Shown here one piece after another: positions 1-64,000 of a stretch of 64,000 nt of DNA. Where the stretch lies: NCBI GenBank assembly GCA_963719515.1, contig CAVRCJ010000011.1, positions 384,001 to 448,000 of the forward strand, read 5' to 3'. Source of the DNA: an uncultured cyanobacterium (GTDB lineage: Bacteria > Cyanobacteriota > Cyanobacteriia > CAKZMO01). A model generated the notes under the pieces. The model searched no databases. It saw only the letters and a list, made by a program, of their open reading frames with translations, and had not been told where the DNA came from. A program made the position numbers and the translations under genes. Within the stretch, counting starts at the first letter, position 1. Every line of letters begins with the position of its first letter.

Positions 1-859
1 GCTCAGCGTGATAGGAGCTGCGGGTCAGCGGCGAAGACACCACCTGCAAAAAGCCCATGTCTTCCCCCGCCACTCGCCAGGCGTCAAACTGCGGCGGCGG
101 GACAAACTCCGTCACCCCAAGATGCTTTTGCGTGGGCTGGAGATACTGCCCGAGGGTCAAGATGTCGCAGTCTACCCCCCTCAAATCCGCCATCGTCTGG
201 CGGACTTCTGCGTCGGTTTCCCCCAGCCCCACCATGATGCCCGACTTACTGTAAACCTGAGGCCTAATTTGGCGCGATCGCTGCAGCAGCTCTAAACTGC
301 GCTCGTAGCTTCCCTGAGGTCTGACGCGGCGATAGAGGCGAGGCACCGTTTCGGTGTTGTGGTTGAGCACCTCGGGCGCAGCCTGCAAGATGGTCTCCAA
401 AGCCGCCCAGTTACCGCACAGATCAGGAATTAACACCTCAATGGTCGTTTTCGGCGACAGGGCGCGAACGGCTTCGATGCAGCGCACGAACTGGGCCGCA
501 CCGCCATCGGGCAGATCGTCCCGGTTTACAGAGGTGATCACCACGTGGTTGAGCCCCAGGCGGCGAACCGCCTCCGCCAGCTGAGTCGGTTCGGCTGGGT
601 CTAGAGCTTGGGGCACTTTCTCGAAGTCAATATCGCAGTAGGGGCAGGCCCGGGTACAGGCTGGCCCCATGATTAGAAAAGTGGCAGTGCCGCGGCTGAA
701 ACACTCGCCAATATTGGGACAAGACGCCTCTTCGCACACGGTGTTGAGGCTCAAATCGCGCAGAATATCTTTGACGCTACCGACTCGCTCCCATTGGGGG
801 GCTTTTACCCGCAGCCAGTTTGGCTTTGACGCTTGAACCACAGTGTCTCGTTTTACCAT
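1..859 (-). CDS. lipA: Lipoyl synthase (3' end runs off the window)
   Basis: Not in the ORF track. Manual translation gives [23 protein letters not shown]...[15 protein letters not shown]...[12 protein letters not shown], with the LipA CX4CX5C and radical-SAM CX3CX2C motifs. Confidence 0.95.
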
Positions 860-911
860 CACTTCTGTGCCTATCATAACAACCGTCTTTAGGCCAGACG
901 TAGATCAAAAT

Positions 912-942
912 AAAAAGCACACCGCCAATTCGCAGTGCGCTT
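912..942 (-). terminator. Intrinsic terminator for the 1012-1446 gene
   Basis: Minus strand AAGCGCACTGCG-loop-GCGGTGTGCTTTTT: stem with G-U pairs followed by a U-tract. Confidence 0.6.
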
Positions 943-1011
943 AATACCAACTTGACGAAACTTTGCGGTCTAACTGAATACTGACCAATCTAGACTGCTC
1001 AACGCTACCCT

Positions 1012-1446
1012 CTAGTTGCCCAGCAGGCGCTTCAGCACTAGCCGGTCCGTGGGAGCGAGCTGCTGATAAGATTCAGCGGAGCGAGCCCGTTCGATTAATG
1101 CCTTCAGCCTGTCGCTCGCGTGGTTGCGACCGTGCTCAATGGCAGCCTTACGCCGCTCCGTTTTGCCTACGAACTCTTGGGTCAGCTCCAAGCCATTGAA
1201 GATTGCGAGGGAGGCCGACTCAGCACTCAGAATTGCCCGGTCCAAGTCGAAAGGAAGAGCCACCTGACCAATGGAAGCGATTTCAGCAGTCTGCTCGCCC
1301 AAAGCGCCGTTGCCCATCAGGTCGTCGTCAGCGATGACGGGGGCTGCGATCGCGGGGCTAGCGACGGTAAGGGCAATCAGAGCAGCTGCCAGTAGAGCCT
1401 GTAGCCGCTTCATCAAAGGAGTAAGGAGAGCCATTAATTTCAACAA
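1012..1446 (-). CDS. Secreted hypothetical protein, paralog of 1590-2063 (start uncertain, possibly MKRLQ)
   Basis: Signal-peptide-like N-terminus ending in PAIAA; C-terminal GKTE-R--AIEHGR--A--RL--L--RA motif shared with the neighbour. Confidence 0.7.
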   Translation of the reverse strand: MLKLMALLTPLMKRLQALLAAALIALTVASPAIAAPVIADDDLMGNGALGEQTAEIASIGQVALPFDLDRAILSAESASLAIFNGLELTQEFVGKTERRKAAIEHGRNHASDRLKALIERARSAESYQQLAPTDRLVLKRLLGN

Positions 1447-1589
1447 ATGTTTTTTGTATCGTTATGTATCAATAATATAACAGAAATATTAAGAAATCAA
1501 ACAACTCGTTTACTCGGCGGGCTATTTGCCGGCGTAGAAACATATCGAAGGCGACTCAGCGCCCTCGGAGTGCGCCCTCGGAGTAAGCT

Positions 1590-2063
1590 CTACTCAGACG
1601 CCTGGGACCCAGAGAGTCGTTTTAGGGTCAGCTGGTCAGTATTTGGAAGCTCGTCGAGAGAATCAGCAGCCTCCGCTCGCTTCAGTAGCCCCTGAAGACG
1701 CCCAGTTGCGCGGTCACGGCCATGCTCAATGGCGGCGCTGCGGCCTTCCGTTTTACCTATCTTTTGCTGAGTTTTTTCCAAGCCTTGGTAGATGGCGTCC
1801 GTAGCCTTCTCGAGCGTAGGGGTTGCTTCCTCTAGAGATAAGGATTCGTTAGGAGACGCTTGGGCCAAAGCTACGAGGGCCGTCCCGCCAGCGGTACTTG
1901 GTAATGGCCCATTGGCGGCGATCGCTCCTCCGGCGCTTCCAAGCCATAGCAGCGCCAAGCCGAAAGTCAGGGCTTTAACACTACAGATCATCTCTCGCCC
2001 TACCGCTGTTAGGGTAGACAACAGAGTCAAGACACAGCCGCAGGATTCTCGCCACATAGTCAA
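1590..2063 (-). CDS. Secreted hypothetical protein, paralog of 1012-1446 (start uncertain, possibly MICSVK)
   Basis: Signal-peptide-like segment ending in AIAA; C-terminal ~60 aa clearly homologous to the adjacent ORF. Confidence 0.7.
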   Translation of the reverse strand: MTMWRESCGCVLTLLSTLTAVGREMICSVKALTFGLALLWLGSAGGAIAANGPLPSTAGGTALVALAQASPNESLSLEEATPTLEKATDAIYQGLEKTQQKIGKTEGRSAAIEHGRDRATGRLQGLLKRAEAADSLDELPNTDQLTLKRLSGSQASE

Positions 2064-2137
2064 AGCCGTAAGGATACGCTCCTAGGCTATCGGGAGCGCT
2101 GGGACTGTAACGTCGTTCGAAGGGTAGAGTCTAGCCC

Positions 2138-3217
2138 ATGATGTCCGATTCCGAACTGATGCAGCGCTGCTTGCTGCTGGCTCAGCGAGCCGCCGGGCAG
2201 ACGGCCCCTAATCCTATGGTGGGGGCACTCGTCTTACAAGATGGCGAGATTGTCGGGGAGGGGTTTCACCCCGGTGCAGGCCAGCCCCACGCTGAAGTGT
2301 TTGCCCTCCGAAATGCTGGCGCTAGGACGCAGGGCGCGACAGTCTACGTCAATTTAGAGCCCTGTAATCATCAGGGGCGAACTCCCCCCTGCACGCAGGC
2401 GTTAATCGATGCTGGAGTCGCCCGGGTGGTGGTGGGGATGGCAGATCCCAATCTTGAGGCGAGCGGCGGGGCTGAAAGACTGCGGCAGGCTGGAATCAAC
2501 GTGAGCGTTGGAGTCGAGGAGGCCGCCTGTAGGCGGCTCAACGAGGGGTTCCTGCACCGCATCGCCTCGGGGCGAGCTTTGGGAATCTTGAAATATGCCA
2601 TGACGCTCGACGGCAAAATCGCCGCAACGGGGGGCCACAGCAGCTGGGTGACCGGAGAAGAGGCGCGATCGCGAGTCCATCGGCTGCGGTCTACCTGCGA
2701 CGCGGTGGTAGTGGGCGGCAATACCCTCCGCCACGACAACCCGCGCCTGACGACCCACGGACTGACGGCGCATCAGCCCCGCCGGGTGGTGATCAGCCGC
2801 AGCCTGGACCTGCCCGAAGAGGCCAATCTGTGGAACGTGGCCACGGCCCCCACGCTGGTGTTTACCCAAACGGGGACTCAGCCCAATATCCAAGAGCGGC
2901 TGAGAGCAAAAGGCGTCACGGTGGTCGAACTCAACCCGCCGTCTCCTGCCGCCGTGATGGATTCTCTCACCCAGCAGGGCTGCCTGACGGTGCTCTGGGA
3001 GTGCGGTGGCACCTTAGCCGCGCGGGCGATCGCCGAGGGCGTGATTCAAAAGGTGATGGCCTTTATTGCCCCAAAGATCATTGGCGGACCTACTGCCCCA
3101 ACGCCGGTCGGCAACCTAGGTCTAGAAAAAATGACCGATGCGCTAATCCTAGAGTCAGTCCAGTATCAGCGCATCGGCCACGACTATCTATTAGAAGGCT
3201 ACTTACCCAAGCAGTAG
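2138..3217 (+). CDS. ribD: Bifunctional riboflavin biosynthesis deaminase/reductase RibD
   Basis: PNPMVG, HAE and LEPCNHQGRTPPC deaminase motifs; KYAMTLDGKIA reductase domain. Confidence 0.97.
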   Translation: MMSDSELMQRCLLLAQRAAGQTAPNPMVGALVLQDGEIVGEGFHPGAGQPHAEVFALRNAGARTQGATVYVNLEPCNHQGRTPPCTQALIDAGVARVVVGMADPNLEASGGAERLRQAGINVSVGVEEAACRRLNEGFLHRIASGRALGILKYAMTLDGKIAATGGHSSWVTGEEARSRVHRLRSTCDAVVVGGNTLRHDNPRLTTHGLTAHQPRRVVISRSLDLPEEANLWNVATAPTLVFTQTGTQPNIQERLRAKGVTVVELNPPSPAAVMDSLTQQGCLTVLWECGGTLAARAIAEGVIQKVMAFIAPKIIGGPTAPTPVGNLGLEKMTDALILESVQYQRIGHDYLLEGYLPKQ

Positions 3218-3223
3218 CAAGCC

Positions 3224-3258
3224 AAAAACCTTCGTTTATGCCGGAAAGCGGAGGTTCT
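3224..3258. terminator. Probable terminator between convergent ribD and the small lipoprotein gene
   Basis: AAAAACCTTCGTTT-loop-AAAGCGGAGGTT inverted repeat with an adjacent A-tract. Confidence 0.5.
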
Positions 3259-3332
3259 GAGTAGAGCAAGCGTCGCTTCCCAAACGGGTTTTGTTCAGAC
3301 TGGCTTTGGCTTAGAGCAGTAAAGCGAAAGGT

Positions 3333-3497
3333 CTAGTCACTCTCGACCTCAACCTCAGTCTCTTCCCCTTCAACGACGGGCTCTTCAATACCAGGATCAG
3401 TGTCTACTTCTACCTCGGTTTCTTCAGGCTCGCTGCAAGCGCCGACTAGTAGAGTAGCGCCCAGGACGAACGGCAGTGCCAAATAGCGTAGTTTCAT
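3333..3497 (-). CDS. 54-aa acidic small lipoprotein (not in the ORF track)
   Basis: MKLRYLALPFVLGATLLVGAC-SEPEETEVEVDTDPGIEEPVVEGEETEVEVESD; basic n-region, hydrophobic h-region, lipobox VGAC, AAGGAGA RBS upstream. Confidence 0.8.
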   Translation of the reverse strand: MKLRYLALPFVLGATLLVGACSEPEETEVEVDTDPGIEEPVVEGEETEVEVESD

Positions 3498-3660
3498 CTT
3501 ATGTTTCTCCTTGAAAGTATATCAACATGACAAAAATCATGCTTCTAAGCTTTGCAGAGCTGAGGAAATTCTACGTCCTACCCGAGGAATAGTTCTGCAG
3601 AACCTTAATCTTCCCTGAGATTGGTCTAAAAATAGATTGAGAAAACGAGCTTCACGCGGC

Positions 3661-4146
3661 CTACCGATACAGGTGCTTGACGTAGACGCGGTCACACCGC
3701 TGGGTTTCGACACCCGCAGCGAGGGTATACCCACTGCGCTCATAGAGGGCGAGCGCCCTTTGGAGCACCGTCGCCGTCTCCAGCCAAACTTCTGAGAAAC
3801 CTCTTTGCGCCGCCGCGCTCTCCAACGATTGCAGCAGCAGGCGGCCTACCCCTTGGCCTCGGGCCTCAGGCAGCAAAAACATTTTGCGCAGCTCAACGGC
3901 CTGCTCTCCTCGGGAACAAGGGTGATAGCCGCCGCTGCCAACAACTCGGTCGGCCTGCTCGACCACCCAAAATTCTCCCCCCGTTTCCCAGTATGCCGCT
4001 TCAACCTGAACGGCGTCGTGGTCCGCCCCATCAGCCTCAAAGCCAAGATCAAATTCCTTGAGTACCGCTTCGACGAGGGCGGCAACCGGGCGGCGATCGC
4101 TGGGCCGCCAGTCTCGAATCACAAATCCTCGGTACCGCTGCTGCAT
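3661..4146 (-). CDS. GNAT family N-acetyltransferase
   Basis: ELRKMFLLPEARGQGVGRLLL acetyl-CoA motif A; ALALYERSGY motif B. Confidence 0.9.
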   Translation of the reverse strand: MQQRYRGFVIRDWRPSDRRPVAALVEAVLKEFDLGFEADGADHDAVQVEAAYWETGGEFWVVEQADRVVGSGGYHPCSRGEQAVELRKMFLLPEARGQGVGRLLLQSLESAAAQRGFSEVWLETATVLQRALALYERSGYTLAAGVETQRCDRVYVKHLYR

Positions 4147-4185
4147 AACGCCTAGCCTAGTCGCATCGCAATCTCGGCCAAGTCT

Positions 4186-4800
4186 CTACCAGCCCACCGT
4201 AGAAAAGAAAGGCCGAGACTCTCTAGCCACCTGCTGCTGCTGGTCAGAGAGATCAAGCGCAGTCTTACCGTCTTCTTGGTTCAAAAGGCGAGACTCCGCG
4301 CAAAACGAAGCGGTGCTAAATCCACCGAAGCGCGTAACGGTGCTGGTGCGAAACCGCATGTCAGGGCCGACAAAGCGGAACCGCTCGACAGAACTCATGG
4401 TTTCGTAATCCGTGGTCAGAATCATATTGTCTTGGTCATCGACCTCATAGCGCCCTACAACCGGCACGATCTCTGCATAGCCGCGCTCTCGCAGGAGTCT
4501 GCCCTGTTGGGGGTTGCCCTCGTCGGGCACCAGCGCAAATACAGTAGTTCCCTGATGGTTTTCACCTTCCTTGTCCCACGCCATGGATCCCTCCCAGGCG
4601 ACGTAAGCCCCTCCAATCGCTAGCGTTGGGTCTACGTCATGGAGCTGGCAGATCTCAACTACTTTGGGGTGATCGGAGGGGTAGGTCTCAACTTGAATTT
4701 CCGAATCGCCAGTTTCTGAGCGCCGGAACGGTAGATGGTGAGTCGTTCGCTGCGATCGCCACCGCCCTTCACTCAGGCGGAAAAAATCCATTACGTCCAT
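4186..4800 (-). CDS. cpcS: CpcS/CpeS-family phycobiliprotein (bilin) lyase
   Basis: FFRLSEGRWRSQRTTHHL N-terminus, LLRERGYAE and ERF..F motifs; downstream of cpcG. Confidence 0.88.
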   Translation of the reverse strand: MDVMDFFRLSEGRWRSQRTTHHLPFRRSETGDSEIQVETYPSDHPKVVEICQLHDVDPTLAIGGAYVAWEGSMAWDKEGENHQGTTVFALVPDEGNPQQGRLLRERGYAEIVPVVGRYEVDDQDNMILTTDYETMSSVERFRFVGPDMRFRTSTVTRFGGFSTASFCAESRLLNQEDGKTALDLSDQQQQVARESRPFFSTVGW

Positions 4801-4841
4801 AGTGCCTTAGAAATACGTTGATGTGATGAACAGATACCAAA

Positions 4842-4912
4842 CGGGAGCGGCTTGCCTACAACGTCCTGGGCTCAGGGTAGAACCAGTACGCGCTATAGAC
4901 CCGCCGCTCCCG
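4842..4912. promoter_or_regulatory. Intercistronic stem-loop between cpcG and cpcS
   Basis: Perfect 10-bp inverted repeat CGGGAGCGGC (4842-4851) / GCCGCTCCCG (4903-4912). Confidence 0.45.
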
Positions 4913-4952
4913 CGTCAGAAAGCTTAGGCTTGGGAAGACAAACCCAAATCAG

Positions 4953-5696
4953 CTAGGACTTCTTCCGGTAGGGAACCTTCGCCATGTAGTCCAGATTAGA
5001 CGCCGCGACGCGAGGGGTCGTATCGTTTTGAGCCTTGAGGCTACGGGCCATATCTAGATACAGCGAGGGAGCGCCAGCTTTTGCTTGCTTCTCTTGAGGC
5101 GTAAACCGGCGTACCTGGTTTTGCCAAACGATCTGAGGGAAGCCTAGAATGCCTCTATAGTACTCATCGTAGCGAGGAGACTTGATGTTAAAAGGACGCT
5201 CGCCTTCGGTGCGACCCGGGAGAATCCGGCGGCGCTGGTACGGCACGATGTTGTAGCCGAAGTTTTCCATGTATTCATCGGACTGCAGCAGGGCATCTAC
5301 GAAACCCTGTAGACCCTTGGTGCCGATGACGATAGACCAGGCAATTTTCTCCCGCTCGTTGTAAGGATCGCGGCCCAGAGCGCGCTGGATGCACTGCTCT
5401 ACAAAGCGATAGTTGTTGTTCTTCTCATAAAAGCTGTTTCTGAATGTCTCAGAGAGCATTAGACCTCGGATGAAGTCTCGCACGGTAATCTGACCGTTAC
5501 GCAGCTGGGACTCCAGAATTTTCTCCCGGTCCCACTTGAACGCGTAGAAAAAGAATTGACGGTAAGCAGAGTTAATCAGAGCGTCGATGTCAGATTCTGG
5601 TCGAACGCCCATGGGCTGCTCGTCACCAGGAACCTCGTATCCTTCGACACGCTGGTTTTGACTGCTTGGAGAGTAGCTCAGCAAAGGAAGCGCCAC
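4953..5696 (-). CDS. cpcG: Phycobilisome rod-core linker CpcG
   Basis: [41 protein letters not shown] and [10 protein letters not shown] motifs; hydrophilic C-terminus (CpcG1-type, not CpcL). Start codon GTG. Confidence 0.95.
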
Positions 5697-5713
5697 TTTA
5701 AAACCTCCGAAAT

Positions 5714-5731
5714 TTTACGAAATCTTACGAA
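5714..5731. promoter_or_regulatory. HLR1-like (RpaB-type) direct repeat upstream of cpcG
   Basis: TTTACGAA-AT-CTTACGAA, 10-bp period, resembling (G/T)TTACA(T/A)(T/A)-N2 repeats. Confidence 0.5.
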
Positions 5732-5934
5732 ATTTAATCTTAATGATAGAGGAGTCTCGGAACCTAAAAGATCTGAATCTGATAAATTCACATAGAGCTT
5801 AACAATCAGTCACAAGTATTAATGAGACCCCTGCTGTTGCAGGCGGAACACCGCGGACGGAACGCCGCCGACAGAATATCGCGCACATTGGAAATGCCGC
5901 AGATACGTCAACACCGTAACTGTAGCAGGCTGAG

Positions 5935-6705
5935 CTACCGCGGTAAGTTTATTTTTGGGACGACATCCCGCGCCCGGACAACGTTGCCAATGATAGCGAT
6001 CGCCGGCGCTGAGAACTCGGTTTCAGCCACCTGAGCCACGATGGTCTTCAGAGTTCCCACTAGCTCTTCCTGCTCGGGGCGCGTTCCCCAACGAATGAGG
6101 GCAATGGGGGTGTCCGGGGGGCGAACGCTCTGGATCTGCGCTGCGATGTAGGCTAGGTTATGAATACCCATATAGATGACGACGGTCTCTGCGCCCTGGG
6201 CGATCGCCTGCCAGTCCACCTTAGGGCGATATTTCCCTGCCGCCTCGTGCCCAGTGACAAACGCCACCGATGAGCTATAGCGGCGGTGGGTGACAGGGAT
6301 ACCCGCGTAAGCTGGGGCGGCAATCCCCGCCGTGATACCGGGCACCACTTCAACCGAAATGCCCGCCGCCACAAGGTCTTCCATCTCTTCCCCACCGCGC
6401 CCAAAGACAAAAGGATCACCCCCTTTAAGCCGCACGACGATGGCGTGGTCCTGAGCCTTTTGAATCAGCAGCTGTGTGGTGTCAGTTTGCTGCAGCGAGT
6501 GGCGTCCCCGACGCTTTCCGGCATCGATACGTTCCGCCGCAGGATTAGCCATGGCCAGAATAGCGGGGCTAACTAAGGCGTCATAGACGACGACATCCGC
6601 ATGCTCGAGCAGAGCTTTACCTTTGAGCGTAAACAATCCTGGGTCTCCTGGCCCTGCACCGACGAGGTAGACTTTACCGACTGGGTTACCTGTTGAGGAT
6701 TGCAT
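5935..6705 (-). CDS. cobA: Uroporphyrinogen-III C-methyltransferase
   Basis: VYLVGAGPGDPGL, VRLKGGDPFVFGRGGEE and VVPGITA motifs; start taken at MQSSTG. Confidence 0.95.
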   Translation of the reverse strand: MQSSTGNPVGKVYLVGAGPGDPGLFTLKGKALLEHADVVVYDALVSPAILAMANPAAERIDAGKRRGRHSLQQTDTTQLLIQKAQDHAIVVRLKGGDPFVFGRGGEEMEDLVAAGISVEVVPGITAGIAAPAYAGIPVTHRRYSSSVAFVTGHEAAGKYRPKVDWQAIAQGAETVVIYMGIHNLAYIAAQIQSVRPPDTPIALIRWGTRPEQEELVGTLKTIVAQVAETEFSAPAIAIIGNVVRARDVVPKINLPR

Positions 6706-6839
6706 GGAAAAGTTATGAGTGGGTTGTAACTTGCGAAGTGGATCAGCCTTCGTTCGGTCCCCTATCCCCGGCGCAAAAAGACCGGACTCAGGGTCCTCTA
6801 GAGTTAAAGGGCGAATACAGAGCACTATCAAAGGCTGGA

Positions 6840-7586
6840 CTAAAGGCTCACAAACTCAGCAATAAGTCCCTCAAACCCAGCACTCTCACTCAAAGTCGGA
6901 GTTGTGCAAATTTCTAGATTAGCGAAGACTTCTCGCAGCTGCTGGACCTGCTGCGCGATCGCTTCTGTAATCCCCCCTGGGAACAAAAAGTACGGCAAAA
7001 CCGTGATACGGCGCTGTCCAGCCCGAACGAAATCGGCAACTTGATCCTTAAGCTGCGGCAGGGTAGACCAGTAGGCCAAGCTTGCACCCAATTGATCTGC
7101 GATCGCGATTGCGTCCTGCATACTTCCGGGGCGGCGACTGCCATGGGATAGGATAATTCGGGCAGCGGGCGCTGCAGGCTGGGCCGCTTCGCGGGTTTGA
7201 AAAAGCTGCTCTAGAGTCGCTCTCATCAGCGGCGATCGCCCCAGATGGGGGGTAAGCTGCACCGTTACTGCCGCAGGGAGTCGGCTCTGGGCCAGCGCCA
7301 CCTCCTGAGGGACGTCCTCGATCACATGCACCCCCGCCAGTAAAAACAAGGGCACCACATGCAGACGCATCGGGACTTGAGGAAGGTGGCTAATCTGCAA
7401 AATTTGCTCATGAAGCGGGCGATCGGCGCATTCTAAAGCCGCCGTTTCAATTAGGGGTGGGGACGCGCCGCGAGCTGACAGCCGCTGGGTGAGCCCATGG
7501 GCAAGCTGCGCTACGGCTTGGGCGGGCCGCGGATCGCGGCTGCCGTGGATGACCAGCAGGAAAACGTCGCGGGGAGGCACAGTCAT
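6840..7586 (-). CDS. Sirohydrochlorin chelatase (CbiX/SirB family, two domains)
   Basis: Two HGSR motifs, PLFLLAGVHV and PYFLFPG; directly upstream of cobA. Confidence 0.9.
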   Translation of the reverse strand: MTVPPRDVFLLVIHGSRDPRPAQAVAQLAHGLTQRLSARGASPPLIETAALECADRPLHEQILQISHLPQVPMRLHVVPLFLLAGVHVIEDVPQEVALAQSRLPAAVTVQLTPHLGRSPLMRATLEQLFQTREAAQPAAPAARIILSHGSRRPGSMQDAIAIADQLGASLAYWSTLPQLKDQVADFVRAGQRRITVLPYFLFPGGITEAIAQQVQQLREVFANLEICTTPTLSESAGFEGLIAEFVSL

Positions 7587-7714
7587 AGGCGAAACAAGCA
7601 GATTAGAGGATTGGGGCTATATCTAGGGTAGCGAAATCCAGGGTAGCGAACGCAGCCCCTTGTCGGTCCAATGGGACACTGCGGAAAAACTTCCGGTGAG
7701 CGCGATTTGCGGCG

Positions 7715-8203
7715 TTAGGCTCTCACATAAAGCGACAGCTCGTTCCATAAGGCCGGAAACTGAGTCCGAATGGGGTCTGCTTTGGCGATCGCCATATCTC
7801 GGTAGTCAAACCCGGGGGCGACGGCCTCACCCAAGAGGCCATAGTCTCCCGATTCTAGGACGGCGGCTTTCCAGTAGCCTCCGGGGACCAGCAGCTGAGG
7901 CACCTCGCCCTGGGCGATGTCCAAGCCAAGCTTGATTTTGCGCAGGGTACCCTCGGGGCTAACCAGGATATAGGTGACGGGCGATCCGGCATGAAAGTAG
8001 TGCATGATGTCGGAGCGGTTTTGGTGCAGATGGTCGATGGGGCGATCGTCGGTGAGCAGGTAGTAGATGGAGGTCATCACCGCCCGGGTCGCTCCCTCTC
8101 GCGCTGTTGTCAGTTCGTCCGTAGCGCGGTAGGTCTCTGAAAAGTAGCCGCCTTCGACATGTTCAACGAGCGATAATGCGTCAATCCAGCGCTGTTTATC
8201 CAT
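7715..8203 (-). CDS. Cupin domain protein (DUF985/Cupin_5 type)
   Basis: HVEGGYFSETYR, TSIYYLL and EAVAPGFDY.D motifs. Confidence 0.9.
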   Translation of the reverse strand: MDKQRWIDALSLVEHVEGGYFSETYRATDELTTAREGATRAVMTSIYYLLTDDRPIDHLHQNRSDIMHYFHAGSPVTYILVSPEGTLRKIKLGLDIAQGEVPQLLVPGGYWKAAVLESGDYGLLGEAVAPGFDYRDMAIAKADPIRTQFPALWNELSLYVRA

Positions 8204-8634
8204 AGATTCAACTCAAGCTATTTTGAAGTCCTACTTGAGTACAGTAGACTCAATCGAAGAGTAGCCTGTGACCGCAACGGCTCGCAAGACGGCCAGTGAA
8301 ATAGTAAAGGAGAGAGGGATGGGATTTATAGAACGGGCGACAACAGCTGCACTGGGCATTGCCCTTGCCGCTGCCGGCAGCCTTGGCGTTAGCAGCACTG
8401 CCTCAGCCCAAAACCAGGATTTCAGCCAGGTCGAAATTGAGACGGTTCCGGTGGCGGAAGACATCTATATGCTGCTGGGAGAAGGGGGGAATATTGGCGT
8501 GCTGGTGGGAGAAGACGGCGTCTTTTTAACTATTAGACAGGAAGTCCCGCGCTGTATGCGCAGCATCAGCGTCGGGATGAAAGGCGCGTGAGCCGTAGGC
8601 GAACAATTAAGGGGTAGTGCGTCACCCCTTAAAA

Positions 8635-8643
8635 TGCTATAAT
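8635..8643 (+). promoter_or_regulatory. Extended -10 promoter for tnpB
   Basis: TGCTATAAT 6 bp upstream of the GTG at 8650, preceded by a TTAAGGGGT/ACCCCTTAA hairpin. Confidence 0.55.
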
Positions 8644-8649
8644 CGAGGT

Positions 8650-9906
8650 GTGTTGACCTTGAACTACTCCTACCGAATTTATCCGTCTCTTGAGCAGGAA
8701 GCCCGCATGGTCTGTTGGCTTAAGATTTGTCGTGGCGTCTACAACTATGCGCTGCGACGAACGAAAGGACTGGATAAAGTCGAGAGGCTGTGCGGCTAAT
8801 GCCTGCTCGCTTCAGTCGGAGTACATCATGGCGGCAGATGCGCCATATCCTGACTACTACAAGCAGCAAAATGCGCTGACTGCGGCTAAGAAGGTTTTTC
8901 CTCACATGAAAGACGTGCAGTCTCAGGTGCTTCAAGAGCCTATTCGCAGGGTAGAGGCAGCATTTGCTGCGAGGAAGGAGAGAGGTCACGGTTTCCCCCG
9001 CTTCAAAAAGTTTGGGCAGTACCGCTCGTTCCTCTTTCCGCAGTTCAAGGAAAACCCGGTGATGGGTAGCCAAATCAAGTTGCCTAAGCTGGGCTCTATG
9101 CGCATCGTTCTGCACCGCCCTATCCTTGATGGGTTTGTGGTAAAGACGGTACGCATCATCAAAAAGCATTCGGGGTGGTACACTACCCGATGCATTAAAG
9201 CCGATGTCAATGTGCCTGAGGCTGTTCCCGTGGGCAGAGTATCGGCATTGACGTCGGGCTCGAGTACTTCCTGTCCACTTCCAACGGCTTGCAGGTAGAG
9301 CGCCCGCGCTTTTTCGGTAAGCTGCACCGCAAGCTTAAATTGCTGCAACGCAGACTGAAGAATAAGCAGCGGGGCTCGAATAACTGCGCCAAGCTGATTG
9401 GAAGAATTGGACGGGTACATGAGCAGATAGCAGCATGTCGCCTTGACTGGCAGTTCAAGCTGGCCCACAAGCTTTGTGACCAGGCCCAGATCATCTTCGT
9501 GGAAGACCTTGACTTTCGCATCATGGCGAAAGGGATGCTGGGTAAACACACACTCGATGCTGGTCTGGGGCAATTCGTGAACCAGGTCTTGCCGTGGGTG
9601 TGCTTCAAGCGCGGTGTCTATTACGAAAAGGTTGACGCCTACGGCACCTCTCAGGAATGTCCTGATTGCGGCGCTGCGGTCAAAAAGTCCATAGGCGATC
9701 GCGTTCATCGGTGTCACGAGTGTGGGTCGCTCAAACCGAGGGATATCGCCGCTGCTCAAGTCATCAACGCCCGTGGAATTTCGGGTATTCAAATTGCCTG
9801 TGGAGCCGAGGTAGCGGGGATGTGGGAAGCCATATCTAGCCAACTGGCTGCGAAGCAGGAAGCTCATCGGGTGACCGATGAAGCCCGCGCTCTATCCGTA
9901 GGATGA
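8650..9906 (+). pseudogene. tnpB: RNA-guided endonuclease TnpB with two frameshifts (~8757 and ~9240)
   Basis: Three frames join into LNYSYRIYP...YNYALR / ERKDW...GFPRFKK / IGIDVGL...IFVEDL...TSQECPDCG...CHECG...RDIAAA (RuvC D-E-D and zinc finger). Confidence 0.92.
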
Positions 9907-10654
9907 GTGTCGGGAGTATTCACTAGACGATCAGTTTGCGCCGCTGACCGAGAAGATTCTGGCGGCAGTTGAAGAAGTTAGCGACGAGCCTGTCCGCTTT
10001 TTGATCAACACCCACTGGCACTTTGACCATACGGGCGGCAACGAGAATCTGGGCAACGCGGGCGTCATGATTGTGGCCCATGACGAAGTTTATACCCGCA
10101 TGAGCATGGACCAGTTTATTGACGCGTTCCAAATGGAGGTTCCAGCATCTCCCCCGGCCGCACTCCCCAGCTTGACCTACAGCGACACCATAACCTTCCA
10201 TCTCAACGGCCAGACGGTTCACGCGTTTCACGTGGCCCCGGCTCATACCGACGGTGATACGGTGATTCACTTCCCCGACGCCGATGTCATTCACGCCGGG
10301 GACATCTACTTCAACGGCCTCTATCCGTTTATCGACACCTCTAGCGGCGGCTCCCTCATCGGTATGGTTCGTGGGGCAGAACAGATTTTGGCGCTGGCTG
10401 GAGATGAGACCCAGATTATTCCCGGTCATGGCCCTTTGTCTAATCGCGCAGAGCTAGAGGCCTATCGGCAGATGCTGGGGAATGTGCGAGTTCGCACCGA
10501 GCGGGCTATAGCCCAAGGCCTTACTCTAGAGGAGTTCCTCGCCTCAGACCCGACAGCCGACTATGACGACGCCTGGGGGCAAGGCTTTCTCACCCCTGAG
10601 CAGTTTCTCACGATTGTCTATCAAGATCTCGCTGAGTAATGCTGCAGGGCATTA

Positions 10655-10766
10655 GAGCCGAGTCGCGCCCTGCAGCACTGGTAAGCTGAGTAGCGCCCTG
10701 CGGCACTGGTGAGCCGAGTCGCGCCCTACGGCACTGGTAAGCTGAGTCGCGCCCTGCGGCGCTAGT
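10655..10766. repeat. Tandem repeat, 4 x 28 bp with alternating variants
   Basis: Units GAGCCGAGTCGCGCCCTGCAGCACTGGT / AAGCTGAGTAGCGCCCTGCGGCACTGGT / GAGCCGAGTCGCGCCCTACGGCACTGGT / AAGCTGAGTCGCGCCCTGCGGCGCTAGT, with no spacers. Confidence 0.9.
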
Positions 10767-11094
10767 GATAAGAGCGCATCCGGCCCATCATTGCGCGAGA
10801 GCCCACAATGCAGGCCATTGCTAGCCCCAAAATGGGCACGATGGAAAACTCGCGTGATCGGGTCTGAGGAGGCTTTTTGGCGATGGGCTGGGTGAGCGGC
10901 GTGTAAATTTGCTTGGGCTCGATAACCAGAACTGGGGCGTCGCGGTGACGCGCCAGCATAACGACGTCTGGGTGCAGCAGCAGCGCTAACCCTAGCCAGA
11001 AAAGCAGCATGGTGAAAAACCAGGCGCTAGTCCACAGGGCTAGCGGATGGGCCAGCATCCAACGGACTGCTAGGGGCGATTTAGAGTGATGCAT
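10762..11094 (-). CDS. Hypothetical membrane protein
   Basis: Two hydrophobic segments; ATG with a plausible RBS. Confidence 0.6.
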   Translation of the reverse strand: MHHSKSPLAVRWMLAHPLALWTSAWFFTMLLFWLGLALLLHPDVVMLARHRDAPVLVIEPKQIYTPLTQPIAKKPPQTRSREFSIVPILGLAMACIVGSRAMMGRMRSYH

Positions 11095-11233
11095 GACTTT
11101 CAGGAGGGGGAATCACAGCTGATGCAAAGCTTCAGCTGCGCGATCGCTTACGGGTCACCTACAAATACAGCGCCGGCGAGGGACATTCCATAAGGAAGAC
11201 CGGGTTAGCGCTACCCCTATTATGAAGAGTGCC

Positions 11234-12283
11234 CTACGAATGGCGATCGCCCGCGAGGGTGATTAAGCGATGTACTAGCTCGGGAAACGAAACCCCGGTG
11301 TTGCCCCAAAGAGTGGGGTACATGCTGGTCACGGTAAAGCCCGGTAGGGTATTTATTTCGTTGAGCAGCACTTCGCCCGTGGCCTCAACGTAAAAGAAAT
11401 CGACCCGCGCTAGCCCAGCGCAGTCTAAGGCCTGAAAGGCCTGAATGGCCCTCTGCTGAATTAGGGTAGCGATCGCCTCTGGAAGGGGAGCTGGAATCAG
11501 CAGCTGAGCCTTGCCTTCAGTGTATTTGGTCTCGTAGTCGTAAAAATCAGCGTCGAAGGTAATTTCCCCGACCACCGAGGCTTGGGGATTGTCGTTGCCC
11601 AGCACAGCGCACTCGACTTCGCGGGCCGTCACCCCCGCTTCCACAATTAGGCGGCGGTCGTAGCTCGCGGCGCTGTCGAGGGCGGCCTCTAGCTCATCGC
11701 GCGATCGCACCTTAAACACCCCCACCGATGATCCCAGGTTGGCAGGCTTAATAAAGCAGGGATAGGGCAGCGCTGACTCAATGCGATCGCAAAGCTTGGG
11801 GAAAATGCAGGGGTTAGACCATACCTCCTCTCGGGTCACCGCCAAGTAGTCCACTTGCGGCAATCCCGCCTGGGCAAAGGCACTTTTCATCGCCAGCTTA
11901 TCCATTCCCACCGCCGAGGCGAGAATGCCAGGGCCAACGTGGGGAACGCCCATGAGCTGCAGCAGGCCTTGGATGCTGCCGTCTTCACCGTTGGGGCCGT
12001 GGAGCACGGGGAACCAGACGTCTATGGTGGTAGCTTCGTCGGGAAAGCGCCACAGGCTCCCCTCCGTGAGAGATAGGGGTGGTGCGCCTGCCTCAAGCAC
12101 CGGCTGAGAGGCTTCCGGAGACTGCCAAACGCCGTTTTTTTGAATGTAGAAGGGGAGAACCAGATAGCGATCGCGGTTGCTGTCGTCATTTAAGGCGCGG
12201 GCAATCGCCTGGGCTGAGCGGATGGAGACTTCGTGCTCGCCTGACTGTCCGCCAAATAGCAGTCCAATACGCTGTTGTTCCAT
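11234..12283 (-). CDS. ddl: D-alanine--D-alanine ligase
   Basis: [29 protein letters not shown] and [11 protein letters not shown] motifs. Confidence 0.97.
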
Positions 12284-12371
12284 GGTGGCCCTCGTCTTGC
12301 GGCTACAACTATGCCGCTACTTTATCACCTAGAGGCGCTGCGATTTAACCACGATTGGTGGCCTCTTGGAG

Positions 12372-12899
12372 CTATGTTTGGCCGCAGTCCTCAGCACTTT
12401 TGCCGGAGTTCAAGCCTCCAATCAGCGAGCGAATGATGACGCAGCGATAGGTATTAGAGTTTTGGGGCGTAACCGTCAGGTAAATGGGCAAGTCGCTGAT
12501 ATCAATTCCCCGGTCGAGATCGAGGCCACCGTTAGCGCTAAACCAAATCTCCGTGATTTCTTCCCCAGCGCCGTTTTGCGCCGTAAAAACGAGCGAATTG
12601 GCATCAAAATCACCCTCGGCTAGCGGAACTCCGTCAGCCGAGCCATCTCCCGGATAGTTGATGGTGTTGTCTGTCGGGTCGAACTCAATAGCGCGATTGC
12701 TGCGGAGACGCCGCGCTTCGGATTGAGTTTGCCGGACGCCCTGCAAAATCTGGTCGCTGGCGCGCTTGGCCTTTTGACGATTAGCAAAAGTCCCCCAGCC
12801 TGGAGCCGCGATCGCGGCTAAAACGCTGACGATGGTAACTACAATTAATAGCTCAAATAACGTGAATCCTGAGTCGCTTTGCGAGCGCATTCTAGCCAC
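12372..12899 (-). CDS. Type IV pilin-like protein (FimT-like; HpsD position)
   Basis: Prepilin motif G|FTLFE plus hydrophobic helix; GTG start with an AGGAG RBS. Confidence 0.85.
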   Translation of the reverse strand: MARMRSQSDSGFTLFELLIVVTIVSVLAAIAAPGWGTFANRQKAKRASDQILQGVRQTQSEARRLRSNRAIEFDPTDNTINYPGDGSADGVPLAEGDFDANSLVFTAQNGAGEEITEIWFSANGGLDLDRGIDISDLPIYLTVTPQNSNTYRCVIIRSLIGGLNSGKSAEDCGQT

Positions 12900-12947
12900 A
12901 GGTTGTCTCCTGGAAATTGGGTCATCGGTAGGGGTAGACTGAAGCAC

Positions 12948-13895
12948 TCAACTCGGCGTTTTATCGAGCGTACCTCGGATAAAGACCCGAGTCTCAATAG
13001 GCGGCAAGAAGGTATCTTCTCTCATCAGGCCTGAGCGCTGCACTGCATTACCCCGCAAAGACAAAACGACCTCTTGGTTTCCAGCGGTTGTGCCAGGTTC
13101 GCTTATGCAGGCATAGAAACTTCGAGGAACAGCGCCGCTAGGAGTCAGCTGGTAGGTGGAGCCTGTGACTGTTGGACAAGACGGATCAACCCCCGCCGCC
13201 AAACTACCATTCCCATCGTCTACAAAGTCAGCAAGCAGCTCTGGCTCAGAAAAAGCTGGCGTTGAGCCATCAGGGGGCCAGTTTTTAAAGTTCGCTGAAC
13301 CGCTTTCAAACGGACTTACGTAGCCAGTAGCAGCAGCGTCAGCAATTGACATGTCTGAGCGAAAAATACCGGCCTCTCCGACGATAGCGGTGAGCGGATT
13401 ATCGGGATCATCGGGGCCATCATCGCGAGCCCCCAGAGAATAGACCACAAGAGAATAGGAGCTGCCGGCGAGGCAAGGGAGATTAGTTGGCGGGGGGTCA
13501 GCTGTGCAAGCGGTTGACTGAACCGCTTGAGGAATGGGCTGAAGCCGCCAGAATGCTAAGATTGGCGTCATTCCCGCTGGCAGATTGAGATTCCAGCCCC
13601 CCGAGCCCTCACAGTCTGCCGCTGTACCATCAAGGCAGTCAGCGTCATAAGCAAATACAGCCTGCTTGAGTTCTGACTCCATATACGTTAGCGCTAGCTG
13701 CATGTCGCGCTGAGTTTCTGTGCGATCGCTCTCTCGCTGATCGGTTTTGAGAACCTCAATTGCTAGGTACATCAGCCCCGAGACAATCCCTGATGCCAAG
13801 ATGATAGTGACCAGGAGTTCAATTAATGTGAACCCTTTTGAGGCGCTCTTAGAGGCGCGAGGCAGATGTCGTAGGAGCAGCGTGACGGCAGACAT
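12948..13895 (-). CDS. hpsC: Pseudopilin, HpsC-like
   Basis: G|FTLIELLV prepilin motif; TDQRE...MQLALTYM..ELKQAVFAYD segment; third gene of the hps-type cluster. Confidence 0.75.
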   Translation of the reverse strand: MSAVTLLLRHLPRASKSASKGFTLIELLVTIILASGIVSGLMYLAIEVLKTDQRESDRTETQRDMQLALTYMESELKQAVFAYDADCLDGTAADCEGSGGWNLNLPAGMTPILAFWRLQPIPQAVQSTACTADPPPTNLPCLAGSSYSLVVYSLGARDDGPDDPDNPLTAIVGEAGIFRSDMSIADAAATGYVSPFESGSANFKNWPPDGSTPAFSEPELLADFVDDGNGSLAAGVDPSCPTVTGSTYQLTPSGAVPRSFYACISEPGTTAGNQEVVLSLRGNAVQRSGLMREDTFLPPIETRVFIRGTLDKTPS

Positions 13896-13988
13896 AAGTT
13901 AAAACCCTAAAGCGGCGGCACAGAGAAACGGCCTGAAAGACGGGAGACAAACCATGAGTCGCTTCGAAGACCAGCATGAAAAATCGAT

Positions 13989-14720
13989 CTAGGTACATTC
14001 TCCAAGATCGAGATATTGACAGACAGAAAGGTCGCGATCGCTCCACACAAAGTCGGAGTAAAGAACGGCCAAAGGTCGCCTTTGCTGGTTGCCTAAGCCT
14101 GTGGTGTACCGCAGCGAGGCCTCTGTCGTCTCAAGTTCGCCGAGATTAGCGGCGGCGGAAACCGCATAGACCCGAACCCCCATACGAAACTCATTGAGCT
14201 TATCAGGTTCCGCGAGATTGGCGGTCCCTTCATCTCTGAAGGTTTGCATCAAAAAATCTGCTTCGCAATCGCCGTCTATATCCACGGGAAGCGCGAACTG
14301 AGCGCCGGGAAGCGCCGTTCCAGAAAACGCATCGCAGCTAGAATTGGTAGATTGAAGCTCATCGTGAAGGTCCGTAGGAGCGGCGGCGGCGGCGATATCA
14401 TCCCCCACGTCGGGCGGTAGAACCTGACCCTGCAAGAGGTTACCATCGCCATCTACTCCTGTGACAGACTGGCGCTTCTTTTCGATCAGAAGCCGCACCC
14501 TGTCGACCTCCCCCTGGGCGACCTTCAGGGCCTGCTCAGCGCGTCGATTTTGTACCCGCGTTGCCGCAGAGATAAACAGTGGTGGAGTAATCAGCAGGCC
14601 TGTTACCCCAACAACGGTGATAGCGACCAAGCATTCAACCAGGGTCAACCCCCGATCACCAGTCTTGACGGCGATCGCATTAGGGCGATTCTTGTTCCAG
14701 TGGCGATACGGCGGACGCAT
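13989..14720 (-). CDS. hpsB: Pseudopilin, HpsB-like
   Basis: G|LTLVECLVAI prepilin motif and ATRVQNRRAEQA segment; directly after hpsA. Confidence 0.75.
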   Translation of the reverse strand: MRPPYRHWNKNRPNAIAVKTGDRGLTLVECLVAITVVGVTGLLITPPLFISAATRVQNRRAEQALKVAQGEVDRVRLLIEKKRQSVTGVDGDGNLLQGQVLPPDVGDDIAAAAAPTDLHDELQSTNSSCDAFSGTALPGAQFALPVDIDGDCEADFLMQTFRDEGTANLAEPDKLNEFRMGVRVYAVSAAANLGELETTEASLRYTTGLGNQQRRPLAVLYSDFVWSDRDLSVCQYLDLGECT

Positions 14721-14772
14721 AATCTTCTCCAGCTAGCGGCTCATAACGGTTAGAAAAAGACGAGAGCTATCC

Positions 14773-17700
14773 TCATTCAGGAGGGCAAAAACTGTCGTTG
14801 CCTGCAACTTGGCGGCAAAGCTGCGCAATGTAAGGATCGTCCAGCGTTGGTTCGCTGTAGAACTCGCTTCGAGCGGGCGTTGTCGATGCAAATCGACTTG
14901 CAATCGGAGCGGCTGGCACGTACTGAAGCGCGACATCGTATCCCCAGAGGCGATTGGGCGGATTGTAATAGGGAAATCTGTCTCTAGGATCTGTCGGCAC
15001 AGCTTCCGGTTCCCAGACCTCTTGGTCAAAGGGAGCGGTGGCAGCCGCGCTAAAGTTCAGCTGATAGAAGGTGCCGGACATAGAGAGGTCAACGTCATCC
15101 CAGTCTTCAATGAAGCGAGGGAAATTGTGTAGGCCGCCATAGGGCTGATTTAGGCGAGACGGCACGATCCCGCTAATCACGCTGAGGTTGACAATCTGCT
15201 CAGCAGCAGGGGTTATACCATTCTCTTCTTGAGCAAAATAGTTTCCGGTGTAGGGAGTGTCAGCAGCATCGACTGGGTTACCGTTCCTGTTGATGAAGAT
15301 CGGAGACTCCGAGTCGAAAGAGTTCTGACGTCGCCAGTCACCCGGATTGGTTCGAGGTCGGTTTTGGTTGAGGTAAGAGGTGTGATCGCCTGCGCAACCA
15401 TATCGACCCATCGCGTCAGCACCTAAAGTTACCGTGTTGTTTTCACCTGCTGTGAGAAAGCCGTCTTCAACGCTGCCATCGCAAAAGTCTGACGACAGAA
15501 TAATAACGGCATCAGCGAGAACTTCCGTTGGCCGCCAGTCATCATTGCGGGGATTAGCAAACCTGTTGTCTGGGGTTGTACGGGTATAGAAGTTGTCCCA
15601 GGTTGGGTTTAGCCTTTGGGTAAACTCTTCCAGCTGCTCAATCACACCCGGATCGTCCACGGTGGGTCCACGGTGCAGGTTGAAGGCCCCTCGGATGTAG
15701 ACGCTGTTATCTGCAATAAACGATACGCCTCGACCGAGGTCACCAGTTCTCTTCAGCGTAGCGCCGTTGGTTAGGCGAAAGCCATAAGAACGTCGGTCGG
15801 GATCGGAAACAAAATCGACCGCCTTCATGCTGAATCCCTTGTCAAGGAGCAGCGGATCGGTCGAGGCCGTCAGCGCGCTCCCATCGGCGTGGGTTTGGCA
15901 GGTTGCTGGATTGCCTTCTAGAGTGAGGTAGTCGGCACAAAGGGGAGCACCGGCAGCTGCCGGTCGAACAATAGCGTCTTCCCGTACGGCGTCCTCACGA
16001 AACGCAAAGACAATGCCGCTGAGCGGAAGCCACTGCTCGTTAGGATCAGCAAAGAAAGAGGCCTCTCTCAACAGATCCAGGTCAATATCGAGGGTACGCA
16101 CGCTCATCCGCTCGCGCCCGTCGTAAGGTGCGGCATCCTTGAAGGGTACTGGCCAAGTTTCAGAACCAAGCGACCCTACACCGCAGGCCTCATCAATACA
16201 GCGAATCAGCGCCTGTTCGTTAGAGTTAGGATTAACGGGCGCTACATCAGGCGCTGCCGCCTCAAACGGACCCGCGGCGATCGGGGTAACCCAGCCCGAT
16301 CGCAGGCTCTCCTGTGGCGCTATAGCGACGGTGTCTACGTTGTTGAGCAGATCAGCTGTAGGAGACCCGGCAGCAACAGGAGTCGTCCTCTGGTAAAACA
16401 GTCCTCCGTTTTGAGCGCTGATGTATGCATCGACCGCGCCATCTCGAGTCTCATCGGCTGTTTCGGCCAAAGCAGTGATGTCACCCGGCGGAAATAGCGC
16501 TCGCAGAACAGGATACTTTGGTCCATCAGCACAGAGCATTTCCATGCTTGCGTTGACGTAGGGCGTGCAAGCGTATGTGCTGGGCCCTGCAGCAAAGCCG
16601 TTGAGGCGATCGCGATTCACCTGCTCTTTGTTGGCAATCACGCGAGCGATCGCCAGCATGTTATTGGTAACGCCCGTCGCTGCGTCAGAGTCAAGCCCAT
16701 TCCACTGCTCTAGCACAGTGATGAAGGCTTCTGCAGGGTCGCCCGCCGCGAGGGTCACTCCTGTTGGGTTGACGGCGGTGAGAGCTGATAGGCGAGTAGC
16801 CAAAGTGGTGATGGCGCCGTCTTCGACGCTGCCGCCATCACCGTACTCGGTATTGACCAAGAGCGGACTTGCATCTGCTCCAACCGGATTAAACCGGTTC
16901 AGGTAATCGATGTTGTAGGCTAACATTCCCAAAGTGCAGGTAGCCGTATGTAGCGTCGTCTTGTCGGCAGGGCTCAGGGCAGCGTATGTCGTACCCCCGT
17001 CAAGCAGAGCGGTGACGTTACGGAGCACTGAAAAATCTCCCCACATCGACATCAACGGGTAGGGATGAACAACATCGTCTTGAATAGGCGTGAAAGAGGG
17101 TGCTCCGCCATTGGGGTCACCCGCAAACTGAGCTAGATTCCGCAGCGCGATGCCTAAAGGCTCTACGCTGCCCACGACGGTGGCAAAGTTTGCACCGTAG
17201 GGAAAATCAAACTCCCACCCGTTGGTGCCACGACCCGTAAAGAAGTCAGTAAGAATCGCCTGTGATACTATGGCGCTGCGAGGTTCAATGATTTGCAGCG
17301 CCTCAAAGGTAGCGCTATCTTGCAGCGTCTTTGCCGTACCGGGGTGAACCGTCGTCGCCAGGCAAACCCGAGGAAGGTCGCCATCGCCGCCAGCGCTAGT
17401 GGCGTGATAAATTGCCGTCGCCTGGACAGCCGCCAAATTGTCGGCAAGCGTCCGGCGCTGACGGGTTTCGTGGCACCCCAAGTTACTCGTCGGGGTGCAT
17501 TGCTCAAAGGGATAGAGAGGCTCAGCAGTTGGACCAGTGGGCGTCCATCCGTAAGGGTCGCCAAGCTCTAGCCGCTGACCCACAACAATCCGCATGCCCT
17601 CATTTCTAGCCCGGCGTTCCCAGTAGCCATCAAGACCCACGTTTGTATCACCTGTCAAACCTGGGTTTATGAGCTGCAGATCCGCCGTAGGTGACCCAAC

Positions 17701-19263
17701 TGCCGTGACCTCAACACCTGAGTAGCGGGGCTGCGGCCCCTCTCGGTTGTCTGCGCGATAGGAGTCTCCAACCAGCGGCTGGTCTTCAGACCGGCTGAGA
17801 ATACGCTCCTCAATCTCCGGCGTCGCGTCATCCGTGTCCCAAGCTGGATTGCGAAAGGCCCCCGCATCCTCGACATTACGAGATACCGAAACGCCCTCTG
17901 CCAAAAGCCTAATGGGATCTAAGGCAAAGTCAGCTTTGTCTGGCGCGTCGTTTGCCAGAGAGTCAGTTTCTTCGTTCAGCTCGGGAGGATTCACCCGTGG
18001 ATTTTCTTCTCCAAAGATGTGAACCAAGGACGTCTGCGCAAAGTCTGCGTCAACGACACGACCGTTGATGACCTGTCCCTGGAACGCAATCCCACCGTTG
18101 TCAGCTAGCTCAGGCTCACCCAGCGTGATCTCAGAGTCAGATTTAGAGGTGTTTAGGCAAGAGTTTGTGGAGCTGATGAGAAAGGCTCTAAAAGGTCTCG
18201 ACCCGTCTCCCCGGTTACCCTGACCTACGATAAGGTTGCCTTCAGTGTGCATTGCACCATTCCAGCGAAACTGGGGACCGGGAAAGACCTCAAGGTCATT
18301 ACGGAACCAAGCTCCCCACTTGTTCCCCTGCTCGACCTGCCGGTCCTGCTGAAATTCTAGAGTTGCGATCGTCGCGATCGCGCTGGCAGTCTCTAAGGTG
18401 CCGTCGATGTTCACCGCGCCCGGAATAGCGATCGCATTCACCTGAAAGTTCTTACTCGGGTTGGTCCCGGCAACCTTGAACCATCCCTCCTCAACGGCAC
18501 CTGCCGTTCGATTGGCGCAGGCGTTGCTAGATGCCGCTGTCGAACTGAGAGGACCATTCTTGACCTGTAGACTCTCTGCCCTGTTTGCAACGGCTACATC
18601 GGTTCGATCGGATAGATCGTTAATATCGTTGGGCGTCTGAAAGACGAGTGAATAGGCAATCACGGTATCGGGTCCGTCGACACCATCGGTGTCAACCGGA
18701 AACTGCCAGGCATTGTCGTTTGTTGCTGGATTGCCGTCTAGGTCGATTCGAGTTTCATCCTCGAATTCATAAGGGCTAACCTGCGTAACCCCATCCTCTA
18801 AAGTAGGCGTAAAAGGCTCAACGGTCAGAGTGCCGCGAGGTTGGCCGTCATTGGCCATCATGCCAACCAGAAAAGTTTCCCCTGGAGTACCGCTGGGGAG
18901 TCTGTCGTCTTGGCTAAAAAGATATTCCAGCTTGGCCTTCGCCCGGTCAATGGCTGGGGTCGCCGCGTTGTAGATCACCTGCTGCTGGCGATCGCCAATA
19001 GCCTGGGTTGTCCGGGTAAAGGTGCGGAGCGAAATCGAGCCCACCGTCAGCGTTACCACCAGCAGCAAAAGCACCACCGTCGGCAAAATGAAGCCGCTCT
19101 GGGCGCTGGGCTGAGCAAGCCGTCTCGGCAGCACGAACAAGAGCCGAAGCAGCAGGCGGGCGATCGCCCCACCGACTCTAGAAAAGACATTGCCCCGAGC
19201 CGTTTGTCCGGACCGACGGGGTGAGCCCTGCCGGGGGGTGTGACGACGCCTACGAATTGACAT
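14773..19263 (-). CDS. hpsA: Hormogonium polysaccharide biosynthesis protein HpsA-like (large pilin-like protein)
   Basis: GFILPTVVLLLLVV...NAATPAIDRAKAKL N-terminus; YGGLHNFPRFIEDW and PPNRLWGYDVALQY C-terminus; followed by three pseudopilins. Confidence 0.88.
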   Translation of the reverse strand: MSIRRRRHTPRQGSPRRSGQTARGNVFSRVGGAIARLLLRLLFVLPRRLAQPSAQSGFILPTVVLLLLVVTLTVGSISLRTFTRTTQAIGDRQQQVIYNAATPAIDRAKAKLEYLFSQDDRLPSGTPGETFLVGMMANDGQPRGTLTVEPFTPTLEDGVTQVSPYEFEDETRIDLDGNPATNDNAWQFPVDTDGVDGPDTVIAYSLVFQTPNDINDLSDRTDVAVANRAESLQVKNGPLSSTAASSNACANRTAGAVEEGWFKVAGTNPSKNFQVNAIAIPGAVNIDGTLETASAIATIATLEFQQDRQVEQGNKWGAWFRNDLEVFPGPQFRWNGAMHTEGNLIVGQGNRGDGSRPFRAFLISSTNSCLNTSKSDSEITLGEPELADNGGIAFQGQVINGRVVDADFAQTSLVHIFGEENPRVNPPELNEETDSLANDAPDKADFALDPIRLLAEGVSVSRNVEDAGAFRNPAWDTDDATPEIEERILSRSEDQPLVGDSYRADNREGPQPRYSGVEVTAVGSPTADLQLINPGLTGDTNVGLDGYWERRARNEGMRIVVGQRLELGDPYGWTPTGPTAEPLYPFEQCTPTSNLGCHETRQRRTLADNLAAVQATAIYHATSAGGDGDLPRVCLATTVHPGTAKTLQDSATFEALQIIEPRSAIVSQAILTDFFTGRGTNGWEFDFPYGANFATVVGSVEPLGIALRNLAQFAGDPNGGAPSFTPIQDDVVHPYPLMSMWGDFSVLRNVTALLDGGTTYAALSPADKTTLHTATCTLGMLAYNIDYLNRFNPVGADASPLLVNTEYGDGGSVEDGAITTLATRLSALTAVNPTGVTLAAGDPAEAFITVLEQWNGLDSDAATGVTNNMLAIARVIANKEQVNRDRLNGFAAGPSTYACTPYVNASMEMLCADGPKYPVLRALFPPGDITALAETADETRDGAVDAYISAQNGGLFYQRTTPVAAGSPTADLLNNVDTVAIAPQESLRSGWVTPIAAGPFEAAAPDVAPVNPNSNEQALIRCIDEACGVGSLGSETWPVPFKDAAPYDGRERMSVRTLDIDLDLLREASFFADPNEQWLPLSGIVFAFREDAVREDAIVRPAAAGAPLCADYLTLEGNPATCQTHADGSALTASTDPLLLDKGFSMKAVDFVSDPDRRSYGFRLTNGATLKRTGDLGRGVSFIADNSVYIRGAFNLHRGPTVDDPGVIEQLEEFTQRLNPTWDNFYTRTTPDNRFANPRNDDWRPTEVLADAVIILSSDFCDGSVEDGFLTAGENNTVTLGADAMGRYGCAGDHTSYLNQNRPRTNPGDWRRQNSFDSESPIFINRNGNPVDAADTPYTGNYFAQEENGITPAAEQIVNLSVISGIVPSRLNQPYGGLHNFPRFIEDWDDVDLSMSGTFYQLNFSAAATAPFDQEVWEPEAVPTDPRDRFPYYNPPNRLWGYDVALQYVPAAPIASRFASTTPARSEFYSEPTLDDPYIAQLCRQVAGNDSFCPPE

Positions 19264-19601
19264 AGCGGCTCTCGCTCTCGTTAATAGATGACAACCGATT
19301 CACGCATGAGTGCTAACATACCCAACCTTAAGAGAAATCTTTCAGGGCGGCAGCAGAATTACTCAAACAGGATTGCGAGGTCGTCCTAAAACAGTTCAAG
19401 CTAATCATAGCGAATTTAATTTGACGAGCCGGCTACAGGAATGCGCCTTCATGCATGTCACTTTAAGCACATTCTCCCTTCAGTCTAATCAAGCAAAGCT
19501 TTACAGCGTTTATCACCCGAGTAGAGTGTGGATGGCTGAGATGCGCCTCCGTGTTGTTAAAAATCATTCTTGAACAAAATCCACCCCGGAGCCAACCCCC
19601 G

Positions 19602-22382
19602 ATGGACCTCGTGCTCTGCCACACAACCGCCGACTTCGACACCCTCGGTGCAGCCGTAGGGGCAACGCGCCTCTATCCAGGTGCCAGACTGATGCTCACG
19701 GGCGGCGCTCACTCAACGGTGAGAGAATTTCTCGCCCTACACCGCGACGCCTACGCCATTGCCGAGCGCCGCGCCGTCGATCCAGACGCCATCCAGCGGC
19801 TAATTGTCGTTGATGCCTCCCGCCGCGATCGCCTGGGCAGTGCTGCGCCTTGGCTCGATTTGCCCCAGGTCACCACGATTGTCTATGACCATCACGGGGC
19901 CTCTCTAGACCCGGACTCAGACTCAGGTTCAAGCCGAGATGCATCAGAAGGCGCGATCGCCGCCGCAGAACTGCACCTAGAGCCCGTCGGGGCTGCCACC
20001 ACTTTAATTGTCGAGGCGCTGCAGCGGCAGCAGGTGCAGCTAACGGCGGCGGAGGCCACCGTCATGGCCCTTGGCATCCATACCGACACAGGGTCGCTCA
20101 CCTTTGACCACAGCACGGCTCGGGACGCAGCGGCGCTGGCCTGGCTGATGCCCTGGGTCAGCCTCAACGTGATTGCAGAATACATCAAGCCTGAGGCTTC
20201 GCCCGCGCTGCAGGCGCTGATGCCTGACGCGGTGCAGCAGGCCGAGACCGAGCAGGTCAATGGCGTAGCGCTCACGGTGGTGCGCCTCGACCTCGAAGCG
20301 CAGGTGTCGGGGTTGTCGAGCCTGACGGCGCAGCTGCTGTCTCAGCTAGAGAGCGACCTGCTCATTCTCGCCGCTCAGTATCCCGCCAAAAAAGAGAGCC
20401 GACTGGTTTTAATTGGCCGGGTACAAGGCGGTCTATGGGGGCCGCAGCTAGAGGGCGTGGACTTGGGTCAGCTGTTTGCAGCTTATGGCGGTGGCGGGCA
20501 CCCTAAGGCCGCTGCCGCTACCCTCAAGGGGGCCAACCGGGAGGCAGTGCTCAAGGCGCTGCTGGGCCAAATCCGGCAGCAGTTGCCCCAGCCCATGACC
20601 GCCCGCGAGCTGATGTCGTCTCCCGTGCGAACGGTGCGCCCTCAGGTGAGCGTTAGCGAGGCCCAGCGCATTGTACTGCGCTACGGTCACTCGGGCCTGT
20701 GCGTGGTCGATGAGGCCGACCAGCTGGCAGGAATCATCTCTCGCCGTGACTTAGATTTAGCCTTACACCACAGCCTCGGCCACGCCCCCATAAAGGGGTT
20801 CATGACCACGGCCCTCCAGACAATTGTTCTAGAAACGACCGTGGGCGACATTGAGGCCCTGATGGTGCGCCACGATATCGGGCGTCTCCCGGTACTCGAC
20901 AAGGGTCAGCTCGTGGGCATCGTCACCCGCACCGACGTCCTGCGCCAGCTTCATCAAACCCAGCGCGATCGCATTCTGCCGGCAGGCTGTCCCCATCTCG
21001 CGCCGCCCCAGGTTTTACAGCAAATGCTGCGCGATCGCCTCAGCCCGGCGGTCTGGACAGTGCTGCAGCTGGCAGCACAATCGGCGCAGCAGAGGGGATG
21101 GCAGCTGTATGTCGTGGGAGGTGCGGTGCGAGACGTGCTGCTGGCGGCGTCGGGGCGGGTGCTGGCCCTAGAAGACATTGATCTGGTTGTTGATGGGTTT
21201 CATAGGACTCCGGGTAGTGCTAACGCCAGCGGCGCTGGCGTCGAGCTGGCCCAGGCGCTGCAGCAGCAGTACCCCGGGACGAAGCTACAGGTGCATGGCC
21301 AATTTCAAACCGCTGCCCTGCTGTGGCATCGCCACCCCGAGCTTGGCTCTTTGGGGCTAGACATCGCCACCGCCCGCACCGAGTTCTACCCCTACCCTGC
21401 CGCTAATCCTGAGGTGGAGGCCAGCTCCATTCGCCAAGACCTCTACCGCCGCGATTTCACCATCAATGCCCTAGCTATTCAGCTCACCACCCCGCGCAAG
21501 GGGCGACTGCTCGACTTTTTTGGCGGCCAGCGCGACCTCAACCAGCAGCTCATTCGGGTGCTGCACCCTAACAGCTTTATCGAAGATCCCACCCGCATCT
21601 TCCGGGCCGTTCGCTTTGCCGTGCGGCTGGGCTTTCAGCTAGAGGCGCAGACCGAAGGCTATGTCCGCCACGCGATCGCCAGCGGCGTCTACCAGCGGGT
21701 GCAGGCCGAGATAGACGTGACCCCCGCCCTGCAGGCCCGTCTGCGACGAGAGCTGAAGTATTTGCTCGAAGCGCCCTACTGGCGCAGCGCCGTCCAGATG
21801 TTAGGAAGTCTGGACGCTTTGAAATGCCTCCACCCCTCTCTATACCTTTCTCCTGGCCTGTGGTGGCAGCTAACGCTGGCTCATCGTGGACTAGCTCGGT
21901 TTGACCAAGCGGGGCAGCTGGCGCATTGGCACGTGATGCTAGAGGTCATCCTCGCCCACGTCCCCCCGGCAGACCGCTATGATGTTGCCGTCCACCTCCA
22001 GCTTCCGGCAGAGGCCCTAGAGCGTCTCCAGCAGCTGGGCGCGGTGGAAGATCAGCTGACGCAGTCTTTGACGCCCAACCTGCAGCCCAGCGAGATTTAC
22101 CGGCAGCTCCAGCCCTACGACACCGCCTTACTGGTACTGGTTTGCGTCAGAGTCTCGCGGCCCGTGCGGCGGCTCATCTGGCGCTACTTGACGCTGTGGT
22201 CAGCCCTGACGCTGCCCCTAGGCGGCAACGATTTGAAAGCGATGGGCTACAAGCCGGGGCGACAGTTCAAAACGATGCTGGATCAGCTGCGCGACGCGGT
22301 TCTCAATGGAGAGGTGATAGGAGCGGTGCATGCCCGTCAGTTTGTGCGCGATCGCTTTGAGCCAAAATCGTCCACTCTTTAA
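19602..22382 (+). CDS. DHH-DHHA1-CBS-fused tRNA nucleotidyltransferase (cyanobacterial A-adding type)
   Basis: ADFD, YDHH and GGGGHPKAAAA motifs, CBS pair, then VGGAVRD, DIDL, DLYRRDFTINA and EDPTRIFRA. Confidence 0.93.
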   Translation: MDLVLCHTTADFDTLGAAVGATRLYPGARLMLTGGAHSTVREFLALHRDAYAIAERRAVDPDAIQRLIVVDASRRDRLGSAAPWLDLPQVTTIVYDHHGASLDPDSDSGSSRDASEGAIAAAELHLEPVGAATTLIVEALQRQQVQLTAAEATVMALGIHTDTGSLTFDHSTARDAAALAWLMPWVSLNVIAEYIKPEASPALQALMPDAVQQAETEQVNGVALTVVRLDLEAQVSGLSSLTAQLLSQLESDLLILAAQYPAKKESRLVLIGRVQGGLWGPQLEGVDLGQLFAAYGGGGHPKAAAATLKGANREAVLKALLGQIRQQLPQPMTARELMSSPVRTVRPQVSVSEAQRIVLRYGHSGLCVVDEADQLAGIISRRDLDLALHHSLGHAPIKGFMTTALQTIVLETTVGDIEALMVRHDIGRLPVLDKGQLVGIVTRTDVLRQLHQTQRDRILPAGCPHLAPPQVLQQMLRDRLSPAVWTVLQLAAQSAQQRGWQLYVVGGAVRDVLLAASGRVLALEDIDLVVDGFHRTPGSANASGAGVELAQALQQQYPGTKLQVHGQFQTAALLWHRHPELGSLGLDIATARTEFYPYPAANPEVEASSIRQDLYRRDFTINALAIQLTTPRKGRLLDFFGGQRDLNQQLIRVLHPNSFIEDPTRIFRAVRFAVRLGFQLEAQTEGYVRHAIASGVYQRVQAEIDVTPALQARLRRELKYLLEAPYWRSAVQMLGSLDALKCLHPSLYLSPGLWWQLTLAHRGLARFDQAGQLAHWHVMLEVILAHVPPADRYDVAVHLQLPAEALERLQQLGAVEDQLTQSLTPNLQPSEIYRQLQPYDTALLVLVCVRVSRPVRRLIWRYLTLWSALTLPLGGNDLKAMGYKPGRQFKTMLDQLRDAVLNGEVIGAVHARQFVRDRFEPKSSTL

Positions 22383-22456
22383 AAAACATTTAAGCTTTTT
22401 GAAGTATCGTAGGAGAACTGTAGACTTTGGTCGTAAATTGGGCATTGGAGAGGACT

Positions 22457-23101
22457 ATGGCTAAGCCTCGGTACTGGATACCTCTGTTGTTTGGCGCTAG
22501 CGCTGCAGTAGCAGGACTGGGCGGGGGGGTTATAGGTACGGTGCTGGCAAGCAATCCTGAGTCATCAAACGCCTCCACGCTGGCCCAAGATCTGTTGGGG
22601 AGCGAGCAGGCCTTTCCGCCCTCTGACAACTGGCCCGGCGAGACCTCTCGCCCCGTTCGCGATGTGCTCTTCGAAGACGTTCAAGAAGAGTGGACCGCTG
22701 CTCCCACCCCCTCCCGATCCAGGCAGTTTGAGACCTGGACCTCTGATACGCCCGTTACGGAAGCTCGATCGCGGAGCGATTCAGAAGAGGTGTCAGACGT
22801 CGCAGATGTCGCTGCGGATTCGGAGCTAATGATTCGATCCGACATCAACTTAGGCGAAGATTTGGCGTGGGAAGACGCTCCGGCAGCCGTTACAGCTGGG
22901 CAGTTGCTCAGCGAGGGAGAGCCAGAAGACGCCTCTCCAGTCACGACCACTGTGGAAACTATCAAGCCCTCAGCAGCTCATGTCGACACCCGTATTGACG
23001 ATAGTGGCGCAATTCGCATAGAGCCCTCTGCTGAAGCTTTTGAGGATAGCACCAGGAGTAAGGTAGACCGCATTGATAAAGGCAACAGTTCAATCTTTTG
23101 A
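22457..23101 (+). CDS. Hypothetical protein with an N-terminal membrane anchor and acidic tail
   Basis: GGAGAGG RBS, hydrophobic N-terminus, EQAFPP..NWPG motif. Confidence 0.7.
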   Translation: MAKPRYWIPLLFGASAAVAGLGGGVIGTVLASNPESSNASTLAQDLLGSEQAFPPSDNWPGETSRPVRDVLFEDVQEEWTAAPTPSRSRQFETWTSDTPVTEARSRSDSEEVSDVADVAADSELMIRSDINLGEDLAWEDAPAAVTAGQLLSEGEPEDASPVTTTVETIKPSAAHVDTRIDDSGAIRIEPSAEAFEDSTRSKVDRIDKGNSSIF

Positions 23102-23151
23102 ATGGGGCTGGCGGTTACGCCTCACCGAACTACGCCTTACTGAATTGCGCC

Positions 23152-25575
23152 TTACTGGCGGTCAGTAGGAGGGTCAAGCCACGTGAGGTTATCCACGACG
23201 GCGCTGTGTTCTGCCGAATAAGCCGATAAACCTTTAATCACGTCTACGTTGTAGAGCCTCAGGTAGTTCCAGTAGTTTTCGAACACGGACTGAACATACC
23301 CCTTAGTTTCAGAGAAAGGAATTTGAGTAATGAACCGGTCGGGGTCAGAGGTGTCAAAGCGGGTAATCCAATCGGCGACGCTGCCTGGGCCAGCGTTGTA
23401 GCTGGCGACCGCGTATAGAGAGTTGTCGTCGTACTCTTCGTGGGTGTAGTTGAGATACCAGGTTCCCAGCCGAATGTTGTCCTCGGGGTTAGTGAGCTGG
23501 TAGTCTGACAGCCCTATCTGGTTGGCAACCCACTCCGCCGTAGGGGGAATCACCTGCATTAACCCCTTCGCCTCGGCGCTTGATTGAATATCCGTCTCGA
23601 AGCGAGATTCCTGACGAATCAGGGCGGTCACTAAGAACGGGTTGAGCTTATGCTCCGCTGACCAAGTTTCAATTAAGGGCCGGAAGGGGAACGGATATAG
23701 CCCTCGCCAGTAGGCTAGGGAGCGGCGAGCATCAGCGTCGCTAAATTCATCCGTGCTCTCGGCCCGCCAGTCTAAGCTAGAGAGCATAAAAATCCCCTCT
23801 AGGTTGTCGCCAATCCCCAGCCGCAGTAGACCATCGGTCATCTGCTGCGCGACGGTAGGCCGCACGGGGTGATCGTACTCGACCTGCCAGAGCGCCCAGG
23901 CGTCTTCGTCTTGGCCAAGCTGGTAGAGCGCCTGCAATGCCTCCGACCCAGCAGGTAGAGGCGATCGCGCCACATTAGGAGCTAGGGCAGGCTGCTTGTA
24001 GCGGGCGGTGGTGAAATCTCCAACGTCCCACCCTAAGATAGTCGCCGATCGCCAAGCATAGTAAGATTCGGGGTACTGCTTAAGGACGTATTCCAGCGCC
24101 GTTTTAGCCTCCTCCGCTCTTCCCAGCTGATCGGCCCAGCGTCCCACCCAAAAGGCCGCAGCAGGGGCATATTCGTTCTTAGGATTTTGCTTGACCACCT
24201 CGGTAGCCCACTGCCACGCCGTCACCAGATCCCCTGCCTGAGCCGCCTGCTGAGCTTGACTCCAGCGCAGCTCTGCTGCTGTATCTGAGTCGCCGTACTG
24301 CTTGAGAATGGACTCGCGGGCTTGACGGGCCGACTCTGGGCTGTCGAGGCTCCCCAGGACCTCTGCCCGGACCTGCAGCGCTTCAGCAGCCCGGTCGGGG
24401 AACGCCTGGATAATCCGGTCGGTGTAGGGCAGCGAGTCTTCTAGCTTCACCAGTTTCGAGAGGTGCAGCAGCCCTTGGGCGGTCTCCTCGGCCTCGGGGA
24501 ATAGGCGGTTCAGGGCTTGGTAACGGCTGATGGCGGTATCTCGCCGGTCGTCCAGGTGAGCCCCACGAGCGGCCCGGTATAGAGTCAGCGACGTTTGGGG
24601 AGCCTTGGCGTAGGCCTGCCCGGCGCTGCCGTAGCGCTGCATCTCCCAGTAGCCAAACGCGATCGCTTCCCAGTCTTCCGGCTGGAGGCGATCGGCATAG
24701 TCCTGGGCGAGCCGGTCGAGGATGGCTTCCGATTCGGGCAGGTAGCGAGCGTGGCGAGTCAGCAGCAATAGTTTCTCGGGCTGGGCAGGATTTTTGGCCA
24801 GGGAAGCCTGCACCCAAGCCACGGTGCGGGGATGGGCGGGGAAATCTTGGATGGCCTGCTGCAGGTAGGCGGGGTCGGGGGGTTTGCTATCCGTCTGGGC
24901 ACTGTTTGCTTCGGCGCTGCCCGCTTGAGCGCTGTCTCTAACGCTATTCAAAGACGCTTGACCCGCAGCAGCTTGACCCGAAGGCGTATTGCCGGCAGAA
25001 GTGCTGCCTGCAGAAGCATCACCCTCAGCGGTATTGCCCAAAGCGTAAAGCGCTTCCGCAGCGGCAGGGTGGTCGCCGTGGCGCTTGAGCAGCGTTTGCC
25101 AGGTCTCCTCAGCGGCTTGAGTATCTCCCTGCTGAGCATAGGCCTTGGCCCGCTGCACCAAGACGTAGGGAGCTAGCACCGGATAGGTCTGCTCTAGCTT
25201 CTCAAGGTTGGCCAGTGCAGCCTCTGCGTCGCCTTGAGCTAGCAGATCGCTCGCCAGCAGATAGCGGGCCTGGAGGCGATCGCGCTTGGTAACCTTGGGT
25301 GTGCTGGCTTCGGAGGATTGAGTTCGGGGAGATTTGCCCTCTGCGATCGCTTCCAGCGCTGGGCGACGCTCTTCAGGGGACTGCAACGCCAATGCCGCTG
25401 TGGCGCTGGCGTTGGCATTTTCTAAAGCGTCTTCTAGGCTAGCATCTAGGGACTGCTCGGCAACCCCTCCGCCTGTGCTAGAGCGCCAGAGGGCGATAGC
25501 GGTTGACCCGACTAACAGCAGTCCGAGACCGACGCCTGCTGCCATCAGCAGACGGAGCTTATTCTTTCGCCCCAT
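23152..25575 (-). CDS. Soluble lytic murein transglycosylase (TPR + SLT)
   Basis: ALIRQESRF, GLMQVIP and ASYNAGPG motifs; TPR-like helices; N-terminal anchor. Confidence 0.93.
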   Translation of the reverse strand: MGRKNKLRLLMAAGVGLGLLLVGSTAIALWRSSTGGGVAEQSLDASLEDALENANASATAALALQSPEERRPALEAIAEGKSPRTQSSEASTPKVTKRDRLQARYLLASDLLAQGDAEAALANLEKLEQTYPVLAPYVLVQRAKAYAQQGDTQAAEETWQTLLKRHGDHPAAAEALYALGNTAEGDASAGSTSAGNTPSGQAAAGQASLNSVRDSAQAGSAEANSAQTDSKPPDPAYLQQAIQDFPAHPRTVAWVQASLAKNPAQPEKLLLLTRHARYLPESEAILDRLAQDYADRLQPEDWEAIAFGYWEMQRYGSAGQAYAKAPQTSLTLYRAARGAHLDDRRDTAISRYQALNRLFPEAEETAQGLLHLSKLVKLEDSLPYTDRIIQAFPDRAAEALQVRAEVLGSLDSPESARQARESILKQYGDSDTAAELRWSQAQQAAQAGDLVTAWQWATEVVKQNPKNEYAPAAAFWVGRWADQLGRAEEAKTALEYVLKQYPESYYAWRSATILGWDVGDFTTARYKQPALAPNVARSPLPAGSEALQALYQLGQDEDAWALWQVEYDHPVRPTVAQQMTDGLLRLGIGDNLEGIFMLSSLDWRAESTDEFSDADARRSLAYWRGLYPFPFRPLIETWSAEHKLNPFLVTALIRQESRFETDIQSSAEAKGLMQVIPPTAEWVANQIGLSDYQLTNPEDNIRLGTWYLNYTHEEYDDNSLYAVASYNAGPGSVADWITRFDTSDPDRFITQIPFSETKGYVQSVFENYWNYLRLYNVDVIKGLSAYSAEHSAVVDNLTWLDPPTDRQ

Positions 25576-25662
25576 GGGTTATCCAGATACGCAACTCGGC
25601 AGGCTGCCTGATTCTAGCGCATGGCTTGGTCAACCCACTTGCAGAGTCATAGGGGAAGCCGC

Positions 25663-27402
25663 CTATTGGGAGGAGGGCCGCAAGGCAGCAGCAGTCTCAA
25701 CGAGAGCATCGTACTTCGGCGAGCCTTCCTGATAGATATTTTCCAGGGCACCCCAGCTGCCCCATTTGCCCGGATCGCTGACGTCAGAGAAATGGACGAA
25801 TAGGCCGCCCACCTGGTCGTACCATTGCGACAGGTAAGTTTTGTAGACCTCCCCCATGCGCGGGTCACGGTTAGCGGCAATGAATAGGTCCACAACAGCG
25901 CGGTTGTTTTCCATGCCGTTGTGCAGCGGCGCGAGATGTTGCCCCCCTTCATAGGCCACCAGCATCAACCCTTCGTCCTCAGCCAGCGCAACGTAGTCCG
26001 CCACCCAGTCAAATGAGCGCTGTAGCGCTCCCCCTTCATCGCCCTCCGACAGGGCGCCTCCCGTCGTGATCTCCTCAAACAGCCGGTCTAGGGCTGCCGC
26101 TTCGCCGTCGCGGACCCAGGTCTCCAAGTCTGTCTTCACAGCATCCTTGCCCAGCGGCAGTCCCACGTAGGGAGCGATGGCGATCGCATCAATTCCGGCC
26201 TCGCGGTTGGAGAGCCCTGCTGAGCGCAGGTAGTCCAGGGACTTCTCAGCGGTCCAGGCGTTCGCGGCCTGAGCGCCCAACACCCCCACCACGCGATCGC
26301 GCTCCCCTTCAAAAACCTCATCCCAAATCTGCAGCACCTCGGCGGTGCGCTTCCCGAACCACAGGCGGCTGCGGGTAAATTCGTCCTCTCTTGAGTCAAG
26401 CTGTTGACCTTGGGCCACGGCGTAGCGCTGCTGGTCAAACTGACCATTCCACACCTCGTTAGAGAACTCGACGTAGAGGGGTAGGTCAGGGGCGAGCTGC
26501 TGCCGCACGTAGCGGGCAAAGTTCCGCACGTAGTCGTCCGTGGCCTGATGGGGCATGGTGAACCAGGGCGATTGCTCTAGGCGATTAGCCAGGTCCACCA
26601 TCACCTCCACGGGAACGCCGCGGCGAGCATAGGTGGCGTCAGCAGGCCGAGGTCGCTCTTCCCAGCCGCTCTGGTCTGAGTTATTGGTAGCCATCCAGTC
26701 CATAAACCGCAGCACGGCGTAAGGCCGAGTTTTGTCAAGAAACACGGGGTTAAAAGGCTCCTGTTCAAAGGAGGCCTCGTACTCTGCCGGGACGACGCGA
26801 ATGTTGCGAATGTAGTCGTCTGGGTTGGTGTCTGTAATCTGGAGGTGAATGCCCTGGTCAGAAGGCGTCACGTCGATGACATCTCTGCCGGGGCGAGACT
26901 TGTCAAGTCGCTCAGCGTCAAATCCATAGCGCAGCGTTCCCTGCCCCTCGTACAGCACCAGGTACTCGCCACCGGGATAGTCTTCGACGCCGCGAAACAG
27001 CAGCGTTCCGGCGCGGGTGTAGGTCAGGCCATCGGACTTACCGGGAAGCGATCGCACCCAGCCCTGCTCGTCGAGATCGAGCCGGTCTTCTTCCCCAGTG
27101 CTCCAGCCCTCGCAGTCGGGGTCGGCGTCATCGCACTGGGCGACCCAGGGGCGAGACGACTTAAACCCGTCGACAAACGGCATTTGGGTGGACCAGTCCG
27201 CGATACCCGTCAGATTGGTGCCCAGCTGGTTGGTGCCGGGGGTCTTACCAGCAGGGTACGCGGCCACGGCGGTGGATGTGGAGAAGTCTTGAGGGCGAGA
27301 CGATTGGCTTTGAGAGGAAGAGGGAATGAGGTGACAACCGACGGTGAGCAGCAGCGTCGCCGCAAATCCGATCAAGGCCGTGAGGACTGTCGATCGCTTC
27401 AT
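25663..27402 (-). CDS. Lipoprotein of the 'cellulose-binding protein'-annotated family, putative glycoside hydrolase
   Basis: Lipobox TVGC; LRFMDW, YVEFSNEVWN, AYEGGQH and KWGSWG motifs. Confidence 0.7.
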   Translation of the reverse strand: MKRSTVLTALIGFAATLLLTVGCHLIPSSSQSQSSRPQDFSTSTAVAAYPAGKTPGTNQLGTNLTGIADWSTQMPFVDGFKSSRPWVAQCDDADPDCEGWSTGEEDRLDLDEQGWVRSLPGKSDGLTYTRAGTLLFRGVEDYPGGEYLVLYEGQGTLRYGFDAERLDKSRPGRDVIDVTPSDQGIHLQITDTNPDDYIRNIRVVPAEYEASFEQEPFNPVFLDKTRPYAVLRFMDWMATNNSDQSGWEERPRPADATYARRGVPVEVMVDLANRLEQSPWFTMPHQATDDYVRNFARYVRQQLAPDLPLYVEFSNEVWNGQFDQQRYAVAQGQQLDSREDEFTRSRLWFGKRTAEVLQIWDEVFEGERDRVVGVLGAQAANAWTAEKSLDYLRSAGLSNREAGIDAIAIAPYVGLPLGKDAVKTDLETWVRDGEAAALDRLFEEITTGGALSEGDEGGALQRSFDWVADYVALAEDEGLMLVAYEGGQHLAPLHNGMENNRAVVDLFIAANRDPRMGEVYKTYLSQWYDQVGGLFVHFSDVSDPGKWGSWGALENIYQEGSPKYDALVETAAALRPSSQ

Positions 27403-27451
27403 GGGTATCCAGTTTTTTAGACGTGAGCGGTAGTGCCCCCCTTTCTGGGCG

Positions 27452-28063
27452 TCAAATCGACTTTGGCTGAATAATTCGCGCGGGGATGCCGACGGCGGTC
27501 GCCCGGTCCGGAACGTCGCTCAACACGACGGCGTTTGCCCCGATGTTGACGTCATCTCCAACCTGGATACGCCCAAAAAGCTTCGCACCTGCCCCGATGT
27601 TGACCCGTTTACCCAAACTAGGTGCGTCAAACGGGCGGTCGACATGGCGTAGTCCCAGGGTGACCCCCTGGCGAATGATGGAGTCATCTCCGATGGCGCA
27701 GTAGCCGTGAATCACGATATTGCTTTGATGCTCGACGATGACCCGCCGCCCTAGCTTGACGGTATAGGGCAGCTCGATGCCGTAGGTATTGCGCACCTTA
27801 CGATACAGCGATCGATACAGAATGCTGAGCGGTGCCCGCAGGACTTTAGGCTTCACCTGCATGCGCCAAACGCCAAACCGATGAACCGCGACGGCTCGAA
27901 ATCCAGGTAGCGTCCAGTCTTGCCCGTGGGCAATCCAGTCCTCCCGGATCATCCCCCACAGGCCGAGGGGCAGCGGATCGGGGTTACCTACTTCAGGGTC
28001 GGGAGTCGTTGATGCGGAGGGCTGCGGCTGAACGTCCGCTACTGTTTGCTCGTGTGCTGTCAT
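27452..28063 (-). CDS. Serine O-acetyltransferase-like hexapeptide acetyltransferase (WcaB/EPS type)
   Basis: Hexapeptide repeats IGDDSIIRQGVTLG and IGANAVV...AVGIPA. Confidence 0.88.
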   Translation of the reverse strand: MTAHEQTVADVQPQPSASTTPDPEVGNPDPLPLGLWGMIREDWIAHGQDWTLPGFRAVAVHRFGVWRMQVKPKVLRAPLSILYRSLYRKVRNTYGIELPYTVKLGRRVIVEHQSNIVIHGYCAIGDDSIIRQGVTLGLRHVDRPFDAPSLGKRVNIGAGAKLFGRIQVGDDVNIGANAVVLSDVPDRATAVGIPARIIQPKSI

Positions 28064-28534
28064 AGCTGCTTATCTCGCATGGAGGGCGATAGGGATAGTG
28101 GTCGAGTTGACGATGAGAGGGGGCCGGCGATCGATTATTTGGATCAATTGTTTGAATCTTGATCGCCGAGTACCTGACTACCGAATACCAGTCAAAAGAG
28201 ACCCGCACCGATTTTTGTAACCCATTCTTACCCGAAACAGCGGCAAAACCGCCATGTTGCTGTCTTCTTTATGGCGATTTGTCATTAGGCTCCATTTACA
28301 CGGTCAAACGTTTAGCTAGGGTAAATATTGGCGATCGCACCCAGGCAAGCCAAGGTTCGGAGTGATACGGTTTTGTTAGAGCTGCTGATCTGCGCAGGCT
28401 TAATCTCGGTGCACTCTGGAAATTTCTGCGCGCATGTCTCTGTGAGGCCTGTGCCTGCGTGCGCTCAAAAGTGCCGGCAAAGGGTCAGCGTCAATCTTTT
28501 ACTCTCGCTAACCTCTAGATCCCTAACATCGCTT

Positions 28535-29530
28535 ATGAACTGCCTTGGAGTCGTCGCCATTGGCCGTAATGAGGGCCAGCGTCTCGTTCAATGCCTGGAC
28601 TCACTTCGCCAGCAGCTTTCTGACGGAATGCCGGTTGTTTACGTTGACTCGGGGTCGACGGACAGTAGCGTTGAAGAAGCCCGACAGCGCGGCGTTGACG
28701 TGGTCGACCTCGACCTTTCTGTCCCCTTTACGGCGGCGCGGGCCCGCAACACCGGCTTCGAGCGCCTCATGGAGATTTCGCCCGACCTTGAGTTTGTTCA
28801 GTTCATCGATGGAGACTGCGCGATTGCAGAGGGCTGGATGGCCCAGGCGCAGGCCGTGCTACAAAGCCAGCCGACGGTAGCCGTGGTCTGCGGGCGCCGC
28901 CGAGAGCAGTACCCAACTCAGTCGATCTACAACCAGATTTGTGATGTGGAGTGGGACACCCCCGTAGGGGAAGCGGATGCCTGCGGGGGAGATGCGATGA
29001 TGCGGGTGGCCGCGTTCAAGCAGGTGGACGGGTTTCGGCAGAGTCTAATTGCCGGGGAAGAGCCTGAGCTTTGCGTGCGGCTACGGCAGCAGGAGTGGAA
29101 AATTTTGCGCATTGACGCCGAGATGACCTACCATGACGCCCGCATGTTTCGCCTGTCGCAGTGGTGGAAGCGATCGCGGCGGGCGGGCTACGCCTATGCA
29201 GAAGGCAGCTGGCTCCACGGCGGCAGTCCCCAAAAGCACTGGGTGCGGGAAAGCCGCCGCATTTGGGTTTGGGGGCTGGCCATCCCGCTGCTCAGCCTAC
29301 TGCTGGTGCCCTTAACAAACGGCTTTAGCCTACTGCTGCTGCTGGTCTATGGCCTGTCGGCCTATCGGGGCTACCGGCACACCCGCCAGCGGGGATTCCC
29401 GGCCCAAACATCGTGGCTGTATGCCCTATCCTGCGTTGTCGCCAAGTTTCCAGAACTCCAGGGACAGCTGAGCTACCACGTCAACCGGCTGCTGGGTCGG
29501 CGTCAATCGATCATCGAGTATAAATCTTAA
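28535..29530 (+). CDS. Glycosyltransferase family 2
   Basis: IGRNEG, YVDSGSTD, FIDGD (DxD) and AGEEPELC motifs; C-terminal TM segments. Confidence 0.92.
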   Translation: MNCLGVVAIGRNEGQRLVQCLDSLRQQLSDGMPVVYVDSGSTDSSVEEARQRGVDVVDLDLSVPFTAARARNTGFERLMEISPDLEFVQFIDGDCAIAEGWMAQAQAVLQSQPTVAVVCGRRREQYPTQSIYNQICDVEWDTPVGEADACGGDAMMRVAAFKQVDGFRQSLIAGEEPELCVRLRQQEWKILRIDAEMTYHDARMFRLSQWWKRSRRAGYAYAEGSWLHGGSPQKHWVRESRRIWVWGLAIPLLSLLLVPLTNGFSLLLLLVYGLSAYRGYRHTRQRGFPAQTSWLYALSCVVAKFPELQGQLSYHVNRLLGRRQSIIEYKS

Positions 29531-29748
29531 CACTCATCGGCGATCGCCCTGAGGCTACGACTAGTCTAAGGGGAGCTCCTATACCCGCCCCCGCAAAAGG
29601 TCGCATCCTCCTGGGGGTAGTACCGCTCACTGATATACGGGCAACCTATGGGAGAGTACTTCAATACTGACTCGGCCTGAAGCCTGAGTACTGGCTCGAC
29701 CTTCAGGCTGAGTAAACCACCCATCCGAATTTGCTACGATAGCTGGCT

Positions 29749-31317
29749 ATGCTACCTTCACCCCACTACAGCAATGTTGACTCTGATTACAGTCTGCTTC
29801 AGGCGTTCATGCCCGAGAACAGCCTATCTGGCCCCCTCGCAGCTGTGGCGCCAACCTCGTTTCAACAGCTCTATCCTGCAGGCCTAGATTCCGCGTTTGG
29901 CGCGATAGACCTCTCCGCCGATACAGCATTCGCGCCAGCCCTATCGGCGATAGTCCCAGGTCTAGAGACAACCGCCGTAACGGACCTCGCGGGCAGCCTT
30001 CCCGAGGGCGATATCAACGCCGCTGCTGGACCTGGGGCTGCTGGACCTGGGACCGCTGGGACTGAGGCTACTGGACCTGAAATAGATCCACCGATTGACG
30101 TCCTGCCCGATCTGACGGGCCTTACCAATCAGCCGCTTATCGGAATTATCGACACGGGGTTCCCCCCAGATATCTTGACGCTCGGGTCAGTCGTGTTTTT
30201 AGGGAGCGATCGCATTGATGCCGACAGCAACCCCCTGGTGCTACTAGAGGACTCGGTGCCTGAAGCGCTAGCGCCCGAAATGCTAGCGCTTGAAACAGTA
30301 GACCCCAGCATCTCAGCAACAATCTCGGGCTATGCAGCCGAGATTGTTGCGGCACCCGATGGCGCAGAACCCCTATGGCTAGGGCGGGCAGACGGATTAG
30401 AAACCTGGGCCGCGTCGCTGATTGAATTTGTCGACACCTCGATTGCTCTAGGATTTGATAGCGCGGTGGTCAGCCTGAATGTGGATTTGGTTGAGCCTAA
30501 TATTCCTGGGCTTGATGCTGGGCTTGATGCGGCCTCACCAGATACCGCTGTCATTTCAGACCCAGCACTCGACGTCTTTTCCAGCGCTGCCGACACCCCT
30601 GATTCTGTCGTCCCGAGGTCGCAGCTGACGCTTGTCGAGCAGGTCGCGCTCAATTATGCCCGTCAAAACAATGTGCTCATCGTCCTACCAGCGGGGGATA
30701 CGACCTCACCCTCTAGCTTCGTTGAAGCGACCCTACCGTTTGACAACGTAGTTACGGTGGGCAGCGCGCCCGATACGCCGCCGCTGAGCTACGGTGACGG
30801 CATTGACCTGCTGACCTCTGGGGAGAAGCTAGCGCCCGCTCTAGAGGCTAGTATTTCGGTGACGGAGGATGGTTCAACCAGTGCCGCTTCAACGAGTACC
30901 GTCTCAGCCAGCGCTGACCCACTTCTCGCCCCGCATCACGATACAGAATCTTCCCTATCGAGTAGCGCAGCGACGGGAGAAGGCGATTTCGTCCTCCTTC
31001 CCAGCGCCGTCCTTGCGGCAGCGCGAGTCACAAGCGCGATCGCCCAAATTTGGAGCGTCAATCCAGACCTCAGCACGCTACAGGTAATCGATACCCTGGT
31101 GACAACCGCTCTCCCTACAGGGGTCCCACCAAATCTGACTCCCGAAGAACCTGATGACGCTCCGCTACTGGAGCCTGGACGCCTAGACCTAGAAACGGCC
31201 TTAGCCACAGCGCCAACGCTAGAAGGCGAAATCTATCTCCCCGAGCCAATAGCCTTTGAGTCATCTGTAGTTTTTGCTGCAGACTTTACCGCAGCCTCAA
31301 GCGACGTTCTAGGATAG
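29749..31317 (+). CDS. Subtilase (S8)-like acidic protein with degenerate catalytic motifs
   Basis: PLIGIIDTGF Asp motif, PLWLGRA...WAASLIEFVD and AAARVTSAIAQIWSVNPDL segments; no HGT or GTS motif. Confidence 0.7.
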   Translation: MLPSPHYSNVDSDYSLLQAFMPENSLSGPLAAVAPTSFQQLYPAGLDSAFGAIDLSADTAFAPALSAIVPGLETTAVTDLAGSLPEGDINAAAGPGAAGPGTAGTEATGPEIDPPIDVLPDLTGLTNQPLIGIIDTGFPPDILTLGSVVFLGSDRIDADSNPLVLLEDSVPEALAPEMLALETVDPSISATISGYAAEIVAAPDGAEPLWLGRADGLETWAASLIEFVDTSIALGFDSAVVSLNVDLVEPNIPGLDAGLDAASPDTAVISDPALDVFSSAADTPDSVVPRSQLTLVEQVALNYARQNNVLIVLPAGDTTSPSSFVEATLPFDNVVTVGSAPDTPPLSYGDGIDLLTSGEKLAPALEASISVTEDGSTSAASTSTVSASADPLLAPHHDTESSLSSSAATGEGDFVLLPSAVLAAARVTSAIAQIWSVNPDLSTLQVIDTLVTTALPTGVPPNLTPEEPDDAPLLEPGRLDLETALATAPTLEGEIYLPEPIAFESSVVFAADFTAASSDVLG

Positions 31318-31334
31318 CCCTTTAGCGCCATCCC

Positions 31335-33020
31335 CTACGGCATCACCGTTTGACAGCGCGAGTGGGCTGAAATGTGCTGGGCGGATTCGGGCGTATGCTT
31401 CAGCAGACCGTACTCCAAGCCCTCTACTACCGCCTGGTAAGAGGCATCTAGAATATTGGTCGAGACGCCTACCGTAGTCCAGCGCTGCTGCCCGTCTCCC
31501 GACTCAATGAGAACGCGGGTTTTTGCTGCGGTGCCAGCGGCTCCGTCGAGAATCCGCACTTTGTAGTCTAGTAGCTGAAACTGAGCGATCGCCGGATAGA
31601 AGCGCGCCAAGGCTTTACGCAGGGCAGCGTCGAGGGCCGACACCGGTCCATTCCCCTCAGCGACTTCTAGCAGGTCTTGATCTCCAACGGTCACCTTTAG
31701 CGTGGCCAGGGAATTGCTGTGCCACAGGTCGGCGCTAGGGGCAACTTCGCAATGCACCTGAAATCCTTTTAGCTCAAATAGGCAGTACCGCTCCCCAATT
31801 GCCCCCCGCATTAGCAGCTCGAAGCTAGCCTCCGCCGCCTCAAACTGGTATCCCCGGCTCTCTAACGTCTTGAGCCGCTGCAGAATCTGCCCACAGGCGG
31901 GGTCCTCCCGCTCAAGCTCGATACCAAAGTGACGGGCCTTAGCCAGCACGTTGCTCAGCCCCGCCTGGTCGGAAATCACGATACGGCGCTGATTGCCGAC
32001 GGCCTCTGGAGAAATATGCTCATAGGTAAGCGGGTTACGCTGCACGGCGCTGACGTGGATGCCGCCTTTATGGGCAAACGCCGACAGGCCGACGAACGGG
32101 GCATGGTCGTCGGGCGCGAGGTTCACCACCTCGCTGACGAACCGACTGGTGTCCGTCAGCTGCTGGAGCTGCTGCTCAGGGACGCAGGCGTAGCCCAGCT
32201 TGAGCTGCAGGTTGGCAATTAGGGTACAGAGGTCGGCGTTGCCGCACCGCTCGCCGTAGCCGTTGATGGTCCCTTGGACCATCTGTGCCCCTTCCCTGAC
32301 GGCGGCGATCGCATTGGCGACGGCAGTGCCAGAGTCGTTGTGGGTGTGGATACCGAGGCCGGGTCCCAGGGCATTCTGGGCAGCTGAACCCGTTAGCCCA
32401 GTCTGCGGGCCTGTCTGCACCGCCGTATGGTCTACGACAGCCTTCACGGTTTCAGCCACGTCATGGGGCAAGGTGCCGCCGTTCGTATCGCATAGGACAA
32501 CCCAGTCCACCCCAGCAGCGATCGCGACCCGTAGGGTCTCTAGGGCGTAGCTGGGGTTATGGCGATAGCCGTCAAACCAGTGCTCGGCGTCATAAATGAC
32601 GCGACGGTTGTGCTGCCGGAAAAAGCGCACGGTGTCATCAATCATCGCTAGGTTCTCCTCTAGCGTAGTCTTGAGGCCATCGGTAACCTGCAGGTCCCAT
32701 GACTTTCCAAATAGAGTTATCCAGCGGGTGCTGGCCGCTAGGACGGGCTGCAGCATGGCATCGCTATCGGCAGCGCGATTGGGGCGTCGCGTCGAGCAAA
32801 AGGCAACCACTTCGGCCTGAGTCAGGGGCTGCTCTTGAAGCTGCCAGAAAAACTGGACGTCCTTGGGGTTGGCTCCTGGCCATCCGCCCTCAATAAACGG
32901 CACTCCGAGGTGATCGAGCTTCCGCGCGATGCGAATCTTGTCGTCGCTAGACAGGGCCAAGCCTTCGCGCTGCGCGCCGTCTCGCAGCGTCGTATCGTAT
33001 ATAAAAAGGGGTTGAGTCAT
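31335..33020 (-). CDS. cimA: Citramalate synthase
   Basis: YDTTLRDGAQREG, IYDAEHWFDGY, HTHND, GERCGNA and AFAHKGGIHVSAV motifs; LeuA-type regulatory domain. Confidence 0.93.
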   Translation of the reverse strand: MTQPLFIYDTTLRDGAQREGLALSSDDKIRIARKLDHLGVPFIEGGWPGANPKDVQFFWQLQEQPLTQAEVVAFCSTRRPNRAADSDAMLQPVLAASTRWITLFGKSWDLQVTDGLKTTLEENLAMIDDTVRFFRQHNRRVIYDAEHWFDGYRHNPSYALETLRVAIAAGVDWVVLCDTNGGTLPHDVAETVKAVVDHTAVQTGPQTGLTGSAAQNALGPGLGIHTHNDSGTAVANAIAAVREGAQMVQGTINGYGERCGNADLCTLIANLQLKLGYACVPEQQLQQLTDTSRFVSEVVNLAPDDHAPFVGLSAFAHKGGIHVSAVQRNPLTYEHISPEAVGNQRRIVISDQAGLSNVLAKARHFGIELEREDPACGQILQRLKTLESRGYQFEAAEASFELLMRGAIGERYCLFELKGFQVHCEVAPSADLWHSNSLATLKVTVGDQDLLEVAEGNGPVSALDAALRKALARFYPAIAQFQLLDYKVRILDGAAGTAAKTRVLIESGDGQQRWTTVGVSTNILDASYQAVVEGLEYGLLKHTPESAQHISAHSRCQTVMP

Positions 33021-33133
33021 TACGTCACTCAATCAGCGCTAATCTAGCTTTAAAGCCTAGTGCAGGATTTGGGAATTTACCTAGGGCTTAGCAAGTCTTG
33101 ATATGCTACAGCTAATGCGACAGAGATTCGACG

Positions 33134-33511
33134 ATGCCCGAAGTAACCGTTTATAGCCCAGCAGAACAGGACTACGTTTTGACCTGCGATCGCGGTGACA
33201 ATTTACGGGAGGTGCTGCTGAACCACGGGGTGAACTTGTACAACGGACGAGCAGCCCTGATCAACTGCCACGGCTTGGGGACCTGCGGAACTTGCGCGGT
33301 TAGGATCGAGAGCGAGACGGAGGGCGCTGCATCACCCCCCAACTGGCGCGACAAAGCGCGGCGATCGCTGCCGCCTCATTCTCCCGACCGCGATCTGCGT
33401 CTAGCTTGCCAAACGCAGGTATTCGGCGATATTTCAATCACCAAATTTGATGGATTCTGGGGCCAGGGCACGAAGGCCGTAGCGGTAAGCCATCAGACTC
33501 CCCTAGAATAG
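33134..33511 (+). CDS. 2Fe-2S ferredoxin-like protein
   Basis: CHGLGTCGTC...RLACQ cluster motif. Confidence 0.92.
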   Translation: MPEVTVYSPAEQDYVLTCDRGDNLREVLLNHGVNLYNGRAALINCHGLGTCGTCAVRIESETEGAASPPNWRDKARRSLPPHSPDRDLRLACQTQVFGDISITKFDGFWGQGTKAVAVSHQTPLE

Positions 33512-33569
33512 AACGTAGTAGATAATGTCGTTTGATTATCGGCATTAGCGACGCAGCAGACGCTGGGAG

Positions 33570-34016
33570 GTGGGTTTGGACCAGGTAATTGGAATCTTGA
33601 TCGTGGCGCTCATAATTTCGATCGTCATTGGGGCGATCGCTAGCGGCGCGCAGCGGCTGCTTGGGTTTGGCATCATTGCGGCGATCGCCACGGCGCTCAT
33701 CGGCGCAGTAACCGGATCTAGCTTTTCGCTACCCAACGTGGTGGGCGCTATTCAGCCCAACTCTGGTTTACCAGAGCGCATTGAGACCATCAATCCCGCA
33801 GCTGGCAGAACCACGGCGGCCCCAAGCAGCTCATTTGGCGAAGGCCAAATTGGCACCCCAGGTGCCGCTGATAATGGAGCCAATAACGGGGCCGCCACCT
33901 CGGGCGGTTCGGCAGCTGCCCCAGCGGGAACAGGCAGCACTGGGACAGGCAGCTCGGGCAGCGCCGGGGTAGGCACGCCCGCCAGTGAGTCTCGTCCTGT
34001 CAACGCACTGTGGTAG
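33570..34016 (+). CDS. Hypothetical membrane protein with a Gly/Ser-rich tail ending PVNALW
   Basis: Two TM helices, GGAGG RBS before the GTG start. Confidence 0.7.
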   Translation: MGLDQVIGILIVALIISIVIGAIASGAQRLLGFGIIAAIATALIGAVTGSSFSLPNVVGAIQPNSGLPERIETINPAAGRTTAAPSSSFGEGQIGTPGAADNGANNGAATSGGSAAAPAGTGSTGTGSSGSAGVGTPASESRPVNALW

Positions 34017-34098
34017 CCTGTCAAAACGCGATCGCCACTTCAACTAGCCAAGACTAGCCGAGAAAATTGACGTTAAGCTACCCTTTGAGTTCACGAGC

Positions 34099-36207
34099 GT
34101 GACTGATGTTCTTGTTTTGGGCGGCGGCATCATTGGACTCGCCATCGCCGTAGAGCTACGGCTGCGGGGAGCTACCGTAACCGTGCTCACTCGTGATTTT
34201 CAGGAGGCAGCGGCTCGGGCGGCGGCGGGAATGCTTGCGCCCCATGCAGAGGCCCTTCCTCCCGGACCGCTGCTCGATTTTTGCCGCTATAGCCTGCAGC
34301 TCTACCCGGATTGGATTGACACTCTAGAAGCCTTAAGCAACCAGTCCACCGGGTACTGGCCCTGCGGAATTCTAGCGCCACAGTACGACCCCCTTCACCC
34401 TCAACCCAACGGGGGTGCAACCCATACCACAGGCCAATGGCTAGATGCTGAAGCGATTCGCCATGCTCAGCCTGGACTAGGATCTGAAGTTCAAGGCGGA
34501 TGGTGGTTTCCAGAAGACGGTCAGATCGATAACCGCCGGCTCTTTCAGGCAATTCACCAGGCAGCAAAAGCGCTGGGAGTCGTGGTTCACACTGGGGTTG
34601 AGGTTGAGACAATAACCCATCACGGCGATCGCGTTACCGGCGTTCGCGTAAGCGGCGCTTTAGAGCGTGGCGCTCTAGTGAGTAGCGCTCCAGTGAGTGG
34701 CGCTCAAACTAGCTCCCCCATCACCCGATGGCAAGCTGACCATTACGTTGTCGCTACGGGAGCTTGGGCGCGGCAGCTAGTTCCCGTGCCGGTTCAGCCC
34801 TGTAAAGGCGAAATGCTCGCCGTCCGCTGCCCAGAGACCGCGCCTCCCCTGCAGCAGGTGCTGTTTGGCCCTGACATATACATCGTGCCGCGCCGCGATG
34901 GACGGATTGTTATTGGGGCCACGATGGAGCCTGGAATGACCCCGGGCAATACGCCCCAGGGAATGCAGCAGCTGTTAGCGCGCGCGATTCGCCTTTACCC
35001 AGGGCTCAAGTCTTACCCAATTGAGGACTGCTGGTGGGGGTTCCGCCCGCAGACGCCGGACGAGATGCCGATTTTAGGAGCAGGGCACTGTCACAACCTC
35101 ACCCTCGCCATCGGCCACCACCGCAACGGCATCTTGATGGCCCCGGCCACCGCCCAGCTCGTAGCCAACCAGATTTGGCCCGCTGCTGATAGTGCATCCA
35201 AAAGCGCGATCGAACCAGGCATCGATATTAAGCAGTTTAGCTGGACCCGGTTTTTAGGCCAGGCCGCCGCGCTCCCAACGCCTCCGACTGCTGCCCTCAC
35301 CGACCCAAGAATCGATACAATAGTTCACCCATCCCTTAGCGACCCTACCCCAGCTATGTCACCCCAAATCGCTGCCCCTCCGTCCAACGCCACATCGACT
35401 CTCTCAGTGCCCGTTGACGACGGGCTAGTCATTGCCGGCCGGACGTTCCGCTCCCGCCTGATGACCGGGACGGGGAAATACCGCAGCTTTGACCACATGC
35501 GGCAGGCGATCGCCATCAGCGGCTGCGAGATTGTGACGGTGGCGGTGCGCCGCGTTCAGACGGCGGCCTCCGGTCACGAGGGGTTGGCCGAAGCTCTAGA
35601 CTGGACAAAACTATGGATGCTGCCCAACACCGCAGGCTGCAAAACTGCCGAAGACGCGGTGCGGGTGGCGCGGCTTGGCCGAGAGATGGCGAAGCTCTTG
35701 GGTCAGGAGGACAACAATTTCGTCAAGCTCGAAGTCATTCCCGACGCCAAGTACCTGCTGCCCGACCCTATCGGCACGCTGCAGGCGGCTGAGCAGCTCG
35801 TGAAAGAGGGGTTTGCCGTCTTGCCCTATATCAACGCTGACCCCCTGCTGGCCCGTCGATTGGAGGAGGCAGGATGCGCCACGGTGATGCCTTTAGGCTC
35901 CCCGATTGGCTCGGGGCAGGGGATCAAAAACGCCGCCAATATTCAAATCATCGTGGAAACCGCCACCGTACCCGTGGTGGTGGATGCGGGCATCGGCACC
36001 CCCAGCGAAGCCGCCCAGGCCATGGAGTTAGGCGCTGATGCACTGCTAGTCAACACGGCGATCGCCCAGGCAGAAAACCCAGTCGCGATGGCCAAGGCAA
36101 TGGCGCTAGCCGCCGACGCGGGCTGGCTGGCTGCCAGCGCAGGCCGCGTTCCCGTCAAATCCTACGCTAGCGCGAGTTCGCCGCAGACGGGAACTATAAC
36201 GTCCTAG
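34099..36207 (+). CDS. thiG: Fused glycine oxidase ThiO / thiazole synthase ThiG
   Basis: GGGIIG FAD motif, AAAGML and GHHRNGIL (ThiO); [23 protein letters not shown] and [12 protein letters not shown] (ThiG). Confidence 0.95.
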
Positions 36208-36340
36208 GGGCGCTGCGCCTGCCGTGGAGTCTCGAACTACGTCAAAAGGCTCAACTTTTTGATAAACTCAACATCAAACGTGACTTATTGTTACGTTTTT
36301 GTTACAATCGATGAAACTAAAGTAGCTAAGGAAATTTCCC

Positions 36341-36511
36341 ATGCCATATACCGTAGAAGAAGGTGGTCGCCTCAACAACTTCGCCGCTGAGCCCAAGGTT
36401 TACCAGGCTGAGCCCCCGAACCCCACGCAAAAGCGTAACTACATCGTTCTTGCGGTCGGAGCTGCTGTCTTAATTGCAGGCGTGCTTTCTATTGCGGTTT
36501 CCGTTTCTTAG
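36341..36511 (+). CDS. psb34: Photosystem II assembly factor Psb34 (Ssl1498 family), 56 aa (not in the ORF track)
   Basis: MPYTVEEGGRLNNFAAEPKVYQAEPPNPTQKRNY followed by a single TM helix. Confidence 0.92.
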   Translation: MPYTVEEGGRLNNFAAEPKVYQAEPPNPTQKRNYIVLAVGAAVLIAGVLSIAVSVS

Positions 36512-36629
36512 CAGGGTCTTGTTAACGCAGCGGCGTGGGCAGGCACGATGTCGTAAGCAAAACGCAAGCGGCCAACTCTTATCTGTTTGCCTAAGTTAGC
36601 TGCTAAGACTTACTTTATATTCCAAATTG

Positions 36630-36665
36630 AGGGTCAGATTCTAAGTTATAGAGTCTGACCCTTTC
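36630..36665 (+). terminator. Intrinsic terminator after psb34
   Basis: AGGGTCAGATTCTA-AGTTA-TAGAGTCTGACCCT stem followed by T residues. Confidence 0.65.
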
Positions 36666-36797
36666 CTATTGCTGTCACTCCTCATTTCCATCCTGACCCT
36701 AGACCTGCCAAGCCGTAAAGATAGCTATAGTGCTGGTCCTGACAACCATGACGCTACATCCCAGTTACTGACGCCGATACCGGGTTTGGAAGTTGCC

Positions 36798-39731
36798 GTG
36801 ACAGACATCCTTTTACGCCAATCGCTTGATGTGAATACAAAGATTTATAATCGTCTGAAGGCCGCGCTGCGACTAAACTTGAGGCGGCAAATCTTTGTTG
36901 CGGTCTGTGACGACCTGGCCTTACGCGATCGCCTTGCGGACCAGCTTCAAAAGGAAGTTACCTACGCCGCGATTAGCGCCAGACGGCGGGGTCAGCTCGC
37001 AGAGGCAAGACGGCTGCGTATCTATCCGCGTCTGGTCACTCTGCACCTAGATTTAGCAGACCCAAACCCCATCAACCAGATGTCTCAGTGGCTGCGACAG
37101 TTTCCCCCACCGGCTGCCGCCGGGTCAGCAATGCCCGCCTTCCAGCTGTTGGGGATCGAGCAGCTCAGCCGTCAGCCCGCCTCGAGCCAGTGGCTGTTTC
37201 TAAACCATCTGCAGAGCGTCGAGCGGAGTTTACCGGCCTTAGAGTCGAGCCTGCTGCTCTGGGTTCCCCGACCCTGGGGCAGGATGATTCCTCAGTCAGC
37301 GCCAGACTTTTGGCGCTGCCGCACCGCCGTGTTCGAATTCGAAGGCGACCCCACCCCGCTCCCCGCCGCAGCGCTGCCTCAATCCACGGTGCCCACCAGC
37401 ATCTTTATTCAGCCCCAGCGACAGTCCCCCCTCCCCAAGGCCACCTCTCAAGGAACAATAGATCTATCGCCCGATGAAGTGGCTCTGCTCAAGTCCGAGC
37501 TACCAATGCCGTCCTCTGATATGGCTCCCCTTCCGTCTTCCCTTTCCAGTGGCGATGGCGCGAGCTCCATGGCTGCGCTGCCAGCAGCTGATGGGACGTC
37601 AGTCTCTAAAACATCCCCCGAGCCCATTGAGGCATCGCCTACTGGAGCGGACACCCCCATTACCCATGACGAGCAGACAACCGCTGCCTCTATTTCAGCG
37701 CCTTCTACAGAAGATTTGCCCCCCCCTCAGCAGCCCTCCCCAGCAGAGAAACCCAGTAGCCCACCGCTAACAACGCCTTTAACACCGCCCAACGCGGCTC
37801 AAGCCCAAGACTTAGGTCAGGCCTTACGAGAGCTGCTCGGTGATTCGGCTTCTGGCCCAGACGAGTCGGCTACTACCGACCCTTCAGCTGACATGGCTCA
37901 TAGCGAGGAGCGCGACGCTGGTGCGGAGGCGGTACCAGATAGCGCTCTGCAGAATGGCCTGCAGAATGACGCCGTGGAGAGTGAGACGGTGCAGAACGAC
38001 ACCGTGCAGAACGACACCGTGCCAAACGTTATCCCGTACAGCGAGGCTGCGCAACAAGACGCAGCACCGTTCGAAACAAGTCACACCGACAGAGTCCCGC
38101 CAGACCCCCTACCCATCGCTCAAGCGGATAGCGAGATATACCACCTAGAGCCAGAGGAAGACAACCTTGAGCAAGACGATACGTTTGACGTCCCCTTAGG
38201 GCTACCGCCGCTTGCGGATACCTTCACGCTAGACGACCTTGACCCATTCGATCCCGCTGACTTAGACCTCACTGTATCTGGGGATTCAGAAGAGTCCATC
38301 GACCCCTCTACGCGCTACGACGTAGACTACAGCGACAGTGAAACCGGCGACGATGAGCTAGAAATTGTTGACGCTGCTCCCCACTATGTCTATTCTGGGG
38401 TCGTAGATTCACCCTCTCAATCGGCATCCGCACCCGCGATGCCCGCACCGTCAAACCTAATGCAGCTGTTTGCCGACGAGGCCAGCGATCCCCGCGTTCT
38501 CAACATTCTCAGTCAGATCAGAGGCCTCCAGGATCAGCAAGCTCCGCCGACGGTACTTGCAGGCGCTTACCGAGCCTTAGGCAATCTATTCCGCGATCGC
38601 ATTGAGCAGGGGGAGATTTCTCCGCCAACCCTCCAGCGGGCCATGGCTGCCTACGAGCAGGTATTGCACTATACCCCCGAGTCCTCGCCGATGCGGGCCG
38701 AGGTTCTCAACGACATGGGTAACCTCAGCTGGCTGCTCTCCCGCTGCAGCCAAGGCCCGGAGCAGTGCTTGCCCCATCTACACCACAGCATCCAGTCCTA
38801 TCAGCAGGCGCTCGTGCAGATTGCTCCCGATACCCATCCCCAGACCTACCCCATGATTCAAAACAATCTAGGGGCGGCCTACGGGGACTTGGCCCGCTAT
38901 CAGAATCCGGCGGAAAACCTGCAAAAGTCGACCCAAGCGTACCAAGAAGCGCTGCGCTACCGTAGCGCTGAGCAAGATCCGATGCGCTATGCCTCAACCC
39001 AAAACAACCTGGGCACCACCTATTGGAACTTAGCCCAGCACCAAGAGCCTATCCATCACCTGAAAGCGGCGATCGCCTCCTATGACAGTGCCCTGACTTA
39101 CTATAAGCCTGAGCAGGATGCCCTCAACTACGCCATGATTCAGAACAATCTGGGCACCGCCTACTGGAACTTGGCCCAGCATGAGCATTCTGAAGAATGG
39201 CTCCGTCAGGCTATCAACGCCTATCAGCTGGCCCTAGAGTACCGGACGCTAACCGCCTCCCCTGCTGCCTTCGCCGCAACGCAAAACAATCTTGGAACAG
39301 CCCATTGGCACGTCGCTAACTACATCGATGAAGAACCCCAAGCGCGCTTTAATTCCTTGCAGCAGGCGATGCGCGCCTATGAAGCCGCACTGCAGGCCGT
39401 AGACTATTTGCAGCAGAGTGATCGCCCCACGCCGCTCAACTTTGACGTGACGGCAACCCGCAACAATCTGGGGCTAGTGCAGTACCAAACGGCCACCGAT
39501 AGCCAGTTTGACACCGCTGAGCTAAGCGAGACCTACCTCAATACCGCCTTAGAGCATCATCTTGCGGCCTTACAGGGATGGCAAGGTCGACCCGAACTTC
39601 GGCAGACGGCAATGAACTGCGTCATTCAAACGCTGCAGGCAATCTACAAGACCAAAGGACTGGTGGGGCAGAATCTTGCGCTCTCCAATGTCCCCGGTCA
39701 GCTGCTGCCCGAAATTTTGCCTAAGCTGTGA
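36798..39731 (+). CDS. Tetratricopeptide repeat protein with a long acidic/Pro-rich linker (start uncertain)
   Basis: Repeated YAMIQNNLGTAYWNLA TPR units; N-terminal APDFWRCRTAVFEF domain. Confidence 0.88.
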   Translation: MTDILLRQSLDVNTKIYNRLKAALRLNLRRQIFVAVCDDLALRDRLADQLQKEVTYAAISARRRGQLAEARRLRIYPRLVTLHLDLADPNPINQMSQWLRQFPPPAAAGSAMPAFQLLGIEQLSRQPASSQWLFLNHLQSVERSLPALESSLLLWVPRPWGRMIPQSAPDFWRCRTAVFEFEGDPTPLPAAALPQSTVPTSIFIQPQRQSPLPKATSQGTIDLSPDEVALLKSELPMPSSDMAPLPSSLSSGDGASSMAALPAADGTSVSKTSPEPIEASPTGADTPITHDEQTTAASISAPSTEDLPPPQQPSPAEKPSSPPLTTPLTPPNAAQAQDLGQALRELLGDSASGPDESATTDPSADMAHSEERDAGAEAVPDSALQNGLQNDAVESETVQNDTVQNDTVPNVIPYSEAAQQDAAPFETSHTDRVPPDPLPIAQADSEIYHLEPEEDNLEQDDTFDVPLGLPPLADTFTLDDLDPFDPADLDLTVSGDSEESIDPSTRYDVDYSDSETGDDELEIVDAAPHYVYSGVVDSPSQSASAPAMPAPSNLMQLFADEASDPRVLNILSQIRGLQDQQAPPTVLAGAYRALGNLFRDRIEQGEISPPTLQRAMAAYEQVLHYTPESSPMRAEVLNDMGNLSWLLSRCSQGPEQCLPHLHHSIQSYQQALVQIAPDTHPQTYPMIQNNLGAAYGDLARYQNPAENLQKSTQAYQEALRYRSAEQDPMRYASTQNNLGTTYWNLAQHQEPIHHLKAAIASYDSALTYYKPEQDALNYAMIQNNLGTAYWNLAQHEHSEEWLRQAINAYQLALEYRTLTASPAAFAATQNNLGTAHWHVANYIDEEPQARFNSLQQAMRAYEAALQAVDYLQQSDRPTPLNFDVTATRNNLGLVQYQTATDSQFDTAELSETYLNTALEHHLAALQGWQGRPELRQTAMNCVIQTLQAIYKTKGLVGQNLALSNVPGQLLPEILPKL

Positions 39732-40034
39732 TTCTTTCTCACTTTCCTCAATTGTTGTAGCTTTTAGCACATGACCTACCGACAAAGGTTGTGTTAGCCT
39801 TAAAAGAGTCAGGGGGTTGACTGCTATTGGACTTGAGCAGGGCTTTCGCAACCTTTCACTGAGCCAAACTGAGCTAATATTAGCTGCATTCGCCGCGCTG
39901 CTTTGGGTGATGCAGGTGTCTAAATACACTTTTGAGCAGTAAGCGTTTTGACCAGTGGGTCTACCAAATCCAGGCTCAATCTCTGCCTGGCTCAATTCGA
40001 CGCAGGTACACCTGATCTTTATTACCCCTAGGCA

Positions 40035-41375
40035 ATGTTGAGTTCTCCCGAATTGATTCGAGAGTTTCCAGTTCCGGTTCGGCTAGAGCAATCGACACAG
40101 CGTAGGCTGACTGCTCGCTCAACGCTGCAGGAACTGTCTAGTTACGACGTTGCGCTATCAACGTCGCAGCTGACAAAAGAAGTTTCTGAGGCGTTCGACC
40201 TCAATTCACTGCTGCCTGGAATTTTGCTGATCGACCAGGGCAATTTTATCGGCATGCTCTCCCGGCAGCGGTTCTTGCAGCAGATGAGCAAGCCCTATAG
40301 TCTAGAGCCTTTTCTAGAGCGCCCGTTGGCGTTACTCTACCGCCTGCTAAACCGTAGCCCCCTCGTTCTTAAACAAGACCTGGAGATTATAGATGCTGTC
40401 AGCGCCGCCCTTGAGCGCTCAGCCGACGATCGCTATGAGCCTGTTGTCATCCATCACGGCGATCGCTATTCTCTCGTAGACTTTCATCACCTTTTGATAG
40501 CTCAGTCTCGGATTCATCAACTCACCGCTGAGCTTCTAGATCAGCGAACCCAAGACTATCTCGTGCAAACCGAGAAGATGGCGAGCTTAGGGCGAATGGT
40601 GGCGGGGGTTTCTCACGAAATTAAAAACCCAGTGAACTGCATTCACGGAAACGTTGATTTCGTCAGTCAGTACAGCAGCGGGCTGCTAGAGCTTCTCACG
40701 CTGTATCAGCGGGCCGTCGCAAGCTCTAGCACTGTCGATACGGTCCAAATCGATGAGGCCGAAGCTGAACTAGATCTAGACTTTCTGCGGCAGGATTTGC
40801 CTAAGTTACTCAGGAGCCTCTCTTTCGCCTCTGAGCGACTGTTCGACATCGTGTCCAGTCTGAGAAACTTTTCGAGGTTTGACCGAGAAGAAAGGCAGCC
40901 CGTCGACATCCACAAAATCTTAGACGGTACACTGCTCGTCCTCAATGGCCGCATCGGACAAGACATCGACGTCGTCAAGCAGTATGAAAAACTGCCTCAA
41001 GTGACGTGCTATCCCGGTCAAATTGGGCAGGTGTTTATGAACATCGTCTCTAATGCGGTTGAAGCCCTCAGCGAGAGGGCAAACAGCTCAGGTGGCGTAG
41101 GCAGCCCTTGGCGACCGCAGCTCTCGCTGACAACGAAGGCTCTGTCGGGGCCAGGCCGTGTTTTGATTCGGATCGGCGATAACGGTAGTGGAATTCCCCC
41201 CGAGATTCAGCGGCAGATTTTCAAAGAGTTTTCTACGACCAAATCCATAGACGAAGGCACTGGATTAGGACTCGCGATCAGCCATCAGATTGTGGAGAAT
41301 CACCAGGGCGCTATCAGCCTGCGATCGCAGGTCGAGGTGGGGACAGAATTCGACATTACGCTGCCGATGCCCTAA
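40035..41375 (+). CDS. Sensor histidine kinase with a CBS-like N-terminal domain
   Basis: EKMASLGRMVAGVSHEIKNP H-box; N, G1 (DNGSGI) and G2 (GTGLGL) boxes. Confidence 0.93.
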   Translation: MLSSPELIREFPVPVRLEQSTQRRLTARSTLQELSSYDVALSTSQLTKEVSEAFDLNSLLPGILLIDQGNFIGMLSRQRFLQQMSKPYSLEPFLERPLALLYRLLNRSPLVLKQDLEIIDAVSAALERSADDRYEPVVIHHGDRYSLVDFHHLLIAQSRIHQLTAELLDQRTQDYLVQTEKMASLGRMVAGVSHEIKNPVNCIHGNVDFVSQYSSGLLELLTLYQRAVASSSTVDTVQIDEAEAELDLDFLRQDLPKLLRSLSFASERLFDIVSSLRNFSRFDREERQPVDIHKILDGTLLVLNGRIGQDIDVVKQYEKLPQVTCYPGQIGQVFMNIVSNAVEALSERANSSGGVGSPWRPQLSLTTKALSGPGRVLIRIGDNGSGIPPEIQRQIFKEFSTTKSIDEGTGLGLAISHQIVENHQGAISLRSQVEVGTEFDITLPMP

Positions 41376-41412
41376 CTGTCGCTGACAGCCCGTTGGGCGA
41401 TCGCGCCGCCGT

Positions 41413-42033
41413 CTATTCCTCTAGGACCTGCTCGCTTCGCCTAGATCGCCACAGCGTGACCCCTAGCCAAACCGCAACTAGTCCCAGCAGCAGTAAACCA
41501 AATTCTCCTGTCCAGGTGACAAGCTGTGCCAAAGGAACAACGCGCCCGACAAAAAATGCCAGACTCGTCATCGCCGATGCCCAGGTAATGGCCCCTAACG
41601 TATTGCAGGCCAAGAACTTGAGATAGGGCATCTCGCTGATGCCCGCCATCGGCCCTGCGAAGATGCGCAGTAGGGCGACAAACCGTCCCAAAATTACAGC
41701 GCGAACGGCATTTTTTGCAAACTGCTCCCGCACCGCTACTAGCTGATCCTCGCTGAAGCGAAACAAGCGCCCTAGGCGCAGCAGCAGCGGCCACCCGCCC
41801 CAAACGCCAAACCAGTAGCCTAGGTTGTCTCCGACGATGGCCCCCGCGGTGGCGCTCGCCAACACCTTCCAGTACTGCAGCTCGCCGGTCCCGGCTAAAA
41901 AGCCCCCCACCAGCGTAATCGTCTCTCCAGGTAGGGGAACGCCGGCGTTTTCCAGCATAATGCCCAAGCTAATCGCCCAATAGCCGTAGTCGCGGGCGAT
42001 CGCCTGCAGCGTTTCTAAGGATAATAGTTCCAT
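41413..42033 (-). CDS. DedA family membrane protein
   Basis: LENAGVPLPGE, GDNLGYWFG and GRFVALLRIFAGPMAG motifs. Confidence 0.93.
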   Translation of the reverse strand: MELLSLETLQAIARDYGYWAISLGIMLENAGVPLPGETITLVGGFLAGTGELQYWKVLASATAGAIVGDNLGYWFGVWGGWPLLLRLGRLFRFSEDQLVAVREQFAKNAVRAVILGRFVALLRIFAGPMAGISEMPYLKFLACNTLGAITWASAMTSLAFFVGRVVPLAQLVTWTGEFGLLLLGLVAVWLGVTLWRSRRSEQVLEE

Positions 42034-42043
42034 CAAAAATAGC

Positions 42044-42670
42044 TTATTTCTGAGCTGTCGGCTGAGGCAGGACACCGTTTAAGAAAATGTCGGCGATGCC
42101 CTCTGCCATAGCCTTACGCTCCTCTAGCGAGTTGTCTTCGGGCATTAAGGTCCCGTCGCTGAACCCAGCAACGGTGAACATCCCTAAGAAAACCTTTGCC
42201 AGCAGGCGAGGGTCCATGGGGCGGTAAATGCCTCGCTCTATCGCCGTTTCAAAAAAGGCTTCCGTCACCCCCATCATTTTGTCGATCACGTCAGTCTGGA
42301 CGCGATCGCGCAAGTCGGGATGAAACTGGGCTTCCATAAAGCAAACCCGCAGCATATCTGCATTTTGGTTGAAGCTCAGCATTCGGCGGCGCATTACCTG
42401 GTCAATGGCCTTGTAGCTTCCCATCTCGCTCAGCTCGGTGAGCAGATCCGTCAGCAGATCAACCCAGCCTCGCGTGACGACCTCAATCAGGATTGCTTTT
42501 TTATTCTCAAAGTGACGGAACAAGGTGCCCTCAGCAACACCGGCCGACTGCGCTAGCTCTTTTGTCGTAGTACCCGCGTAGCCTCGGCGGGAAAAGAGCT
42601 GCTGGGCTTTATCGATGATTCGGGTTTGAACTTCTGCTTCAGTCTTCGGAGGGCGATGAAATACTTTCAT
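42044..42670 (-). CDS. TetR/AcrR family transcriptional regulator
   Basis: LFSRRGYAGTTTKELAQSAGVAEGTLFRHFENK helix-turn-helix. Confidence 0.93.
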   Translation of the reverse strand: MKVFHRPPKTEAEVQTRIIDKAQQLFSRRGYAGTTTKELAQSAGVAEGTLFRHFENKKAILIEVVTRGWVDLLTDLLTELSEMGSYKAIDQVMRRRMLSFNQNADMLRVCFMEAQFHPDLRDRVQTDVIDKMMGVTEAFFETAIERGIYRPMDPRLLAKVFLGMFTVAGFSDGTLMPEDNSLEERKAMAEGIADIFLNGVLPQPTAQK

Positions 42671-42959
42671 AAAGGAGGTGCGGTCAGTCCGCTTCAAGCA
42701 GATAAGTTCAATCAAGCCGGCTAATCAACCAGCGCCGGAGAGCGCATAGGTAAGCAATAGCCAATGATGCCATACCTAGATTGTCTACCGACTCACTGGT
42801 AAATGACAATTATGTGACCGCAATGATCACATTGTTTACAGTGTGTAATCACAACCGGTAGCGATCGCTACTGGACGCTCACTGTCTTGGTTGAAAGGGT
42901 ATCGTCAGAGAGATATACCCGAGACAGTCTTTGGCCCGAGCTTGTCTAAAATCAGACGT

Positions 42960-42990
42960 AAAAAAAAGTAGCGCCCCTAAGAACGCTACT
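42960..42990 (-). terminator. Intrinsic terminator after the DUF3155 gene
   Basis: AGTAGCG/CGCTACT stem followed on the minus strand by a long T-tract. Confidence 0.7.
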
Positions 42991-43101
42991 CGATTTTGGA
43001 ACAGCTGTCAGCACAGGCCCGGTCTACCTGTTTAGCAAGGCCGACAAGATGCGGCCATCCAAACGCTGTTGAGATGCAAACCAGGCTCGCTAGGTCACGG
43101 C

Positions 43102-43419
43102 TTACTTCGTAGTACTGAGCACCAGCGCCTCGCCATTCTCTTCATAGAGACAGCTCAGGCTGGGGAAGAGGAAGTGATTCTCCTCAACATACTGGGCTCC
43201 AAAGAGCCCCTTCTCCGCCCAAAAATACCGATCGGTCGTGTGCTCGTTTCGCTTGACGAGCAGTACCGCTGGCGGAAGAATTCCCTCAGAATGGATAAAC
43301 TTCCGTGCAGCCGTCACTGGCTTATCGTTCCCGCTCTCGATGCTATACTGCGGAACCTGCTCCAGAATCCTACGTCCCTCCAGGCGACGGCGGCTCTTGC
43401 GCTTGCGTCTTCTAGCCAA
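43102..43419 (-). CDS. Conserved cyanobacterial protein (DUF3155 type)
   Basis: TTG start with a GGAGG RBS; ARRRKRKSRRR.EGRRILE and KPVTAARKFI...RYFWAEKGLFGAQY. Confidence 0.85.
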   Translation of the reverse strand: MARRRKRKSRRRLEGRRILEQVPQYSIESGNDKPVTAARKFIHSEGILPPAVLLVKRNEHTTDRYFWAEKGLFGAQYVEENHFLFPSLSCLYEENGEALVLSTTK

Positions 43420-43447
43420 CCTCCTAACCTCCCATATCAAAACTATA

Positions 43448-43463
43448 TGTAATCGTGGTTACA
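43448..43463. promoter_or_regulatory. Putative NtcA binding site
   Basis: TGTA-ATCGTGGT-TACA matches GTA-N8-TAC in an AT-rich divergent intergenic region. Confidence 0.5.
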
Positions 43464-43689
43464 AACTAAACCGTCGAAAGTATATCTATTTAATTTTAAA
43501 ATTTCAACTTCGTTTAACCTTTCGACACAAACCCATAGTTTTTTTTTATGATTTTACTAGCGCCTCGTCTCCTCAGGTTGTTTTCTCTCCCGGGTGATGC
43601 AAGCTGGTACAGGCCTTACCAACGTCCTTCGAGCCCCCCTCCAAAACTGGCCGTGTCGATTAAACTACGCCACGTCGTACATCCCGCCC

Positions 43690-45354
43690 ATGTCGATTAG
43701 TCAAGAATTCCTCGATTTATGTCGGGCTCAACTCAAACTGCTTGTGCAGGGGCTAGGGGTGTCCTTTGGCGTGGTTTACCTTACCACAGAGGGCAGTTTT
43801 GAAGACGGATCGCCTATGCTAACTCCCGTCGCCGCCTATCCTGAAACGGTCGCTCGCAAGGCCGCTCGGCTGCTCACCACCAGAATCACCCCGCCCAAAA
43901 CCCCACCGGGCGATCGCGGCAGTACGGTAGCTGAGCAGCCTCAAGGGAATGATTCGCACCAAGGCTCAGAGCGCCAAAACCCAGAGCGCCAAAACCCAGA
44001 GCGCCAAAACCCAGAGCGCCACACTTTGCAGGAGTCGACGCTGCTGCGCGCGATTCAGCAGATAGACCCAAGCGAGGGTTTGGTTTCTATCCCCGATGTA
44101 TTACCAGACTTTTTGCCCAACGGCCCTGAGGAGGAAACGACGGCTATCGACGATGGAGCCCAGCCGACCCAGGGAGAGGCTGTGGCCTACAGCCCCGACG
44201 CTGACGACCCCAGCAGCCGTGATAGCGGCTACACCCCCAGCGACGACGACTTTGCCTCGCCTGTTGAGCCTTCTCACCAAGGCCAAATTGTTGTCCCTCT
44301 AACCTATAACAATCTAGTTTTGGGGGTATTGGTCATTGCCCGCACCAACCAGACCTGGACGGCCTCAGAACAGCGTCAAATTGAGCAGGTTGCTCGCACC
44401 CTGGCCACCGCATGTAGGCTAGATCGGCGGGCCCGTTGGGTCGAGCAAAAGCTTCGTGAGCAGCATCTGGCCTATGAGGCCTTCCATCAGCAGCAAGACA
44501 GCATGCTAGACACATTGCTGCACCAGCTTCGTAACCCGCTGACGGCGGTTCAAACCTTCGGGAAACTGCTGCTAAGACGGGTTCAACCTGAAGATGATAA
44601 TCGCAGCGCAGCAGAAGGCATTGTGCGCGAGAGCGATCGCATTCGACTGCTGTTGGAACAGTTTGACCAAGTGATGGCGCCGCTACCGCCAACGCTGCCG
44701 GCTGCCGATCCGATTACAGAGGTCGACTACATCATCTCCGGCGCTGGCGAGACGCTAGACGCCAGCGTTGCCTCTGTGCCGTCTCCTGCTACGTCGGCCT
44801 ATGTTCTCACAGGTGGGGAGCTAGAGCTATCCCCAGTCAACATTAGAGCGGTTCTCAATCCGCTGATGGCGGCTACGGTGGCCAGAGCCCAAGAGCGTCA
44901 CATCGAGATTTACCACAACGATAGCGAGCCAAGCTCGCCCCATGAGATCTGGGTTATCGCCGATACCAGCGCACTTCAAGAAGTGCTGAGCAACCTGCTG
45001 GATAACGCCGTCAAGTACACCCCCTTGGGGGGATACATTGAGGTGCGCTTGGGGGACGGGGGCAACAGCGGAGCGACGGAGACGGTCGTCATTGCGGATA
45101 CGGGACCCGGCATTCCAGTAGAAGACCAGCGCCACCTATTTGAGCGCCACTTTCGCGGGGTGCAGGCGGCAGGCGATATTCCCGGGACGGGACTCGGCCT
45201 AGCGATCGCCCAAGAGCTGATGCAGCAGATGGGGGGAGCGCTAGAGGTCTATAGCCCCGCCACCACCAGCCAGCGCCTCTCTCAGCGCTATCCAAATCAC
45301 GCGGCCGGAACGGCCATCGTTTTGCAGCTGCCGAGCAGTGGGGCGCAGGTCTAG
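43690..45354 (+). CDS. GAF-domain sensor histidine kinase
   Basis: LLHQLRNPLTA H-box, NLLDNAVKYT, DTGPGI and GTGLGL; split GAF domain with a low-complexity insert. Confidence 0.92.
   Translation: MSISQEFLDLCRAQLKLLVQGLGVSFGVVYLTTEGSFEDGSPMLTPVAAYPETVARKAARLLTTRITPPKTPPGDRGSTVAEQPQGNDSHQGSERQNPERQNPERQNPERHTLQESTLLRAIQQIDPSEGLVSIPDVLPDFLPNGPEEETTAIDDGAQPTQGEAVAYSPDADDPSSRDSGYTPSDDDFASPVEPSHQGQIVVPLTYNNLVLGVLVIARTNQTWTASEQRQIEQVARTLATACRLDRRARWVEQKLREQHLAYEAFHQQQDSMLDTLLHQLRNPLTAVQTFGKLLLRRVQPEDDNRSAAEGIVRESDRIRLLLEQFDQVMAPLPPTLPAADPITEVDYIISGAGETLDASVASVPSPATSAYVLTGGELELSPVNIRAVLNPLMAATVARAQERHIEIYHNDSEPSSPHEIWVIADTSALQEVLSNLLDNAVKYTPLGGYIEVRLGDGGNSGATETVVIADTGPGIPVEDQRHLFERHFRGVQAAGDIPGTGLGLAIAQELMQQMGGALEVYSPATTSQRLSQRYPNHAAGTAIVLQLPSSGAQV
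43967..44021 (+). repeat. In-frame 15-bp tandem repeat encoding (ERQNP)n
   Basis: CAGAGCGCCAAAACC x3 plus a partial copy. Confidence 0.9.
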
Positions 45355-45370
45355 CGAGCACTGCAAAATC

Positions 45371-45817
45371 TCACGCCAGCGCCAAAATCTTCTCGGCCAC
45401 CGCGCCCTCCACCGGAATTACCGAGAGCCGGTTCCCCCGCCGCAGGATGAGCAAGTCATCCTCGGTGAAGGTTTTCCTCAGGGTCTCTAGCGTGAGCACC
45501 TCAGAGAATGCCCGCTCGAAAGCCACCGTCACCGTCTGCCAGCGAGGCGTCTCCACCGTCGATTTTGGGTCGTAGTAGGGGCTAGTGACATCAAACTGGG
45601 AGGGATCATCCACAGCCGCTTCGACGACGGTCATCAGCCCCGCAATGCCGGGGGGCTTGGTATTGGAGTGATAAAAAAAGGCGCGATCGCCCGCCGCCAT
45701 CTGCCGTAAAAAGTTTCGGGCCTGGTAGTTTCTGACGCCGTCCCACAATGTAGTTTGGTCAGCCTCTAAATTCGAAATGCCGTACACGCTCGGCTCGGAC
45801 TTCATCAACCAATACAT
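45371..45817 (-). CDS. EVE domain protein
   Basis: YWLMKSEP, WDGVRNYQARN, FFYHSN and RLSV.PV motifs. Confidence 0.95.
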   Translation of the reverse strand: MYWLMKSEPSVYGISNLEADQTTLWDGVRNYQARNFLRQMAAGDRAFFYHSNTKPPGIAGLMTVVEAAVDDPSQFDVTSPYYDPKSTVETPRWQTVTVAFERAFSEVLTLETLRKTFTEDDLLILRRGNRLSVIPVEGAVAEKILALA

Positions 45818-45843
45818 AGGCTCTTTTGAAGAGTGGGCTAAAC

Positions 45844-47364
45844 TTATTCCGCAGATTCACTGCCATCTTCAAGCGCTTCAGAAGATAGCGGCGATTCGAA
45901 TCCCCGATCGATGTCTTCGTACAGCGCGCGCTCCCCTGGCTCCTCCAAGGGCATCGCCTCCTGAGCGCTGTAGGAAGGCTCCGCCCGCCTCACCTGGACA
46001 TGATGGAGCCTGGGACCATCCATAGAGATCACCGTCATCTCCCAAGGCCCGGTCTGCAGGACTTCTCCCAGCGTCGGAATCTTCTGTAGATGGTGGATCA
46101 AAAACCCGCCCAGCGTCTGGTAGTCGTCGGCGGTAGGGAGCCCCATGTCTAACAGCTCGTTGAGTTCCTCTAGGTCAAGCTGGGCCTGAACCAGATAGGT
46201 TTGGTCCCCCAACAGCCTCACCGGAGAGTCTTCTTCTCCCTCTAGCTCGATATCACCACCGATGATCTCAGCGGTCAAATCCTGAATCGTGATTAGACCG
46301 GCGGTGCCGCCGAACTCATCCACCACCATTACCATCGGCTGCCCCGATCGCTGTATCAGCTGCAGCAGCTCGTGCAGCGGCATCGATTCTGGAACGAAGC
46401 GAGCCGGTTTAATCCAAGCGCCGATGCGGCTGTCAAAGGCGAGGTCATTTTGCACCAAAGGCTGGGCCAGATCCTTGAAGTGAAGAATGCCGCTAATGTC
46501 GTCGAGGGATTCCCCCGTAATTGGGTAGCGAGAGTAGCCGCTGGTGCTTACCTCGTTGAGCACCAGGTTGAGATCAGCGTCTGCTGGAAGGGCGACAATG
46601 CTCGTGCGGGGAACCATAACCTCGCCTACGGTCACATCTCCGAACTCAATAGCGTTGCTCAGCAGCTCCCGCTCATCGGCCTCAAGGCCGGTGGACTCCG
46701 TGGACGTGCTGATGATAATCTGCAGCTCCTCAGGGGTAAGGCGGCTCGACAGGCTCTCAAGCTGATAGGGGACGCCCAGCAGCCGCAGCAGGAAGCGGGT
46801 GGACTGATTGAGCACCCAGATAAACGGGTTAAAGCAGCGGGCGATCGCCATGCTGGGCGGGGCCAGGATGCGGGCCAGCCGCTCGGCATCGATTAGGGCG
46901 ACAGACTTGGGGCAAAGCTCTCCCAAAACAATCTGCAGGTAGGCCACCACGATAAACGCAGCAGGAATGCTGACGGTATGGGCAATCGGCCCCGCCATTT
47001 GAGGGAAGAACCGCTGAAGAATGCCGCTGATGGGACCGGCCAGGGTATTTTCGCTGATCCAGCCGAGAGCCAAGCTAGAGAGCGTAATACCCAATTGGGT
47101 CGTCGAGAGCAGCCGCTCGATGCTGCGCTGCAGCACCTGCACCATCTTCGCCTGGGCATCCCCGGAGGAGGCGAGCTGACTGATGCGCGATCGCCTCACC
47201 GAGACAATCGAGAACTCTGCTGTGACAAAGAACGCATTGATCGCAATCAGCACCGCGATCGCGAGTAGCCTAAAGGCAGTATCCGACAGAGACAGGGGCG
47301 GCAAGGGCGCACCGTTGGTCACTAGTAGGCTAACCTCTAGCAGCCCTGAACCTGAACGCAGCAT
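45844..47364 (-). CDS. Hemolysin/CNNM family protein (DUF21-CBS-CorC); true start probably slightly downstream
   Basis: NAFFVTAEFSIVSVR, GELCPKS, SGYSRYP and VVDEFGGTAG motifs. Confidence 0.92.
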   Translation of the reverse strand: MLRSGSGLLEVSLLVTNGAPLPPLSLSDTAFRLLAIAVLIAINAFFVTAEFSIVSVRRSRISQLASSGDAQAKMVQVLQRSIERLLSTTQLGITLSSLALGWISENTLAGPISGILQRFFPQMAGPIAHTVSIPAAFIVVAYLQIVLGELCPKSVALIDAERLARILAPPSMAIARCFNPFIWVLNQSTRFLLRLLGVPYQLESLSSRLTPEELQIIISTSTESTGLEADERELLSNAIEFGDVTVGEVMVPRTSIVALPADADLNLVLNEVSTSGYSRYPITGESLDDISGILHFKDLAQPLVQNDLAFDSRIGAWIKPARFVPESMPLHELLQLIQRSGQPMVMVVDEFGGTAGLITIQDLTAEIIGGDIELEGEEDSPVRLLGDQTYLVQAQLDLEELNELLDMGLPTADDYQTLGGFLIHHLQKIPTLGEVLQTGPWEMTVISMDGPRLHHVQVRRAEPSYSAQEAMPLEEPGERALYEDIDRGFESPLSSEALEDGSESAE

Positions 47365-47444
47365 GGGGTTTGTGCCGTAAAAAGTAGGAGACGCGGTTTG
47401 GCCAGATTTGGAGAGCCACGCAGCGAGACTGTAGTGCTGAGGGG

Positions 47445-47708
47445 CTATTGGGGAGGCTGCGCAGGGGCACCATTTGTTCGAGCCGCGATGTCTTCAAGAA
47501 TAGCGTCTTCAGAAACAAATTCTATCTTTGCACGCTGGGTGCGATCGCTATTGTCATTCTCAAAGCGAGCAGGCCGCATATCGGGCTGAGTGATGCCCTG
47601 AAGTGCGGCTCGCCCCAAAGTATATCCCCAGAAGCCACTGACGACGGTTGCACCTGCCATCAGGGACAAAAACATAACGGTCAGAGCAATCATCGGGTCA
47701 ATACGCAT
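47445..47708 (-). CDS. Small conserved membrane-anchored hypothetical protein
   Basis: TM helix followed by WGYTLGRAALQGITQPD. Confidence 0.7.
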   Translation of the reverse strand: MRIDPMIALTVMFLSLMAGATVVSGFWGYTLGRAALQGITQPDMRPARFENDNSDRTQRAKIEFVSEDAILEDIAARTNGAPAQPPQ

Positions 47709-47764
47709 AGCGGGTGAGGATTAGACAATCGTAAAATTCAAGCTAATATAGAATTCAATCTCGC

Positions 47765-47837
47765 CCAGGGTTGGCCGAGCGGATGAGGCAGCGAACTCAT
47801 AATTCGCCTTAGGCAGGTTCGATTCCTGCACCCTGGA
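47765..47837 (+). tRNA. tRNA with anticodon CAT, probably tRNA-Ile2 (lysidine-modified) rather than Met
   Basis: CCAGGGT/ACCCTGG acceptor stem, GCGAA-CTCATAA-TTCGC anticodon arm, GCAGG-TTCGATT-CCTGC T arm; resembles plastid trnI-CAU; CCA not encoded. Confidence 0.93.
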
Positions 47838-47945
47838 TCCTTATTGTTGCTAGGGCGCTAACTGCAGCTACAGCGCTAGCAGGCCGACGCCGATTCCCTT
47901 TAGGGCTAGCGCGATCGCTCCAAAGCCTGCTGCCGCCTTTGCTGT

Positions 47946-48488
47946 CTACCACAGCGCTGGAATCGGTCCGGACTGTACAGGGACCGAGCGAAGCGGAGGA
48001 GCGGGTATGGGCTGGGTTAGCGGCGCGTTGACAAAGGCCTCCTCCTCGACAATTGGCGATAGAAGCAGAGAGGTTGAGTAAGGGTTGGGCAAATCGGGAG
48101 TCAGCAGTATGGGGCCAGAGTTCGTCTGCTGCCGCAGTACCGTTTCGTAAACCTCGTGAACGCGCTCGCCGTCTCGCGTGATCTCGACATCGGGAAAGCC
48201 AATGCCAAACAGGTAGCTAACCTGTCGGGCAACGCTGCGGTTGTTAAAGAAGTTTTCATCGTGGGAGAAAAACGCGTCTTCGAACTCTGCCTGAATCGAG
48301 CCTTCTAGCTCCTGCCCTATCGCCCGCTCGCTGAGAGCGATGGGAAACATCACCATCAGCGCCAAAAGACCGGCCCCCTTGGCAATGGCCCCCTTAAAGC
48401 TGTGAGTAGGCGAATTCCGAAATGTCTGAATAGTCATAGCCGTGACTCCTCGATTTGACCAATAGCCATACATTGAACTGCGTACCAA
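47946..48488 (-). CDS. Secreted hypothetical protein ending PIPALW (start uncertain)
   Basis: Signal-like segment; F.DAFFSHD.NFF.NRS...FPD.EI..DG...DLPNPY..SL pattern. Confidence 0.7.
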   Translation of the reverse strand: MVRSSMYGYWSNRGVTAMTIQTFRNSPTHSFKGAIAKGAGLLALMVMFPIALSERAIGQELEGSIQAEFEDAFFSHDENFFNNRSVARQVSYLFGIGFPDVEITRDGERVHEVYETVLRQQTNSGPILLTPDLPNPYSTSLLLSPIVEEEAFVNAPLTQPIPAPPLRSVPVQSGPIPALW

Positions 48489-48717
48489 ACCTTGTTTGGG
48501 TTTTGCCTCCGACTCGATTTAGGTTTATCTATTATGCAATTTTAATGAACCTATCACCAGCACCCGTGACTAACATAGAAAACAGCATTGCAGATCAACA
48601 TACCCCCAAGCCGGCGGTTTAGATCACCGCCCTATGGCAGGTTATGGTTAAACTGCATCGAACCGGCGGCGGGCAGCCGCCCAGACCTCTCACGCGACAA
48701 CCCTCTCCACACCCTTA

Positions 48718-49377
48718 ATGAGTCACCCTACCTCCCCCCCCGAATCCTCCATCGACCGCTCAGGTGAGGCTATCCCAAATTCTCAGAGCGGTGATACCGG
48801 CGACAACGATACCAATCCGCCAGCGCAACAGCTGCTTTCCCTCCTGTGCGAGGTTGCCTACAAGGAGGGGGATTTCGTGCTCTCGTCGGGCCAGCGGAGC
48901 CCGTATTACATCAACGGCAAGCAAGTTACCCTACATCCCCAGGGCGGGCTCTTGGTGGGGCAGGTTCTGCTGCCTATGGTGCTAGAGGAGGCTGTGGCCG
49001 TAGCCGGATTGACGCTGGGTGCCGATCCGATGGTGAGCGCCGTCAACGTCGTCGCCGCCCTGCAGGGGCGATCGCTTGCGGCCCTGATTGTGCGCAAAGA
49101 AGCCAAAGGGCATGGCACCCAAGCCTATATCGAAGGCCCAACGCTTCCGGAGGGCAGCCCGGTGGTGGTGTTAGAGGATGTTGTGACAACTGGACAATCT
49201 GCCCTTAAAGCAGTGACTCGACTGCGGCAGGCAGGGTATTGTGTGGAACAGGTTATATCGCTGGTCGACCGCCTCCAGGGGGGAGGTGAACTCTACCGAG
49301 AGCAGGGTCTGCTGTTTCAGGCGGTGTTTACGATTGAGCAGATTCAAGCTGAGTGGCGAAGAAGTTATTGTAAGTAG
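48718..49377 (+). CDS. pyrE: Orotate phosphoribosyltransferase
   Basis: GDFVLSSGQRSPYYIN, RKEAKGHG and VVLEDVVTTGQS PRPP motif. Confidence 0.96.
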   Translation: MSHPTSPPESSIDRSGEAIPNSQSGDTGDNDTNPPAQQLLSLLCEVAYKEGDFVLSSGQRSPYYINGKQVTLHPQGGLLVGQVLLPMVLEEAVAVAGLTLGADPMVSAVNVVAALQGRSLAALIVRKEAKGHGTQAYIEGPTLPEGSPVVVLEDVVTTGQSALKAVTRLRQAGYCVEQVISLVDRLQGGGELYREQGLLFQAVFTIEQIQAEWRRSYCK

Positions 49378-49390
49378 GATTTTGTTGGGG

Positions 49391-50380
49391 ATGTCTGAGA
49401 CAGGATTGAGCTACACCGGGAGAGGGAAACCCATTATGTCAATAGGTCGGTGCCGGAAATTCACGGTACCTGTTACACCATCTGTTTTGACCGCCTCTAT
49501 TGTGACGGCAGGCCTGTCGGTGATTACAGCCCTGGGGGCCCCTGCCCTAGGACAGTCGGCGGCGGATCTCACTCCAGAGCCTGCCCCAGGGCAGCTAGTC
49601 CCAGAGCAGCTCATATTAGAGCAGCTGCCAGACCTACCGGCTCTAGAGCTCCAGCAGCCAGTGCTACCAGCCCTAGATCCCTTACCCTCAGAACAGCAGA
49701 CGCGCTCCCCCTTACGGATACCGCTGTCGGTCACCCCTGCGCCACTAGACCCTGCAGTTTCAGAACCAGCGGCACCAAATCTTGCAGCACCCGAACTAAC
49801 GTCACCCGAACCAACGTCACCCGAGCGATCGCCCCTCGCTCAGCCCGCCCCCCCTCAACCCACCCTCGACGCCGCCCGCTCTCTCCCGCCGTCAGCGCCC
49901 AGCACTGACGTAACGCCTCTCCCTCCCCGCTACCCCAGCGACGCCAGCTTTCTGTTGCCACCCCGCCCTATCTTCGCCGAGCCGCAGTCTACTGCAATGC
50001 GGCTAGTGCTGCGGCTGAGCGATCGCCGCGTCTACCTCTACCGGGGGGATGACGTGGAGGTCAGCTACCCGGTGGCTGTGGGCAAAGCGGGCTGGGAAAC
50101 CCCCGTCGGCTCATACGAAGTCATGGCGATGATCGAAGATCCCAGCTGGGAAAACCCCTTCACGGGAGCCGTCATTCCTGCAGGCCCCGACAACCCATTG
50201 GGGGACCGGTGGATTGGCTTTTGGACCGACGGCAGCAACTTTATTGGCTTCCACGGTACGCCCAACGAGGGCTCGGTTGGTCGCGCCGCCTCCCACGGCT
50301 GCGTGCGCATGTACAACCGCGATATCAATGAGCTATTTACCGTGGTCGCTATGGGCACCCCGGTCATTGTTGAACAATAA
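49391..50380 (+). CDS. L,D-transpeptidase (YkuD) with a Pro-rich N-terminus (start uncertain)
   Basis: YPVAVGK.GWETP.G and GFHGT...ASHGCVRM catalytic motif. Confidence 0.92.
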   Translation: MSETGLSYTGRGKPIMSIGRCRKFTVPVTPSVLTASIVTAGLSVITALGAPALGQSAADLTPEPAPGQLVPEQLILEQLPDLPALELQQPVLPALDPLPSEQQTRSPLRIPLSVTPAPLDPAVSEPAAPNLAAPELTSPEPTSPERSPLAQPAPPQPTLDAARSLPPSAPSTDVTPLPPRYPSDASFLLPPRPIFAEPQSTAMRLVLRLSDRRVYLYRGDDVEVSYPVAVGKAGWETPVGSYEVMAMIEDPSWENPFTGAVIPAGPDNPLGDRWIGFWTDGSNFIGFHGTPNEGSVGRAASHGCVRMYNRDINELFTVVAMGTPVIVEQ

Positions 50381-50445
50381 TTTGCGTATGGCAGGGTCAA
50401 GCGGCCGTTTGACCCTACCGTGACCAACCTCCCAACTACCAAACC

Positions 50446-51813
50446 ATGCCGTATCGGTTTCCGGAAAACTTCTGCTGGGGCACCGCCACCTCCGCCTATC
50501 AAATTGAGGGAGCGATCGCAGCTGATGGCCGCGCGCCCAGCGTTTGGGATACCTTCAGCGCCACCCCAAACCGGGTACTGGGCGGGGATACCGGGGCGAT
50601 CGCCTGCGACCACTACCACCGCTACCCTGAAGACGTTGCGCTAATGGCGGAACTTGGGGTGCGCCACTACCGCTTCAGCCTCTCTTGGAGCCGCATTTTG
50701 CCGGGGGGACGCGGGGCCGTCAACGAAGCTGGGCTCGATTTCTACCGCCGCCTGGTCGATACTCTCTTGGACCACGGCATCACCCCCCACGCCACCCTCT
50801 TCCACTGGGATAGCCCCCAGGCCCTAGAAGATGAATACGGCTCTTGGCAAAGCCGCCAAATGGCTCAGGACTTTGCCGACTACGCTACGGCGGTGGTGAG
50901 CCGCCTGGGCGATCGCATCACCCACTGGATGACGATCAACGAAATCTCCTGCTTCACCCACATGAGCTACGGTACGGGTGACCTGCCGGTCCATGCTCCT
51001 GGCACGGTGGTCAAGCGAGAAAAAGACATCTGGCAGACCTCTCATCACGCTCTGCTAGCCCACGGCTTGGGCACTCAGGCCATCCGCGCGGCCTCTCCCC
51101 AGCCCTGCTCTGTGGCTTTAGTAGATAACTTCGCCGTACCCGTGCCCCTCACCGAGACCGAGGCTGACATCGCGGCGGCGCAACAGGCTTTCCCCCTGCA
51201 GTGGGCCAATGGCGGCATTATTGTCCCTGCTCTGACGGGGCGCTACAGCCCGGAACTGCTAGAGCAGCTCGGCAAAGAGGCCCCCGATATGCAGCCGGGA
51301 GACCTAGAGACTATCCATCAGCCCCTCGACGCCTTGGGCATTAACGTTTACTCCGGCGTCTACGTCCGCGCCATGGGCGATGGCTATCAGGTGCTGCCTT
51401 TTCCGAAAGGCTACCCCCGACTACACATGCCCTGGCTACAGCTGATGCCCGACGTGCTCTACTGGGCCGTGCGCCACGTGAGCGACACACTAGGTCAGCC
51501 TGACCTACCGCTGCTGATTACCGAAAACGGCTGCGCCGCCCAAGACGAGGTGAGCGAGACCGGGACCGAAGTACTCGACAGCGATCGCATTCTTTACCTG
51601 CGCTGCGCCCTCAGAGCCGCCCATCGCGCTATCGACGAGGGCTATCCGCTACAGGGCTACTTTGCCTGGAGTCTGCTGGACAACTTTGAATGGGCCTACG
51701 GTTACGACCGCCGCTTTGGCCTCGTCTACGTAGACTACGCTACCCAGCAGCGACTGCCGAAGGCTAGCTACCACTGGTACCGCACTTGCATCAGCCAAGG
51801 GCGAGTGGTTTAG
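50446..51813 (+). CDS. GH1 beta-glucosidase
   Basis: WGTATSAYQIEGA, TINE acid/base, ITENG nucleophile and DNFEW motifs. Confidence 0.96.
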   Translation: MPYRFPENFCWGTATSAYQIEGAIAADGRAPSVWDTFSATPNRVLGGDTGAIACDHYHRYPEDVALMAELGVRHYRFSLSWSRILPGGRGAVNEAGLDFYRRLVDTLLDHGITPHATLFHWDSPQALEDEYGSWQSRQMAQDFADYATAVVSRLGDRITHWMTINEISCFTHMSYGTGDLPVHAPGTVVKREKDIWQTSHHALLAHGLGTQAIRAASPQPCSVALVDNFAVPVPLTETEADIAAAQQAFPLQWANGGIIVPALTGRYSPELLEQLGKEAPDMQPGDLETIHQPLDALGINVYSGVYVRAMGDGYQVLPFPKGYPRLHMPWLQLMPDVLYWAVRHVSDTLGQPDLPLLITENGCAAQDEVSETGTEVLDSDRILYLRCALRAAHRAIDEGYPLQGYFAWSLLDNFEWAYGYDRRFGLVYVDYATQQRLPKASYHWYRTCISQGRVV

Positions 51814-51858
51814 GTCTGCTAGCATGGCCAGAAGCTTAGCTAAGAGATTGCGTGAGGC

Positions 51859-52633
51859 ATGCCTGTGGTTGTTGAAGGACTCGTTGCCAGCTTGCTCGCG
51901 GGGCTAGGAACTGGACTGGGGGCGCTGCCGGTTCTATTTATCAAAACGATTAGCGATCGCCTCCAGGGCATGATGCTGGGATTCGGCGGCGTCATGCTGG
52001 CAGCGACCACCTTTTCCCTCCTGCTGCCGGGGCAAGAAGCTGCCGTAAAGCAGGGATACAGCGAAACGGGCGCGGCCCTGGCAATGGCGTTGGGGCTGCT
52101 GGCGGGCGGCGTCTTTCTGTGGGTGGCCCACAACAACTTTCCCCACGAGCATGTGTTCAAGGGCAAAGAGGGCCCCGTTCGAGAAAATTTAACCCGCATC
52201 TGGCTATTTATTATTGCCATCACTATCCACAACTTTCCCGAAGGTTTAGCGGTCGGGGTAGGGTTTGGCGGCGACAGTATCTCCAACGCCCAGGCGCTAG
52301 CGGTTGGCATTGGCCTGCAAAACATTCCAGAAGGTCTAGTAGTAGCGCTAGCTCTGCGCGCCCCTAGATTACTCCGTAGCCTACGCCGTGGGAGTGTCGC
52401 TGCTGACGGGGCTAGTGGAGCCGGTAGGGGGGCTTGTGGGGGTGGGGGTGGTGAGCCTGGGGCAGACCCTGCTGCCCTGGGGCATGGCGTTTGCTGCGGG
52501 GGCCATGCTGTTTGTCATCAGCGATGAAATCATTCCTGAAACCCAGGATAAAGGCGTGGCCCAGGAGGGCACCTTTGGCATTATGACTGGGTTTGCGGTG
52601 ATGATGGTGCTCGACATCGCTTTGGGCGGCTAG
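51859..52633 (+). pseudogene. ZIP (GufA/ZupT-like) metal transporter with a +1 frameshift at ~52361-52364
   Basis: HNFPEGLAVG and QNIPEG motifs; removing one C from GCCCCTAG restores LRALDYSVAYAVGVSLLTGLVEP...AAGAMLFVISDEIIPE. Confidence 0.85.
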
Positions 52634-52911
52634 CCCCGAAGCGTGGGGTAGGCCAGAGCGGACGGTAAGACAGCACACAGGTCCAGCGCAGACATGTTAT
52701 GCTGAAGCTGACTCGGACCCATGCGGTTACAACGCCCAAATCTTGTCAGGACCGGAAGGTAGCAGCAATACGGGATGCTTGAAACAGGCGTGGTCTCCGG
52801 GTCTCTTGCGTATGAGCTGCCACCCACCACGGCAGACGCGGCATTTATCGATAGAGTTTTATTGATATAGCGCGTATTGATAGCGCTCAGTGCGTTAGCT
52901 AAGGAGTCACT

Positions 52912-53289
52912 ATGCCTGGTCTTGGAGATTTAGTACAGCGAGCGTTTTATTTAGGGGTTGGTGTCGCATCCTACGCGGGTGAGAAGGCCGGAAAAACGAT
53001 AGCAGAGCTGCGCGTTCAGGCTCAGAAGATTGCTGATGAGATGGTTGAGCGGGGCGAGATTACGGCGGATGACGCCAGACGTTTGGTGGATGAAATGGTG
53101 CGGCGAGCCCAGGTCGGCGACGGTCAGCGCCCCGATTCTGCTAACGTAACGGTAGTAGATGTTGACGCTCAGGAAGCCCAGACCCCGCGCCCGATTGAAA
53201 TTACGGACGATGAGGACGATGTGGGTGATTTGCGTCAGCAAGTCGACAAACTCCAAGATGAGCTGCGACGCTTGAAGCGTGAACCGTAA
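52912..53289 (+). CDS. Phasin-like coiled-coil protein
   Basis: LVQRAFYLGVG.A...DEMVERGE pattern; AAGGAG RBS. Confidence 0.75.
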   Translation: MPGLGDLVQRAFYLGVGVASYAGEKAGKTIAELRVQAQKIADEMVERGEITADDARRLVDEMVRRAQVGDGQRPDSANVTVVDVDAQEAQTPRPIEITDDEDDVGDLRQQVDKLQDELRRLKREP

Positions 53290-53323
53290 GCTCATCACTA
53301 CGCTATACCCTCCAAACTGCTTT

Positions 53324-53761
53324 ATGGATGATTGGTTTGAAGAGCTAAACCGCGCCGTTGACACGATGCGGCAAGATTTAGAAACCTTGTTTCAAGAGGC
53401 CACAGACGCCGCTATCGAGTTCACCGACTCGATGATTCAGATTTCTGAGGAGGTGGGAGAGCAGGTGCAGACTACGCTGCTCACTGAGGCGGAGCAGGTC
53501 GTCGGAATCCTCGTCGAGCAAGTGGACGAATGGTTGACGCCGGGGTACTTCTCCCTCGACATTGACCTGTATTGGGACCCAGACCTTAGCGAGCCTTGGG
53601 TTGAGCGCGTCACCCCCAGCGATAGTCAGCATCCGGCCTGCGTAGGCTGCAAGCACTACCACGGACGCGTCTACAGCGGCAATTTGCTGGTGTGCGGCAT
53701 GCATCCCTACGGCTCGGAGAGCGAGGAATGCCCCGATTGGGAACGCAAGGTGCTGGGCTAA
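53324..53761 (+). CDS. Conserved hypothetical protein with a C-terminal Cys/His cluster
   Basis: ACVGCKHYHGRVYSGNLLVCGMHPYG...CPDW. Confidence 0.75.
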   Translation: MDDWFEELNRAVDTMRQDLETLFQEATDAAIEFTDSMIQISEEVGEQVQTTLLTEAEQVVGILVEQVDEWLTPGYFSLDIDLYWDPDLSEPWVERVTPSDSQHPACVGCKHYHGRVYSGNLLVCGMHPYGSESEECPDWERKVLG

Positions 53762-53817
53762 AACAAGACGTTCATAATTTGGCGTAGGGGCATGCAGCTG
53801 TGTGCCCCTACAGCGCG

Positions 53818-55467
53818 TCATTCTAGGCACCGCACAGAGTCAGCAATCATCGCCGTCACAAACGTCTTGTAGCCCACCGTCTCAAACAAAACCACCACCT
53901 TGTCCGCCTCGTAGCGCAGCACCTGACCCTTGCCAAAATTCGTGTGAATGATGGTGCTAGACAAAGGAAACGGCTGGGCGTATTTAACTTTAGGCTTGCC
54001 CCCATTGCGATCGCAGTTGTCGCAGTTTCCGCAGGGGGCCTCAAATGCCTCGCCGAAGTAGCTGAGAATATACTCCCGGCGGCAGCTCTCGGTCTCGGCG
54101 TAGCCCCGGATCATCTGCAGCCGCGATCGCTCAAAGGTACGGCGACGCTCTTGCGCCGTCATTACCTGGTCGATGGCTTGCTCCAGCTCTTCATCGTCAT
54201 CCTCGGCAATCACCTCACCGGCCACAATATCCCCGTCGGCCTCCTGGTCAACAACCCCAAAGGCTTCTAGGTGGTCTAGCGCGGTGGCGAGCTTGGCCTG
54301 GGAAAGGTCGATTGTCTCGCGCAGCCCCTCTACCGTCAGCGGCTTACCGCTTTCCCGCACCTGCTCAGCGATCGCATCCAATGCCTCTTCATCGACGCTG
54401 CCGCCCCCAGCGAAAAAGCGCTGTAGCTTTAGGTCGTCGGGGTGGTAGAACAGCTTGGCCTTAGCGGGCTCCCCGTCCCGTCCGGCCCGGCCAATCTCCT
54501 GATAGTAGGCGTCGATGGAGCCGGGAATATCGTGGTGAAAAACAAAGCGCACGTTGGGCTTGTCGATGCCCATGCCAAAGGCAGTGGTAGCCACGATGAC
54601 GTCCAGCTCGTCGGCCATAAACTCCGACTGCACCCTCTCGCGATCGCTGCTGTTCATGCCCGCGTGGTAGGCCGCCGCCTTTAGCCCTTCCTCCTGCAGC
54701 AGCTCGGCGATCGCTTCGGTGGCCTTGCGGGTGGCCACGTAGACGATGCCCGGCGGGTCGGCTTGGGTCACCGCCTCGACGAGGGTAGGCCGCTTCTCCG
54801 CTTCGGCGTAAAACCGTTGAGCATCTAGGTGAATGTTGGGGCGGTCAAAGCCGCGAATGACCTCCACGGGGTCCCGCAGCCGCAGCCGCTTCCCAATTTC
54901 CTGACGCACCAAAGGGGAAGCGGTAGCCGTCAGCGCCAGCACCGTCGGGCGGCCCAGCGCTTCAACCACGGTGTCGAGCTGCAGGTAGTCCGCGCGAAAG
55001 TCGTGGCCCCACTCGCTGATGCAGTGGGCCTCATCCACCACAAACAGGGAGGGCTTGATCGTCGTCAGCCGCTCTAACGTCTCTGGGTTGCCAAACTGCT
55101 CCGGAGCCAAAAATACAAACTCCAGCTCACCTTCCGCGAGCTGCCTAAACACCTGCTCCCGCTCGCCCTTGTTCAGCGTTGAGTTGAGCACGGCAGCCTT
55201 CACCATTCCCAGCTCGGCGATCGCCCTCACCTGGTCCTGCTGCAGGGCAATGAGGGGCGAAATCACCAGGGTTGGCCCGGGCAGCCGCAAGGCCGCAATT
55301 TGATAGATGGCAGACTTGCCCGAGCCGGTGGGCATGATGCCCAGAGTATCTTGCTGGGCTAAGACGGCCTCCAGCACCTCTCGCTGTCCCGGCCTGAGAC
55401 CGTCAAAGCCAAATACCCGCTGAGCGATTTGCTCGGCGACCTGGAGCACTGCGTCAGAATTGGTCAT
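53818..55467 (-). CDS. recQ: RecQ family ATP-dependent DNA helicase
   Basis: MPTGSGKS, VDEAHCISEWGHDFR, TATA, AFGMGIDK, QEIGRAGRDG and Zn-binding CRR...CGNCDNC. Confidence 0.93.
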   Translation of the reverse strand: MTNSDAVLQVAEQIAQRVFGFDGLRPGQREVLEAVLAQQDTLGIMPTGSGKSAIYQIAALRLPGPTLVISPLIALQQDQVRAIAELGMVKAAVLNSTLNKGEREQVFRQLAEGELEFVFLAPEQFGNPETLERLTTIKPSLFVVDEAHCISEWGHDFRADYLQLDTVVEALGRPTVLALTATASPLVRQEIGKRLRLRDPVEVIRGFDRPNIHLDAQRFYAEAEKRPTLVEAVTQADPPGIVYVATRKATEAIAELLQEEGLKAAAYHAGMNSSDRERVQSEFMADELDVIVATTAFGMGIDKPNVRFVFHHDIPGSIDAYYQEIGRAGRDGEPAKAKLFYHPDDLKLQRFFAGGGSVDEEALDAIAEQVRESGKPLTVEGLRETIDLSQAKLATALDHLEAFGVVDQEADGDIVAGEVIAEDDDEELEQAIDQVMTAQERRRTFERSRLQMIRGYAETESCRREYILSYFGEAFEAPCGNCDNCDRNGGKPKVKYAQPFPLSSTIIHTNFGKGQVLRYEADKVVVLFETVGYKTFVTAMIADSVRCLE

Positions 55468-55679
55468 GTAGGGTTCGAAATAATAATATTCTTTGTTGTC
55501 TGGCCCAGACTCAGCGGCGACTCTTGGCCGAAGGAAATTCCGCGTCTAGGGTTTACGGCGTTGGCGAATAAAGGTGCGAATTCGCAGCGTTGAACGTAGC
55601 TCAATATTCAGGCGGTAGGGACATGACAGCGTCATGTCCTCACGAAAGGCATAGCCAGCACAACGCCGGTTTTGTGTCG

Positions 55680-55961
55680 CTAGAGGGACCAGTTCAGCTT
55701 CGAGACCAGCATTGCTGCCAGCACGATCAGCCCTAGCGATCGCCGAAAGTAGTTGACGCCCTGAAACAGCTCTAGCCACGCCCAGGTAAACAGCGCCCCG
55801 AACGATAGGGCGTCTAGAAAAGTCTCGACGTTGCCGCCTGTGGGCAGTAGGTTAATGCCTGCGGCGGCGAGCCACACCAGCAGCGGTAGGCTGGGCGGCT
55901 GGGCAATGACAATGCTACCGGTGTCGTCTCGGAAGATGCGGTCAAACAGCGTCGTTTCCAT
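55680..55961 (-). CDS. Small membrane protein
   Basis: FRD..G.IVIAQPP.LPL...WAWLELFQGVNYFRR.LG; three hydrophobic segments. Confidence 0.75.
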   Translation of the reverse strand: METTLFDRIFRDDTGSIVIAQPPSLPLLVWLAAAGINLLPTGGNVETFLDALSFGALFTWAWLELFQGVNYFRRSLGLIVLAAMLVSKLNWSL

Positions 55962-56032
55962 GGAGCAAATCGTATGACTACACTTAGCATTAGAGCGATG
56001 CACTGTGGCTCTAGTCTTCCCCTCAAAGGCAG

Positions 56033-56441
56033 GCTTGATACCACTGGCGAATTTTATGTCTTGTTGCATCTCGGCTATTTCCTGCTCCGAAGAAGGCCCC
56101 CTTTTCTGGTATGCCCGAAGGGCTTTAAGCCTCCAATTGAGAGGACTTCAGAGAAGTCAGAACTCCTTGAAGTCAATAGCGACAAATAGTATGGCCACTC
56201 GGGTTCCCCCAGAATTGATACCGCTGGCGAATTTTATGTCTTGTTACATCTCGGCTATTTCCTGCCCCGGAGAAGCCCCCTAAATCCCCCAATTCTGGGG
56301 GACTTCAGAGAAGTCAGAACTCCTCAAAGTCAATAGCGGTCAATGGTATAGACGCTGCTTGGGTTCCCCCAGGATTGGGGGCGGAGGGGGCCTCCAGAGC
56401 GTGCAACTCAATTACAAAATATTTCGCCAGCGGTATCAAGC
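56033..56441. mobile_element. MITE-like element with terminal inverted repeats and a duplicated ~180-bp left part
   Basis: GCTTGATACCACTGGCGAA (56033-56051) and TTGATACCGCTGGCGAA (56215-56231) are inverted relative to TTCGCCAGCGGTATCAAGC (56423-56441). Internal CCCCCAATTCTGGGGG-type palindromes. Confidence 0.7.
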
Positions 56442-56590
56442 TTGGCGACAGGGCGCACAGAGAGTTAACCCTTTGGGCCTCGTGCTCGTGCCGTACCAAG
56501 GGCTCAGGCGATCGCCTGCTAGGACTGCGACAAAGACAGCGATCGCCAGTAATCTCATCAGGACAGTGGCGATCGCTGCTTGGATGGCGC

Positions 56591-56869
56591 TTACTGCAGG
56601 CCGCGCAGGCGCATCAGGTAGGCCAAGACCTGCCCTTCTCGGCGGCTGAGCCGCACACCGTCGGGGCCGATGGGCACGGGGCCGGTCCACAGGCTTTGCT
56701 CTACGAGGTAGCGGTTAATGTGCATCAGGTGAATGGTTTCCCGGATGCCTTCTGGGGTGCCAATGAGGATGTGACGCACCACTTCGCCGTCGGGCTGATG
56801 CGGGGGATCGCTCAGGCGAAGCTGTGCCGCCTCAGGGCTGAGGGGCTGCTCGGGGATTAGAAATGTCAT
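56591..56869 (-). CDS. Small hypothetical protein (RHILIG.PEG...TIH.MH family)
   Basis: ATG with an AGAAAGGAA RBS; 92 aa; preceded by a sigma70-like promoter and a structured leader. Confidence 0.75.
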   Translation of the reverse strand: MTFLIPEQPLSPEAAQLRLSDPPHQPDGEVVRHILIGTPEGIRETIHLMHINRYLVEQSLWTGPVPIGPDGVRLSRREGQVLAYLMRLRGLQ

Positions 56870-57090
56870 GGGTTGGGTTCCTTTCTGGTGTAGATGGGTA
56901 GGAAACCCAAGTTTGGCCACCCCTCACAAGGTTGAACCAGTTCGGAGTGGCCGTGGGAAAATAACCACAGCTTTCGAACAGGTCTGCTCTGTTTCGGAGG
57001 TCAGGCGGCGGCTGTCAATGCCACTGGCAGTCGCTGCCGTTATGACCAAAGCTTGGGAGTCGAACTGCGGGATGCAGCTCTCAAGACGAA

Positions 57091-57119
57091 ATTCTAGGGC
57101 ATTTGGGGATGGGTGGCAA
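57091..57119 (-). promoter_or_regulatory. Sigma70-like promoter for the 56591-56869 gene
   Basis: Minus strand TTGCCA-N17-TAGAAT. Confidence 0.6.
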
Positions 57120-57202
57120 GAGCCAGTGCTGCGATCGCAAAGGCTCAATCGCCCCAGCGGCTAAAATAGACCCAACCCGTCTCAAGCGATCGCCGTGACG
57201 CC

Positions 57203-57865
57203 ATGATCATTTCTACCCAGGTCAGCGAGCTAGAGCTAGACACCACTAGCGGGCAGCTCACCCAAACCGTCACCCTTGCGGGCATTAGCTGGCCGACCTA
57301 CCAGGCTATGCTCACCGACATGGGAGAGCACCGCGCTACCCGCATCGCCTACAACCAGGGAACGCTGACCCTCAAAATGCCATCCAAGCTCCATGAGATT
57401 ATCAATCGCCTGCTGGCGCGCATTGTTAAAACCTTGACTGAGGAGCTGGGCTTAGAGGTGGTGGATGTGGGGTCTATGACGCTGGAGCGCGAAGATTTGC
57501 GCAAAGGTGCGGAGCCCGACACTGGGTTCTATATCCAAAATGCGTCTCAGTTGGACGGGCTCGACCCGCAGATCCCGGCGGGGCTGCCACCGGATCTGGT
57601 GATTGAGGTGGATATTACGAGCCCGTCTACTCAGCGCATGGCGATTTATGAGGCGTTGGGGGTGCCGGAGGTTTGGCGCTACACCAAGCGGCAAGGGCTG
57701 GTGTTCTATCGGCTGGATGGCAATGCGTACGTGGAGGCTGAGGTAAGCGTGGCGTTTGGGCAGGTTTCTTCGGTGCAGCTGAATGCGTTCTTGGCGGCGC
57801 GGCAGCACAAAGGGGAGAATCAGGTGATTCGTGCGGTGCGCGATTGGGTTCGCGGGTTGGAGTAG
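57203..57865 (+). CDS. Uma2 family (PD-(D/E)XK) endonuclease
   Basis: ISW..Y, HE, EPD..FY, PDLVIEVDITS and IY..LGVPEVW motifs. Confidence 0.93.
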   Translation: MIISTQVSELELDTTSGQLTQTVTLAGISWPTYQAMLTDMGEHRATRIAYNQGTLTLKMPSKLHEIINRLLARIVKTLTEELGLEVVDVGSMTLEREDLRKGAEPDTGFYIQNASQLDGLDPQIPAGLPPDLVIEVDITSPSTQRMAIYEALGVPEVWRYTKRQGLVFYRLDGNAYVEAEVSVAFGQVSSVQLNAFLAARQHKGENQVIRAVRDWVRGLE

Positions 57866-57980
57866 GCGGCGTCTTGTCTTTTGAGATTTGGGATTTGGGC
57901 GATCGCTGCTGCTGTAGATGATGGGTATCATCTGAGAATAGCGGCCAGGTTGAAGCAGCTTTATTAAGAGAGGATGACTT

Positions 57981-58244
57981 ATGACTCAAGTGACTATCGA
58001 GCTGCCAGACCAGGTGGCGAGAGACTTAGAAGCTTATCTCCAGGCTAATTCGCAGGAGAGCTTGGCTGAGCTAATCCATGAGGTTCTGCAGGTTAAGCTA
58101 CCGTCTACTCTGCCCTCTAAGGCGATGCAGGGAAACGATTCTTCCTTGGTTGATTTCTTCCGTAACTCTCCGCTCCAAGCTGTGGCTGGGGAGATTGACC
58201 TGAACCGCGATGATCGCGCTGCTGACGAACGTATTACTCTATGA
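57981..58244 (+). CDS. Putative antitoxin (VapB-like)
   Basis: Small RHH-like ORF ending SLVDFFRNSPL...IDL.RD; ATGA overlap with the PIN toxin. Confidence 0.8.
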   Translation: MTQVTIELPDQVARDLEAYLQANSQESLAELIHEVLQVKLPSTLPSKAMQGNDSSLVDFFRNSPLQAVAGEIDLNRDDRAADERITL

Positions 58245-58663
58245 GGTATTTGCTCGATACCTGTATCATTTCGGAGCTTGTTGCAAAGCAGCCTAACCCC
58301 AAAGTCTTGAGCTGGGTTACAGACCAGCCTGACGAGAACTTGTACTTATCTGTCATTACGATTGGAGAGATTAAGAAGGGAGTTTGCAAGCTGCCAGATT
58401 CTAAACGTAAATCCGCGCTGTCTGCTTGGCTAAGGCAAGACCTCCTAGTTCGCTTTGCAGGCAGAGTTCAAGCCGTCGATATTGAAACTATGCTGTATTG
58501 GGGAGAGCTGCTAGGCCGTTTAGAGACCCAGGGTAGAGCACTGCCGCTTTTAGATTCTTTGATCGCGGCGATCGCGCTTCGAGGTTCTTTTCAGCTTGTA
58601 ACACGTAATGAGAAGGACTTTGATAGAATAGGTGTCTCTATAGTGAATCCATTTGTAGGGTAG
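58241..58663 (+). CDS. vapC: PIN-domain toxin VapC
   Basis: YLLDTCIISE, ITIGEI, D.LIAAIA and LVTRNEKDF...NPF motifs. Confidence 0.93.
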   Translation: MRYLLDTCIISELVAKQPNPKVLSWVTDQPDENLYLSVITIGEIKKGVCKLPDSKRKSALSAWLRQDLLVRFAGRVQAVDIETMLYWGELLGRLETQGRALPLLDSLIAAIALRGSFQLVTRNEKDFDRIGVSIVNPFVG

Positions 58664-58940
58664 TGGTGAGACTCCTGTAGCACTTGTAAGCGATCGCTCA
58701 CACCTGTCAGTAAGCTCAAGACAAAGCATCTCAAAATGAGCCTACCTTGCCTCATAGGCTACTGGAGTAAATTCGGACTATTTTTCTTAACTGTCACACG
58801 GCTGAAATACTGATTCTGTCGTGGAACTGATGAGACTGACCTATAGGTAGGCAATTGAACTCTAGTCACTGTTTAATCGACATTTTGGTAAGTATCTCAG
58901 TTATAGAGTGGTTGTAGCTCTGGGGCAATTACTCTGAGTG

Positions 58941-59027
58941 ATTTAACGATCCCAATCAGCGGCAGCAGGCAACCTCGAACTCCACTGATGTTAAGTTCGA
59001 CCGTCCGCTGCATTGGGGTTGTTATGC
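58941..59027 (-). mobile_element. Integron attC recombination site 1
   Basis: Minus strand: R'' GCATAAC-AACCCCAATG(C)AGCGG(A)CGG...CCGCTGATTGGGATC-GTTAAAT R'; imperfect palindrome with two unpaired bases in the R''-proximal arm. Confidence 0.88.
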
Positions 59028-59238
59028 CGCAATGTTGAAGATAAATAAAAGAATAGCGTAACCTGTTGCATAATTAGTAAGTATGTACTAAAGTACGATT
59101 TATACACTCTGTGCAGTGTTTCAGAGGTGCAGCAGATAAACCTAAGAACTTTCCCAACAGAGTCAATCTTTCCTGATCTTTAAGGACATCGAGAGAAGAT
59201 CTAAGTGATTATATTTCAGATCACTTAGGTATTTTCCC

Positions 59239-59706
59239 ATGCCGCATGACTTTAGAGAGTTTCCCAATCCCCTACGTAATCACTTGAGGGAGCTATTTGA
59301 AACCATGAGCCAACTACAAGAAGAAATTGAAAATCTCAGTGATCGTCTTTCCGATTCAAGGCAAGCCTTTAAACAGAGTATTGAGGATTTCTTTCAACAA
59401 CCAAACCAGAACCCATTCCCTACGGAAGGAACTATTGACTCTGATGTCGAGCAATACACGAGGCTCGTGTCTTATTGTCTAGAGGCAGGGGATACAGAAA
59501 TTTTGGATAGATGGGGAATTCAAAACATCCTTACCAATCCGACCATTCTAGCCTCTAGTAACTACGAGTTATATTACTTAGCTTTCAATAATGCACGAGA
59601 AACATCTAAAACGCCTCTAGAAGAAGAATGCTGGATTAAAGTAATTGAGATGTTTCAAATCTTGCAAAATCCAGGAGGTACACTTATCACTGTAGGAAAC
59701 AGGTGA
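59239..59706 (+). CDS. Cassette-borne divergent phycobiliprotein-like (globin-fold) protein
   Basis: DVEQYTRLVSYCLEAGDTEILDRWGI resembles the phycobiliprotein D..YY.R.V.YCL.AG.T..LDEW/YGI segment. Confidence 0.6.
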   Translation: MPHDFREFPNPLRNHLRELFETMSQLQEEIENLSDRLSDSRQAFKQSIEDFFQQPNQNPFPTEGTIDSDVEQYTRLVSYCLEAGDTEILDRWGIQNILTNPTILASSNYELYYLAFNNARETSKTPLEEECWIKVIEMFQILQNPGGTLITVGNR

Positions 59707-59730
59707 AAGAGGATTAGCACTTTTAAGAGA

Positions 59731-60297
59731 TTATTTATCCTGAGAGCGCCGTGCAGCTTGCTGGGCACGAGCTGCACTAAGGTATTGGCTACTGAGCTGC
59801 TTCGCATTTCTTCGCATTTCTTCGCCTCTACTAACGTCTATGATTTGCTCTAAGAGGCTTTTTATCTCTCTAATAGCTTCCACAGATAGTTCATGAGTTG
59901 CACTTAAATCATCAACATTTTCCCTTAAGGAATAAAGCTCACTATTCTCGGGAAGTGTTGATGCCAAAACTTTCAAACGCTCAAGAGCTTCACTTTTCTT
60001 GGTTTGAAACGAGGAATTTTGTCTCTTTATTTCATATATTTTATCTTTAATATCATCAGCAACCTGCTTAAGTCGATTTCGCTTAGCTTCGACTTCTGAT
60101 TCAAACTTCTTAATTCTGGCAAAGTCTTGAACTCTTTTTCTAAAGCCCTGTATGGCATTCCATATTTGATTACGAGCTAGAAGGCACCCAAATATAACAA
60201 TAACTGCAATTAACGCAGGGAGCTTACTGAGATCCGAAAAATCACCTTTCAAGATATCTTGAACTAAGTCAAAAATTTTCTCAAATATTCAATCCAT
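59731..60297 (-). CDS. Cassette-borne membrane-anchored coiled-coil protein; ATG at 60297 is followed by an in-frame TGA at codon 3 (alternative TTG start at 60252)
   Basis: One TM helix then a long heptad-rich region; ATG GAT TGA ATA TTT is in frame with the 173-aa ORF. Confidence 0.65.
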
Positions 60298-60558
60298 TAG
60301 AAACTCGCTCTTCTAAGGTAGTTGCACAAGCCGAATTATAGTATGCGCTTTATAGATAGCGCGACTTTAGGGATCGTGAGCTATTAGCAGTAGAACATTG
60401 AATTAAGGCAAAAGCCAGCTTAAGCATATTTCAGATTTGAGGGATTTTATACCATTATCCCAAAAATTAAGTAATTCTCAAGAATACTTAAACATGCATA
60501 GTTCAACAGCTTAAAAATTTGCTACAAGGGCTACTGTGTCCCAACCAAAAATTCAGCA

Positions 60559-60646
60559 GCATAACGTTCCGATTGAGCGGCATCAGGTCTGCTGTAACAT
60601 TAGACAAAAAGGTTCCCGGCTGTCCGCTCCAATCGGATTGTTAGAC
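60559..60646 (-). mobile_element. Integron attC recombination site 2
   Basis: Minus strand: R'' GTCTAAC-AATCCGATTG(G)AGCGG(A)CAG...TGCCGCTCAATCGGAAC-GTTATGC R'. Confidence 0.9.
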
Positions 60647-60911
60647 ATCGAGATATTAACTGAATGTAGAACACACATCTATGGCTTTCTTCTAAAAAAC
60701 CAGTTTAGAAAGGCAATAATAGCGACCGCTATCATGGTTATTATTTGAAAAGGATTGAATATCTTAGTTATGCTTTGCATCGTACTCGTTTTAGTTAACT
60801 AGATAGGTTATTTTAGAAACGGTTTTGAATCAGTGTCTTTTGAATCTGGGGAAGATAAATACAAAGCCTTAAAACATCGGTTTTACTAGACTTTCAACAT
60901 TCAGGCGTCCC

Positions 60912-61385
60912 TCAGCGATCTCGGAAACGCTGTAAAGTCATTTGCAGGCTTTTATAGATATTTTTCCAGTCTTGAGCCAGAAAATCTTCTAATCCCTGTA
61001 GGTCCATTTTCTTGAACGTCAACTCACCTCGACTATTCTGAGTCACGCGAAAATTCGCGTTGTACAATCTCAGCATCTCCTCGGGTTGCATTGTTTCTAC
61101 TTTCTTTTCGTAGTTCGAGTACAGAAAAGTTGCGGATAATCCCCCTACTGCGGCAGCTCCTGCCCACCCAATAGGACCAAGGGCAGCTACACCAAAAGCT
61201 CCAAAAACCGCAACCTTTTCCGCAATTTTTTCCCTAGATATTCTCAAAAGTCGGTAATAGATCTTCACAGCATACGAGTACACCTCACCTTTGACTATGA
61301 TTTCATCCCCAACCGCAAAAGAATCGATCCTTGCCAGAACGTCTGTCCAGTCATCATGAGACTGAACGATAGCCACTTTACCCAT
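60912..61385 (-). CDS. Cassette-borne hypothetical protein with a glycine-zipper-like hydrophobic segment
   Basis: GAGG RBS; GAFGVAALGPIGWAGAAAVGG; single gene of the first cassette, in cassette orientation. Confidence 0.75.
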   Translation of the reverse strand: MGKVAIVQSHDDWTDVLARIDSFAVGDEIIVKGEVYSYAVKIYYRLLRISREKIAEKVAVFGAFGVAALGPIGWAGAAAVGGLSATFLYSNYEKKVETMQPEEMLRLYNANFRVTQNSRGELTFKKMDLQGLEDFLAQDWKNIYKSLQMTLQRFRDR

Positions 61386-61461
61386 ACAACCTCATTAACT
61401 CTCTCAATACAAAACACAAGATAAAAAAACTTACTTGCTATTCTAGCCTGGGACTAAAACT

Positions 61462-61480
61462 GTCTAACTATATATTCAAC
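61462..61480 (-). mobile_element. attI-like primary recombination site
   Basis: Minus strand GTTGAAT-ATATA-GTTAGAC: degenerate L box, 5-bp spacer and R box complementary to R'' of attC2; no attC hairpin upstream of it. Confidence 0.65.
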
Positions 61481-61688
61481 GTCAGATCTGCTCGATAACA
61501 CCCCATTCCCCGGATCTTATCAGGCAGATCTGACGGATAACACCCTATTTCTCAGGCTTATCTACCACATCTGACGTCTAACTCCAGAAATCCGGGGTGT
61601 TATCTGTCACTTTTGCTTGATGATCCTAGCCTCTGGAATATTATTTGTCACTTCTGACGGATAACAACACACATAGCCGTGTTATCCG
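61475..61688. repeat. Array of 24-bp palindromic repeats with 17-18 bp spacers
   Basis: Units at 61475, 61517, 61558, 61600, 61641 and a partial at 61682; idealised consensus TTATCCGTCAGATCTGACGGATAA. Confidence 0.85.
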
Positions 61689-61894
61689 GCGATCGCCATG
61701 TGCCATTGACCATGAAAAGCAGTGCAGCGTCGCTGCCGGGCGCAGCAGCTAATCAGGCTACACAGCAAAGTTTAAGATATCCTGACGAAATCTCTCCTCG
61801 CCGACAAGTCCATTCGTTTGCTACGCCGCTTTCCCAGAACTGTAAATCGCAAGCACCCAAGTACTTCATACCGCTATACCGCGATCGCCCCATG

Positions 61895-62095
61895 CACTTA
61901 AGCAAAACCAACAAACGCTTACTGAGATCAAGCAAACGCTTAAGCAAAACCGACTAACCACAAAGCGAAACCTCAAAACACTTAAGCCGTAAGCCATATC
62001 GCTTATTGAGCTATAAGCAACGCTTAAGCGTTTCTCGCTAACGTATAAACGTTGGTCGATAACGCTCAAGCAAAACCAACAAACGCTTATTGGTT
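61895..62095. repeat. Degenerate 21-bp-period tandem repeat (~10 units)
   Basis: CTTAAGC/CTTA core recurs at 61897, 61918, 61939, 61981, 62002, 62023, 62065 and 62086. Confidence 0.8.
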
Positions 62096-62268
62096 ACCCC
62101 AAACCGAGCCCACGCCAAAGGCTCAACCCCACTCGATACAATGGCAGCACAACAGCCCAGACTCAGCGCAGCCTAGATACGCCTCAGCGATCGCCCCCCA
62201 TAGCTGACAAACATGGGGTGCATATGCACCGGCTACAGCGTGAGAATGCTGGTGTTGGATTTCCCCAT

Positions 62269-62376
62269 CTAGGCAAAGGCGATCGCTTTCGATCGTCCGT
62301 GAGCTGTATCGACGCTGTCCCCTTGTAGGCTGCGGCGAAGCGGTACAGGTGTTCCCTGATCAAACAAGATTTTCAT
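62269..62376 (-). pseudogene. 3'-truncated PIN-like toxin (DUF5615 type)
   Basis: MKILFDQGTPVPLRRSL...VDTA then an early stop; TAATG-coupled to the upstream DUF433 remnant. Confidence 0.7.
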
Positions 62377-62501
62377 TAACCTGCTATGCGCTCTAACCTA
62401 GTGAGTTCATAGTCTAGAAGGGACTCCACCTGACTACGTGCTACTCCTGGAAACCAGTCCAAAAATTGATCGATGGAAGCGCTATCTTTAAGATTTTCAA
62501 G
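62376..62501 (-). pseudogene. 5'-truncated DUF433 antitoxin
   Basis: LENLKDSASIDQFLDWFPGVARSQVESLLDYE, the C-terminal half only. Confidence 0.72.
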
Positions 62502-62640
62502 TTATCTTCGCGATGTCGGGTCAGCAGCAGCAGGCAGAGCAGATTGGCCGCCAGCGCCAACAACGCCCATAAGCTCTGCGGTGGGAGCTGCCCCGGTCAT
62601 AAATTGATAGATAGCCCGAGCGAAGACGGCGATCGCTGCT
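62502..62640 (-). pseudogene. Internal fragment of a cation diffusion facilitator (CzcD-like) gene
   Basis: AIAVFARAIYQFMTGAAPTAELMGVVG / frameshift / ALAANLLCLLLLTRHREDN. Confidence 0.6.
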
Positions 62641-62731
62641 GGCACCGCCGCGAGCCGCAATTTGCCACGTTCAAAGCCCTACTTGCCCCAAATGGTCTAC
62701 GCTTAGAGCATATTTTTTTAGAGCCGACTAA

Positions 62732-63547
62732 ATGCGTGTTGAAGCCTGCTGCCAAGCCCTGTTGGAAAACCTGCTGCCCGATCTTGACCCCGATCGCCAG
62801 GGACTCTGCGTGGATGTAGGGGTTGGCACCTTTGCCTTTTACTGCGAGCTGTTTGCCCGGCTGGGGTTCGCCACCGTAGCCGTAGAGCCTTCTCCCACCG
62901 ATAAGCTGCGGGCGCTCTGCCAGCAGTACTCCATCCAGCTCATTGAGCAGTGCCTGTCAGACCAAGTGGGGACCCAAACCCTATACATGGGACAGTTTGC
63001 CAACTTAGCCAACAGCAATTTTAGCTCGCTGGCCGCCGACTGGTTTGGCGCGTCAAGCTCGACTCGCTCAGTGCCAACCCTAGATTTAGCGACCTTACTC
63101 CGCCAGGTCACCGCCCCCTACATCACCGCCTTTAAGCTCGATATTGAAGGGTGGGAGCCGGTTGTAATCCAGCAGTTTGTCGAATTACCCAGCAAGCAAC
63201 TGCCCCAAGTTGTGATGTTCGAGTACGGCGGTGGCGGCAGTCGTGCCCAGGGGTCAAAAGGCTGGTCGCCCAACTTTTTTCAGGGCACGATGACTTGTCT
63301 CGAAGTTTTGCAGCAGCAGGGATACGCCTTTAGCGTTATGGTCGACTATGCCTCTGGTACCCAGGCTAAGGTGTTTGATCTGCAATCTCTAGATTTGGCT
63401 CACGAGTCGCCCTTTTGTGCCAACGGCGTCTACGGCAACATTCTTTGCTTTCACCAACAGCGCTTTTCCACCGAGAGAATACAGCGCATCTGCGCCCCCT
63501 ATCGCGGTGGTTTGGCCAACTGGCTGGTGAGCACCTTCGTCTCCTAA
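62732..63547 (+). CDS. FkbM family methyltransferase
   Basis: VDVGVG, VAVEPSP and FKLDIEGWE..V motifs. Confidence 0.88.
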   Translation: MRVEACCQALLENLLPDLDPDRQGLCVDVGVGTFAFYCELFARLGFATVAVEPSPTDKLRALCQQYSIQLIEQCLSDQVGTQTLYMGQFANLANSNFSSLAADWFGASSSTRSVPTLDLATLLRQVTAPYITAFKLDIEGWEPVVIQQFVELPSKQLPQVVMFEYGGGGSRAQGSKGWSPNFFQGTMTCLEVLQQQGYAFSVMVDYASGTQAKVFDLQSLDLAHESPFCANGVYGNILCFHQQRFSTERIQRICAPYRGGLANWLVSTFVS

Positions 63548-63748
63548 GCCTGAGTTGAAAGAGGCGGTGCGATCGCAGCCAATATCCGCCATTCTGACGG
63601 TGATGACGAGGCTGCACCTCCTGACTGAGCCAAGTAGTCTACCCATAAAGCACGCATCTACGGGCAAAGTCCAAGCCCCACAGTCTTTAGCGGTTTTGTC
63701 AGGCCGCTTTACGGTTAGACACACCATCACCAGCAGAGCGTTCAGGGT

Positions 63749-64000
63749 ATGTCACTTAAAAGGTCTATTGCCACTGTATCTTGCCTCGGGGTGCTATCCT
63801 GCACTCCTGCTCAAAGGCAAGATTCTGAGCCGCCGACGGCAATATTCCAGGCCTTCAACCAGCCCTATAGCGACATCAGTACCTTTGTCTGCGCGCTGGC
63901 CGACCAGGGCTACTCCCACCTGCAGATTTCCCCCGCGCAGCAGTCAAACCCGGGAGGCGAGTGGTGGAAGCGCTATCAGCCCGTCGACCTAAGCGTCATT
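63749..64000 (+). CDS. Alpha-amylase (GH13), N-terminal part, possible lipoprotein (runs off the window)
   Basis: Manual translation: MSLKRSIATVSCLGVLSC...AIFQAFN...LADQGYSHLQISPAQ...WWKRYQPVD. Confidence 0.82.
   Translation, partial: MSLKRSIATVSCLGVLSCTPAQRQDSEPPTAIFQAFNQPYSDISTFVCALADQGYSHLQISPAQQSNPGGEWWKRYQPVDLSVI

Follow-up and report, generated by a model that had tools for sequence, protein, structure and literature searches.

A probable relic chromosomal integron in a cyanobacterial genome that has lost its integrase gene and kept a long, periodic attI site

We have analysed a 64-kb stretch of DNA, referred to here as the window, and found on its minus strand a short array of two gene cassettes, which is very probably the relic of a chromosomal integron that lost its integrase gene intI, i.e. 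a CALIN with its attI kept. The sequence GTTAGAC, described in an earlier note as attI-like, does belong to a true attI; the description of the site as a 7-bp core was too narrow, since its homologues indicate that the attI reaches about 61690. The additional upstream region contains ten phased boxes, which are probably accessory IntI-binding sites, an expanded version of the DR1 and DR2 repeats of attI1, as far as can be judged from sequence comparison. The coordinates of all features are collected in Table 1.

Table 1. Features of the cassette array, its attI and its cargo (window positions)
Feature	Position	Strand	Remarks
Former intI place	61689..62092	+	HIP1 at 61689, 185 bp without IntI similarity, HIP1 at 61881, repeat tract
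Extended attI array, putative accessory IntI-binding sites	61481..61690	-	Palindromes with a 41-42 bp period
attI simple site	61462..61480	-	L box GTTGAAT 61480-61474, 5-bp spacer, crossover G(61468)|TT
Cassette A (903 bp)	60565..61467	-	Leading core complements own R''; attC2 matched by covariance model
Cassette A ORF, 157 aa, near-orphan	60912..61385	-	Gly/Ala-rich hydrophobic segment
attC2 (88 bp)	60559..60646	-	Recombinogenic bottom strand is the + strand; covariance model, folding
Cassette B (1,618 bp), two convergent genes	58947..60564	-	Whole unit recurs in other organisms
Cassette B gene 1, 188-codon frame	59731..60297	-	N-terminal hydrophobic helix and coiled coil
Cassette B gene 2, 155 aa, partial phycobiliprotein-like domain	59239..59706	+	PF00502, residues 41-97
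attC1 (87 bp)	58941..59027	-	Crossover G(58947)|TT; covariance model, folding

When the coordinates were re-checked, the order given by the earlier note (attI-like core, cassette A, attC2, cassette B and attC1 on the minus strand) was right, and both 7-bp chains by which it had linked each leading core to the R'' of the same cassette were exact: the minus-strand core GTTAGAC (61468-61462) is the exact complement of GTCTAAC, the R'' of attC2 (60646-60640), and GTTATGC (60565-60559) is that of GCATAAC, the R'' of attC1 (59027-59021). The bases 3' of the crossover G in the attI simple site are supplied by cassette A. The first cassettes of the sister platforms, i.e. the homologous attI sites elsewhere in the same genome, are chained alike, exactly in C1a, C1b and C18a and in 6 of 7 positions in C14. 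No further attC was found in the window downstream of attC1; the segment 58728-58939 was considered as a third cassette and rejected, as its 80% match in G001:C482 stands in surroundings without attC.

The cassette segment is indeed richer in AT than its surroundings, having a GC content of 39.5% against 56.6% for the window, and only 12 of 10,462 overlapping 2,540-bp windows of the genome have a GC content as low. The absence of HIP1 from the segment was likewise real (3.7 expected, Poisson P = 0.024); by itself it is weak evidence, 282 of the 10,462 genome windows being also free of HIP1. The density of the HIP1 octamer in the 5.28-Mb, 21-contig assembly (1.47 per kb), together with the named neighbours, points to a HIP1-rich cyanobacterium as the host. 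The Rfam scan of 56000-64000 returned one chance match and nothing relevant, and the promoter scan gave 7 sites where 7.9 were expected, so that no Pc could be assigned.

Both attC sites possess R'' and R' cores and L arms that pair, and their bottom strands carry extrahelical bases. They were scored with a covariance model of 21 aligned attC sites, all of them from records of other genomes, which had been gathered by an HMM seeded on the other attC sites of this genome with the window sites left out in order to avoid circularity. In the 64-kb window this purpose-built model has exactly two matches, the two sites of the earlier note, of 68.4 bits (E 1e-14) and 52.4 bits (E 1e-10), on the bottom strand, and over 158 kb it has 12, the two of the window and ten at other places of the same genome. 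Folding of the bottom strands gave -15.9 kcal/mol (z -3.1), a value reached by 3 of 200 shuffles, and -19.4 kcal/mol (z -4.5), which none of 200 reached. Two unpaired bases had been claimed for the R''-proximal arm of each site; attC2 has them in its minimum-energy fold as single bulges (T 60623 and C 60629), and the fold of attC1 has one, the second being visible only in the covariance model alignment. A first heuristic attC scan was noisy and was superseded by the HMM and the covariance model.

To judge from its copies, cassette B is a mobile unit with exact ends. It occurs in Alkalinema sp. CACIAM 70d (L089) at 88% identity over 1,571 bp, and the match breaks off precisely at the G|TT core at one end and at R'' at the other, the attC of that copy being decayed; there it is the first cassette behind a different periodic attI, in a locus without intI. 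A metagenome copy (L090) has both ends and an intact attC, its two genes being separated by an insertion of about 3.2 kb. For cassette B the expectation that the boundaries in relatives fall at the G|TT crossover points was borne out. In the comparison with public runs, which drew on all contigs of four of the seven listed runs, one contig tracks cassette B to 58944 and then runs into another cassette. Two contigs stop at 60565, and several that resemble the attI part from the window at 61463-61466 and continue with differing downstream sequence; metagenome contigs thus leave the window at all three crossovers (58944, 60565, 61463-61466), and their neighbours differ. Movement as a unit with G|TT ends was accordingly seen for cassette B; cassette A was not seen whole elsewhere, only as a 155-bp piece in public-run contigs, which counts against the relic integron as the best explanation. 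Contigs from RNA runs cover attI and part of cassette B, not cassette A; they may be DNA and cannot show expression.

The identity of the attI is indicated by its homologues: their simple site lies upstream of a divergent intI, and the similarity among them stops at the crossover point. Four close copies (73-83% identity) of the 246 bp that precede the first core occur in the genome, besides a fifth, eroded one; the six platforms are 54-89% identical to each other in pairwise comparison and carry different first cassettes, their homology stopping at G|TT. The window attI is matched in 49 of 401 genomes, its own included. When the state of intI was judged within 1.6-1.7 kb of sequence at 29 homologous attI loci of other genomes, intI was intact at three (G083, G107 and G385), broken at three, present as remnants at six and absent from 15, two loci being too short.

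In the assembly itself, which is 100% complete in 21 contigs, the TIGR02249 search gave nothing above the cut-off and one 38-residue match, and the PF00589 search gave a single, unrelated match. With tblastn and 12 full-length IntI proteins of relatives only N-terminal remnants were detected, at C18:29125, C1:256178, C1:277824 and C18:21966, reading away from the attI copies of four sister platforms; one of the remnants is joined to the C-terminal 19 residues of IntI. The genome-wide search proposed by the earlier note thus yielded these remnants and no full IntI, and its statement that the window contains no integrase holds, as neither TIGR02249 nor tblastn gave a match near the locus. An intact intI with the IntI-specific insertion does not stand beside this attI; the window and C14 platforms have no IntI trace at all and share 42 bp beyond the array. 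The repeat tract after 61881 is also present upstream of the attI array in G001:C344. Junctions that coincide with or lie close to HIP1 were noted in C1a and at the edge of the array in the window; a HIP1-mediated deletion of intI was considered and is not established, since HIP1 occurs 1.47 times per kb.

Among relatives, none of the four same-genus genomes has a TIGR02249 match above the cut-off, and a match at E <= 1e-100 is present in 85 of the 301 genomes of the class. The flanks up to about 56030 and from 63677 onward recur in the same-genus genomes, and the island between them is a mosaic of multi-copy elements; an empty or intI-bearing orthologous site was not found among the contigs of relatives, none of which spans both flanks, and this too weighs against the relic integron.

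The loss of intI is the best reading because there is a graded series of decay among the homologous attI loci. At the window copy, where no IntI similarity is left, the loss is deduced from the paralogues, and this is a point against the explanation. The view of the earlier note that IntI had inserted the cassettes at attI agrees with the covariance model matches, the mobility of cassette B, the divergence at G|TT and the attI homologues; its CALIN label is justified by two attC on one strand, 1.6 kb apart (the criterion being 4 kb), with no intI nearby. Between the two origins which it had offered, an integron that lost intI is favoured by the four sister platforms with N-terminal remnants by the same 230-bp region and by the three genomes with intact intI; service by an integrase in trans is not supported for this assembly, in which no IntI exceeds the TIGR02249 cut-off and nothing appears to serve the array in trans. 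Service by an incoming mobile IntI is possible. The complete integron with five attC on the 58-kb Kovacikia plasmid pB (NZ_CP083584) shows that IntI can be plasmid-borne, and the attI of that plasmid, which has no match with the window-type profile, is of another sequence type.

According to the relic integron model, a cognate IntI would have acted at this attI, its gene having started at about 61700 in the divergent orientation. Circular cassette B would have been inserted first and cassette A second, each at G|TT by recombination of the attC bottom strand with attI, and such insertion would make the leading core of either cassette the complement of the R'' of the same cassette. The intI gene would have been deleted afterwards, and the array would then be frozen until an outside IntI arrives. 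By means of the phased boxes IntI might line up on one helical face over about 210 bp, where the spacers of 15-16 bp (5 bp and about one turn) would prevent cleavage at the upstream boxes; the array could in this manner concentrate IntI at the crossover as an enhancer, and it would probably cover the intI promoter and is perhaps an intI operator.

Of the core-like boxes, the forward ones begin at 61665, 61624 (degenerate), 61582, 61541 and 61499, and the inverted ones end at 61681, 61640 (degenerate), 61599, 61557 and 61516. These ten boxes lie between the intI start and the crossover, filling the whole intI leader, and are followed by the L box and G|TT; the right half of the last palindrome is the attI L box itself. 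The upstream inverted pairs have a spacer of 15-16 bp against 5 bp in the simple site, i.e. about one extra helical turn. The earlier note left this 41-bp phased array, most of attI, outside its coordinates. A strict regular expression for the full palindrome unit was too strict and gave no match in the genome.

The distribution of the array was surveyed in the regions upstream of 78 full-length or near-full-length intI loci (60 from the top of the class-wide IntI matches, 17 from another set and one plasmid), of which two under 250 bp were dropped. The best self-repeat lag was 39-43 bp in 61 of the remaining 76 loci of this class, counts which overstate independence, as the loci are akin; the 15 loci without this period argue against accessory sites. 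The periodicity exceeded all 50 mononucleotide shuffles in 58 of the 76, and 68 downstream controls were flat. A box matrix, seeded on the half-sites of the window and iterated on the surveyed loci, found 5.0 sites per 340 bp upstream of intI against 0.21 in controls, with spacings of 40-41 bp (forward to forward), 24-25 bp (forward to inverted) and 15-17 bp (inverted to forward). During the iteration the matrix drifted to the commoner variant, and three inverted boxes of the window score below zero with it, which also tells against the accessory-site reading. The crossover was anchored automatically in 32 of the 76 loci, in some of them wrongly, inside the array. In 27 curated loci the box located 39-44 bp upstream agreed with the L arm of its own locus at 8.9 of 14 positions, with that of other loci at 8.0 and off phase at 5.6; the small difference between the first two values is a further weakness of the accessory-site reading.

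The window site resembles attI1 of class 1 integrons in its L box, 5-bp spacer and G|TT, and its last forward box lies 31 bp before the crossover, DR1 lying at 32 bp. In contrast to attI1, where DR1 and DR2 are two direct repeats 19 bp apart, it has about ten boxes, forward and inverted, which repeat with a period of 41-42 bp along some 210 bp; the attI1-type pair of direct repeats upstream of the simple site is thus absent, and only the DR1-like position is shared. On the class 1 integron NC_023326.1 the matrix gave its highest score, 8.6 bits, to DR1, 32 bp before the crossover. A downstream site inside the cassette came second (7.0 bits) and DR2 third (5.1 bits), so that the in-cassette match outranks DR2, which does not favour the accessory-site reading.

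Alternatively, the 41-bp array might serve a host protein or an intI regulator, as an operator or an architectural element, and not IntI. Head-to-tail palindromes are typical operators of dimeric regulators, and the occupation of the entire intI leader fits such a role as well. In the passages compared from PMC3146285, furthermore, most environmental attI sites are without accessory repeats. The use of the last right half as the attI L box speaks against an operator, as do the GTTA-type core with which the boxes open and their resemblance to DR1 in sequence and position. Additionally, 7 of the 11 exact genomic matches of the 11-bp half-site fall in attI arrays, which is unlike the spread of a global regulon. 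On balance we consider the operator possible, if doubtful, and prefer accessory IntI sites: in the literature passages compared, DR1 and DR2 are accessory sites of IntI1 (PMC3146285, PMC8946536) which favour attI1 x attC reactions (PMC8946536), DR1 being a strong and DR2 a weak IntI1 site (bioRxiv 2022.02.06.479319).

It is also conceivable that the locus is a maintained stand-alone capture platform, i.e. an intI-less attI kept by selection and loaded by the IntI of passing mobile elements. Loci without intI form the largest group in this attI subclass (15 of the 27 that could be assessed), the six paralogues persist in one genome at 54-89% identity with different first cassettes, the last 26 bp before G|TT in the window are nearly identical to sites beside intact intI, Kovacikia pB represents a cyanobacterial plasmid with a complete integron, and the Alkalinema platform likewise lacks intI. 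The gradation from intact through frameshifted and internally deleted to absent intI, however, fits drift. The mutated crossover of C14 (G to A), the erosion of C18b to about 58% and the nonsense codon in cassette B gene 1 also speak against maintenance. Moreover the loci were chosen by similarity to the window attI, which makes the conservation partly a matter of ascertainment, and the Kovacikia plasmid attI is not matched by the window-type profile. Selective maintenance appears quite improbable to us for these reasons.

Far less probable is the insertion of cassettes at a secondary (attG-type) chromosomal site where an integron was never present, a route proposed for small CALINs and SALINs in the passages compared from bioRxiv 2022.09.11.507474. 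This genome does contain two lone attC sites (C4:91761 and C13:43863) that lack a full attI; at the locus studied here, however, the 230 bp which lead up to the first crossover show 73-83% identity to regions which abut intI or its remnants, and the upstream DNA is therefore an attI homologue, which refutes the secondary-site origin for this locus. That chance palindromes or host repeats (REP-like sequences, terminators) surround an AT-rich insertion is practically negligible in view of the covariance model E-values (1e-14 and 1e-10), the two exact 7-bp chains and the exact ends of the mobile cassette B, which refute it even in an island that is a mosaic of multi-copy elements.

A two-cassette array as such is ordinary, CALINs and decayed integrons being well known. 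The passages compared from PMC4889954 (2016) name intI loss among four listed origins of CALINs, leave their origin open, most of them being without intI pseudogenes (such pseudogenes are near 15 of 279), and make attI searchable for classes 1-3 only. As in the CALINs described there, two attC form a small array with no intI nearby; unlike in them, the attI is retained and identifiable, and the sister platforms display the steps of intI decay. Many intI-less arrays in these genomes still start at a true attI, 15 of the 27 assessable loci having no intI trace, and for this reason clean loss of intI is favoured over secondary-site insertion. Decay of intI is common according to the compared part of Nemergut et al. 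2008 (PMC2426708), and the pseudo-integrons described there share with our case the frequent decay and the several copies per genome; the difference is that intI is wholly gone at the window copy and that the six platforms have no functional integrase. The assumed recombination of an attC bottom strand with a double-stranded attI, the junction being resolved by replication, follows the passages compared from PMC8946536.

An attC model specific for Cyanobacteria exists, which makes such attC sites a recognised group (Ghaly et al. 2021, PMC8352920); cyanobacterial attI is not described in the passages compared from that paper. The periodic, extended attI is common in related genomes and apparently undescribed: no description of it was found in the largely open-access literature searched, so that a prior one is possible. 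It recurs in most of the sampled full-length intI loci of the class, and it would lend itself to a deletion series on the role of accessory IntI sites. It might be speculated, though we think it unlikely, that in cyanobacterial integrons a long, helically phased IntI-loading scaffold replaces DR1/DR2 and recruits an integrase made elsewhere, and that the genomes keep several headless platforms which take up cassettes when a mobile IntI passes. If this were true, attI-bearing platforms missed by current software would account for many CALINs and single attC sites of cyanobacteria.

As for the cargo, the cassette A protein has no close homologue, only three distant ones at 34-42%, and no Pfam, PADLOC or NCBIfam match; its best atlas score, 0.80, is a lead only, and weak PDC-M09A matches in two relatives cover only the hydrophobic segment. 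The product of cassette B gene 2 also matches phycoerythrin alpha chains (E 2e-4), and it does not have a full globin-like phycobiliprotein domain with the chromophore-binding Cys. Its AlphaFold model (pLDDT 54) is too poor to judge the fold. The position of the chromophore Cys aligns to Ile66, which is invariant in all seven sequences, and because of this replacement a bilin at the equivalent position seems unlikely. The earlier note had counted two convergent genes in cassette B; both are there, the minus-strand gene 1 being interrupted by a TGA at codon 3 (60291-60289). All five other homologues found for this gene are 188 aa long, and a 173-aa product starting from TTG 60252 is possible.

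Miniature intI genes, which have internal deletions, were detected in G000, the genome assembly to which the window belongs, and in G002, another genome compared: in both of them residues ~1-45 are fused to the C-terminal 20-40 residues, and the joints differ between the two genomes. A single match to the tyrosine-recombinase family PF00589 was recognized in the 5.3-Mb genome (G000:C10:431388-431609), which is unusually few, but the first-look filter may miss some. Sites of the HIP1 octamer lie at some edges of intI deletions (G000:C1:256160-256320, window 61689, L090:5600-5640), HIP1 being too frequent for inference. In L090, a metagenome record with a copy of cassette B, only bare simple-site-like sequence stands upstream of the cassette, immediately after HIP1. 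The copy itself is a variant of cassette B, where ~3.2 kb containing ORFs of 131 and 785 aa separates the two genes (L090:1537-4763). The degenerate repeat tract of the window has counterparts in four genomes of the same genus, in one instance just upstream of an attI array.

Features at the platform in the window and at related loci
Feature	Location	Remark
Miniature intI	G000:C18:28935-29125	internal deletion
Miniature intI	G002:C72:760-1007	internal deletion
Degenerate repeat tract	window 61890-62092	HIP1 on both sides; spacing 42/84/126 bp
Single strong attC	G000:C4:91761-91846	77 bits; without full attI
Single strong attC	G000:C13:43863-43949	50 bits; without full attI
Multi-copy element	window 56000-57100	small unannotated gene, ORF 56591-56920 (-)
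Uma2-family gene, then small antitoxin-like gene and PIN-domain gene	window 57203-58663	shortly beyond attC1, outside any cassette

The left edge of the island is marked in the window by the multi-copy element. The protein of its small gene has matches at ~50 places in the genome, and several of these are situated at most 1-2 kb from sister attI platforms (C1:256917, C1:278658, C18:21072, C18:28332). A resembling ORF was judged by eye to be present beside the Alkalinema platform, another attI with cassette B and without intI, where the search gave no match. The antitoxin-like and PIN-domain genes next to attC1 likely form a toxin-antitoxin pair.

Regarding the two single attC sites, that of contig C4 is preceded by 1.5 kb of AT-rich DNA, and contig C13 carries a partial piece of the attI array at 46959-47046. 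In C1b, one of the sister platforms, the first cassette (G000:C1:277443-277582) is ~140 bp long and apparently without a gene. A complete integron with five attC sites was found on a Kovacikia plasmid (NZ_CP083584.1:24024-32986); among the integron's cargo are a cytosine methyltransferase and an AAA ATPase.

Follow-up and report, generated by a model that had tools for sequence, protein, structure and literature searches.

A phased array of integrase-type boxes as a putative extended attI site at a relic cyanobacterial integron

An array of phased 24-bp palindromes lies fused to an attI-like site in the genome of an uncultured cyanobacterium, and the question raised by this locus is what the array is and which protein would read it. 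The window, that is, the whole 64,000-nt stretch analysed here (assembly GCA_963719515.1, contig CAVRCJ010000011.1, positions 384,001 to 448,000), had been annotated in a preliminary description, in which six palindrome copies were listed. These copies begin at 61475, 61517, 61558, 61600, 61641 and 61682 with spacers of 18/17/18/17/17 bp, exactly as listed, and each of their eleven half-sites shares 7-12 of its 12 positions with the idealised 12-mer. The phased array is real. Using a de novo detector that seeks phased 12-mers in alternating orientation (inverted half-sites), the window array scored 122.1, compared with 31.5±5.9 (maximum 48.3) for 100 dinucleotide shuffles. The working threshold of this detector, 66, was picked post hoc with the data in view, and 3/300 random windows of the same genome also score at least 66 (the top two resemble coding repeats), so the detector alone is not attI-specific.

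The attI core is present as a GTTRRRY R box (GTTAGAC, 61468-61462) and, 5 bp from it, an L box in inverted orientation (L box end 61474), and the overlap of the first copy with the L box, which had been pointed out earlier, was confirmed, since the first half-site sits in L-box position. When distances are counted on the minus strand from the R-box G, the inverted boxes lie at 6, 48, 89, 131, 172 and 213 bp and the direct boxes at 31, 73, 114, 156 and 197 bp; the L box is the inverted box at 6, so that R and L are 5 bp apart. In the window array the L box recurs every 41-42 bp, making up eleven boxes of 12 bp whose orientation alternates (five pairs set back to back and a single last one), and the array spans from the crossover to about 17 bp upstream of the intI start (Table 1). 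The sixth copy had been regarded as cut off at a HIP1 octamer. In the consensus of 48 full-length homologues the sixth copy is likewise a half-site, and thus it is not a HIP1 truncation; the HIP1 octamer merely overlaps it here.

Table 1 Positions in the window of the array, the attI core and the neighbouring cassette features
Feature	Position	Strand	Basis
Attachment site R box GTTAGAC (attI), crossover G/TT, from first cassette	61462..61468	-	sequence; paralogue similarity stops at box
Simple-site spacer of attI, 5 bp	61469..61473	-	half-site register, L box end = 61474
Unit 1: attI L box (diverged half-site) and inverted partner box	61474..61498	.	copy-1 consensus unlike other copies, 48 homologues
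Unit 2: half-site inverted pair	61517..61540	.	PWM pairs and detector
Unit 3: inverted pair, most degenerate position across homologues	61558..61581	.	mean PWM 12.6 vs 22-24 in other full units
Unit 4: half-site inverted pair	61600..61623	.	PWM pairs and detector
Unit 5: half-site inverted pair	61641..61664	.	PWM pairs and detector
Terminal half-site (eleventh box)	61682..61693	+	half copy in homologues also; HIP1 octamer 61689-61696 overlaps
Probable former intI start codon; gene lost, stop after 3 codons	61698..61700	+	intI starts at same offset in paralogues
First cassette ORF, 157 aa, without Pfam family	60912..61385	-	ORF list and Pfam
Site attC closing cassette 1	60559..60646	-	attC profile seed
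Second cassette region: 173-aa ORF (minus strand, without family) and convergent 155-aa phycobilisome-family ORF (plus strand)	59239..60252	.	
Site attC closing cassette 2	58941..59027	-	attC profile seed
Small ORF and PIN-domain gene past second attC	57981..58663	+	

Three familiar kinds of element were considered for the array and rejected. A MITE or dispersed repeat is out, because every phased pair in the genome lies within attI arrays; a coding repeat is out, because the period alternates between 41 and 42 bp and no ORF of at least 60 aa runs across the array; and a LexA array is out, because the motif is unlike the cyanobacterial LexA operator RGTACNNNDGTWCB. An Rfam scan of 58500-62800 gave 0 matches.

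On the cassette side, attC sites were searched by a loose scan and then by an iterated profile seeded with both window attC sites. These two sites bound minus-strand cassettes, and the profile also picked up relatives of them next to paralogous arrays, again on the cassette side. The earlier proposal of an attI site heading attC cassettes is therefore supported by the GTTAGAC/L-box core together with the attC sites at 60559-60646 and 58941-59027. In the second cassette region, the phycobilisome-family ORF (59239-59706; PF00502, E 6.6e-07) lies against the cassette direction. The small ORF and PIN-domain gene are probably a toxin-antitoxin pair and possibly a third cassette; a closing attC for this pair was not found with the attC profile. 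Further along the window, direct repeats of 71 and 57 bp that carry inverted arms (55974-56444 and 56591-56920) lie beside a 109-aa ORF without a Pfam family, and ORFs resembling it recur by other arrays, including those on contigs C1 and C18, which possibly marks a small mobile element. Elsewhere in the genome, a lone attC was found beside an ABC transporter-like gene (C4, 91761-91846), with no array or intI near it in the stretch scanned (best score 63, within coding sequence).

On the array's far side, no adjacent intI was found within the window, and no intI remnant was detected in 61661-62800 with an intI DNA profile. The genome as a whole gave no intact IntI, and remnants only, adjoining four arrays; the Pfam tyrosine-recombinase search of this genome, which is insensitive, gave 1 match. 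In three of four paralogues the intI N-terminus opens directly after the terminal half-site, the decayed array on C18 also precedes an intI remnant, and in relatives an intact intI adjoins homologous arrays. The array had been described as occupying the place where intI would lie. Given the intI N-termini after the paralogue half-sites, where the intI frame follows the last half copy, and no intact IntI, it is instead the attI-to-intI spacer, and the locus qualifies as a CALIN that kept its attI. It is a relic. After the two C1 arrays (255951 and 277591), the intI remnants end near HIP1 octamers and 21-bp heptad-like repeats follow; in the window, HIP1 octamers occur at 61689-61696 and about 61880, with a similar degenerate 21/42-bp repeat at 61897-62092, and a HIP1-linked intI deletion is possible. 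At three other loci, C18 28927-29128 (L021), L108 and L147, either the remnant intI N-terminus or the array runs on into the final ~20 codons, and these are clean internal deletions of the integrase gene. A similar short GC-rich hairpin-forming stretch follows both intI-less arrays, at 61703-61755 in the window and at about 59690-59740 on C14.

The preliminary description had proposed a PWM scan of this and other cyanobacterial genomes, asking whether phased arrays go with GTTRRRY and attC cassettes. When the array PWM was run against the 5.28-Mb genome, 42 matches of at least 13 bits were obtained, and all phased pairs (19/19) fell within five attI arrays (C11, C14, two on C1, and C18), with no phased arrays outside attI. 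A profile search revealed two more, a decayed array on C18, the sixth, and a partial array on C13. The partial array (about 46958-47057, L171) has the last full unit and the half-site only, with a cassette-like R box directly beside a spacer-like stretch, and may reflect insertion of a cassette at one of the internal boxes, units 1-4 being lost. The window region was matched in 16/61 genomes searched, this genome included. A pattern scan of GTDB genomes, run without reference to intI, found 73 loci, almost all of them under cyanobacterial titles (patterns of this sort recovered about half of the known arrays when tried locally), and 70/73 fit the array profile. An attI core was recognised by a strict expression in 48 of these 70 arrays, an intI match followed directly in 23/70, and an attC lay within 1.5 kb on the cassette side in 23/70, against 4 on the other side, which is consistent with the suggested link of the arrays to integrons. 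In 48 non-redundant full arrays, the consensus of units and spacers is position-specific and the sixth unit is a half-site. Shorter arrays lack whole units and retain the core and the terminal half; unit number ranges from 2 to 6 and changes by whole units with the phase preserved. Of the two pattern matches in viral contigs, one was a chance hit to a single unit and the other an array accompanied by an intI remnant, and a distant blastn search of a plasmid collection gave no match.

Similar arrays are widespread among cyanobacterial integrons. IntI above the family cut-off was found in 124 of 401 cyanobacterial genomes. The window-type motif occurs at 7 of the first 67 full-length IntI loci, all in one 12-row clade (support 99 in a quick tree), and most of the remaining loci have a 40-42 bp period with other half-sites, for example TTAGAC, TTAGGC, TTATGC and TTATAC; in the main clade, the half-sites are literal GTTRRRY-type boxes. 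Among 123 cyanobacterial intI loci picked regardless of arrays and with sufficient upstream DNA, 82 carry arrays scoring at least 66 and 41 fall under the threshold, compared with a maximum of 65.7 in 76 matched shuffles and with 4/52 natural control stretches above 66. The mean period is 41.8 in the window-motif clade versus 40.8 in the other clades. Half-sites are lineage-specific, and in every clade the arrays take their register from the attI L box. Outside cyanobacteria, a long array was present at 0/38 usable loci from Chloroflexota and Pseudomonadota (of 45 given, 1 was not located, 5 were too short and 1 was a masked-base artefact), and at 1/64 usable metagenome loci of unknown taxonomy (80 fetched). 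By eye, one or two palindromic units starting from the L box can be seen at L241, L246, L248, L249, L253 and L281 (Chloroflexota, Pseudomonadota), possibly an ancestral short form of the array. Since some intact integrases have 3 units only or none, the long array is dispensable. Two IntI clades (L026, L027, L031, L036, L041; L052, L062-L066) have intact genes and no detectable long array, and are natural negative controls. In the openly available full-text literature on integrons and attI, judged by titles and abstract openings, no account of such arrays was found.

The evidence for the identity of the binding protein comes from covariation between the half-site and helix αB of the adjacent integrase. 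Half-sites of 95 arrays were aligned on TTA and 80 were kept; kept rows needed an IntI of at least 280 aa, the misparsed L071, L088, L091 and L214 were left out, and two row pairs are duplicates. Residues were counted from the LLD motif, and column 17 aligns to VchIntIA K21 and IntI1 R32. Columns 17 and 20 explain G at half-site positions 4-5 best, with an adjusted eta-squared of 0.67 each and 0.40 for the next (82 rows). Arginine favours guanine, and the rule obtained is that Arg17 with non-Lys20 goes with G (TTAGG, TTAGA, TTATG), and other states with TTATC or TTATA. This post-hoc rule holds at 77/80 loci and misses 3/80, kin among them not being independent. When the tree was made from sequence lacking αB, 9 co-changes were counted for residue 17 and 8 for residue 20; these are the two highest values among 648 binary splits (next 6). 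Third codon positions of codons 1-60 predict the base with an accuracy of at most 0.75, versus 0.93 for codon 20 and 0.90 for codon 17, which speaks against plain physical linkage as the source of the covariation; some third positions reach 6-7 co-changes, but these positions themselves change 15-21 times.

With the rule fixed beforehand, 22 of 24 held-out arrays were predicted correctly (17/18 predicted G and 5/6 predicted non-G; majority baseline 18/24), from 41 loci in new genomes of which 35 were usable. Several scored integrons were present in 16 genomes and both predicted states in 8, and the motif tracks the adjacent integrase, not the host, in 6 of these 8 and fails in 2. The intI remnants of the window's genome carry K17/K20, and G is found in 1/11 window half-sites, the 10/11 without G being as the rule predicts. 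The Chloroflexota two-unit site at L241 is an exception by eye, with G half-sites without Arg17, and half-site positions other than 4-5 track clade rather than single residues. From these comparisons we infer that two αB residues probably set the base at half-site positions 4-5. In the crystal structure, the region of VchIntIA K21 and IntI1 R32 is described as an α-helix binding attC DNA (PMC2791841). Counting against our explanation, the IntI-DNA contacts in the attC co-crystal are described as essentially non-specific (PMC3053210).

The best explanation, to which we give a probability of about 0.7, takes the element for the extended attI of a chromosomal integron in a cyanobacterium that has lost intI by deletion, with the boxes as predicted IntI sites read through αB. 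We propose that the boxes would be docking sites for the integron's own integrase through helix αB, and that extra IntI monomers would be loaded in phase on one DNA face, the function being the least certain part. Such loading could act like DR1/DR2 of attI1, favouring and shaping attI x attC integration and giving cognate-site specificity, and by analogy extra-monomer loading and positioning is most likely the role of the array. In the window-motif clade the array would probably also cover the intI promoter, and it is perhaps also an operator. In the window's genome the site would be an orphan attI, no intact IntI having been found. The IntI reading is favoured by the place of the array, which in paralogues and relatives separates the attI core from the intI start, by the identity of the first half-site with the L box, and by the GTTRRRY-type boxes of the main clade. 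Against it, many arrays persist without intI (a match beside 23/70). The preliminary description had instead favoured a separate, undescribed system with a trans-acting recombinase or a dimeric factor, and this was not upheld, given that the half-site covaries with the DNA-binding helix of the adjacent IntI and that the genome holds only intI remnants.

Compared with known systems, lambda Int arm sites, Xer cer/psi accessory sequences and transposase end arrays likewise add protein-binding sites, set in phase, by which a synapse is shaped. In contrast to these, the extra sites here look like repeats of the core box that the core-binding domain itself would read. The closest likeness is to attI1 of class 1 integrons, which also has a GTT crossover, an inverted L box 5 bp off and extra integrase-type boxes on the intI side, and whose DR1 and DR2 bind IntI1 and favour attI1 x attC recombination (PMC8191803, PMC8946536). 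As in the DR1/DR2 type, the extra boxes at the window resemble the integrase core box, the first half-site being the L box. Unlike attI1, which has two direct repeats within ~65 bp, the window array has ten extra alternating boxes over ~220 bp, reaching to the intI start. On the sequences compared, the array is best read as an expanded counterpart of DR1/DR2. Accessory sequences are stated in PMC8191803 to be absent from most attI sites, whereas arrays are present here at 82/123 cyanobacterial intI loci. The attIA of Vibrio cholerae, a sedentary chromosomal integron, has a chromosomal attI core in common with the window locus; it differs in being described in PMC8946536 as having no direct repeats and appearing to need host factors. 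In contrast to the CALIN or pseudo-integron as outlined in PMC4889954, the platform's attI survives and is recognisable at the window locus.

Other explanations were weighed against the IntI docking array. A serious rival, which we consider unlikely to be the main function and which is compatible with a scaffold role, is that IntI binds the array chiefly for regulation, as an autorepression operator or a titration sink on the integrase that replaces LexA control in the window-motif clade. In this clade the array ends at a median of ~41 nt before the LLD codon, versus ~100 nt elsewhere, so the promoter must overlap the array unless intI is transcribed from further upstream, and a LexA-like box (at most 1 mismatch to the cyanobacterial consensus RGTACNNNDGTWCB, PMC3091678) is found at 0/20 clade loci versus 20/75 others, with 1/66 in the control. 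However, arrays keep the L-box register in all clades, even where they end well short of a promoter region with a LexA-like box, and promoter scans gave little: 3 weak Pc-type sigma-70-like sites versus 1.0±0.9 in shuffles, and no convincing conserved -10 element among 48 arrays. The 22 cassette-direction -10 matches among these 48 arrays are probably a product of the array motif itself. The LexA boxes at these 20 of 75 loci, among them the main-clade loci L029, L023 and L078, lie between the array and the intI start, which suggests that many cyanobacterial integrases are under SOS control.

It is improbable that the array is a neutral by-product, in which the attI core was duplicated by IntI or by slippage, or served as decoy or secondary crossover sites, and was homogenised by gene conversion. 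The range of 2 to 6 units, the near-identical units in some arrays and the cassette-like R box beside an internal spacer in the partial C13 array would fit, but 5.5 units, a position-specific unit and spacer consensus and a terminal half-site are kept across 48 diverged arrays of the window-motif clade. A host transcription factor or nucleoid protein that binds as a dimer to each 24-bp palindrome, and controls Pc/PintI or bends the DNA for synapsis, would suit the dyad symmetry and four-turn phasing, and such factors are reported to act at other integron promoters (PMC8876359). We hold this to be quite improbable, as phased sites are absent elsewhere in the genome, differing motifs share a genome and follow the local IntI in 6/8 cases, the covarying residues sit in the IntI DNA-binding helix, and the motif is unlike the cyanobacterial LexA box. 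Very improbable, finally, is an action of the array as a single-stranded or cruciform structure with attC-like hairpins rather than duplex sites. The strand does fold at -33.7 kcal/mol (z -3.5 versus shuffles), but this folding follows from the inverted repeats, any run of which folds alike, and in the predicted structure the R box stays unpaired and an attC-like R'/R'' stem is missing.

In conclusion, the new element is an expanded phased accessory array of attI at a dead integron, integrons and accessory attI repeats being already known. How integron integrases recognise their own attI is the question that these arrays address, because the universal GTT triplet, as stated in PMC4792948, cannot discriminate the own attI. 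Each array provides 6-12 natural box replicates per integron, paired with the enzyme sequence. The attI of most integrons has been described as unknown and hence unsearchable (Cury et al. 2016, PMC4889954); the array is a searchable attI signature, and it marks sites of intI loss in cyanobacterial CALINs. As a tentative generalisation, which we rate at somewhat below even odds, most cyanobacterial integrons may have a phased multi-monomer attI scaffold and a two-residue αB self-recognition code per integron, with an SOS-independent intI autorepressor in the window clade. The arrays lend themselves to a two-residue swap experiment and may offer a way to orthogonal integrase/attI pairs. The window locus itself is a relic; what matters is the architecture across the clade and the testable two-residue recognition rule.
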